Assembly: GCA_964016885.1 (NCBI GenBank)
Contig: OZ024758.1
Span: forward strand, 10,726,001-10,790,000
Length of the DNA stretch: 64,000 nucleotides
Direction of reading: 5' to 3'
From: Eledone cirrhosa
Lineage: Eukaryota
Below the pieces are notes generated by a model. The model searched no databases, was not told where the DNA came from, and worked only from the letters and a program-made list of their open reading frames with translations. Positions within the stretch are counted from its first letter, which is position 1, and each line of letters opens with the position of its first letter. Positions 1 to 64,000 of the stretch are shown piece by piece. Position numbers and translations under genes: made by a program.

Positions 1-250
1 AACAACCAGCCGAGTGCTGCAGTTGATCTTATCGTCTGTATCCATCAATCACATTTGTGGCAGTGTGGCTGTTAGAAATAATATTGAAACGAACTGAGAC
101 CCGAAACGTCAGCAGACATCAGTACAAATATATTGAATTAATATTATTGTAAATACCGCATCTTATATTTGATTTTAGATTCCCTTCATTTCCTGACTTA
201 TGAATAAATATTAAAATTGAATGTGTGCATACATTTACACCACCAGCACC

Positions 251-380
<130 letters not shown>

Positions 381-917
381 ACATGTGTGTGTATTTATTT
401 ATAAACCTATTTCTATTTACGTTCATACATTACTTATTTTAAATCTTCTGATTTCATGCGAACAAATACACATACAAACATTAGCGCTCAAACACCACTA
501 CTGTTTGATTAAAGATAAGAAGAGAATGGAATATTCAATAGTTTGACCTAAAAAGAATGTGCCCGTGCTGCTTTCGCCAGCGAAATAGTCAGATAACTTA
601 CAAAACAAATTTGGTGTTAAGGCTTTGTTTAAGAACATTACTATACATTTAGATAGAAATAGAAGAGAAATACTAATTCTTATGACTTCAACCGAAACGA
701 GCCTATATCTGAGAGACCCCCAAACGTTTTAAACCATCGCTCAGCGAGACCAGACATGTCAAAAAATCAGTAAACGGGATATAAACTAAACAAACAGTAA
801 AGAAATAAAAATATGTGTGTGTGTCTGCGTGAATAAAAAATAAACGAAAAATAGTATATCAAACGATACATAATGAAGATATATATTAGTTTAAGGCTGT
901 ATATAGTAGGAAAAGAG

Positions 918-953
918 TCTTAACGTTTCAGACGCTAGTCCTTCATCAGCAGA
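918..953 (-). ncRNA. Minimal type-I hammerhead ribozyme motif (PLE-type), stem I slightly degenerate
   Basis: Minus strand reads TCT-G-CTGATGA-A-GGAC-TAGC-GTCT-GAAACGTT-A-AGA: CUGAUGA and GAAA core boxes, stem II GGAC/GTCT, palindromic AACGTT in place of stem III. Lies about 50 bp from a (TA)n run. Confidence 0.7.
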
Positions 954-1000
954 TAGAGAAATAAAAGAATAAATAGAAAGTAAGATATAGGAGAGTGAAA

Positions 1001-1070
<70 letters not shown>

Positions 1071-1229
1071 AGGATGAATATAAAATGAAAGTGCTTTTGT
1101 TAAAAAAGGAATCTATTAGGTATTCTACATTTTCTCCGGAATATAATTTATACTCGTTGAGCAAACCTGCACGTACGCTGTTCATCTCTAACGTAACGAT
1201 ATATTATCACTACATTATTGATAACCTGA

Positions 1230-1266
<37 letters not shown>

Positions 1267-1939
1267 CTCCCAGAGAAACGTCAGGTTTTGGCCAATATGT
1301 TCTATCTCCGAGCATGGTATCATCGACCACTTTGGGGAATCCTGCTCAATCTGCTAGCTTGATCTGTTAAAAATAACTGCCATACATCTCTTTAAAACAC
1401 GCACTATTGTCTTACAAAACAAAGGTAGATTAGATAGTGTATTTCTGAATACAGAATGTCTAAAATATTATGTTTCCGGTTAGAAATCCTTTAATCATAG
1501 GCCTAGCTTTGAGGCTTAGCAACAGCAATCGAAAGAGACAACATAATTATGGCTGGTCTATTGCTTGCATGCTTGCTGCTTGTTTGTTATATTCTCTTCA
1601 ATTATGTGATATATGTTAGAGGAAAACACCGGAATACGGATACATTAACTCACAGGTATTGCAGCTTTGACAACAAAACCTAATAAATATTTTCCTTGTT
1701 CACTCCTAAATTGTGACTGTCATTCGAGTAGCTTTACATCTTAATTGTTTTATGTACTTTTGTAATAGAAATTGCTTCAGCAATTTACGCTTTTTATTAG
1801 GTCTTTTTTTTCTGGCTTTCCTTCAGATCGTTCATGCTTCTTTTTGTGTATTTTTTTACTTAGTTACTACAGCTGTTGTTTGTAAACCTATTGCTTGTTA
1901 GTGCTGGTAATGCAGACACACATACACACACATACACAC

Positions 1940-2012
<73 letters not shown>

Positions 2013-2026
2013 GATAACTTGTTATC

Positions 2027-2073
<47 letters not shown>

Positions 2074-2422
2074 CCCATATATATATATATATTATGCACT
2101 CTTTGTCTAACAGTGTAAGATATATCTAAATCAAGACTTGCACGTTATTGACGCTTGTCATTGAAATCCTGTCAGATTTGCTTGCTTTATCGGCGTTTTC
2201 TTCCCTTGTGTTTAGATTTATTACTGTGTGTTGTTTTTGCAAATGGAGTAAGGATTCACAAAGTAGCGAAGTTTAGATAGATGTTTAATCGCCCTGGACT
2301 TTGACTGGTAATAGTATTAATCTGTCAGAAGAAATATGTCCATAGCTTGATAACAATATATATATTCCATAATCTTTCTGCATTCTCTGGCGAGATGAAA
2401 TAGAACAGCTTCATAAAAAGGA

Positions 2423-2720
<298 letters not shown>

Positions 2721-2723
<3 letters not shown>

Positions 2724-2870
2724 ACAATATATTAACAAATGGAAACTATATTTATAAAACCATATTTATTTCATTATAATTTGTTGTATTTAATTATAAT
2801 TATAATTTGTTGAGGGCTTTATATCAGTTATAAAAATATTTTGCTTGTTGTATCCCAACAAATTAAATAT
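2721..2870 (+). mobile_element. Truncated fold-back PLE remnant, family C (inverted arm plus tail)
   Basis: 2725-2778 matches 13837-13889 directly; 2807-2868 is the reverse complement of the tail at 13757-13818. Confidence 0.8.
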
Positions 2871-2877
2871 AACCTCT

Positions 2878-2972
<95 letters not shown>

Positions 2973-3006
2973 CGAGAAAAACCAGAGATCCTCCATCTCA
3001 ACTCTA

Positions 3007-3042
3007 CTTTTGAAAAGCAGAAGAACTGCGAAACCGGTAAAG
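3007..3042 (+). ncRNA. Hammerhead ribozyme with U3-A8 core variant (family E)
   Basis: CTT-TTGAAAA-GCAG-AAGAA-CTGC-GAAA-CCG-GTA-AAG: stem I CTT/AAG, stem II GCAG/CTGC, palindromic ACCGGT, GUA cleavage triplet. Confidence 0.75.
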
Positions 3043-3172
3043 GAACCAAATAAATATATATATATTTTTTAAATAAGACTCCAGTTGCATTTTTGATTTC
3101 ATCTTTTTTTCTTTATACTTTCACTCGTGTAGGACACCACGGTTATTTTTCATTTTGTAAAAAAACCCTCAC

Positions 3173-3212
<40 letters not shown>

Positions 3213-3216
<4 letters not shown>

Positions 3217-3540
3217 CGTTTCTGAATTTGTTTAGCAAGATTCTTTATCTGAAAACGCGTGTTGAAACCGATATTGTTATACTTTGGGAGGGTCATGTTG
3301 CCAATAAGAAACACACGCACCAGTTGATTTCACTTCAATTTATTATAATAAATTTATAAATTTAGGAATTTATAAATTTCCGGTTGGTTGGTTGGTTCCA
3401 CAATCAGATGGTTGTTTATATATTGTCAAAGTTCTTTCGTCACACATTCTGTGACCTCTTCAGTAACTGGGGATTCTTTTCTTTGTTTTTTGTGCCTCTC
3501 CTTTGTTCTGTCCTACGCCATCTTGTTTTTTTGTGTGTGT

Positions 3541-3542
<2 letters not shown>
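3213..3542 (-). mobile_element. TA-flanked PLE terminal-repeat remnant (family F) carrying a hammerhead
   Basis: Bounded by (TA)n on both sides; contains the hammerhead at 3425-3467; atattgttatactt.gggagggtcat.ttg is shared in inverted orientation with 18018-18050. Confidence 0.65.
3425..3467 (-). ncRNA. Type-I hammerhead ribozyme motif
   Basis: Minus strand: GTTA-CTGAAGA-G-GTCACA-GAATG-TGTGAC-GAAA-GAA-CTT-TGAC: stem I GTTA/TGAC, 6-bp stem II, minimal stem III, CUU triplet. Confidence 0.75.
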
Positions 3543-3588
<46 letters not shown>

Positions 3589-3800
3589 GAGGAGAGAGGA
3601 GCCAATCATGATAGTAGGACAGAATATTGAAGAATAGAAATAACAACAGATATATCGATAGGAATCTCAATCGATCAACCGATGACATATATAGATAACT
3701 TGATCAGCAAATAGATAAATACCGATTAATCACACAAACACACAAGCATATACATATATATATGTATATGTGTGATTATATATATATATATATGTGTGTG

Positions 3801-3831
<31 letters not shown>

Positions 3832-3867
3832 TTGTCATATATATATATATATGTGTGTGTGTGTTTG

Positions 3868-3926
<59 letters not shown>

Positions 3927-3941
3927 TACAGATAGATAGAT

Positions 3942-4014
<73 letters not shown>

Positions 4015-4436
4015 CCTGTAAATATCGAAATATAAAAATAAAATGAATTAACTATATTCTTGGCAAGTATATACTATTAACTACATAATTTCCATAAATC
4101 AATATATACTTTAGCAAATAAATATGCAGTTCCATAAAATCGAAACATTCCCCATATATTTAGATATAGGCCACAGCAATAATTGGAAGGAAATATGTAA
4201 ATATATGCAACAACATAGATGTGTAGCAGAAAAAGACAAATTGAAAGATGAACAAAACAGATAGCATATGAATATGCACCATGTGATAAGTTTAACACTG
4301 GTGATGATAATTATATGAATACACATAATACAACTATGTAATTCAAAACAATATACGAATCTCTATTTCACTCGATAACCTTGATAATCTAGTTATATAT
4401 AATCATGTTAATTACATTACTATGTTAACTTAAACA

Positions 4437-4610
4437 ACTGTTTCTACTTTTGGCACAAGGCCAGCAATTATCCCAGTGCATTACTGATGCTTTATTTTAT
4501 CGACCCCGTAAGGATGAAAGGCAAAGTTAACCTCGGCAGGATTTGAACTTAGATCAGAAAGGAGCGTAACTCTGTGCTGCAAAGCATGTTGTCCGACCCT
4601 CTACCGATTA
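4437..4610 (-). mobile_element. tRNA-derived SINE (family S1, Meta-domain-like body)
   Basis: Reverse complement aligns to the full copy at 20097-20282 (B box GTTCAAATCC, body ctttgcctttcatccttacggggtcgataaaataaag). Confidence 0.9.
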
Positions 4611-4988
4611 CACATCTGAAACTCAAGTGATATTATACATACACACATGCAAAATAGAAATAAATGTATATATATATATATACGCATAAGAATTATCAAC
4701 AAATGCTATCGTATTTAAGCATGATTTTTTATATCGAATTGATAATTATTTAAGGAAGATAAAACTGCCTGACCTACTTATAAGCTAACACAATTCTTAT
4801 AGTGCAATACTGTTATCATTACTGTTATCATATCCACAACATTAATATATATATATTAAGCGTTCATTCACAGGATATAGAGAAATATGTTGCTTTAGAT
4901 GTACTACTATATGTATATATATATGTATATATATATATATATATATATAGCAGTACATCTAAAGCAACATATTTCTGTATATATATAT

Positions 4989-5181
4989 AACGAAGGAGTT
5001 GTGGTAAGGAACCAGATGGACCATAACGCAGCAGAGTACTCACTACTTAGGGTAGTAGAGTGGGTAATAGGAAAATGTATGACCCCCAATGGCAGAGCTC
5101 AAGCCGTTTCGACGGCTATTTCCGGACTTAAAATAGCCGTCGAAACGGCTTGAGCTCTGCCGTTGCGGTCATACATTTTCC

Positions 5182-5183
<2 letters not shown>
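4989..5183 (-). mobile_element. Fold-back PLE remnant, family A copy 1
   Basis: About 79-bp tail, then inverted arms 5068-5121/5131-5183; flanked by (TA)n; homologous to four other copies. Confidence 0.85.
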
Positions 5184-5274
<91 letters not shown>

Positions 5275-5498
5275 AACGAAGGAAATGTGGTAAGGAACCA
5301 GGTGGACCATAACGCACCAAAGTACTCAATACTTAGGGTAGTAGAGTGGGTAATAGCAACCAGTAAGACCCCGACGGCTGAGCTCAAGCCGTTTCGACGG
5401 CTAATTCTGGACTAAAAAAAATTTTTTTTTTTTTCCTTAGTCCAGAATTAACCGTCGAAACGGCTTGAGCTCAGCCGTCGGGGTCATACTGGTTCCTA
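5275..5498 (-). mobile_element. Fold-back PLE remnant, family A copy 2
   Basis: Same tail and arms, with an A-run/T-run spacer at about 5414-5438; (TA)n on both sides. Confidence 0.85.
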
Positions 5499-5677
5499 TA
5501 TATATATATATATGTAGGAGCAAAATGATGACGGAAACATTTATATGATACCAATAGATGGAAATCAATGCTTCATTATTGAGCCTCCAACTATTAAAGG
5601 TAGCTTATCAACAGTATTTCGATGTGCTTGCAGATTTGGTTCACATACATAGTAAATATATATACATACATACACAG

Positions 5678-5724
<47 letters not shown>

Positions 5725-6002
5725 GTACTCATACATATTAATGTCTGTTATCTACCTTATAAATATATGCTATTTATCTCTCATAATTGTTTTAATTTTT
5801 AAACAATCAGAGATCATAGAAATATATGGTTGACATTGATATTTAAACGTTTACATATTTCATACCTTGTTTCCAAAATATATCCTTGCTAGTTTGGCGT
5901 TCTCACGTTTGAGTTATCTGACCAGGGTGTACAATATATAATTATTCGTCGTAGCACTAATATGCAAGAGTATTTATAAGTCATGTAGATTTGTATTAAT
6001 GA

Positions 6003-6190
6003 TCGGTGGATTGGCAGTATCGGTAGAGAGTCGGACGCCATGCTTTCCAGCATAGTTACGTCCCTTTGCGGTCTGTGTTCAAATCCCGCCGAGGTTAACT
6101 TTGCCTTTCATCCTTACGGGGTCGATAAAAATAAAGTACCAGTAATGTACTGGGTAATTGCTGGCCTTGTGCCAAAAGTAGAAACAATAA
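6003..6190 (+). mobile_element. tRNA-derived SINE family S1
   Basis: A box TGGCAGTATCGG, B box GTTCAAATCC, shared body and 3' end gctggccttgtgccaaaagtagaaac. Confidence 0.9.
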
Positions 6191-6707
6191 TGATTGCTGT
6201 GTATGAAATTGAGTGTTGGTTCATGAATGCATAAGTTACAGTTTAAATACGGACATACTCATCGCAATTCACTATAATTCACATTGACTTCGTATTTAGA
6301 GATATGTATTGAATAGCTTAACAATTATATTGGGTCTATATAATAGAAGAAATATATGATATATAACATTAAAACAATATCTATATTTCATGCTAGAAAT
6401 ATTCAATTACAGAGATGTTTGTGAACGTGGAGACACTAGTATGGATTTCCAACGATTTGATTAATGTGAGAACAATATGAATATTGAAATATATCTCTGA
6501 CACTTAAAACGAAATAAGAAATTCCAGGAAACATTTCCTGCATTAAACCTTCAACAGTAAATCCTATTTAACAAGCATAAACCCGATAAAAAACGATCAG
6601 AAATGAAATAAGACACTAGTCATCTAATTTAATTCATCTTTAAAAGAGTTTTCGAAAATAAATGTCCTACGCAATATATATACAAAATCATAAACTGCTT
6701 TTAACGA

Positions 6708-6754
<47 letters not shown>

Positions 6755-8699
6755 CTCTGTAATTAGATATACAATTAACAATTGCTTGGGTAAGAAATAT
6801 ATGATAACATACTTGAAGAGAAGTTAATATACATAATAAAATTCCCAGTGTGTGTAATATCATGGCTTTAGAATGAATTATATATTCAATACTGTACACA
6901 ATAAAGATACGATTATTTAGGAAACGCTCAATGGAAAATATTGCAAATTGTAGTGGTGTTGTTGAATATCATGAATTTTCCAAAGAATTGAAAATATCCG
7001 GTTGTTTAAAAGAGGGCGTCAATAGGGACACAACATCCATTAATTTTGAAGCTCATTATAAACATAAGGAATTGTAGCTTTACAACTTGTGTCTTGAAAC
7101 CACTCTTAGCAACTAAACCTACAATATATCTTCCTTCCTCATCAACACCAAATAAACTTTAACAATCATGACAAATAACTGGCCTTAATATTCTTTTAAA
7201 ACCTTCAATATTACTAAACATAGATCTTTGTCTGAAAAATGTCATCGATTTGCTATTGAATAAAAAACATTATTTCTGGTTTGAGTATCACAAGCAACGC
7301 ATTTATATTATGGGTTTTATAATCGTTGCAGTTATATGTAGTTTATAACAACGCGAGAAAATAACTTTAAATGAAATTCGTGTTGATACTGTCTTGGTAT
7401 TTTGTCGTCTTATTTTCTCACCTTATAAACTAAAAATAACGGTAACAACTACAACACTCATAATGATTTATAGTGACAGGCGTGCAGTGTTAAATAGTCA
7501 AAATTAAACTAACTATACTAAATTCAGTTGAATTTTCTATTGGAATATTCTATTGGAATATATTTACAAAAAAATACGAAGCTGATTAGTCAAGAAGCCT
7601 GATTCGAAATCGTGAGGTTCTGGGTTCGGATCCACTTCATGGGTGGGCATCTAGGACAGCTATCTTTATAATTTTAGATATATGGGTCACCCCAGCTGTC
7701 TGAATAACTTTTGACAGTCAGAAATTTGTATAATGAGATCATTACACCGGATCAGACTAGACCAGGGCAGTTGTAACCACCCAGCCCCTCTCGAATCCCC
7801 GTACGCATGTATCATTGTGATACGCAAATAAAAGTATTTCCTGAGCTTCATTGATTGCAATATACTAGAAATGTGTGAGAGAAAAATACCTAATAAAATC
7901 TAAAACTAGAATATTGAAAAAAAAAAATGTGTTAGAAGATTGAGAAGACGAGATATTCAATGTCTGCTACTTTGTTGATAGAAAAGAGGAGATAATGCCA
8001 TAGAAAAATCATATCAGAGAGAAATATAGAGAAAAGATTAAAGTGTTAGAGCGGAGGAGGAGTGTAAGAGATGGAGTGAAACGGTAAGTGTGAGTTTGCG
8101 TGAGTTTTATTGAGTTGACAGTTTTATAACTCATTTGATATATTTCTGCTACAAAGCCATCAACAACTAGAATAAGTGATAACCCATATATATATATAAT
8201 GTTTTGTGCGTATATATGTATATATGTATGTGTATATATACATATATGTGTATATAAATACATATATATTTATATACACTATGAAGAGAGAAGAAACATT
8301 TAGATATAATTAGTAATAAAATGTATCATACCTAAACTGTTCCTAAATTCCTCGACTACGTAGTTTCGTGGCATAAACAAAAACAATATATCAAAGATAT
8401 AGAGTCCTTGCGAGGTCTGCCGACTTATCAAGAGGATACCTCATTTTACTAGTCTCAAGAACGCGTCTACACGACGTGAGAAAGAATCCCAAAAGGCGGA
8501 GGGGGAGATAGTCACGCGATATAACGGTCGAGAAACAGAGCTAAGCCTCTTATAACCACGAAGAAAATACCACGGAGGCGGAGGGGGCATTCATATCGAG
8601 GCCGTAGAAGAGGTAGTGAAGAAGGCGAGAAGTATGAGTAATGGAAGCTTTCCAGTTGTCCCCACACCTCAAAGATTGCTCGACCAGAGGGAGTTATTA

Positions 8700-8838
8700 A
8701 TATATTTAGAAACACACAGATACATGCGGACACACACATATATACATGAATGCATCCGCACCCAACTCACAGTTGGGTGCGGATGCATTCATGTATATAT
8801 GTGTGTGTCCGCATGTATCTGTGTGTTTCTAAATATAT
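8700..8838. repeat. Perfect 68-bp-arm palindrome with 3-nt loop
   Basis: 8700-8767 is the exact reverse complement of 8771-8838, loop CAC. Confidence 0.95.
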
Positions 8839-8839
8839 A

Positions 8840-8927
<88 letters not shown>

Positions 8928-8932
8928 AATAT

Positions 8933-9003
<71 letters not shown>

Positions 9004-9007
<4 letters not shown>

Positions 9008-9434
9008 CGTTTGTATTTGTAAAGCCAAAACAATGCAGAGATGGATATAGAATATAAATGCAAATGCAAAAGATAATGTTGACAATTAGTCTTTTACCTT
9101 AAATTTATTTAAATATCCTGAATTTTCGAGATACTATCTCTTCTTCGGAGGGAAGTAAAGTAGTTAAATCAGCGTTCTAAATAACTGATTTCCTGTCAGC
9201 ATGACTTGGCAAGCTATTTAGAACGCTGGTTTAACAACTTTACTTCCCTCCGAAGAAGAGATATTATCTCGAAAATTAATGATATTTAAATAAATTTAAG
9301 GTAAAAGACTAATTGTCAACATTATCTTTTGCATTTGCATTTATATTCTATATCCATACCTGCATTGTTTTGGCTTTACAAATACAAACGTTTATACCTC
9401 ATTACACAATGCTTCAAGTGAACTATAACTTCCT

Positions 9435-9437
<3 letters not shown>
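9004..9437 (+). mobile_element. Fold-back PLE remnant, family B copy 1
   Basis: Inverted arms about 9004-9186/9212-9394, unpaired tail 9395-9437, (TA)n on both sides, hammerhead-like motif in each arm. Confidence 0.85.
9117..9151 (-). ncRNA. Hammerhead-like motif with CCGAAGA core (mirror copy at 9247-9281, + strand)
   Basis: Minus strand: CCT-CCGAAGA-A-GAGAT-AGT-ATCTC-GAAA-A-TTC-AGG: stem I CCT/AGG, 5-bp stem II, palindromic AATT, UUC triplet. Position 4 is C instead of U in both arms. Confidence 0.6.
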
Positions 9438-9487
<50 letters not shown>

Positions 9488-9777
9488 ATTATTAGAATTT
9501 AGCTTTGAGCATAGCTGTATACAGATATGTATTGGAATTTCGTATTTCTAAAGAAATACGGTATGTTTATAAATAAACATTTAGAAAGCCATAGCTATGC
9601 AGCAAAAACACCGGTGGCTGTCGCCACCTGGCGGCGTCCAGCAGAAGCAGCAAGGGGGTGGGGAGAAAATCGTCGATGTATCTCGAACCGAGCTAGTTGT
9701 CTTCAAGATGCTCCCTCCTGCTCTTGCAACTGCTGGACTTTGAAAACAGTCGAGAATATATAGCTTTCTGGTCTGTG

Positions 9778-9853
<76 letters not shown>

Positions 9854-12440
9854 CACAGACTATATATATATATATATATATATGACAGGAAGTGATGTAG
9901 AAGGAATAGTACAGCAGTTTTATTCTATCTCTGGTTTTCATTTTATCAATGTCGAAGAGATCAAAATATAAAAACATGTCATGTGCTCACGACAGAATTA
10001 TGTAATCAGTGTTGTATGTCCGTCGGGTTATCACCTACTTTTATCATTCAATGTTCGTCTGGAAAAACAAGTTAAATTTAATAGCTGAACGGATTTACTG
10101 TGTAATCTGATTTTAGAGTTTCCATAGATATTTTAGTAATATATATTTTTTCTTATCTGAATTTTTACTGTTTTGGACATAACCTTTACCAAAAAACAAA
10201 ATATATTGCTATCTTACGAAGCAGTATCAGACTAGCTTTAGACTATTTTGAGAACTGAACAAGTTTGACATGAAATTAGGATATATTTGGTTTTTTTACG
10301 CTTCCCAAGAACAGAATTAAGTCGTATTTGTGCATGTGCATGTGTTTGTAAAATTATATTTACTACATGGTGATCAATACCCTTAGCCATTTAAGGCTTT
10401 GAGTCATCAATTCGCAATTTGGTGAGAATATACCAAGAGATACTAAGTGAAGTGAGGTTGCGAATTCAATTCTCGGACCGGGTGATGCGTTGTGTCCTTA
10501 TTTTTCACGTTGCTCCTTCTGCCAGGAGTTGCGGCCTGTAGATAGTATCAGTAATGGAAAGACCAATGGAAAAATTGTTTCTTCGGTCCGATTTGATAAG
10601 GTCCACCCCAGTAGGCAAGTAAATAAGATCTGGGATCTTATCAATAGATCAGAGCGATGCCAAGAGATGAAGGACACAAAAAAGCTATTCTGATTATTCA
10701 GGTTTATTGTTTCTGACATAGTCAAACACATCCAGCAATAATAAAGAGTTAAACTGTTAAAAACACAGCATATTTGAAAAAGGAAAAACGTGTCAGTGCG
10801 AACATATATACTATGTAAACAAAACAGTTTCCTATAGATAAATATATTAAACATGATATCTATACCTAAATCTCCAAATATCTGAAGAACAACATCTGTA
10901 TGTGTCAGATCGAAATTCTATTTTGGATTGTTGCACCGTTGCCAATATTTAAAAATCGAAACTCGAAAATAGCGAACTAAATTGTATTTCAGATATGTGT
11001 CTTGTGCCAAATTATAATTTACACCATTTACGGAACTACATTGTATTTAGGACAACTGTCACATATAAACTGGTTTAGACATTGAAATCATGCTGGTTTT
11101 CAAAGATGTAATAACGTTGTAACTAAACATCGGGTTGTATAGTTGTATAGGTTGTTAAGGTTTAGTGTCCGAATTCATCTCAGATTGTGCAACTCGATAT
11201 TTTGAAGATCGTCTCATATTGTCTTCATACATAGATTTCAAAGAAGATACGTTTGGAGGGATTTGATGAAGAATCTGGTTACTATTTTTGGCGGATCTAA
11301 CAATCACTTGAAAGATCTCTCGTTGGTTCATGTTTCATTACATATTTTTGCGGCCTCAAATAAGAGGAATAAATATTTTGTAAGAAATATATTACGAAAT
11401 GTAATTTTAAATAAATGCAGTGATTATAGTGATGACGATGATAATGACGATGGAGGGATTATAATATCTCTACTGGTTTGGTTCGGAGAAATAATAGAAA
11501 TATATCTGTTTTCCCATATTGAACAGCAGACCTTGTACGACTATGTGTTTTCTTTTTATTCTTTGTCTTGACCGAAACAGATCCTGAAAACAAAATTAAT
11601 TTGCTGACATATCGGGGTGGTTTTAATTGTTTTAAAAATACAAGTTATTAATTAGTTTCCCTTTAAATTTGAGCCTGTTTGATTGAGTAAGAAATCAATT
11701 TTTATCTCAAAAACCAAACATGGAAAACAGCTGTAGATGAAAGGATTAATAATATTGCTACATGTTTACAACTACAATAATATTGCTACATGTTTACTAC
11801 AATAATACGAAGTAAGATTCTCTATTACATTTCCAAAGATTTTATTGTTTCATGAAATACTAAAACAACATCTAATCCAATTATAGTGAATTTGTTTCCG
11901 AAACAAATTAACAGTTAGGCGCTGTTGAGCTTCGTTACATTCAATAAATACATGCACTGAGAAATATTTTTGTCGTGTTAAATAAATATAGAAGATTTTA
12001 TTAAGAGTCTATATCTGAATATTTTATTACGGCCCCGTACCGATATATTTGTAACCTTCTTATATTAGAAAAATCTGATTTTCGATGGAGTTTGAATAAA
12101 ATAATATCTAAACATCGAGAAAATAAATATATCAGCAAATTGGATATACAAGAACTAAAATTCAAGTTAAGCGTGAAAGAGCTGAGCACAAGAAATAAAA
12201 TTGTCAGAGGAAAAAATCAATAGCATCGACCAGGAAGTTTAAAGCCTTATAGTATCAGGGTTGATAAACATAAGTTAAAGAGGCGATTTCTTGACTGTAA
12301 GTAAATATGCATGGTGAGATGTAACTTCGTTGTAAAGATTTAGCATCTGGACAAATGTGTTATGTTATGGCCAAGAAAACCTAATATATATTAGTTAGTT
12401 ACTACATTAAACAGGCAATATTAGATACACAAACGTACGC

Positions 12441-12453
12441 ATATATATATATT

Positions 12454-12486
<33 letters not shown>

Positions 12487-12559
12487 GTACACATATATGT
12501 ACACACATATGTACATATATATATATATGTACATATATATATATATATATGTATATATA

Positions 12560-12604
<45 letters not shown>

Positions 12605-12715
12605 GTGTATATATATATGTACACATATATATATATATGTATATATGCATATGTATATATGTATATATATATATGTATATATATATATGTATGTATATAT
12701 ATATATATATATATG
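12441..12715. repeat. (TA)n/(TATG) compound microsatellite
   Basis: Direct reading. Confidence 0.95.
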
Positions 12716-12819
12716 GTATCTGTTCTTACTCACTATTGGCATATATCTGGCAACTACAATTTCTAACTCAAGATTTAACATCTTAACAGAACTAACTAGG
12801 TATCTTATGTATAGACATG

Positions 12820-12870
12820 ACTTCTCCAGGACTAGAACTGTTTCATTCGTTTGAAATCATCATCATCATC
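12820..12870 (-). pseudogene. Decayed copy of the 41488-41538 hammerhead
   Basis: caggactagaactgtttcattc.tt.gaaatcatca is shared with 41496-41531; GUA changed to GGA, and the CTGATGA end runs into a (CAT)n tract. Confidence 0.7.
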
Positions 12871-12894
12871 ATATATATATATATATATATATAT

Positions 12895-13064
12895 AACGAA
12901 GGAAATGTGGTAAGGAACCAGATGGACCATAACGCACCAAAGTACTCAATACTTAGGGTAGTAGAGTGGGTAATAGGAAAATGTATGACCCCGACGGCAG
13001 AACTTATCAGCCCAGAATTAGCCGTCGAAACGGCTTCAGCTCTGCCGTCGGGGTCATACTTGTT

Positions 13065-13068
<4 letters not shown>
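12895..13068 (-). mobile_element. Fold-back PLE remnant, family A copy 3
   Basis: Same tail; left arm truncated at about 13001; right arm 13010-13068; (TA)n flanks. Confidence 0.85.
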
Positions 13069-13133
<65 letters not shown>

Positions 13134-13661
13134 GCGTGTTTTTGTGTATTTTTGTAAAAGAAAGACAGACAGAAGGACAAACAGAAAAATAAAGAGCGTG
13201 ACAGAAGCAAAGCTGAAATAAAAAATTTAAGAATCCTATCACCTTTTGTCGGGCTATAAAATATCAAAAACATTACCAGGAAGTTTTAGAAAACAAAATT
13301 CAGCCGAGTTTATCTTCTTGATATTCAATATTCTTCAAACCCGCAACACTATGTTATATAAAAAAACAAACCCGCTTATCTTTGGTATTGATTACTGTGG
13401 GATATTTCAAAGGTTAAACTATACATTGATTACATAACTAAGACAAGATAACACCATCCATAATTGAAAAGGTTAATTGTTAGATTAACGCAACAGCGTT
13501 CTTATTAGGAGATGTTTTTGATCACTGTAATTTGACATTATCATCGGGTTAGATGCGTGTTTGGTGTGTATGAGAGGGTGTATGTATGTTGTGTGTTTGT
13601 GTGTGCATATTTATCATGTAAATATCTCCACTGTAGTTAGGAATTGATGTTATACCTACAG

Positions 13662-13745
<84 letters not shown>

Positions 13746-14199
13746 GCAAAAGTTCCATTTAAAATTGTTGGGATACAACAAGTAAATATTTTTATAACTG
13801 ATATAAAGCACTCGACAAGTATTTGGAGTAGATATACGATATTAATAAATGGAAACTATATTTATAAAACCATATTTATTTCATTATATATATTTCAGGG
13901 ATACCAAATTAAATTATGGTATGCCTTCATCAGACAAAATACAATATATAACAGTTTTACAAATAAGCTTTGACGTACCCTTTCAAAATGCAACCATTAT
14001 TTTTGGAAGCCATCCGGATAGCTTCCAAAAATAATGGTTGCATTTTGAAAGGTAACGTCAAAGCTTATTTGTAAAACTGTTATATATTGTATTTTGTCTG
14101 ATGAAGGCAAACCATAATTTAATTTGGTATCCCTGAAATATGTATAATGAAATAAATATGGTTTTATAAATATAGTTTCCATTTATTAATATTGTATAT
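13746..14199 (-). mobile_element. Fold-back PLE remnant, family C, with about 180-bp spacer-less inverted arms
   Basis: Symmetry centre at 14015/14016 (atcc|ggat); arms about 13832-14015/14016-14199 with few mismatches; tail 13746-13831; (TA)n flanks. Confidence 0.9.
14091..14153 (+). ncRNA. Type-I hammerhead ribozyme (mirror copy at 13878-13940, - strand)
   Basis: ATTTTGT-CTGATGA-AGG...CCT-GAAA-TATGT-ATA-ATGAAAT: 7-bp stem I with two GU pairs, stem II extended by ACCA/TGGT, AUA triplet. Confidence 0.8.
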
Positions 14200-15263
14200 A
14201 TATATATATATATATATTTATATACTGTTATAGCTGCATTTGTAGTATATATATATATATATTAGACCTACCTTTGTAGTACTTACTTTCATGTAAGTTA
14301 TCTGTGATATTTAAGTTTCCCACAGCCTCAAATCTATGTTGATGCTGTGATGCTGTCCAAATATCTTTAAAATAACAACTTTTCAAAATATTACCCGATA
14401 CTCTTTTTTTCAAAGAGAAAAACATTTGTTTCTCTCATTCTTTCTTTCAATCTGTCTCCCTCTCCCATCATTCTCTCTCCCTATCTCCCTGTATATATAC
14501 ACACATAATAAATGCTTTCATATACAACCCTATGATGCTGTACGCTATCTTAGTGCTACTTCCAATCTCACCAACTTCTGAGATATCTGAGATGTTCACA
14601 GGTCAAAAGAGCAAAAATGTTTTTTTTTGCTTCACAAGGAAGAATTTTATTCTAAGTTTGGTTTGTTCTCCCACACATTAAATATATATTAACTTCAGTC
14701 GTATGTAACATAACTTCCTTACGCCGTACTGGCGATAGAAACATAAAATATCTTTTCAGAACTTGTGTAAAGTGAAATTTTATAAATATTATTACAACTT
14801 TTAAATGTGAAATCAATAACGATGGACGAGTATGACATTGATAAAATAATATATAGGAAACTAACTTTATTGCCATAAAAATATGTCCCAGGATATTTGT
14901 GAAGAAAGAAAATACTAACAAAAGCTATCAAACAGAAATATCCTTTGGATAAAACAAGTACAATACAATAACAAGAAAAAAATAAATACCAATCATATAT
15001 ATACACAAAAATATTTGCAAGAAGAACCTATTCAACCCAAACCTTTGGGAATACTTGTTGTTGTTTTCTTAATCTAATGCTAGCAAGCTATTAAGTGTGA
15101 ATAAACACAAGAAAAGATCCGATCGAAACTGGTTTATTCTAGCGAAATGTCCAATACACAAAGGAAAAATTTTCAAGAGATTGTTATGGTAATGAGTTGT
15201 TCTTCGAAGAAAACGAAAAACGGATTTACGATACACTAAAAATTATACTCAAATTTGGAACCC

Positions 15264-15461
15264 TGGATTATATGTATTGATGAGTTGTAGCTTACTGCTG
15301 CATTATACAAACATATATGTATTGGTGAGTTATACCTCACTGCTGGATTATACAAACCTATATGTATTGGTGAGTAGTATTTCACTGCCGGATTATATGT
15401 ATTGGTGAGTTGTATCTTACTGCTGCATTATACAAACCTATATGTATTGGTGAGTTGTATC
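15264..15461. repeat. Minisatellite, about 46-bp unit (one shorter variant), about 4.5 copies
   Basis: Recurrent tatatgtattggtgagtt.ta.ct.actgctg.attatacaaacc. Confidence 0.9.
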
Positions 15462-16607
15462 CGAACTAATGCAGATATAGTCTGAAAATATCAAAATGAA
15501 ATATTTAAACAAGGAAATTCTCTACGAGCTGAAGTAATGCTTGAAAATACTGAGCTGACGGCGACACATTTTCTAATAACAGCATTGGAACTTAGTGCGG
15601 GTAATTGATATTTGCAGGCTGTCGTATTGTGTACATGTAACCACGAATTGAAACCACAAATCATTGTTATATAGAAGTGTTGTTACATTGGAAATTTTCT
15701 AATTACTCTACTTCTAATAAATCATTTCAAGCCCTGACGTTTTAAAGCCTCAACAATATAATTTGACCCCTAATTGTTTGAGTAGAAACGTTTCTCTTAT
15801 TATCAAAGAGACAAACTCTCAATACATTTCAAAGTTTCTTTTTAAGTTCCATTACTAGTTCAAAGACATATGTGATGCCATGTGGATATGATGATTCCGA
15901 AGACATTTGAATAGATTCCAATGTATAATCAATCATAATATTAAATTATGATGGATGAAAATGAAGTTAAATTGTAAGGTAATATATTTACAATTTTCAC
16001 ATTGATACTAGTAATGTAATAAGACAGTTCAGTTGGATAATTAAGACGGAGTCATGACAGCAAATTGTTGAATCTGATGGTACACCTAACATAAATAATG
16101 ACAATAATTATTGCGAATTATATTCAGAGAATATTATATACAAATGAAATAGCTATGCTATGATCATATTTCCATCGAAAATATTTTAACTATCCAACAG
16201 GATTCTCTATATTTCATCATTGCTGTTGAAATTATTACTGCCTGTCTTCAGTATCCGGTTCCGAATCTGTTATATTTGATTCCAAAACATGTTACCATGT
16301 TACAATGTCAAGCAACTAATTAAGTTCCAGTATTTCATTTTTTTTTGTAACTCTGCCAATATTTTGTTTGGAATAGTTATATGAAATATGAGATATCACA
16401 CGAAGTCGTAGAACATTTATTCATTTTCTCAGGTACATAGTAATGATATTCATAGCAGGTTATATCGACCTTCAGTATTTCACTGACTGCAATTTAAATC
16501 GCTTAGATTTATTACATGTATCAGCATAGAGTTCTACATTAAATCAATAAAACGAATGATACATTGATAATGTCATATATAATGTGTGTGTGTATCTGGA
16601 AGAATGA

Positions 16608-16768
<161 letters not shown>

Positions 16769-16848
16769 TAAAATGTTGATTGCGGTGCCAAGTCTCCCTG
16801 GTCTCAGCACCTTTCTCTTTCTCTCTCTCTCTCTCTCTCTCACGAGAT

Positions 16849-16889
<41 letters not shown>

Positions 16890-17216
16890 CACCGCAATCA
16901 AGATTGTATAATATATATTTCTCTCTCTCTAATATTCACAGACCTCTATATAATCTACGTAAGTTATAATGTACATAAACAAGATATGAAAGCATAAAGA
17001 ACATTTTCTAAGTTTTAGTTTTTTCACACGTGTAAAAGGAAAATAGACATGAATAATACATTTCCATATTCAACTACAAAACTTCAATGGTTCTTAAGAA
17101 CTCCTAAAACCTGGAGACATCCTTCAGATGTCTTTTACGCTCATATATAACATTGTTAAATCTCTTACACATAGGTTTATTATCTAACACGTAAAATCAT
17201 GATGATGATGAATATG

Positions 17217-17253
<37 letters not shown>

Positions 17254-17380
17254 CAAGGTTAAAATATAACTCTATTTGCACCTACAGAGCTGTATAGGAG
17301 AGGTGAGTATGTGTGTTTGCGAGTGTATATATATATATAGAGAGAGAGAGATATATGTATTATGTATGTATATGAATATG

Positions 17381-17509
<129 letters not shown>

Positions 17510-17816
17510 GAGTAAAACGTTCATAGATTGAGAAAATATAAGTGATAGCTAAGTCTAATAAAAAGAGACAAATACCCTTTATCACTTATCGTATTTTTGA
17601 TTGTAGCGAAAGTCAGGTTGTGCCAAAAGCAATTAATAATTGAGACCGAACGAAGTTGTGAAAAAATAAACACAACAACAACGAATGCGAACACCATTTC
17701 CACTTCTTACGTTATGGAAATACCCTAATACATCTGAAACACTTGCCTAAGATGCCATGCAAAGTGATCTAACCAGAAATCACGTGGGTGCGAAACGAAC
17801 GTCTAATGTATTCAGT

Positions 17817-17908
<92 letters not shown>

Positions 17909-18042
17909 TATAAACATTGATTGCCAAATAAATTAACTATGGAGATATAAAAGATACAGAAGCGAAAACCAGCCAAACAGTGAGTGTGTTCTATTATTAT
18001 TTCTGGCAATATTATTACAACAATATGACCCTCCCCAAGTAT

Positions 18043-18096
<54 letters not shown>

Positions 18097-18984
18097 GTGT
18101 GTGTTGTCTCTTTACTGGAAAAGACTAGCGTATTGCGTGCGATGGCATGGAATTCTAATATTTGCTTTCTGTGTAAGGTTAAACAAACAACGACATTTCT
18201 ATTCAGCATCTTATTTACACCTTCTTTGAATTTTTGTATTAGTTTTGGTTTTGAAATCTGACATTTTCGAGACGTAGTCCACCTGGATAATATCCAACAA
18301 CGACTAATTCTAAATTTGGCACAAGATTATTCGTGTCAGTGTGAAGATCATATCAATGAACAGAGGTCTTGGTTACCGGTAAATTGGTGTGGTTTGTGTG
18401 AAGTTGTGTGAATGGATATTTTAAATACTCTTCTCTTGGTTTACTTCAACACACTTCTTTAAGTCGATTATATGAATTTACGTGTTATATTCAAGTCATT
18501 GATTAAGATTTTTGTCCAGGCTTTCTAGAATGTTATCGTTAAGTATAGCCAGTATCACTTTTTCCCACATTCATAGTGGGATTATTATTTCAACGATCAG
18601 TGCCCAATAGATTCCTATTTCAAGAGAAGTCAATCTTCTGAGAAAACGGATGAAATATCTAAGCTTCATCATAAACATTTCATCTTGTATGAATAAGCGG
18701 ATTTAATGTTTTGGTTTACCTTGAACAGTCAAGTCCAAAACATATGTTTAGTAGTAAATATCTAAAATGTTCATTATCTTACGTCAAAATAAAACAACTT
18801 GATGTGCTACAACCTCAACAAAATGAAATCAATGTGGATTATAGGGAGACCTATAAGAAAATATACATACTTAAGAATATAACACATATACTTACACACA
18901 CATTTCCATCTATATATTATGTGTATATATGTATGTGCATGATCAAACGTATTTCTTATATTGTGAACAAAAAATGCACATGTA

Positions 18985-19240
18985 AGAATTTCTTGTCCGG
19001 TCTTCCAGCTTCACGGCAACGGGCCATTATTCTCTTCCATCTTTTTCTGTCCTTGTTCATGCCACAGCATCAGAGATCTTCTTTGGCCTACCCTTTGGTC
19101 ATTTTTTTCACCATCACCAGCTGGTAACCTTGTTATTGAAGTTCATTCTGAGATATTGTCCTCCGTTCGTAGGAAATGCCCTGCCAGTTGCATTCCTCTG
19201 CTCTCAAACACAAGACTTTGATGTGTAGCATTGTCTCCCC
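18985..19240 (-). mobile_element. Decayed RTE-like LINE 3' coding fragment
   Basis: Minus-strand translation contains MQLAGHFLR and KDRKRWK, typical of the RTE ORF C-terminus; stops present. Confidence 0.6.
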
Positions 19241-19248
19241 TATAGATA

Positions 19249-19728
19249 TATTTCTTTATTTACCATAAAGGCATAAAAAGAAGGGACAAATAGAAAGGGG
19301 GAGTTTACATATAATCGAGTAAAAAGGGTGTAACATGAAAATAATCGAAAATAACCTCAAAAGGGAGGGGACGTTATGGGGGTTGCACACACCCCCGAAA
19401 AAGTGTGCAATCCTTTGCCCGGGGAGCACATGGAGAAGGTGCTCCCCTCTCCTTTACTTCTTTACCTACAGGATGGTATACAGAGAAGGCCCATTTACAC
19501 GAGCCATTCTCGCCACTATCACCCACCTTTCATAAAACTGCCTGTGGCCAAGCACCTCTCTCTCTCCATTCTTATCCTTCTTCCGAAGTGATATCGGAAG
19601 AAGTAGACCAGACTATGGCCAGAGAGGAAGTTGCCTGACCTCAGACCTTTCAATCGTGTCCACCAAACAACCTCTTTCAACATGGCTATTACGCACAGAA
19701 AAACCGCCTTTGCTTCCTTTGTGAAGAG
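19249..19728 (-). mobile_element. 5'-truncated L1/Tx1-like LINE 3' end with 16-bp target-site duplication
   Basis: Direct repeat gtctcccctatagata at 19233-19248 and 19729-19744; peptide LCVIAMLKEVVWWTR...(frameshift)FYERW resembles the K..IW..R / F...W C-terminus of L1/Tx1 ORF2; ends in AATAAAGAAA. Confidence 0.7.
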
Positions 19729-20096
19729 GTCTCCCCTATAGATAGATAGACAGACATACAGGCAGCTAGATAGATACAAAATATAGATATTGACAGAGAG
19801 GAAGATAGATAGATTGATAGACAGACAACGTATGGGTTTATAAGTCATTAGGAAGAGAGCTGTTTTAATTGCAGTCTCCAGCAAATCTATTAAACATTTA
19901 TTGGATTTGAATGTAAGACATTTGGTATGTTTAATATATTCATTATAAATTAATATATTTCTTTAAACATATACTCATAAACTCTGTCTACCAATTTACA
20001 AACATTAATCAAAGTATAATTCACAAGAGTGCTCAATGTATCATAATAGGTAATAATACTGAAGTGGAATTGAGTTATTAGTCTCTTAGTCTCTTA

Positions 20097-20282
20097 GGCG
20101 GTGGATTGGCAGTATCGGTAGAGCGTCGGACGCCATGCTTTGCAGCATAGAGTTACGTCCCTTTACGATCTGAGTTCAAATCCCGCCGAGGTTGACTTTG
20201 CCTTTCATCCTTACGGGGTCGATAAAATAAAGTACCAGTAATGCACTGGGTATTTGCTGGCCTTGTGCCTAAAAGTAGAAAT
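20097..20282 (+). mobile_element. Full-length tRNA-derived SINE family S1 with TSD
   Basis: GGCGGTGG start, A box TGGCAGTATCGG, B box GTTCAAATCC; flanking direct repeat agttattagtctctta at 20073-20088 and 20283-20298. Confidence 0.92.
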
Positions 20283-20605
20283 AGTTATTAGTCTCTTAAA
20301 AGAAATGTAATGGAAAAAATATTTTGATATATTACCTTCATCAAAATCTGATTACAGATTACTACTACAATAAGGATTTACAATTCTTCTCTGTAAAACA
20401 AATGTTTTCCATGCCACCAGGTGAGAGAAAAGAACAACCTACCGTGTCTTGTTAACATATAACTGCCGGTCAGGTGGTGTGAGATGTTCTTCTTATTCTG
20501 TCTTTCTTCTCCTAGAAAGATGTCTTAACACGAACTAGGGATCTCTCATACCCGGTAGGTTAACCGCGCTTTCGGGCACCAAACCTAGTATTTACATACA
20601 TATGC

Positions 20606-20670
<65 letters not shown>

Positions 20671-20732
20671 CATACAAGTAAATTGCGCGCGCTTTATATA
20701 CGGGTAGTTTCTTTTTCTCTCTCTTCTCTCTC

Positions 20733-20774
<42 letters not shown>

Positions 20775-23153
20775 CCTCTCTCTCTCTCTCTCTCTCTTCT
20801 CATCTCTGTCTTTCTCCCTATCTATCATTGATTACACGTAAACAACTTTATATTAAAAATATGTCTAATTTATTTTAAATATCTATCCAACTAATGAAAC
20901 ATCTACTCATATTTTTTAATTGCAAGAAATCAATATTTCGGACAAATCACTGAATGTTTGCCTCTAGTATTTGAAATGTTTTCCATCTCGTATTTGATAG
21001 GTTTGTTCGCTGGCGGTGTATTAATTCTAGTATTTCGTCTCTATGAGTGCTATTAGAATGAAAGTTTAGACTGAAAACAAAGCTTGAAGTAGTTGATTGT
21101 TATTTAAAATCATTCAAGTGAACCTATTTTAGCCAATCATTTCCCGAAGTTGTTTGACATTAGCTAAGACTTAGTTACTTTCACCTTAAGATACACAAAA
21201 GATTCTCATTGATATATTAATTCTCATTGATATATTTATACTAATATATCCGGAATTAGATCATCTTAAGTATCTCAGAACTTGCCATTTATCGGGATAT
21301 AATCGGAGTGCCTTTCGATAAGATGACACGAACAAATAACGACTGAATTTAGAAAAATATCTTATTTCTTGTATTCCAATATATATACATTTCACTACAT
21401 TTAGAAACGTGACAAAATATTGAAATGTCTGGAAAGTAACTATTGTTTTATTATTTGACATTATATCTCTGTTGGTTTCTGCAATAACAGCGAAAGCAGC
21501 ATTTGTATGTTAGGAAAACTAGAAATTGAAGGAAACGATTTTGGATTTTATTCCCCAAAGTAAAAGTAAAGAATTTTGACAGAATTTTATGTTAAAGATG
21601 ATTTCCATTAATACTAAATTTGTCTAGACTATCATTTAATGAGAGCTATATATTATGTTTGTGTTTTGTCCGGTGTTTCTTGCAGCAATTTATTTAAGTA
21701 TGCTCGTAAAATTATATATAAACAGCGACTTTATACCAAAAGATTAACTATGAACACATCGTCCCAACTTGATCTATGCACCTCCTGCATACCAAAAAAT
21801 CATGTGGCGACCTACATGATACTGATGACTCTCACACCAGCAATATTGGGCAGTTACCGTCGACGTACAAGGCGATTTACTCAAGAAAAAGTATAAGTGT
21901 TGAGTAATTTCCAAAGTATATTATTCTTGACAGAGAAGGATAAGGGTTCCATGTCGGATCTAAAATGCGAATAAGGATGATGAGAGAAAGAGGAACACGT
22001 AGGTCAGTGGAATATGTTTCTATAGCAGATATACTAAACTAGTTCACTTGACCAGAGATCATTTAGTAGCAATAGTAGAGGCAGAATGGGAAACTGTGCA
22101 AGAGTGGCCGTAGGGAAGGATATCTGTGCGCATCACATGGATAGGATCTGTACTTCAATGATGCATAGACAGAAGACTAGAACTTTTGGAGGAATATGGA
22201 ACAGTCGATTATAACAACCCCAGCACTTGCCTATACTTTGTTATTGACTTCGCATACATAAAAGATATAAATACCCGACGGCATCTTGTTCCCCGTTCTA
22301 ACAACTCTACCTTTATAGATTTGAACATTTAACAACAGACCACATAATTATAGATATACAGTATAGTATTGTGAGAAAGATGATGTTTATCTCAAACCTA
22401 TTTCCAATCAAAAGAAACATTGTTTATTGAAACATGTTGACTAAGTTTAGGCGAAGGGATGTCTACGGAATCTATTACATTTTAAATAGCATATTGATTT
22501 ATTAATGTTAAATACCATATTTCTTTTAGACTGTCATATTTATTTAGATTGGAAAAACAAATCCGTACAAACGTAGAGGAAATTGTGAGACAGCCATACC
22601 TTTCTGTAAACCGACGTAAATGATATAAAAATGCGATAAACCAAAATAAAAGTTCGATCGAGGATTTTGCCCTACAAATAATCTACTACTGAAAGAGACT
22701 CGAGTTTCTTATAATATATTAATGTGAGTAAATCATTTTTTTTCTTGAGTTGTCTTGACAAGTTAAATATATAAACATGTTATTGTTTGTATTAGTCGAA
22801 GTATAAACTTCTGTGGTCTGGATGATTCATATCATTATAAATAGTATTATTTCATAGACATATATCTCACTCTATAAATAAATATTCATAAATTTATGCA
22901 ATAAATAAATAGTTCTCAATCGATTTCTGGTCCATGTCCCATCGCATCTCAACAAATTTAATGCAATATAAAGATATATATGATGTTAAAATGATATAAA
23001 GTAAAATGTACAAAAGTTACTCCTCAAAGTATTCAAGTTTTTCTCCAGTGAGCGAGCGCTCAACTTTTAGTTTCATTGCATTAAAAGTTATTGTACCTTA
23101 AATGGACGCATCATGATCGAATGTTTTCAGAAGTTTGTTTTGAAATTAGGATT

Positions 23154-23277
23154 GGCTGGAATTGAACTCACTGTGTGAAATCTTCAGCAACTGTCGTTAG
23201 CTAATAGGGGCTAACAGTTGCTGAAGATTTCACACAGTGAGTTCAATTCCAGCCTAACATTTAGCTAATAGGGGCTA
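23154..23277. repeat. 41-bp inverted duplication bracketed by a 17-bp direct repeat
   Basis: 23154-23194 is the reverse complement of 23214-23254; ttagctaataggggcta at 23197-23213 and 23261-23277. Confidence 0.92.
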
Positions 23278-23438
23278 TTAAAGAGATCGGGTAGATAAAA
23301 ATATTGTGGAAGACTCTTGGATAGATTATACTCGTAATTCAAAAGTCAAAACTTTAATTTAACATTTCAAATGTATGTATGTATGTGTATATTATGTGTG
23401 TAGATACGTATATATATATATATATATATGCGTATATC

Positions 23439-23476
23439 ACTTTTAACGTGATATATGCATATATCACGTTAAAAGT
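23439..23476. repeat. Perfect 38-bp palindrome
   Basis: acttttaacgtgatatatg|catatatcacgttaaaagt, next to a (TA)n run. Confidence 0.92.
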
Positions 23477-23793
23477 ATTTGGTGCAGACATAACTTCGTA
23501 ATTTAGAAAGAACCAAAGTAATATCTGACATTAATATTTTCAACTTTAAACATACACCCCCGCTCCTCACAGACTCCCCTCCCCCCGCCACATATGCATT
23601 AGTAAACATAATTTAATGTAACTTAGAAAGCATATCACTTCTCTTAAGCTGGTAATGTTTTCTAAAAAGTCATGTACGCCATGTAATATGAAGAAGGCGA
23701 CTTGAAACGTTTGGTGTCACAAGTTGTAGAATGAGAGCCAGCAACCACTCTGCTACACTCTATATTTAAATATTATGACAACTTGTAATTCTC

Positions 23794-23796
<3 letters not shown>

Positions 23797-23837
<41 letters not shown>

Positions 23838-23898
23838 ATGTATATATATGTATGTATATGTATATATATGTATATGTATATATATGTATATATATATG

Positions 23899-23931
<33 letters not shown>

Positions 23932-23932
23932 G

Positions 23933-23963
<31 letters not shown>

Positions 23964-23998
23964 GTATATATATGTATATATATATATATATATGTATG

Positions 23999-24029
<31 letters not shown>

Positions 24030-24032
24030 ATG

Positions 24033-24070
<38 letters not shown>

Positions 24071-24096
24071 TATATGTATGTATATGTATGTATATG

Positions 24097-24134
<38 letters not shown>

Positions 24135-24320
24135 TATATGTATGTATATATATGTATATATATGTATATATATGTATATATATGTATGTATATATATGTA
24201 TATGTATGTATATATATGTATATATATGTATATATATGTATATATATGTATGTATATATATGTATATATATGTATATATATGTATATATATATATATGTG
24301 TATATATATGTATATATATG

Positions 24321-24351
<31 letters not shown>

Positions 24352-24485
24352 GTATATATATGTATATATATATATATGTATATATATGTATATATATGTA
24401 TATATATATATATGTATATATATGTATATATATATATATGTATATATATGTATATATGTATGTATATATATATATATATATAATG

Positions 24486-24525
<40 letters not shown>

Positions 24526-24607
24526 GTATATATATATGTATATATATGTATATATGTATGTATATATATATATATAATGTATACATATATATATATATAT
24601 ATATATA

Positions 24608-24642
<35 letters not shown>
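23797..24642. repeat. About 850-bp (TA)n array interrupted by TG
   Basis: Direct reading. Confidence 0.95.
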
Positions 24643-24645
<3 letters not shown>

Positions 24646-24686
24646 ATAATAATAAATTTGAAGACTAAAATCTGTTATTTTAATAA

Positions 24687-24734
<48 letters not shown>

Positions 24735-25336
24735 ACCGAGATATATGGGTGGGTGGGGTGAAGGGGGGGAGATAGATAGAGAGATATAGGGGAGGTAGAT
24801 AGATACACACACACACACACATACACACAAACATAAGTATAGGACAGACGGTCTTGTCGCAATTTATTCTGCAACCTGTAAGTCGTATGCCAATATATAT
24901 ATATATGCTACATCAACTATATTATGATATATGTTCACTGAATAGTGTTAAATTAACTGCAACCATCGTTGAAGTCCAATGCTGCTACACCAAGAAGATT
25001 GTTTCAGTGAAACTGGTGAGTTACAGACGTGAAGGAACTACATACTTACTCTTTAATAAGATTTCAAGTCCTTCACACACACACACGGATACAAAAGCTT
25101 GGGTACTGAGTCCGTACTCTGTACTGGAGTCTCTGATAGTTTCGTGTTTTATAACATAAAGCCCTCATCCAGTTGACTCATCTGAGGTTGATCAACCTTC
25201 AGCTTATGACTGTCCATGTGGCATAAATAGTGGAAGCAGGATGAGATCCATCAAAAGGCAATGTGGAAGTAACAAGATGACATCTAGAAGGCTATGGCTG
25301 ACGAGATGTGACCAGTGAGATTATCAGTAGTAATAA

Positions 25337-25533
25337 TTGTTTCTACTATTAGCACAAAGCCAGCAATTATTCCAGTGCATTACTGGTACTTTATTTAATC
25401 GACCCCCGTAAGGATGAAAGGCAAAGTTAACCTCGGCGGGATTTGAAGGTAAACTTTGCTTTTCATCCTTACGGGGTCGATAAAATAAAGTACCAGTAAT
25501 GCACTGGAATAATTGCTGGCATTGAGCCAATAG
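25337..25533. mobile_element. Head-to-head fold-back of two 5'-truncated S1 SINE halves
   Basis: 25337-25447 is minus-strand SINE ending at the B box; 25452-25533 is plus-strand SINE body. Confidence 0.88.
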
Positions 25534-26566
25534 TCTAAAGTCTGTCTTGAGCCAGAAGGCTCATTTGGCCGGTGCTTATCCCGTTTTCATGGCGTGAATT
25601 GACTGAGAGTACAAGACTAGATTTTATAGTTTTGTATTCAAAGGAAGGCTTTTATTCTTTAACCTAGAGACAGTCGCTGATTCTCATAAATTCTTCTTAA
25701 TTTTGTAAATATAATTCTTAAAACTTCCTCGTATAAAACTTGCTGTTAATGTATCTTATTCGATATTGGATACAATTTTTCCATTAAGTGTTTCTCTTGA
25801 TCTAACTGAAGCCATTTTACACATAATTTTGAATTTACACTACAAGATGTACATTATTCTGTTTGTAATTTTTGATTCACACTTTACGTTTGGTAGTAAT
25901 ATGTTATATGATTAGACAATTAGATTTTAAAACCATAGCAATTTAGGCGGACCTATTTGCATTTTACAATTTACTTTGTTGGTTTTCTCGCGTTTCTTTT
26001 TTTTGTATTAGACATTTCCTATTTGGCATCTAATCATACTGCATTACGACGTAAATTTTCAATTGTATGAAATAACATCTTAATAAGTTTATTTGCATAT
26101 AGAAGCTATTTTAACGAGTTTCTCTGGCCATGTAAATAACTGCTATATCATTCAGAGTGGATATTGATTGAATGATAAGCAATGTTATAATATCGATATG
26201 ATAAACGATCTGAATAGCTAATAACTTTAATAATTAGCAGAACATAATAAATGAACGGATTGTCTGTAATCGAAAATGTAGTTACTACGTATAATCAGTA
26301 ATTACACAGGCGTCATTGAAAAGGCTTCTATGTCATCACATGACCTAATAAAAATAGGAACGAAATCTCTTCCTAACCTCACCCTACACAACTGACATGA
26401 TTGATGTATAAATAACTAAATACTGCTTCAACTGAGATTTATACTTCTGTATATTAAACTATAAATAAAGAGAAGTATTGCATACCTGATGCACATTTGC
26501 TATATACAGAAAACAAAACAAATGTATGTAAAATATTTGTGTATCCTTCAGTATTAAACAGGAAAA

Positions 26567-26760
26567 GGCGGTGGATTGTTAGTAACTGCAGGACGTCGAA
26601 CATGCGGTTTAGAGTAACGGCCGTTTATATTCTGAGTTCAAATCCCACCGAAATTAGCTTTGCCTTTTTTTTCTTACGGGGATCGATAACATAAAGTACC
26701 AGTAACGCACTGGGTTTGAAATATTCGACCCGCCCCTCAAAATTGTTGGCCCTTGTGCAA
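26567..26760 (+). mobile_element. Diverged S1-related SINE
   Basis: GGCGGTGGATTG start, GAGTTCAAATCCC B box, cttacggggatcgataa...aagtaccagtaa.gcactggg body. Confidence 0.8.
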
Positions 26761-26814
26761 TACATATATATGCTACAAATCACTACAAGAGTAATATTTT
26801 CTTCTTCTTCACTA

Positions 26815-27064
26815 ACTTATTTCTGAAAGGGTCCTCAAACACTCCTTCCAGCGGGTCATCTCAGAAGCAACCGCCCCTAACTGATCTGACTGGATCCCCA
26901 AGCGAAACCAGCCAAGCTCATGGTTGTTATCCAACTGTCTTGCTCAGGGTCTACTCCTGGGTCTCTTGCCGGTTGGTTTTACCTGTAAAATCTGTCCAGC
27001 GATTCTTTCCTGAGACATTCTAACCACATTCCGATAGTATCGGAGCTGTGATTTCTCAATTCGA
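26815..27064 (-). mobile_element. RTE-clade LINE 3' fragment (pseudogenised)
   Basis: Translation RIEKSQLRYYRNVVRMSQERIAGQILQVKPTGKRPRSRP*ARQLDNNHELGWFRLGIQ matches the RTE C-terminal pattern (QLRW.GH..RM...R......G.R.RGRP...W). Confidence 0.85.
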
Positions 27065-27773
27065 GTAATATGAAATGGATTTAATATTTAACTATATTTG
27101 CAAATTATATTAAGCCATTAATTTAGAAGTAGTCATTTGGTAAAGTTGTGACGAATCATATCGATAGAAATGAAATGAAACTAATCTGGTCTTAGGGATT
27201 TCAATTGTAATTCTAATATAAAGAAAATCCGCAATTCAATTGAATGTTAGTTGCGCAGTGATGCATTAGTTTCTTCGATATTACTCAAAGAAGAAAAGAA
27301 TAATAACTGAATGTATTCCGTAAATACTGGATACATTAGTCATACGGACATCTGTAAATGTCAGTTATGGATTCATAATCACAAAAGGGCTTGTCATTTT
27401 GAGATAATTACTAAACGATGTTCTAGAAAACAAAAAGAGCCCTGATTTTTAAGTAAAATTAATTCTCCTTCGTTGTCGTTATAATACTTTAAACCCAAAC
27501 ATTTTAATGCACAATCAATTTATGTAAATTTCAATTAAAAAGTGATGAGGAAATTTAAGGAAACACAAATGAGCCAATATTAAAATATTCCTATAAATCA
27601 CTATAGGAGCTTCGGCTTATTCTTAAAGCAACTTTTGTGGTCTGCTTCTCTAAGTTTTATTCGAACACAATTTATAATAATTAAAAAGAAATCTCCATAC
27701 ATTGTGTATTTACCAGCAGACTCGTACGGGAAACGTAATCTATTTATAACTTTGGAAAGTTAATATAAATAAT

Positions 27774-27925
27774 TCTTTCTAACATTGGCACAAGGCCAGC
27801 AATTTGAGAGAAGGGGAAAGTTGAATGTATCGACCCAGTGCCAGGAACTTCAATGGTACTTTATTTTATGGACACCGGAAGAATGAAAGCCAAAGTTGAT
27901 TTCGGTGGGATTTGAATACAGAACT
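27774..27925 (-). mobile_element. Diverged S1-related SINE
   Basis: ggcacaaggccagcaatt...ggtactttatttta...aatgaaagccaaagttga...gggatttgaa. Confidence 0.8.
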
Positions 27926-27946
27926 TGGCATTGGTAAGAGTTTATT

Positions 27947-28040
27947 TTAAAGCAATGATAATGTCACATCTATCTCAGTGGCGGTGGGAGTACTATCGGT
28001 ATCATTTATTTGATTTTTACTGAGAATATATTGGCTAAAA

Positions 28041-28091
<51 letters not shown>

Positions 28092-28180
28092 GCAATGATA
28101 ATGTCACATCTATCTCAGTGGCGGTGGGAGTACTATCGGTATCATTTATTTGCTTTTTACTGAGAATATATTGGCTAAAA

Positions 28181-28182
<2 letters not shown>
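27947..28182. repeat. 96-bp direct duplication separated by (TA)n
   Basis: 27947-28042 and 28087-28182 differ at one position; each copy is followed by (TA)n. Confidence 0.95.
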
Positions 28183-28233
<51 letters not shown>

Positions 28234-29574
28234 TGCGTGTGTGTATGTATATATGGATATGTATATGAGAGAGAGAGACCAGATGCTAAACGGAAGGGTA
28301 GATAATATCGAGATATATATAGACAGACCACTCCCCCTGGTGGTAGCCTCTAATCATATCAAGTGTACTTGAAGCATTACCAAAAGCAAATTAGCAGACA
28401 AGGTAAATATACAAGTTGTGATAACATTTTCAATAAAGGCAACAGAACCTATTATCTTTTGTAACTTTACACTAACTAATATATTCATATTCATGCTAAA
28501 ATACTTGGCTCGCAGTCATGTAAATATTTGATCATGTGTATTAAGAAAGGATTTCAGAAATTTTTTTTTTGTTTTGTTTCGTTTCGTTTTTCGTGTGTTT
28601 TTGTATGTATGTGTGTTGTATTTTTTGGTGGAAGTGTGTGTCTATGAGTGTTTCCTTTAACGATCTTTTATTGGTAGCTCAAATATTTATAGATCTTGAT
28701 TATGTAGAGATTCTATTTTATAATCCGTACATCGAGTTTTTCCACATTGGTCGATATTGGCTGACATGTGTCGGCTTAGTATCGTAATGACAAAATGTAG
28801 CGGGTTGGTAGCGATGTATAATGATTTATAACAAAAATATAATATGCTGCTGTCAATACATATTTTTTCTACTATTTTATTCCTTTTCTTTAACAGATTT
28901 CTTGGACAATTTCAATCAATTCATTTTCAGATTTATTCTTAAGTTATATACCATTAATCTTTCGCGTATCGTACCTTAATAATTTAAAGATGTTAATCTT
29001 TTTAACAGGATGTATGCACAAGAAAACTGTTCATATAATTAAATTCGTCGGATTAGATACAAGCTGATCCTAATCTTGTTTAGGAATGATGTGACGTTCC
29101 CAAGAATATTAATGACGATTTTACTGAACGTAGTGAGAAATCTACCCTCATTTCCACACTGCTAGAAACGCAATAGACGAATCTGTTTCGCTCTCTCTCT
29201 CTCTCTCTGTATGAATGCGTCTGTCTGTTTGTCTGTGTGTGTCTGTCTATGGGACTGTGTGTATATATGTGCATCTGAATATGTGACTGTAATACTGGAA
29301 ATCTCTAATATGTAGATGTAGAGCATATATATAAGAACTATCATGAAGCTAGTCAGTCACTCTCACTCATGTTATATTAAGTATTTTCAGATTATGCAAC
29401 ACCACACTATACCGCTTCAGATTAAGGCATTAATGCTGATGTGACCTTAGGTCGATTCGAACTCGTCGTACAGAGAACCCGAACAAATAGCCAGACTCTT
29501 ATGTCTCAACCAAAGAGCAGAAGCAACAAAAAATAAAAAATATGAAAAACTTTTGAATTAAAATATTCTTTTCA

Positions 29575-29862
<288 letters not shown>

Positions 29863-29885
29863 ACGGACACTCTATCTCAAAATTA

Positions 29886-29922
29886 TTTTTGAAAAGCATT
29901 TAGAAATGCGCAACCGGTAAAA
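29886..29922 (+). ncRNA. Family E U3-A8 hammerhead, probably inactivated (GAAA to GCAA)
   Basis: TTT-TTGAAAA-GCATT-TAGA-AATGC-GCAA-CCG-GTA-AAA; stems covary with the 3007 copy. Confidence 0.65.
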
Positions 29923-30040
29923 ACTTAAAAACTTAAAACCACAACTGAATACTAACCCATACAATTACTAATACTCTTTTATTCCTAATTAAACCATTTT
30001 TCAACTGTGAACAATTTGTCAGCATTTTCTATTCCGTTTA

Positions 30041-30083
<43 letters not shown>

Positions 30084-30118
30084 TTGAAAATTGCAAACTC
30101 GACTGTCACCACATATCA

Positions 30119-30157
30119 TGAACCTGAAGATTGCGAAAGCATGAAAGTACTTGTTCA
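30119..30157 (+). ncRNA. Type-I hammerhead ribozyme motif
   Basis: TGAAC-CTGAAGA-T-TGC-GAAA-GCA-T-GAAA-GTA-CTT-GTTCA: perfect 5-bp stem I, GAAA-tetraloop stem II, palindromic AGTACT, CUU triplet. Confidence 0.8.
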
Positions 30158-30271
30158 ATTAACACTTAGAATTTAATATTCTATCATACTATTTCATTAT
30201 AATACCATTATATATATTTTAAAGGATTGCAAATAAAACGAGTAAATCAGACAAAGTTGGAATTCCTCTTA

Positions 30272-30314
<43 letters not shown>

Positions 30315-30505
30315 GGAAAAAGCCATGACGATTCGTTTACATATATACATACACACATATATATATGTGTGCATGTATGTATATATATATATATACATAC
30401 ATACTACTGTACGTCTGTATACATATATAAATGTACGTATACATACCTATATTTAAGTAACAGCCGTACTAAGATTTAGAAATAAAATTTCGTTTCATTT
30501 TATCC

Positions 30506-30541
<36 letters not shown>

Positions 30542-30677
30542 GGAAAAAATAAAACGAAATTTGATCATGCTTTATTTTTATTTTTATTTTTAATTTCATT
30601 CGCACCGTTTCCTTTCGCTATATGTCTCTCCACCACTCCCCTTCACACCCTTTGAACTCTGTTCCCACACACTTCTT

Positions 30678-30709
30678 ACCTGAGGAAGGGCTTATGCCCG
30701 AAACGTCGT
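30678..30709 (+). ncRNA. Minimal hammerhead motif (family D)
   Basis: AC-CTGAGGA-A-GGGC-TTAT-GCCC-GAAAC-GTC-GT; homologous to 51703-51738; stem I only 2 bp. Confidence 0.65.
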
Positions 30710-30820
30710 CCCCCACCAACACCCCACTCCCCAGAGCGTGAAATTAATAAACATTCGTTGTACTGCCTCTCTGTTTTGTTCCTGTTCAAATTTTTCCATT
30801 ATATATATATATATATATAT

Positions 30821-30980
30821 ACTCTTTTACTCTTTTACCTGTTTCAGCCATCCGGCTGAGGCCATGCTGGGGCACCGCCCTTGAAAGAATGGAGTAAAAC
30901 TCTTAGAGTTCCCATGCCGGGAATCGAACCCGGGCCTCCTGGTTGAAGGCCAGGAATCCTAACCACTAGACCACATGGAA
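30821..30980 (-). mobile_element. SINE with near-intact tRNA-Glu(TTC) head and (GTAAAAGA)n tail, inserted in (TA)n
   Basis: tRNA head 30980-30909 continues into ...ggcggtgccccagcatggcc...gaaacaggtaaaagagtaaaagagt; no T-run terminator directly after the tRNA. Confidence 0.8.
30909..30980 (-). tRNA. tRNA-Glu(TTC)-like cloverleaf (SINE head or pseudo-tRNA)
   Basis: 72 nt; acceptor TTCCATG/CATGGGA, anticodon stem CCTGG/CCAGG with loop CC-TTC-AA, T arm CCGGG-TTCGATT-CCCGG; position 33 is C rather than U. Confidence 0.7.
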
Positions 30981-32437
30981 AACCATATATATATATATAT
31001 ATTCATAAACGGACAATGACGCACCGCGATAATTATTTGTATTGAAATTTTTTGAGGGAGAATGTAAAATGCCAAGCGTGGCTTTGTGTTGACTACACAA
31101 TGACACTGGCATAACGGATATACTAATGCGTATCTCATTAACTTCTTGTTTAGAGAGTTCATCTCTATTAGCATAGAATTGAATATGCAAGATGTTCTAG
31201 TCGATTAACTGAGACGTTGGCCATATGATACCATCGTTAATTAGATGTTCTCTACTTCATATCAGTAGTTTATACAATCGGCAGCTGGACTCCAAGGGAA
31301 TAACCACAATGACCATAGCCTGCTTATGTATGGTCACGATATCATCGAATTATGGTCGAAATGACAGCTTATGTTGGGTTTAAACAGATGACAAGACTAT
31401 CTGCGAATACATAACATATAAAGATGTAGAGACGAGCAAACCCCATCCCCCCTATACACACTAACGTATAAGCGAGTGTGCATGTATATATATGTATATA
31501 TATATATATGTGTATATATATATGTATATATATATATATATAAATGTTTGTATGCATGTCTTTATATATATATATGAATACTTATGCATGTATGTATGAA
31601 TGCATATATAATTATATATATAGATATACATTTGTATATATGTATATATATCTGTGTATGCATATGTGTACATGTATATGCATAGGTGTATATGCATATA
31701 TATATATGTATACACACACACACACATGTATATATATATATATGTGTGTGTGTGTGTACATCCACACGTCCACATTTACATATGTTCATTAATTTCTTAA
31801 CATTTCCTGTGTCAATTACATTTTTGTTCCTTTTATGTACTTCAGTATCATTTACACATTTCTTTACTGTATATGATTAACATAAATACATGCCACCATA
31901 CATGTTGATTACTTCTTTCTCTGTTTCCTTCTATATATTTCTTTTTAGCTATATTTTCTCGTTTACTGCTCTACTTATGAGAACTCTATCCACATATAAC
32001 CTCCCTATCCACGTATAAAATACAACATTATATACGACATGTAAATATGTTAGCTTAACTAAATATTTCCCATGTATTTATAACTTTCCCCCTTGTTTTC
32101 TAAATATATGTACACATGCTGATTTTGTTGCGAATTGTTTTAGCAGCCTATGTGTGATGTATTGCACTGCGCAACTCATAGAAAACTATAACCGATAGCA
32201 TTGGTGAACAACACATCTATACTCTACAAAATATGTCATAAATATTGAATTTAAGAGCTACGAATGAATATTTTCCGCCTTGGAAACTCAATATCTTCAG
32301 AAGGATTTTAAGATATACTGTTATGTAGCCAAGTGCATGTATAGTAATATGTATAAAAAAGAATTTATAGCCATGATACAATAGAGGTATGTTTCGCTAT
32401 CGGCGGCCATAGACAGTTTCTTTTCCAACAATTCTAG

Positions 32438-32509
32438 ACGAGAGATTCACGCTGGCTGACTTCGAGAACTTCGATGACCTTTGTTCTCTATCCCAGAGGA
32501 CAATATCGA
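32438..32509 (+). CDS. Candidate 72-nt internal exon of an unidentified host gene
   Basis: Pyrimidine tract tttcttttccaacaattctAG, donor GTAAGT, length divisible by 3, GC/CpG-enriched; open as ERFTLADFENFDDLCSLSQRTIS. No homology recognised. Confidence 0.4.
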
Positions 32510-35100
32510 GTAAGTTCTCTTCGTAGAGGATTGCAATTTCTATTTGAAACTTTTAACGGTGTTCTTTGTTTTTAAAGATTTCAAAACAATATGGTTTTGA
32601 CGGTCTTTTGGGCTAAGACAATTTCTTCTTTGAATAACATTGTCAACACTCCAGAATATTCCCATCGATAAATGGTCAAGCTTCTGATTATTGTAGTTTT
32701 TAGTCACAGTTGAGAAGACCAGAATATCAAATATTTATGGAATTAGATATATAATGAAAATTGCTAGAAGAGAATATAACAGAATATTGTATTGTGTTTG
32801 TTTATATATATGTGTATTCAACGATATATGTCTGTATATTCAGCGAGTGAATAGAGATCAATGAAAAGAGAGATAGCTCGATACGTGATTAATTTCTCGG
32901 CAATAGAAATGTCCTGCCTAGTATCTTGTATAATACCATTTAAGGAAGATAATTCCAAGTTCATACGTATGATACTGCGATATCGAAAGTTTATTGAAAT
33001 TGGTTTATAATCGAAAATTTCTAAATGAAAAGTAAAAAATTTACATTAAATCTATGAACAGACATTATCCAAAATTTGAGAATGATGTAGAAATGATTTG
33101 ATTAAAATACAGGTGCTACTTGTATTAGATTTAGTGCACAGGTGAAAAGTAAACATGATATTAGCAGAAATTAAACTTAGAAACTAGCAGAATGTAGACT
33201 TTCAAAGTCAGCAAAATATGTTTAAAATCAGATACCTCATTTAGAAACACAATTCTGTCTTAGTATGATATCAAATTTATTAATAAATTAAAAAATATAG
33301 TAAAAGGTACAAATGAAAATTGCCAAATATCATATTGTATTTTTCTTATTGATAGAAATCTATCGATATTCAATGAATTAAGAAAGGTCTATATTTGTTA
33401 AAATAAAGTCAATATAGAATGGCGTGATATAATAATGTTTTATGAGTTATTTTTAACATAGTCTCCACCGATAAATATATGAAATAAGTTGATTTCATAA
33501 CCCTCCCCGTCCTACCCCTGCACCTTTGAATTCAATCGACATATGGCGGGTATATATGGGAATATTACTTTAGAAGAAAGCAGAATACCCTGTCTACGCT
33601 TTCATATGTCTCATAATACACAATAAAATTCATTTTCAGAAAGAATATTTTATTAGTTTTTATTTTACTTTTCTCCTCGTATCTCAAAGAAATGCTGACA
33701 CAAATGATGGAGTGTTTAAAGTAATGGAAAATCTAATGTGTTGTTAATTCAAATCTACTGCAGAAAAGACATTGAAAAACATCATTATGCTATGGGTGAA
33801 ATCTCCACTGAACGTCACGGCTATATTGACCGATTGACCAAATATATACAACATATCAAAGATTGATGTGCAATGTCTTATAAGATAGAATTATTAAATC
33901 AAGGAGACTGAGAACTAAAACGGTTAAAAGATTTTTGTCGTTGCAACATATCATTATAGCAACATATACTTAATATATATCGGACAGACTGCATATTTCG
34001 TTATATTCCATTATTTCAACGAATAATCTTGCTATAGCAATACTTGCTTGAGAGCAGAAATCAGCTATTTAAGCTACCAACATATAATATAGAAGGGTTA
34101 GATATATTATAGCTAAACGCTAATGTAATTTACATCGAATATTTGCATTAAAATAGCCAGTTGTATAAACAAAATAATTCCTCTGTAATCGATTAATGTA
34201 ATAATGAATCAACTAATCTTTTGGGCATGTTAAAACATTGATGAAATGATAATTATTTCCAAGTAAATATCATATAGTAATAGTCATGTGAGGAAAACAA
34301 ATTTCTTAAATTCAATTAAGAAACTGTTCTCTTATTACAGAGAGAAATTATTCCGTAGATTAAATGTATTATTCTAGAAATGAGTTCCGCATTAAACCGA
34401 GAATATTTTGGTATTGAAAGAAAGGCTTCGATTTCATATTTAAAAGCAATGCAGTAAATCCAATAAATATAGATATTAGTTTTCTGCATTTTCATCCTTT
34501 GTATTCTAAAATTATCTCATATTTATCCTATATCAGATGTTTCCAACGTTTTCACGTCCAGTTAGGACCATGAGGTGCTCGCACCTGGTGGTCTCTATAC
34601 CAGAGAGCCTCTTCCCACATTTGAAGAGGAATATAGTGAAGAGATCTTTTGTTGATATTCATTGATGAAACAATTTGAAATGTTCTGTTGTTATTCTTGA
34701 AATAAAATCTAATCCATATAACACTTCTAATGATCATAAAGCTGTAATGTCGTTCACCAGTCTGATACATGATCGATTACAGTTGTTAAAGGAAAAGGTG
34801 AATAGTCGATAATACAATTCGCTTCAACTAAGAAATTATTAGTTTGCTAGAAGCAGGTTAGAACTAAACCCAATAACACAGTTTAAAAGTATCAGAAGAT
34901 TTTGTATTATGTTTCAGATGTATTGTAATGCGATAGTGCATATCTTGTTGAAGTCAAAAATACATTAGCTTGCTCTGTTGCACCACTGCACCCTGATTTT
35001 GGTTTCCCTACCATTATAATTGGTAGTAGCACAGCTATGTGCAGCTATGCACATGTGAATTTAGTATCAGCAATTGATAAGAATGATGCTAATGGACAGA

Positions 35101-35320
35101 TAAACGTATCACAACGGAATTCTTGTAATATACAGAAACATCACAACGAAATTCTTGTAATTAATAAACAGAAATATTACAAAGAAATCCACGAAAGTCA
35201 TAAACATATAAACATCGTAACAGAATGTATATAGCTCATAAACATAGAAACATCGCAAGGATATTTATGTAACTCATAGACATTTAAACACCGCAAGGCA
35301 ATGCATGTGACTAATAGATA
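35101..35320. repeat. Degenerate minisatellite of about 35-40 bp
   Basis: Recurrent aaacatc.caa.g.a.t..ttgtaa-like unit. Confidence 0.55.
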
Positions 35321-35598
35321 TAGGAGAATATAAATTATTTCTCCGAGACCAAACTTCTATAAAGCTGTTATGTAAAAGCCAAGTGTGAGTAATCTAGAAT
35401 AGTCATATTTTTCACTCGTAGCTATTTAACGGTAAATTTTTGTATATTAAAAAACACCTTGCTACTTCTTTTCTATAACGCTAATGAATTCAAATAAATA
35501 ATATTGGGGTTTTGTAAAAGTCACCATGACATATACAAGATTAGATATATAGATGTAATGTAGCACGAGTTGTGTTATTTTGCTTGGCGCTTCCAGCA

Positions 35599-35634
<36 letters not shown>

Positions 35635-35636
35635 GT

Positions 35637-35670
<34 letters not shown>

Positions 35671-36599
35671 GTGGTATATATATATATATATATATATATT
35701 ATGTGGTATATATATATATATATTATGTGGTATATATATATATACACACACACACACATGATATAGAAAGCGAGAAGGAGAGAAAGAAAAAGAGACATAG
35801 ATACATGCCTACCTATATACAAAATTGTATATACGAAAAAAATATGTTTGTGCAAATTTCGAGAGGGGAATTATGTAAATATGCAGAGATATTGTGACGG
35901 GAGTCAATAGAAGTATTAGACATTTTGAAATATATATTAAAATTGAGTACTTCTCAAAAATATAAAGCTATTTCTCATTTTATCTGAAACACCTTTATTG
36001 AAATGTTCACTTCTGCGATAACAAAAAGCAATATCTCTTAAACTTTCTAGTGAAACTTCTTATGTTTAAAAACAAAAACACACACAAAAAATGGAATCGA
36101 AGAGAAATATTTGAGACAAGAAAGTATAACCACTTAAACTTCAAATGTGATTCAGGATTTACGAAATACTGTTGCTTGCCAAATCGTTTTAAACAGATAG
36201 CTAAATAATCAATGCTGAATTTTATAATATTTCTACTTGATATATCAATATAATCACTTTACACTAAAGAAAAATCAAAGTAGGGAAACGGAAAAACGTA
36301 GGGTTAATTCATAAGCTTTTAGGATCATGTATCAAGAAAAATAAAAGTGTTAAAGCTTTTTACTGCATGTTTCTAGGAAGGTTTATCTGGGCAAGAAGCC
36401 AAGGCAGATCAAAATAATTGCGTTTATCTTGAGGTAGCATAAACTACTTTAACAATTTCAAACAACTTACACCCGCACAGAAACACACACATACATACGA
36501 AACACGCGCGCAAAAACACACTCATGTATATATACATATATATAGAAAGAGCGAGACACACTGCCCCCCCCCCCCCACCAAATACACACACACACACAT

Positions 36600-39610
<3,011 letters not shown>

Positions 39611-39816
39611 TTCATAGGCACACCCCAACATGCATACACATTGATAGATACACTCACATACACATTTCCAGACAATTACATATTTGTTGATAAACACACA
39701 GCTTCAGTAAAACATTGTTTTGTCCTGTGATAAACTTTTTTTTTTTTTTATATTACGAGAAGAAGAAATCACGTTTGTGACCACCATCACACAGACACAG
39801 GTATATCTACACTCCA

Positions 39817-39847
<31 letters not shown>

Positions 39848-40117
39848 GGAGGAGGTTATAGTTCACTTGAAGCATTGTGTAATGAGGTATAAACGTTTGA
39901 ATATGTATAATAAAGCCAAAACAATGCAGGTATGGACATAGAAAAAAGAATGCAAATGCAAAAGATATTGTTGACAATTCGTCTTTTACCTTAGATTTAT
40001 TTAAATGTCCTAAATAAATCTAAGGCAAAAGACGAATTGTCAACAATATCTTTTGCATTTGCATTCTTTTTTCTATGTCCATACCTGCATTGTTTTGGCT
40101 TTATTATACATATTCAA

Positions 40118-40119
<2 letters not shown>
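39848..40119 (-). mobile_element. Fold-back PLE remnant, family B copy 2
   Basis: 39848-40010 is the reverse complement of about 9279-9436 (tail included); inverted arm 40011-40119. Confidence 0.88.
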
Positions 40120-40157
<38 letters not shown>

Positions 40158-40373
40158 ATTATTATTATTATAGGTATTCCTCGAAGCTGAATCTTCAATA
40201 GGGTTGATATAGTCGAATTATTTGAGGTAGTCACAAAGCACTCAATGGTGCGAAAAATTAATAAATTTCTCGACCAGTGTAAATACCTAAAGTTATATAA
40301 GGTGAAACCATGAATATATTGAATAGGTGTATGTAGTCATCGTATATTACCACAACTACGAAATAATAGGGAA

Positions 40374-40406
<33 letters not shown>

Positions 40407-40491
40407 GAGAGTACAAATGATAGAAAACAGCGATGAAGACAAAAATGTTGAGCACCTATGTTAATAGTTTGACTTAACTTCGAACTACTGC

Positions 40492-40525
<34 letters not shown>

Positions 40526-40536
40526 TTGCATACTTT

Positions 40537-40569
<33 letters not shown>

Positions 40570-40995
40570 ATGTATGTGTGTGAGAGAGAGAGAGAGAAAT
40601 AGAGAGACAATTCTTGAAATGAAATATTTTGTTGATTTTGAAGAATGTTAGGCTCTTTGCACTTAAATATTTTATCGATTTGTTCCAATAAGTTCATTGC
40701 TCATGTTTTGCAGCACACCTCTTTCATAAGTACTTTAGCGACTTGTTTAGAAAACAATTGAATATATATATATATAGAGAGTGAGAGGGTCTTTAAAAAG
40801 GCCAGGGGAGTAAATAAAGGAACACTCATATTAATTTGGCACCTATCATCACAACATAAATTAGATTTGAGATAACCGTTATCTTGAACATATGCCAGAG
40901 AAACTTGCAATGAAGACGAGCTCCCTAAACAAAAAAAAAAAGATGAAGATTTGTGTTTTCGAAATAATGTTTATTGTTTATGTTATACACACACA

Positions 40996-41026
<31 letters not shown>

Positions 41027-41028
<2 letters not shown>

Positions 41029-41219
41029 CGAAGGAAATGTGGTAAGGAACCAAGTGGACAATAACGCACCAAAGTACTCAATACTTAGGGTAGTAGAGTG
41101 GGTAATAGGAACAAATAAGACCCCGACGGCTGAGCTCAAGCCGTTTCGACGGCTAATTCTGGACGTCCAGAATTAGCCGTCGAAACGGCTTGAGCTCAGC
41201 CGTCGGGGTCTTATTTGTT

Positions 41220-41224
<5 letters not shown>
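41027..41224 (-). mobile_element. Fold-back PLE remnant, family A copy 4 (perfect 60-bp arms, no spacer)
   Basis: Centre ggac|gtcc at 41164/41165; arms 41105-41164/41165-41224 identical. Confidence 0.9.
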
Positions 41225-41266
<42 letters not shown>

Positions 41267-41487
41267 GTTTGACCCGTTTAGCTTGTTCGCTTTTTTAGGT
41301 ATGGTGGTTAATGGCTTCTTAACCATCGTTTCAGCGTGTATGACCATTTTAACTTATGTTTATAGCTCTGGTATCTTCTTCATATCCATGGACCGCTTGT
41401 CTGCACAATATGGAAGTTGGTTTCGCTAATTTCTGCCCGCCGAAATGCGATTCTCGCTAAATTTATATTTATATATATATATAGATG

Positions 41488-41538
41488 AGATTCTACAGGA
41501 CTAGAACTGTTTCATTCTTTAGAAATCATCAGGAATCT
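41488..41538 (-). ncRNA. Complete type-I hammerhead ribozyme
   Basis: Minus strand: AGATTC-CTGATGA-T-TTC-TAAA-GAA-T-GAAA-CAG-TTCTAGTC-CT-GTA-GAATCT: 6-bp stem I, stem III ACAG/CTGT, GUA triplet. Lies within a TA-flanked segment 41483-41778. Confidence 0.85.
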
Positions 41539-41777
41539 GGGTATCAAAAAATAAATATGGTATTTATAGGTCTCTTCAGGTGGGAGGAGAGGGTAGGGAG
41601 TGGGATGCGTAGAGGTCATTGGTTGATAGAAAGGGAATTCATTAAAAGCTAATTCTTCAAAGCTATAGTTTATATTTAGAGTAACAAAGGCAGAAAGAAT
41701 TTTATAAACTAATTCAGGATGGGGTGCCACTCCTTATTTTTAAGTTTCTCTTAAGCTAACAATGCCTAGATTTCAGG

Positions 41778-41819
<42 letters not shown>

Positions 41820-41821
<2 letters not shown>

Positions 41822-42026
41822 CGAAGAAAATGTGGTAAGGAACCAGGTGGACCATAACGCACCAAAGTACTCAATACTTAGGGTAGTAGAGTGGGTAATA
41901 GGAACAAGTAAGACCCCGACGGCTGAGCTCAAGCCGTTTCGACGGCTAATTCTGGACTCAAATCTTCATCAGTCCAGAATTAGCCGTCGAAACGGCTTGA
42001 GCTCAGCCGTCGGGGTCTTACTTGTT

Positions 42027-42030
<4 letters not shown>
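41820..42030 (-). mobile_element. Fold-back PLE remnant, family A copy 5
   Basis: Tail, arms 41899-41958/41971-42030, spacer caaatcttcatc; (TA)n flanks. Confidence 0.9.
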
Positions 42031-42076
<46 letters not shown>

Positions 42077-42077
<1 letters not shown>

Positions 42078-42172
42078 CCTAGTGGTAATGATGTTGGACT
42101 TACGATCATAATATCGAGGGTTAAATCCCTGGATTGGTTTGTATGTTGTGTTCTTAAGCAAAACACTTTAGT
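42077..42172 (+). mobile_element. Decayed tRNA-SINE head fragment
   Basis: gcctagtggt A-box-like, ggttaaatccc B-box-like, followed by tgtgttcttaagcaaaacacttt. Confidence 0.5.
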
Positions 42173-45100
42173 TCATGTGTAATTTCTTAGAATGCTTAGC
42201 TAATGATATCAACAGAAAATAAGCCCGTTTAATCTACCATTTCTTAAGCCACAGATGGTTCCTGTATATATTTCAAATAAAACTGTTTTTAAACAGATTT
42301 GTGATTCTTGAGAAGTTGGATCACAATTCCCCTTCATGCTATAGTAGTATTACTTGAAGAATATTTCTAGCGAGTTAGCTAGTTAGAGAAAATAATAACG
42401 GCAGGGATTGAACACGGTGATACCTAATTTACAAATGGGTAATTTACAGTAAGCTAACTACACCGCATTTAATTATACAATGTTAGCTCTATTACAGCCG
42501 TATATTTTACCATCTAACGCCAACCATTTGCTTGATTGAGCTTGAGAATGTTAAATTGCTTGGCCATGTAACATCTGTAAAGGAATTCATTCGTCCAGCT
42601 GCCACTTGAGAGGTGAAATATAATTAACACAGTTTTTTCTTCAATGGAATTGTTGGCGCTGGATAAATAACAAGGCGACAATTGATAATCTAATCGAGTA
42701 TCTGGTGTAATTTACGTATTGTTTCTTCTGCAATACAGCATTTGATCTCCTTCTGTTATTACGATATATTTCTTTTTGCTCACTTTAATTCCCTTCAATT
42801 ACATATATCAAAAGACTAAATGCAGACAGAAATGATTTCGCACCTTTTACGAAACCAAGGAAGAAGTATAATCGGTTGAATTGATCCTCGTAAATTGATA
42901 GAATTTATTTTATCGATACGGAGAGATGAAGACTGATGTTGAGTATATTACAGTTTGCTATGCAATAGTAGAAAAGGACGATATAAATACTCTAAGCTAA
43001 CTACATATTTTCTCACATTTCATTGCTCTACATACCTATTACGTATCTCATTCTCTAACTAGCTCACTCAGAAGCTGGCCAATATTGTTTTTACTAAGCG
43101 GAAATAAATATAGAGAGGGTGGCTATTCAAGAATCGATGCATCTTAACAGAGCCTTAAGTGAAGAAGTGAAGAAATAATCTTTGCAACAGAAACTAAGAG
43201 GAGTTAAGTAGGCAGGTTTTTATTAATGTTATATCACTGTAGTCTTGTTAAGTTCCTGTTTCCAGCGTGTATTCCATTGATTTGCTACGTTTCTGACGGA
43301 AATCAGATTCTCTCTACAAAGTTTCTTTTACAAGGCACTGGGAAGGGCAAGGTTTTATATTATTTTAGCAATGGGAATTGTTCCGAAATTTCTTGCTTTA
43401 TGAACTCTGGACGTCGGTGATGTAAATACATACTAAAACCGTGCCATGATATTGCCTTACCAGGAGTTTAACAGTTCTTGTAATCCATTCACCAGGAACA
43501 TTCAATCTGTTACATATAGTTAAATACTTTATGTATTAACTTAAGTTACGTTTATTTCTCTTTTCTCTTTGTTTTCACACTCTTTATTCGTTTTTCTTTT
43601 CACACTTATATCTATATAAAGAATCACTAAACACACACATCTATGTGTATATACATACGGTATATACACATCTATCTATGTGTATATACATATGGTATAT
43701 ACATTATTTACATTCTATTTAATCCGATGTCTAGTTTATATTTTCACGTACAACTTGTAAAATCTTACCCTCCCGTTTCTCTATTCTTTAAAGTTTTAAT
43801 ATTTGCTCTGTATACTTATTTACTATGATTGATTTGAATATCAGCGCCATCTACTTGTAGAAAGCAACACACAAGCTGCTACCCCATAAATATTGTGTCA
43901 AGTTTCACATCTATGTCAATATGACAACTAACATAAACGCCCACATAACAACACGTGTAGGTGTACATACTCATAAATTCAACAAAACATATATACACAA
44001 TTCACGAATATGTTCGTATACTAACATAAACATGTACATAGATTACAAATGCACTCAGATATATAAACATACTATTTTATACTTATATACATAGCAACAT
44101 ATATACACATGCAATGTTGCTGAAGAAAATAAGCCAGGTGACAATTCTGAATACAAAGTACACATACAATAGCATATAACATACCTGACACATTGGGTTG
44201 TAAAACGATTGACGTTATTTTTACAATTTAAGACTAAATCTCGCTTAGAAATTGCTAAAATATAAAAATTGCCAACTGATCCAAAGTCAGTTAATTGAAA
44301 TATTTTAAAAATTGCAGATGGGCATAATATCTTGACTTTAAGCAAACCTGATAACGTAACAGACATGTTTCACCATTCACATAACTTACCAGCGAAGCGT
44401 ATTCTACTCAGTCGGCTAGCCCACTCTAGATCTCTATAAATGTTTCAGCCTTTTTAATATATATGTAGCTGGAATACATTCTCGGCTGTGAACATTTTTA
44501 TGGTCGTATGTTATCGTTTGAAGGAGGTTTGGCTGCTTTTTCTAGCAGATCAAACGATCACATATCGACCCAACCCTGTACTTCATTGACTTGCGATTCA
44601 ACTGAAATATTATTCTAAAACTATATTTTATTATCTTGAACATTACTGCAATTAATCTACCTAATTAATTTAGAATTAATTCTTAGACGAACGTTATTAC
44701 ACTAAACAAGAAAAAGGGGAGAGAAGTAAGTACGTGACAATTCGAAACCGTGATGTGTTTTCATTTTCCGTGGGAACCTATTCCTTTTACTTGCGTTGCC
44801 AGATTTCTTAGGGAAATATTTGAACATCAATTTCACTGGCCAAAGAATATTAGACTTCTTGTCTATTGAACAAACTCTCTTTCAGCGGTAAATATCTCCC
44901 ACACACCACTCAAAAACCTAAAATATAATAAAATAAAGACGTGTAGAGAATAGAAATAAAATTAAAAGAAGAGAAATATCGAAAATGTAGACATGTCTGA
45001 ATATATGAATGTGAAGTTGTATGCTGAAAGATAATAACAACAAACACAATAGAAAACAATAGAATTGTGAAGTTGCCTTGTCACAACGAATTATCTTACA

Positions 45101-45889
45101 ATTGTGAATAGCCTTCCAGAATCGTAATGGGTTTACAAAATGAATGAAAATATATTTAGATTTAGACCAGAGACAGTGACAGCACATATAAGAGAGAATC
45201 AATATGTGACAAGACCTTGAATGAAGTACTATCATGAGAAGTTATATTATAGAATCAGTTGAAAAACAATGTAAAAGAGAAGAGAAATCTGTGATATCCT
45301 GTAATAAGCAATTAATTGTTAAATTAGCCTGTCGATGATATAAATCCATGAATAATATAACAACTAAAATACAAAAATATGAAGGAAGTTGGATAAAAAT
45401 AAAAGGGGAGTAAGATTATTTTCATACAGAAAAAGATATATTTGGTGCGAGTACATATACAGTAAGAAGTGAACTATGTTTGAGAATATATTTTGATATT
45501 TAAAGAATTCTTACTAAATGTATAATACACACCAGGTTTGAACTATCAATAATTTTATCTCACTCTCATACAAGAGAAGCTATGCTGCTCCTAACAATCA
45601 GTTACAGAACTAAAACATTAACTGGATGTTTATAGCACATTGTTTAGTGTTTCATTGTTCAAATTAAAGCTCCATAAGGGGCTGACTGTGTTTTATGTCT
45701 TTGTAGCGACTGTAATTTTATTGACAGTCAATACATTATAGCTATTTAATAAATTCTATAAAAGTATCCAGGGAAAACAAAATAATTATTACTTCTGACT
45801 ATGACAGGTGGGCAAAATAAATAGCAGTCGATCCAATACTGGTGTCTTTGTAATCGACTATAACCGAAGAGTAGGGGTCAGTAAACGCC

Positions 45890-45924
<35 letters not shown>

Positions 45925-46050
45925 GAATGTATGTATATGTATGTATACAACGTAGGAAAGTAAGAGATATAAAACATTTTTAATTTGGTAAATACGTGAA
46001 GTAAATGAAATGCGCATTGTCCTTGTATAAAATGTTCAGATTTATATACA

Positions 46051-46055
<5 letters not shown>

Positions 46056-46109
<54 letters not shown>

Positions 46110-46118
46110 TCTCTCTAT

Positions 46119-46150
<32 letters not shown>

Positions 46151-46301
46151 ATATGTATATGTATATATATGTATATATATATATATGTATGTATATATAT
46201 ATGTATATATATATTTATATATATATATATATATATAAATATATATATACATATATATACATACATATATATATATATACATATATATACATACATATAT
46301 A

Positions 46302-46355
<54 letters not shown>

Positions 46356-46360
46356 CATAC

Positions 46361-46397
<37 letters not shown>

Positions 46398-46450
46398 CAT
46401 ACACACACATATATATATACATACACACACACACATATATATATATACAT

Positions 46451-46481
<31 letters not shown>

Positions 46482-46514
46482 CATACACACACACACACAT
46501 ATATATATATACAT

Positions 46515-46545
<31 letters not shown>

Positions 46546-46554
46546 CATATATAT

Positions 46555-46621
<67 letters not shown>

Positions 46622-46632
46622 TATATATATAT
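46056..46632. repeat. (CT)n-(TA/TACA)n-(CA)n compound microsatellite
   Basis: Direct reading. Confidence 0.95.
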
Positions 46633-49140
46633 ACACTTATTCAAATATTTTATGCTACCCTTAATACAAAAGTGCTCTTTCAACATATCTATAATATATA
46701 TTTATCATGCAAAGTAGAAACTATTTATTTACTCTCTACTTATTGATAATGTTTAATTGATGTCCTTGCTAAATGTTTGAACTTTAAAATGCCATAAAAT
46801 ACAACAATAGGTGCATTGCATATAAATTATATGCGTAAAATTGCAAGCTAGAATTATATTTCATTCTGTTAATATTGTTGTATTAGTTTAATAGTTTCTT
46901 CTTCCTTATATTATCAATATTGAATGTAGAATTGACATAAACTCCTCAGTTATAATATTATGAAATTAATACTGCTGTCACAGAACAGCTTGTTGGCGTC
47001 AGTATAATATTTATACAAGCGTGTCTTTTTTGGAAGCACTCACTGCATTTCTGAACAAGAAACGTGCTTACGATATAAAATATATAGCCAAAAGTTAAAC
47101 ATGGTCGCCATATCGACTCGAATGTCATTGCTATTTAGGTCTCCCTTGCTGAGAGCGTATCTATGATTTCTCATCGAAAATTGTATATTCTTCGAGCAAA
47201 GGAAAGTTAATGGCCAAACAAGAATATTTCTTATGAAATTACATTGGTCATTTTCTCATAGGATCAATATAAACGAAGATAATTCTCAGAAAGTCGTTTG
47301 CTTTGTATATGACTAACTACCTTTATGATATGACTAACACAAATGTAATATATAGACCGTTTGAGACACATATACAAGCTCATGAGTATTTCTATATACG
47401 TTAGAAGTCACGTATAAACTCAGAAATATAAATGAGATGATAGTATTTGTTTTAGGCGAATTGATTCACATATATAGTAAGCTAATTGACAAATTTCCCT
47501 GAAGAGTAGATTCGCTGAATAATTTAAATTCAATTAAATTATCATTTCATTGAGGGTATATTTATCAATGATCTTCAAAATATCTTAATATATTCAAACA
47601 CGTAGCATTGAATTTGTTGATATATTCACCTTACTATCTAACGAGATTGTAGGTCAGTTTTCATTTCGAGTTAAGTGCGAAGTTTTATGATCAAGTTTTG
47701 CCTAGTACTGATATGTTCCATTTTTATAACCCTACCAGTATTGCTAACATAACTAGGGTCACACTCTACATCATTTCTATTTCTTAAGAATATGTATTTC
47801 TACGACAAACGAGCAGAGGTAGCATTAATGCATGAAGTAGATATGTTTTCTAGGTCCCGCCAAACAATCTGCCTTTTAATCCTTTTGATAAGTCTACATG
47901 ACTCAATTCGATATTCCTATGTGGTGGAACCTCGAAGTATCAGCCAACAATTCTTTTTTGTTTCGTAATATGAGTGTGTGTATGTGTATATGTGTGTATC
48001 TATGTTTATGTGAGTGTGTGTATCTGTGTTTATGTGAGCGTGTGTGTATCTGTGTTTATGTGAGTGTACACACGTAGGCAGAAACACATTAAAATTAATA
48101 GATTACATACGTCTAATGCTATTTTCATTAGAAGAAAGCTGGGTTTCTTTAGATGTCTAATATTGATTCGGAATTGATTTATAATTTCCATAAGCAGGTG
48201 AAGTTTCATTTCTGTAGTTGAATTCGTGAGCAGATAATAACGCATTTTCATCCGTTTCTAGAAGAAAACGCAGCTAGTTTTAAACTAATTTCTGTAATTA
48301 TACTTTTAATTTCCATTATCGAATTCAACATAGAAGCTAACTTCATGGACAAAACGAAGGACTTTGCAATGAGTATTAAAACTGAATCTCTTCTCTAGAG
48401 AGTTTGCTTCGGTGTTCATTTATTTAACAATATAGGACCGCTCTAGAAAGTTGTTACGTAAATTGCTGATATAATTTATACGAGGCTAACACTGTTTTAT
48501 TACTACCATCTAGAAATCCTCCAAACGTAGACATCCAAAAAATTGATATTGTTTCTTATCAATTCAAGTTATCTTTTCGATTAAAGAACAGAATTCTTTT
48601 TCATGAGGAAATAATTTTGATTTTCACTAACAATAAGTAAGTTAAATAGAAACCATTTTCTCAATATGATAATTGCTAGAGGTGCCTACTAAGTATTTTG
48701 ACAGCAGTTTAAAGGGAGGTAGAGTAATAGAAATATTTTAAATATGCTCTTCATTTTGATCTTCTTTTTAATATGGCAACCGGATATCAGTCAGTTATTA
48801 ATATCCGGTTCATCAGGAAAAATTTAATCTGGTTGAAAAACCATTTTGTGTTGGTACTTTATTCTATCTATATTCTGTTTTATCGGCTACAGTGAAAGAA
48901 ATTGTTTTCAATTACAAATATACTCGTATATATTCTAAGTTTATTTTAATCAAATCTATTCAAAATGATATGTTCTCAATTTATTCATCTGTCGATAGTA
49001 TATTATGTTTTAAATTATACCAAATTTTCAATAAGTAGAGATGACCTTCAGTAAGTGGAACAGAGAACAATTATAATCTAAGTGGATTTACATATATTTC
49101 AGTGGGTGACTTGAAGTGACCCATTAACCCTTTTGTTTAA

Positions 49141-49554
<414 letters not shown>

Positions 49555-51702
49555 ATATATATATATAACAGTAGACCAACTAGTTAATCAACTTACACGA
49601 AGTTGAAATCCTCCCTACATCGATAGCTTAGAGAGAGAGAAAGTGTTCTTTACTAATATAACATGCTCTCCAACTCATTCTTCGAAAGAAGGATACACAT
49701 CAAGTATTGTCTCAATAGTCTTTTGGATTGTGGATCTCATTCACACTTCTTCTATACATCCTCCTTACACTCATATAAACCAAATTAAGACTGACATATT
49801 CCTAGCTCTCTACACGTCTATTTAACAGGCAGCTTATTTTATTAAATTTAAACTAAGAGTTCTTACATTAAAACTGAACGACGAAAATATTTTCTGGATA
49901 ACTTCACAAGATTTGCTCACATATGGAAAGAAAAGAGAGAAAAATGAGAGGTAAGTTAAAATTCCAGTTGTTTTCAGAATATGTAATATCCATTTACACA
50001 GTTTTATTTTATAGCTCGGAAAAACTGGGATATAATTAATGATATTTAATGATGTATGTTTAATTGATTTCGCGATATCGTTTCTTCTTTGTTCATATTA
50101 TCCAGGCTTCATTCTGGTCATTGGACATTGAAATGTCGATTTACCACTGGTTTTTATCCCCCTCCCCCCAGTCAATATCTATTATGATTATGCGTACAAA
50201 CGAAAACAGAAACACTACACATATCTCTATGTATCGCTATATTCCTACATTTCTTCAGAGCTTTTATTTTAATCACCTATCATATATTTTCCTATGTCTG
50301 AACTGAACCAGACTGCTCAATTTATTTAAATTTTCTTTATTTTATTTTGAGTGCGGATGATTTTCTTCTATAATGAACAGTTCAATTCCCTTGTTTAAAA
50401 TGGCTTTTATCTCTTCATCGTTTACAATAAATCAATAACGTTGTTTAGCATGCTTTTAACCACTTAATTCAAAGCCAATTCATAAACTGCATATTAGAAT
50501 AAAGTCCAGTCGCCAACATCATTAGATGCTTCAATTTTAGTATTAAATATTTTGGTTTTTTTTACCATGTTCATTTTTCGTTGTTGTTAGCTTTGGAACA
50601 TTCCAGAGAAATGTTTCCTTGGAGATGTTCTTTTGGAGTAATTACAACTTTATTTGATCCTTCCTTTAGCATTTTGACGGTGTCATTTACAACCTTAGAA
50701 CCTATTCAGCAACAACGTTGCTATTAAGTCAGTAAAGATGGATGCACCCCTTCCATTTCATTAAAATTAACACAGAACGTCGATGTCAGCCTTCTACCTC
50801 GAAATCTCCCCAATGACTAATACTCAGCTATTAAACCGAAACCATACTTTCTTAGTTTTACAAACACTACGTGTAGAAGTTGCTGATATTTTCCTGTTCA
50901 AGCTGTAATAATGGTTTCTGATTTAGGCACAAACCAGCAATTTGGGTGGAGGGATAAGTCATCTACAAAGACTGTCCTTTTACCATCCTTTCCAGGGGAA
51001 AATGCTTTTCGATCCACAAAAATTAAAATCCAAACCGTAATAATTGATTTGCCGTAATTGACCAAGAAATAGTTTCACCAAAAAATAGATGGATAAAATG
51101 CAACGATTATCTCAGGAATATTTCATATAACCTCACAAAAGTCACGTGAAGGAAATTGGGTAGACAGAATCTATTTGGATGGAGTGAACATGTAATTCAA
51201 CTGTAACACTATTTCACACTGTGTAACACCGAATCTCCCTGAGAATTACGTTAATTTTAGCAGAGTGTTTTGATGATTTAACAAGTGGAATACTTAACGT
51301 CTACATCGTTGATCGTCAATTTTATTAACTTCGTCTTCTCGAAAATATTTAACATGAGCCACGACGTCATTCCTCGCAGAATAAAGACATAAACATGCTA
51401 ATCATTCTGTGTTGTATGATTCCATTTATAATATTTCAACGCATTTATCTTCTGCATCGTATATCATATAGATAACAATGATATATTACCAAGTGGAATA
51501 TCTATTATTTATCACCACAAGAGAAAATATAGAAATAGTATATACACATAAAAATGTGTGTGTATATATTTATTCATTTATATCTATTTTTATTTATTTA
51601 TTTATTTTTATTTATTTTTATTTTTCCCTTCTTTTCATGTTCTTATTGTTAACTTCCCTCCTTACTAACCCCCTCTTATTCCCTCTCGGAGGTCCTCTCT
51701 AT

Positions 51703-51738
51703 TTTCCTGATGAAGGGCTTATGTCCGAAACGTCGAAA
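51703..51738 (+). ncRNA. Minimal type-I hammerhead ribozyme (family D)
   Basis: TTTC-CTGATGA-A-GGGC-TTAT-GTCC-GAAAC-GTC-GAAA: stem I TTTC/GAAA, palindromic ACGT, GUC triplet; about 80-nt tail then (TA)n. Confidence 0.85.
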
Positions 51739-51816
51739 CCCCTCCCACTCTCAGCAAGCGTGAACCTAAAACAACTATGTACGATTGACGCCTGCGTTTG
51801 TTTGCTTGTCCCTTTG

Positions 51817-51866
<50 letters not shown>

Positions 51867-51921
51867 TGTGTATATATGTGTCTATGTATAGAGAAAAACC
51901 AGACCCTCCATCTCAACTCAC

Positions 51922-51957
51922 CTTTTGAAAAGCAGAAGAACTGCGAAATCGTGTAAG
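51922..51957 (+). ncRNA. Family E U3-A8 hammerhead, 3' side decayed
   Basis: CTT-TTGAAAA-GCAG-AAGAA-CTGC-GAAA-TCGTGTAAG; upstream 35 bp matches 2974-3006. Confidence 0.6.
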
Positions 51958-52628
51958 ATAAATATATCTCTCTATATATATTCATATATAAAACACTCAC
52001 TCACTCACTCACTCTATTTATATAGTATATATATATATATATATGTCTGCATCGTATATAGTATATATGTATATATATGTCTACATGTATATATATGTAT
52101 ATATATATGTCTGTAGATGAATTGCTCTGGTTTCGATTATTAAAGTTAATAATTGGCTGAAATCTCTATTGGTTATTGATCCAATTAACATATAAAACGA
52201 CCTTCTGTATTTTTAATACAACAATACTTCAAATAAATACGTTATTTAGATAATCAAACACTGTTTACTACATGTAGAAATATAATATATATTTAGCTAT
52301 TAGCACAATTCTATAAAATACAATCGAGAAACCAGAGGTTTAGAGAAAGTGAGACAAATAAATTCTGCGACTCATAAACATGTTTTAATTAGTTTTAATG
52401 CCTACACATATACATAAATATTCATTAAAGTGAGATACACGCACGGCTTGGAGCCAGGGTCGGTATCTTTCTAATCTCTATAGACTCTGCATCTCCCCAT
52501 GCATTGAGTACTCCCATGATTAATGGTCCCCTCGGTCTCACCACCACTCATTCTCTCTGACTCTCTCTTCCCCCCTCTCTCTCCCTCTGTCTCTCTCTCT
52601 ATATATATATATTTGTGTTTGTGTGCGG

Positions 52629-52664
<36 letters not shown>

Positions 52665-53196
52665 GTGTTTATATATGAGCATTGGACACTGTCTGTATAC
52701 ATTTATATACCTATTATGCACAGATGGGATTATAAATTCTACAGACACAGACACGCACACACACACACACGCACACACAAACACACAAACACACACACAC
52801 ACACGTTTGTGTGCCTGTGTGTGCTGAAATTACCATGCTGTCGCTACTAAGCAGGTGAAGGAAAAATCTAAATGTAATCACTCTAATAGACACATGTTTT
52901 ATGTCAGTTCTTAGAGTGTCAATTCCATAGTAATTATTCGTTGTGATACAAGACAAGTAGGAGACCTGCAACAGCTGCGTTTTCTGTTGATGTTGTTGTT
53001 GTTATATCCAAATCAATCCTGATTGACCTGACATATGATGACATGTATTGGATCTATCACTAACCTGTCTTAAGTTTGGACTACACTATCTGATGGGTCA
53101 TTTCTTCTTTTTTTTTTTTTAGACCGCGGGTGTAATTTGAGGGAGACCTTGTTGCTATTACTAACCGGTCAATGTGGTCATGGCGTGGTTTAAGGT

Positions 53197-53273
<77 letters not shown>

Positions 53274-53920
53274 GTGCGTGCGTGCGTGCGCGCGCGCGCG
53301 GTTTAATAAAGCCAATGGTTTATTCTGGTCTGTTAATGTCTTAATGTGGTGAATGTCATGTTTCCTACTAAATTATATATTTTCCTTTATTTTACATTGG
53401 AACCATACACTCTGTTTTATTGTTGAGAACAGCCTTTTAAATATGTAAATTTTACTTCTATGAATTACATTGTCATCAATTTTACAGTTGCACTATTGAA
53501 TTATGAATAGGTTTCTTCTTCATCATCGAAATAATTGGTGACATTAAATATTGCTTTCCTGTTGGTCAGAATGATAATGGAGATATCTTTTAAAGTAGGA
53601 ACTATATAACAAGATCTTGATAGGATTTAAGCGGAAATATATAAAGGGAGAGAGAACATGTCTATATGAGAGAACAGAGTTACAAGAAGCTATGATATAA
53701 TGTGATTTAATGTGGTGATTGTTGGGAACAGGAGTGAGGTTTAACAGTTGGTTCGGTTCAGGCTGAACTAATTTACAGCTGATGGTAATGAGATTGAATC
53801 TTAGTGGACTGCGCTGATCTAAAAAAACGAGACATTGTAACCTATAGAAAACCGACACACAAACATATTGAAGTGGGTGGTTAGTTGTTATTTTTAGCAA
53901 GTCAAAAGGACTGAATACAT

Positions 53921-54977
53921 AATATATTTATATATATATATATATAATATATTTATATATATATATAATATATTTATATATATATATATATAATATATTT
54001 ATATATATATATATAATATATTTATATATATATATATAATATATTTATATATATATATATATAATATATTTATATATATAAATATATATATAATATATTA
54101 TATATATATATATATATATAATATATTATATATATAATATATTTATATATATATATATATATAATATATTTATATATATAAATATATATATAATATATTT
54201 ATATATATATAATATATTTATATATATAAATATATATATAATATATTTATATATATATAATATATTTATATATATAAATATATATATAATATATTTATAT
54301 ATATATAATATATTTATATATATATATATATAATATTTATATATATATAATATATTTATATATATATAATATATTTATATATATATAATATATTTATATA
54401 TATAACATATATATATATAAATAATATATATATATAATATATTTATATATTTATATATATATAATATATTTATATATATAACATATATATATATAAATAA
54501 TATATATATATAATATATTTATATATTTATATATATATAATATATTTATATATATAACATATATATATATAAATAATATATATATATAATATATTTATAT
54601 ATTTATATATATATAATATATTTATATATATAACATATATATATATAAATAATATATATATATAATATATTTATATATATAAATATATATAATATATTTA
54701 TATATATACTATATATATATATAAATATTCCGGGTCAATATTTATTTATTAAAAAATCTGTATTTTATCTTATGTATATATAAATATATAAATATATTAT
54801 ATATATACATATAAATATATTATATATATATATATATATATAAATATATTATATATATAAATATATTATATATATATATAAATATATTATAAATATATTA
54901 TATATATATATAAATATATTATAAATATATTATATATATATATAAATATATTATAAATATATTATATATATATATAA

Positions 54978-55023
<46 letters not shown>
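53921..55023. repeat. Almost pure A/T minisatellite (aatatattt + (AT)n units), orientation flips near 54730-54780
   Basis: Units read tataatatatttata before the island ttccgggtc and tataaatatattata (reverse complement) after it. Confidence 0.85.
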
Positions 55024-55024
<1 letters not shown>

Positions 55025-55116
55025 GTGCGTAAATACTTACATACATATGTACATATATATATATATAATATATAATATATATAAAATAAATGTCCTCTCA
55101 ACAACCATATATATAA

Positions 55117-55527
55117 AATAAATGTCCTCTCAACAACCATTGCCTCGATAAAAACTTAATTTATGAATGTAAAATTATAACTAGCACCAACTCCTTCACC
55201 TATTTTGGCTCCACTTCCACCTCTTTTAAAGCTCGTCTCTATAATCATCATTCATCTTTCAAATACAAACTTAAAAGAACTAACACTGCTCTCTCAGAAC
55301 TCATATGGTCCTTAAAAGACAAAAACATTAAATATAACATCTTTTGGAAAAAGATTTCTTCTGCATCCTCGTACTTGAACAGTTCTCTATCTAAAATCTG
55401 TAATCTCTGCCTAAATGAAAAATTTACCATTATCTCTAACCTAGAATCCATAATAAATAGACGCTCGGATTTGTTTTCCATCTGCCTTCATAAATTCCAT
55501 AGAACTTTTCACAAAGTATACAGTTAA
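55117..55527 (+). CDS. 5'-truncated Penelope-like element GIY-YIG endonuclease C-terminus (136 codons, uninterrupted, no start codon)
   Basis: Manual translation: NKCPLNNHCLDKNLIYECKIITSTNSFTYFGSTSTSFKARLYNHHSSFKYKLKRTNTALSELIWSLKDKNIKYNIFWKKISSASSYLNSSLSKICNLCLNEKFTIISNLESIINRRSDLFSICLHKFHRTFHKVYS*. Shows LIY/YFG boxes, conserved R and H, CxLCxxEK, N and terminal CxH. Confidence 0.9.
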   Translation, partial: NKCPLNNHCLDKNLIYECKIITSTNSFTYFGSTSTSFKARLYNHHSSFKYKLKRTNTALSELIWSLKDKNIKYNIFWKKISSASSYLNSSLSKICNLCLNEKFTIISNLESIINRRSDLFSICLHKFHRTFHKVYS

Positions 55528-55582
55528 TATTCAATTCTTTATCAATTTAGAATCTTTTCTCAAAGGCACATATACATACACC

Positions 55583-56670
55583 TCTTTAAAATATACCCAT
55601 CTACCTTACTTTAAAGGGCATTATACACTCTATAGTACTCGTTTATTCATTTACCTCATCCTATCTTCTCGTAAAACAATAACATTTGTTTTTGACATTT
55701 TGAATATTCATCCGCAATCATTATTATTTTTTTTTTTTTTTCCCTCTATCATAAATCTTTTTAATCTCAATTTCATCCTTAATTTATTATTATATATATT
55801 TTTTTTAATATATACTCATATATTCTTTAAAATATACCCATCTACCTTACTTTAAAGGGCATTATACACTCTATAATACCCGTTTACTCATCACCCTCAT
55901 TATATCTCTTCGTAAAACAATAACATTTGTTTTTGACATTTTGAGTATTCATCCGCAATCATTATTATTTTTTCTCTCTATCATAAATCTTTTTAATCTC
56001 AATTTCATCCTTAATTTATTATTATTATTTTTTTCTCCCCATCAACGAACTCATTATTAATACATATGAATTCAATATAAAAACTTTAACTTCACATTTT
56101 TCTCAAATCCTATACATAAACATTTTCTCTTTGCTAATTTTAAGATTCCTACATTTCTCCTTTTGAATATTCACCCACAATTATTATTTTTTTCTCTCTA
56201 TCTCCATACATAATCTCCCTTCGTTATTTTTTTCTCTCTATCTCCATACATAATTTCCCTTCGTTAATTTTCAAATTCCTTTAATTTATACATTATCTTC
56301 CAACGGTTCCCAACCTCTCTATATTAAAACATTATATCTTTTTCTCAGTTATAAAAACTATCTCTTTCTATCTATCACCCATCTCTCCCTTTCCACCTTC
56401 ACTCTCATCTCCTCCCCTTTTTTTCATCCTTTCCACCCCCACCCCTCCCTAAATATAATATATTTTTTCCTCGCACATATCCTCCCTTCGTTAATTTTCA
56501 AAATTTTTAATTTATACAGTATCTTCCAACGGTTTTCAACCCCTCTATATAAAATATATCTCCTCTCTGTTATAAAAACTATCTCTTTCTCTCTATCACC
56601 CATCTCTCCCTCTCATCTCCTTCCCTTTTCATCCTTTTCTCTCCCCCCCTCTCTAAATAAAATATTTTTC
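55583..56670 (+). repeat. Nested tandem duplications in the PLE 3' UTR
   Basis: Period 241 (starts 55583, 55824), period 40 (about 56183, 56223), period 228 (starts 56257, 56485). Confidence 0.85.
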
Positions 56671-56767
56671 CCAATATCACACATCAATCTAAAACCACTT
56701 TTCATATGTTGATTTAAAACCGCACTATCAACAAGTGTTTTTTTAGCCTTCATATCATGTTCTCCTG

Positions 56768-56834
56768 TTTTATCTGATGAAAACACAAATATTATTGTTT
56801 GATGATGTTTGTTTTTGAAATGCGCATAATAAAA
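56768..56834 (+). ncRNA. Type-I hammerhead ribozyme with long stem II
   Basis: TTTTAT-CTGATGA-AAAC-ACAAATATTATT-GTTT-GATGATGTTTGT-TTTT-GAAA-TGCGC-ATA-ATAAAA: 6-bp stem I, about 15-bp stem II with GU pairs, palindromic ATGCGCAT, AUA triplet. Confidence 0.85.
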
Positions 56835-57136
56835 TATATTGAACTCCTTTAACCATCTTTTGATCTTATATTATGCATACTCCAGTCCCACAAACTGTAG
56901 AGTGCTTCTTATCCGATATCTGCATTGCTTTATTGTACTACAATAAAACTCACCTCCTACATATATATATATATATATATATATAATATCATATCATATA
57001 TTGAGTTAGAAACTCAAAATAGTCTTTTACAATTAAATAGCTCAAAGAAGGGAATCTTTCCGAGCCGTGTAATACAATTGAATATACTAGCTAACTTGGT
57101 AATTTACAATTCAAACACTTGTATTGGTATTCATCC

Positions 57137-57232
<96 letters not shown>

Positions 57233-57320
57233 TATATATATATATAATGTGCATATGTGTATGTACATAGATATATATCCATGTGCGTGTATATAATTTT
57301 TGTGTATGACAGAGAGAGAC

Positions 57321-57355
<35 letters not shown>

Positions 57356-57634
57356 TACAAAATATGAGGAAAACAATTGGTTAACTATCTACTAGAAAAT
57401 GAGTAAATTCTAAGTGGGTGGTGGTGGCGGTGACGGAAAAGATCACAAGATTTAAGGACAATGAGATGAAGGAGAGTAAGAGAATTGAGTTTGAATTTAT
57501 TATGACTTATAATTAGATCTAGAGATGGAAAACAGTAAACTAAAACGAAAATAAAAACGTGGAAAATATAAGAGCGATATTATAAGTAGCAGGATCGTAA
57601 TATAAACTAAAAGATCACTTGAAATATAGCAATG

Positions 57635-57711
57635 TACGAGGTCTGTCGAAAATGTGTCCGACGTCATTACTTCTCACAGGAAAAATAAAGTCGGATACTT
57701 TTTCGAAAGAC
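57635..57711. mobile_element. Tiny Tc1/mariner-type MITE remnant
   Basis: TA-CGAGGTCTGTCGAAAATGTGTCCGAC and inverted GTCGGATACTTTTTCGAAAGAC; outer end of right TIR lost. Confidence 0.6.
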
Positions 57712-57773
57712 AGACACACACACACGCGCACGTACATGCACATGCACATTCACACGCACACACACACACACAC

Positions 57774-57857
57774 GTGGTGGACTGGCGAGGTTTCCCAATG
57801 GCAAGTGGACCCCCTTCATCTCCTGGCAATCAATATTTTTAGACCCAGTCCGCCACT
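57774..57857. mobile_element. Small MITE-like element with 12-bp TIRs
   Basis: GTGGTGGACTGG ... CCAGTCCGCCAC (1 mismatch), between microsatellites. Confidence 0.5.
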
Positions 57858-59471
57858 ATATATATATATATATATATAAAATGTTCAAATACAATAAATG
57901 AGTTGTAAGTCGAAAATAATATATCAAAGGAGGCCATAGTAAATATAGAATCGATATTTCCAATAATTACTGAAAGTGAAGAGGCTGATTAATCAGAATA
58001 AGTTACATGAAATTAGAGCGGATTCTGAATTTTTGTTTTCCTGAGTAAAGAAGAAAGATCACCAGCAATTGTCTTTAAGAATAGAAACAACGAAATGAAG
58101 TCGATTTGTTTATTTAATTAATTTCCTAAAGGAAGAATGGAGTACACACAAGAAAATTAATTTTAGAAATATGTGTGCTGCTTGATTGCAATGGCACTGA
58201 AATGCTGAAAATTCTCGTGAGTAAATTGTATGATCTTAGTTGTTTTATTGGTTACAATTTCAGTAGGAAAGGAATAAACACAATTTACTCTTATTCCATC
58301 TATTTGTTTTCCCTCAATTAACATTTTAGTAGAAATAGTGAGATTCTATAGAACAAACGTAGTAAATAAGAGAATGCATATAATTATAGTTAAAATTGCG
58401 TAGAACTAACGTTGTAAATAAAAGAATGAATTTGATTATAGTTAAAATCTAGTCAAATATAGTAGGCAATAAATTCTTCAATTCTGTCATATGTATTCTA
58501 TCATATTTCGGTATTAACACACTCGTTTCAAGAGAAAACATAAGTGGAATGTAATGAAGGGGCTTTTTAAAGATTGCATTTTGGTTTTTAGGTTAGAGCA
58601 ATTTTTTCTAGTTGTAAATAATCCATGGGTGCAAATCAAATAGGGGTCTTTACATGTGACTTGAACTGTTAAAAAGTAAGGAAATATTGGATAATGTAAT
58701 CTGAGATGATTATGGCTGAGTGGGGATTCTCATGACTAGAAGATCAATAATTATAGGTCCGCTCAGACAGCAGAGACCAGCAGGAAAAGAGTAACAAGAA
58801 AAACAACACAACAATTCTCCTTCTTCTACTCATATAATCTTTGCTTACCATTTTTTCATCAGAAAAGTCAAAGGAATGAAAGAGGAAATACATATCAATA
58901 TTGATTCAATAATTCATTTTGTTAGGAATTCTAAATCATGCAAGCGTTAAAAATAATGCATGAATATTTTCTTCCATAACTCTATATATATATTTGTTTC
59001 TCTCCACTAACCTCTAAGGCTTTGTGTTTTAGAGAAAGGGAAATAGAATATTTTAGCATTTCTACACAGACATCAAAGGGTTCCATGAATATATGTATAA
59101 CCATATATTTGATTCAATTTTCTATAAGTCTTCCCCTTAAATATCTTTAATTTATGTATATATTTATTTGCTTAGTCACAGGAGAAAGGATTTCCCAACA
59201 GATCAATGATAGACTGATAGGATAAATCATATGATGGTATAGAAGATAGCAGTGCATCAAATACTTCATCTCGTATATGGAGTACTCCCCTCATATTTAA
59301 AACAGCCTAAAAGCTTTCAACTAAGAGGTTAAATCGCACAAAGAATCACATCAGAAATGCAAGTTCTTACGTCTCTTCTAAAACCTATAAGGTTTTTAGA
59401 CGCGACTTAACCCTCCACACATATCATATATGTGTATACAATAAATACATATTATATAATATATTATTTGT

Positions 59472-59543
<72 letters not shown>

Positions 59544-62300
59544 CATATATATATATATATATTATACACTCTCATTTAAGTACTTCTATGAAAACGCCTT
59601 TTCGTAATTTCTGAAATCATTTCTGAAGTTCAATTAACGTTTCAGTTTCAATAAATAATATATATTATTTTATAAATTGATTCTAGCTAAGGAGACATAA
59701 GACACATTAATATTTCAATCTTGTATTTACCATAATATCATATATAATATTTTGTTGTCGTCGCGTCTACTTCAATCATTCGCTTGAAAACATGTTAGAA
59801 AGCTCGAGCATTTTCTTACTAAGTAGTCTTTAAAGATTCACTGTCCAATTAGTAACGTCATTTATTCTAAAGAAATATTACTAAACAAGAAAGTCTTCGA
59901 ATTTAATGTCTGAGATCATTTTGGTAATAATACAATACTAATGAGAAGATATTCTCTCAATATTTATATTTATAAATAGGTAGTGATCAAACAATATCAC
60001 TAGCTATATCTAACATTTTGGTGTAGGACCTATATCATAACCTTCTGAAGTATAGGTTTTCTATAATTTATATAATATTTGCTTTCACAATAATAGAGTA
60101 AAATGATACATCGGCACATTATTGGTAAAATATACACATTTAAACCTTACATAATCATTTATCTTGTCAGCATCGGAGTTGTGTGTAGAATGCCACATTT
60201 TGCTAAGCATGTTGTGGTTATAATGAAACTTTAACACAGTTTCTGTACCAGCCACGGGATACCTCATCTGCAATGGATGGTTTGGTTAACGTTGAGTTCT
60301 TTAATATATTGCATCATCGTTTGCCAACTCGAAGCTCCAGTTCTATCCATTGGTAAACAATAGAATCCGAAAACCTCTTGGTAAATAATATCAGAAAATA
60401 GAAATTACAACACGTTTCTAAATTGCTATAAATTGGTTTTCTTATATTAGTATTTGTATCTATTTCACATCATCGAATTTCATATCAAACTAGGAATGTG
60501 AATACAATATATGAGTATTGAGTATTGGAGCTAACCAATGCCACAATTTATATTAGGTACATTTGTTTTTATTTGATTCGTAAAAGAAATTGGTTCAAAA
60601 ATACTCCTGTTTACGGATTCCACATAACAGCAATCTTCTAAAAATAGTCTTATATGTTTTATGCTTTAGCATTCTTTGGCAAATACGGTTTTTATGTTCT
60701 TTTCATGTCGGTTTTATTATATTAGTTCTTGATTTTACATTGCTAAAATAAAATTTGATTTTGTGATACTTTTATTATGTGTTTTATTTTCATAGAATAT
60801 TGTGTAGTGTTATGAAAAGAAATGATATCAATTTTATACCAAGGGAACTAAAAGAATTATATCATTGTTTTTTGCTTTCAAAAAATTCCCACAGGATGAA
60901 CATTTCCCCGAATGATGCCCCCATTATAGAGTTCTGTCACAAAGAAAAAAATATTTGAATGAACACTTGGGAGAATATTATGCTCCTTCTTATTCCATTC
61001 AGTTAAAATTACCATTCCTATTTATTTTTTGTATTCAATTAAGACGAAATAGAATAAAAACATTATATTGTTGAAAAGCTAATGTGAAAGAAATAAAAAC
61101 GAAAGCTATTATCCAATGACTTGAATAGAAAATATAGCGGGAAATCTTTAGACATTAAAAAGAATGAATGTCAATGTAAAAATAATATAGGAATTTAAAC
61201 TTTTATGGAAATGTGCCCCAGGTCATGTCATTAATTAGTCAATAAATGCACACTGAAACCGTAGAAATATACTTTATATTGGGGTATTTATAGCAATTAT
61301 GTTGTGTTAATTATAGTAGAAACGTTAGAAAATATTTCAAAGACTTATTATAATCTGTTGACTATCAAAGGTTATTTAAACAATTCTCGCATTTGTCTAT
61401 GAAGGAAGACAGGCGGGAATTTCAAAACATTGATCAAATAATAATATTATATTCACAGAATATAAATGGAGCTAAATGAAACTTACTGGTATTCATACGT
61501 ATGTATATATGAAGTGGAAGCTGGCTGAAACGATGCAGCCGGCTGTGCGAGAAGAATTCTCTTTGGATATAGGCTGAGGCTTGATCAATCCCATCGGCAC
61601 CATCTGGATAATGATATATGCTGTAAGACTCGAAACACTTAGTGACTCAAGGATAGAACAGTGATAATGAGTTCAATTATTCATATCTGATTAAAAAGAA
61701 AAAGGGACCTACGGGGTCATTAGAATGCCAGTTGAACATAGGCCGTGATTTGATCAGTCTTGGTCGGGTCAACTGAATAAAACTGTATGTTGTAAACCCG
61801 ATACAGACGATGTGCCCAGAGCGCAACACTTACGATTATCAGTCCAAGTATTCCCTCCTTACATGTATGGATAACCAGACATGAAGGGTGGATTAGATGT
61901 TATCTAAAATATACAATATTCCATTGCAATATTTGATTTATGGGAAATTGAAAAAAGAATTCTAAAATTTTTTTAAATTTTTATTCTGGTTAGAAATTTA
62001 TATTAAGTTTTGTATGAGGTGCAGAAAGAGAAAACTGTTTCTTGAAAGAATACATATAAAATTTACACGAGAAAGTTACCGTTAACCAATCCTAGAAGCA
62101 TATTTACTTGAAGGCAATAAATTTAAATTGTCATCTAAGCAAGTAATAAATTCAAACACATTTTAATATTTACTTTGGAGTTTATTCCTGTCACAAAATC
62201 AGCGAATTCTCCACAATCAATACAAAATCTAATACTTCCTAACAACATTAATCTAAATGTTAGTATAGTTTATAATTTAGGGTTGAAAATCTCCTTCTAC

Positions 62301-62495
62301 TTATTCCTGAGAGGGTCGTCTGGGCAGAGTCCTCCAACACTCCTTCTAGTGAGTGCCGTCAGAAGCAACCGTTTCCAACTGATTCGACTGGATCTCCAAG
62401 CAAGACCAGCCAAGTTCATGGATGTTATCCAACCATGTTTCTCGGGGTTTGCCCCCAGTAGGTTACCTGCCGGTTGGTTTTGCCCGTAAAATCGC
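62301..62495 (-). mobile_element. RTE-clade LINE 3' fragment (same family as 26815-27064)
   Basis: ILRAKPTGR*PTGGKPRETWLDNIHELGWSCLEIQSNQLETVASDGTH*KECWRTLPRRPSQE*. Confidence 0.85.
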
Positions 62496-62769
62496 ACTGT
62501 CACTGCCTCCGCCTCTCCCGCTCTCCTCCCTATTGTGAGCAAATGGGGGGCCCAGGCTCTGGCCACCCCGCACCCTCGGTGGATGGTGACGAGATGCGCT
62601 GGATGAGTCATTCCAGCTTGCGAGGCTCACGCCTGTGGGTAGCTGATGCTGGTCAGTAGGGATCTGAAATATAGTTTAGAAGGAAAAGGGTTAATTCTAA
62701 CAATTAGTTATATATAAACAAATTTCATTTTTTTCATCACCCCAGGGGACAGAAAAATAGCAATTAGAT

Positions 62770-62806
62770 GTACCCCTGTTTCAACTCTGTGTGTCTTCAT
62801 CAGAGA
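62770..62806 (-). ncRNA. Decayed hammerhead-like motif
   Basis: Minus strand: TCT-CTGATGA-A-GAC-ACACAGA-GTT-GAAAC-AGGG-GTA; core present but stem I does not pair. Confidence 0.45.
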
Positions 62807-63278
62807 CCACGCATGCGCTTAATCTGGTCACAGACAGAGCTATTATTATATATGGTGATAACATCAAGAATTCAATTAATCAATGTGTCTAATTTGCATA
62901 ATAGTAGTTGCGGCGGCGGCTAGGAAGACACTTACTAATTAAATTATGATAATTATATACACTAAAAGTAAACAATACAAATATTTGAGATATCGATGTG
63001 ATATGTAATCTGATACACGTGAAAAAATGTAAGCTAATGTTGCCCTCATCGTGTGGACAGAGATAAAGCGCGCGCGTGTGTGTGTGTGTGTATGTATAAT
63101 TTGTGTGGATGTATATATATATATATGTGTGTGTTTGCATAGGAATCGATATGTATATGTATGGTATTAACTATAATGTATTCCAGACTTAAGCTCTGCA
63201 CATCTTTCGATTGCAGTTGAGGTTAATATTTTATCATAAGAACATTTAATAAGTACGTAAGCGTCCCGGTTTTAATAT

Positions 63279-63639
63279 TTAAATTAATATAATAATTGTT
63301 TCTACTTTAGGCACAAGGCCAGCAATTACCCAGTACATTACTGGTACTTTATTTTATCGACCCCGTAAGGATGAAAAGCAAAGTCAACCTCGACGGGATT
63401 TGAACTCAGACCACAAAGGGACCTAACTATGCTACTGCCAATTCACCGCCCTTAAATTAATATAATTGTTTCTACTATTGGCACAAGGCCAGAAATTACC
63501 CAGTACATTACTGGTACTTTATTTTATCGACCCCGTAAGGATGAAAAGCAAAGTCAACCTCGACGGGATTTGAACTCAGACCACAAAGGGACCTAACTAT
63601 GCTACTGCCAATTCACCGCCCTTAAATTAATATAATAAT
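63279..63639 (-). mobile_element. Tandem pair of S1 SINEs arranged TSD-SINE-TSD-SINE-TSD
   Basis: 170-bp period; ttaaattaatataat at 63279, 63452, 63622; both copies share the same head deletion. Confidence 0.92.
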
Positions 63640-63779
63640 AACTATTTTACTATCATCGTGTGTTGCTCACTCTAAGAAATTACGTACGATGGAGCTTTAC
63701 TGGAGATTTTGTGGGACGGTTTTTGAAATTAGAACATGAAGAGTCGGAATATATTGTATGACATGAAGATCGATGGAAC

Positions 63780-63935
63780 AAGCCATCGCCCGGAAGTGGA
63801 CTTATTGACCCTAAAACTGAGGAAATGAAATGTTAAGTTGACTCTGCAGATTTAAAACTCTGAGCACAGAGGGCCGAAACAAATACTGCAAGGTATTTAA
63901 TTAGACGCTAAAATTATCAATTCAATTTGCCGGAA
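63780..63935 (-). mobile_element. Highly diverged S1-related SINE
   Basis: ttattgaccc...aaatgaaatgttaagttgactctgcagatttaaaactc pattern. Confidence 0.5.
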
Positions 63936-64000
63936 TTTGGTAGAATAGATCCTTCATCAAGTAAAAACCACTACATGAACTCTAGGTCTACGGCGTGAGG

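Follow-up and report, generated by a model that had tools for sequence, protein, structure and literature searches.

The 64,000-nt stretch of Eledone cirrhosa DNA analysed here (the window, whose first base is position 1) contains two copies of a repeat, family B, and the second of these, a two-armed insert at 39848-40119, raises the question of whether the end of a reverse transcript can preserve the position at which a ribozyme had cut its template. An earlier note on this DNA had predicted a hammerhead cut in copy 1, between 9120 and 9119 on the minus strand, and had observed that the long arm of copy 2 starts at A 40011/G 40010, next to the corresponding site, and folds back from there. 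It had concluded that the insert begins at the cut, that the reverse-transcribed template was ribozyme-cleaved RNA and that the unusual CCGAAGA core of the motif was, or had once been, active; if so, the 5' ends of family members should pile up sharply at the first base after the cleavage triplet (NUH+1) instead of being evenly spread. Both sets of coordinates proved correct. Positions within the repeat are given relative to NUH+1, which is position 0, with negative numbers upstream.

The insert and its parent element

Copy 2 is derived from a Penelope-like retroelement (PLE; Table 1), whose terminal repeat (pLTR) it represents in 5'-truncated, two-armed form. Its long arm matches the pLTR of a full-length copy, L103, at 91-92% identity, the 109-nt inverted arm has a single mismatch to the long arm, and the tail holds the ATG of the element's ORF, at 39875-39873 on the minus strand. 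Both copies in the window sit in (TA)n, and only these two pLTR stubs were found within its 64 kb, with no coding part of the element. The insert does not, however, begin at the predicted cut: its outer ends are two priming sites, and the cut site is the internal junction of the arms. Because the boundary at that junction is blurred, both by the shared base 40011 and by an alignment of the long arm that extends up to 4 bases, to -4, if the template had UUU, this single copy is weak evidence.

Table 1. Features of the two family B copies in the window
Feature	Positions	Strand
Copy 1, tail-less inverted arm; passes through the hammerhead	9006..9186	-
Copy 1, left arm: minimal type I hammerhead motif; predicted cut 9120/9119	9117..9151	-
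Copy 1, tailed arm; starts at -91 and passes through the hammerhead	9188..9436	+
Copy 1, right arm: hammerhead motif; triplet UUA, predicted cut 9278/9279	9247..9281	+
Copy 2, (TA)n target flank, left	39820..39847	.
Copy 2, long arm: pLTR running from 40011, directly behind the predicted hammerhead cut, to 39848, where the tail ends	39848..40011	-
Copy 2, 42-nt tail, on one arm only; start of the element's ORF	39848..39889	-
Copy 2, arm junction at NUH+1; base 40011 common to both arms (1-nt microhomology)	40010..40011	-
Copy 2, short inverted arm: pLTR from +8 to just before the tail-less priming site	40011..40119	+
Copy 2, (TA)n target flank, right	40126..40153	.

Folding back was likewise not the better description of the arms. 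The pair in copy 2 is more readily understood as two cDNAs, each with its own priming event, that were joined through their 3' ends, although the inverted arm of copy 2, taken by itself, may have arisen by pure snap-back of one cDNA. As a general source of inverted arms, snap-back of one cDNA was rejected: 34 of the 39 inverted arms seen among 83 copies lack the tail and stop at the second priming site, 42 nt before the tailed end, and inverted arms often reach further upstream than the direct arm (L037, L048, L074). The inverted arms stop at the tail boundary (query position 197 of 239); in full-length copies the tail continues into the ORF. There are two fixed priming sites, 42 nt apart. Immediately to the left of copy 2 lies a 3-kb (TA)n/TATG satellite (36598-39611), and a short, perfect-looking palindrome (8728-8831) stands directly left of the (TA)n flank of copy 1. 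A tRNA-like sequence at 30909-30980 on the minus strand (Rfam, 60.7 bits) is possibly a tRNA gene or the head of a SINE.

Family B numbers over 3,500 arms genome-wide; the arm query gave 2,783 candidate matches in the 3.0-Gb genome and the tail motif 2,004 exact ones. Longer copies carry a reverse transcriptase (RT) domain and then a GIY-YIG domain, upstream of the arm. In L103, an uninterrupted ORF of 858 aa, whose ATG lies inside the 42-nt tail, matches Pfam RVT_1 (E 1.7e-15) and, at residues 767-845, the GIY-YIG model PF01541, a match that is below the Pfam cut-off (E 0.001-0.006) but covers positions 2-74 of 78, with a VVY-x10-YVG motif visible in the region. In L082, L095, L103 and L114 the tail occurs again at a distance of about 3.14 kb (pLTR or partial tandem). 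We assign family B, as a pLTR, to an EN+ PLE with an RT as well as a GIY-YIG at the C-terminus, and the element is a new PLE family member. L103 lies on the minus strand at G000:C1:105462730-105469500, and its 5' end abuts (TA)n within -4 to 0 of the predicted cut.

The EN+ PLEs with a C-terminal GIY-YIG that are named in the excerpted text of PMC8557442 are Penelope/Poseidon, Neptune, Nematis and Hydra. Family B shares with them, as they are described there, a single ORF with RT and C-terminal GIY-YIG, the pLTR, partial tandems, an inverted 5'-truncated copy, a one-sided tail, (TA)n targets and a hammerhead in the pLTR; its tail, at 42 nt, compares with the 30-40 quoted for that group. Its two arm ends also correspond to the pair of internal RT start sites by which the tail is defined in PAc, the Anolis Poseidon element (Frangieh et al., 2024, PMC11167929, in the parts available); AT-rich targets and a hammerhead at the pLTR-ORF junction are further likenesses, as the proposed nicking of both strands would be. 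The predicted cut of family B lies 136 nt upstream of the ATG, whereas that of PAc lies 26 nt downstream.

The hammerhead motif across the family

The motif in the left arm of copy 1 reads, on the minus strand from 9160 to 9100, ...CCCT CCGAAGA AGAGATAGTATCTC GAAA ATTC AGG..., with C at 9120 and A at 9119. In order, it comprises the CCT strand of stem I, the core CCGAAGA, an extra A, stem II (GAGAT/ATCTC), GAAA, ATTC and the AGG strand, corresponding in RNA to stem I CCU/AGG, stem II GAGAU/AUCUC and GAAA-AU-UC. In the right arm, the 3' strand of stem I is mutated at 9280. The earlier note placed the predicted cut after an NUH triplet, but its UUC occurs only in the left arm of copy 1, where the C at 9120 is a private change: across 79 intact sampled copies, the position preceding the cut holds A in 75, T in 3, G in 1 and C in none, which makes UUA the family triplet. 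The family motif has the same stem I and 5-bp stem II, together with a palindromic AAUU and the triplet UUA.

Among 83 sampled arms, in which GAAA is conserved, the core is CCGAAGA (the U4C variant) in 47 and CTGAAGA in 36, and the two cores sort by subfamily, with CCG in 18/18 arms of the 'TG' subfamily, CTG in 11/11 of the 'GACG' subfamily and CCG in all 22 visible cores of the subfamily of copy 1. Both cores follow the hammerhead consensus C3 U4 G5 A6 N7 G8 A9, with C for U4 in CCGAAGA, and GAAA corresponds to G12 A13 A14 A15.1. By its marker, copy 2 belongs to the 'GACG' subfamily, whose core is the canonical CTGAAGA. Intact copies give MFE folds that contain the type I hammerhead's stems I and II; the motif is not more stably folded than shuffled sequences (z 0.02 to 0.38), the MFE structure of a dimer folded without constraints differs from the active one, and both stems proved nearly invariant in this young family when checked for covariation. 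An Rfam scan of the window returned no hammerhead at the gathering score, only a tRNA.

The minimal type I hammerheads of metazoan PLEs, as the available part of PMC4209133 describes them, resemble the family B motif in having no helix III, a palindromic 15.2-16.2, a short helix I, an extra base between 9 and 10.1 and a G10.1-C11.1 pair; unlike them, family B has a U4C core that is fixed in several subfamilies, the triplet UUA and a stem II of 5 bp. U4C is a natural variant whose activity, according to an excerpt of PMC3088659, is low in vitro but sufficient in vivo in a viroid. A recurrent internal deletion (L228, L232, L234, L236, L246 and others) removes stem II exactly, via CGAA microhomology.

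5' ends at the predicted cut

In a small sample taken from contig C1, consisting of its first 95 distinct tail-anchored copies, the positions of the 5' ends are spread from +112 to beyond -250. Of the 75 copies that reach +5, 5 start within -5 to +5, one of which (L089) is a mis-call due to an internal deletion, and 69 read beyond -8. Ends occur at 0.14-0.28% per base, rising to 0.61% both at -5 to +5 and at -61 to -110, and a peak at NUH+1 is invisible in this sample, which is too small for the purpose. The excess at -61 to -110 is broad (19 of 62 copies at risk), corresponds to the 9169-9218 region of copy 1, lies near short palindromes and may mark a transcription start region or a stall zone.

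Genome-wide, we required a match to a 21-23-nt anchor together with the absence of the diagnostic G and C bases immediately upstream, a pattern that selects arms with a 5' end inside an interval of 8-10 bases. The test interval (-7 to +1) yielded 73 matches among 3,525 anchored arms, and the control intervals 41 among 3,373 (-18 to -8) and 45 among 3,057 (+23 to +32). The rows examined were 73/73, 41/41 and 39/45, respectively; merging identical rows left 70, 40 and 39, and dropping rows that reflected internal deletions, duplications or intact but mutated copies (9, 14 and 26 rows, mostly by an automatic rule, with 1, 3 and 2 dropped by hand) left 61, 26 and 13. The 61 starts in the test interval comprise 3 at +1, 34 at 0, 10 at -1, 3 at -2, 1 at -3, 3 at -4, 1 at -5, 1 at -6 and 5 at -7, such that 34 of 61 true 5' junctions lie exactly at NUH+1. 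The 25 comparison positions together hold 43 events, with a mean of 1.7 and a maximum of 7, or of 10 when no control row is dropped, and there is a slight excess of ends, 11 events in all, at the three positions -10 to -8 on the 3' edge of stem II.

When evenly spread breaks were simulated with the real flanks, 8.3% of starts appeared at position 0, against 56% observed (binomial P ~3e-21). A simulated true break at +1 gave 56% of apparent starts at +1, where 3 of 61 were observed, and a simulated true break at -1 gave none at 0; because neither yields the observed profile, the break is placed at position 0. The peak would move to -1 if a UUU triplet were assumed for every template, which is unlikely because UUU is rare (3/79). 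In a replicate with the subfamily of copy 1, 18 matches were found, 3 internal deletions were dropped, and 9 of the remaining 15 start at position 0 (P ~6e-7); the same type of search returned 0 matches among the uncounted arms of one small CTGAAGA subfamily. The sharp peak that the earlier note expected at NUH+1 is thus present in both data sets, and at base resolution the ends are not evenly spread. As a share of all anchored arms the effect is small: 34 of 3,525 is about 1%, or 2-3% once corrected for filter sensitivity and chance extension.

The 34 starts at position 0 represent 34 loci with different flanks, and their partner arms start anywhere from -400 to +45, which argues against any single founder or single microhomology. 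One truncated founder copy as the source of the peak was rejected on the differing flanks, and a later insertion at the site, into a copy already present there, was rejected because no upstream element half is present in the flanks of the 34 loci. The peak recurs in each junction class (inverted 22/41, direct (TA)n 8/12, other flanks 4/8), and tailed arms (17) and tail-less arms (10) both stop there. At 5 of the 22 inverted junctions both arms end at position 0, far above the base rate of 1-3%, and in the replicate both arms lie within 1 nt of the cut in L362, L364, L370 and L372. Some junctions are exact without microhomology (L161, L174, L178, L183, L320, L322), three at position 0 are perfect palindromes centred on the cut, and in others both arms end at 0 with short filler separating them (L319, L362, L364, L372). 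The base at -1 is T in 28 of the 34, C in 3 and G in 3, and since each G is explained by the partner sequence, there is no G excess and no sign of a G copied from a cap.

Cleavage of one kind or another seems to us a very probable explanation of the peak, whose best reading, which we hold with good though lesser confidence, is run-off of the RT on ribozyme-cleaved RNA. The excess at position 0 would then likely record the predicted hammerhead cut in living cells, and the proposal that cut RNA served as template gains support, for a cut that is itself predicted, from the appearance of the peak in two subfamily searches. The idea that full-length copies begin at the cut was rejected: among full-length or ORF-continuing copies that reach the site, 3/38 start within -4 to 0, none unambiguously at 0, and 35 pass through (59 rows from 116 pattern matches were considered, with arrays and unlisted or unretrieved matches set aside). 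Together with the 1% share, this passage through the site indicates that cut RNA is a minority template.

A cut might also leave its mark less directly, if the RT paused at a ligation scar, the 2'-phosphate or 2'-5' bond familiar from viroid biology, in an RNA that had been re-circularised. That most copies cross the site, and that an array of 16 + 3 units described below suggests circular templates, would suit such a pause, but the short filler where both arms stop at 0 is in keeping with run-off plus added bases, and we consider the pause improbable. We judge in the same way the possibility that position 0 is a minor polymerase II start inside the pLTR, with run-off from a capped 5' end. A pyrimidine is expected before a polymerase II start, whereas position 0 is preceded in the element by A; the lack of an extra G at -1 (3/34, all explained) is telling only if the RTs of PLEs copy the cap; the exact match to NUH+1 would be a coincidence; and the excess at -61 to -110, with 0.61% per nt against 0.14-0.28, is the better candidate for a start region. 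An internal promoter is nevertheless reported for the pLTR of D. virilis Penelope in the accessible text of PMC2377424.

Run-off at the cut also has to be weighed against a stall of the RT at the folded hammerhead or its dimer, with no cut at all. The slight excess at the 3' edge of stem II shows that structure can matter, and an equal rate of stops in U4C and canonical subfamilies is what a stall would give; a structural stop is, however, expected before a helix (at +3 for stem I, -1 for stem III and -8 for stem II) and not at 0, and stem I has only 3 bp in a weak fold, which makes a stall quite improbable. The rates themselves can be read in two ways: CCGAAGA subfamilies account for 8/34 of the position-0 starts and 18/83 of arms, and a similar share fits an active variant but also a stop independent of catalysis. 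Given the peak in two CCGAAGA-only subfamilies, the U4C core is likely active, as the earlier note had proposed, although copy 2, from which the proposal started, belongs itself to a CTGAAGA subfamily; moreover, since the core of a dimer cuts the partner strand, a canonical core could cut U4C RNA in trans. Chance or sequence bias, whereby AT-rich microhomology and the AGG start would make position 0 look hot, is already largely ruled out and has a negligible claim: all 34 starts keep an A that the (TA)n flank or the partner could supply in some cases, and filters and row dropping were partly manual, but the simulated and observed shares at position 0 lie far apart, several junctions are exact without microhomology, and neither control interval has such a peak.

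Possible cut, circular and tandem templates

In the mechanism that we propose for run-off on cleaved RNA, two hammerheads, most simply those of two pLTRs in one transcript, would pair via their AAUU palindromes to form stem III and, once paired, would cut after UUA. The RT-endonuclease would nick both strands of a (TA)n target and prime at two internal sites, 117-123 and ~160-165 nt downstream of the cut; on RNA that is cut and unligated, the cDNA would stop at position 0 after ~120-165 nt, and its end would be joined to the partner arm or the target via microhomology or short filler. Most templates would be uncut or re-ligated (circular or tandem), such that most copies would pass through the site, with uncut primary transcripts giving the broad excess at -61 to -110 and circles or tandems giving the longer copies. 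It is possible, though we put it somewhat below an even chance, that a helix-III-less U4C UUA ribozyme cuts germ-line RNA, that the RT loads the cut RNA, that the 97% crossing copies are re-ligated circles, and that the pLTR is circular RNA copied past its junction.

PLE hammerheads have been known since 2014, and their activity in vitro is low. Their function is described as unclear in the available text of PMC8557442, and Cervera and de la Pena (2014, PMC4209133), in the portion accessible, state that in vivo evidence for them is lacking, which is the evidence that a junction peak would supply. For the Anolis PLE, the excerpted account (PMC11167929) reports that hammerhead mutants left insertion in vitro unaffected and that no RNA-seq reads began or ended at the hammerhead site; family B, unlike PAc with its ribozyme dispensable in vitro and no RNA-seq end, has a genomic peak of ends at the predicted cut. 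The closer precedent is R2, in which, according to the parts of Eickbush et al. (2013, PMC3774820) at hand, the cut site of an HDV-like ribozyme predicts genomic 5' junctions, and junctions with variable microhomology occur when the cut is at the element end; ribozyme and element class differ from those of family B, and the cut of R2 makes full-length 5' ends, whereas here it would concern a minority of short arms. Our literature search turned up no earlier description of a comparable peak in PLEs; two 2017 papers outside that search, one by Lunse et al. (PMC5785218) and the other by Arkhipova et al. (PMC5850863), may bear on novelty. If the reading is true, genomic 5' junctions would be a base-precise read-out of the in vivo activity of Penelope hammerheads, and a genomic pile-up at NUH+1 would be cheap evidence of a cut in the pool of reverse-transcribed RNA. 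The approach is repeatable in any genome with many PLE copies, would predict where unusual ribozyme variants cut with no need for an assay, and opens the circular-template model of PLE replication to direct testing.

At one locus, L213 (G000:C4:15418500-15426500), nearly identical 344-nt units, 16 + 3 in number, form a two-armed insertion with arms that end at the two priming sites; every unit includes a full CCGAAGA hammerhead and the first ~120 nt of the ORF. Copying of a small circle from both nicks would be expected to give this pattern, and a long tandem transcript would give it equally. With tandem non-coding units that each contain a hammerhead, as in non-LTR retrozymes, L213 is classed here as a putative retrozyme-like derivative of the family B PLE, and its 344-nt array, set beside the metazoan non-LTR retrozymes in the available texts of PMC7229834 and bioRxiv 10.64898/2026.07.22.740005, looks like one in the making, derived from a pLTR. 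Copy 2 (39848-40119), with neither a hammerhead core nor tandem units, differs from the elements in those texts in being a monomeric stub of the pLTR from an autonomous family. There are other routes to tandem units as well, as shown by L139 (G000:C1:195537533 onward), where 4-5 tandem 80-nt units contain the tail and the ORF start without a hammerhead. Finally, a search for 3' ends at the cut, run without a control, gave 3 of 14 candidates; in L347, L349 and L351, the arm has its 3' end at -1/0 relative to the predicted cut, where it passes into the flank, and these ends could reflect priming at the end of the upstream cleavage product.
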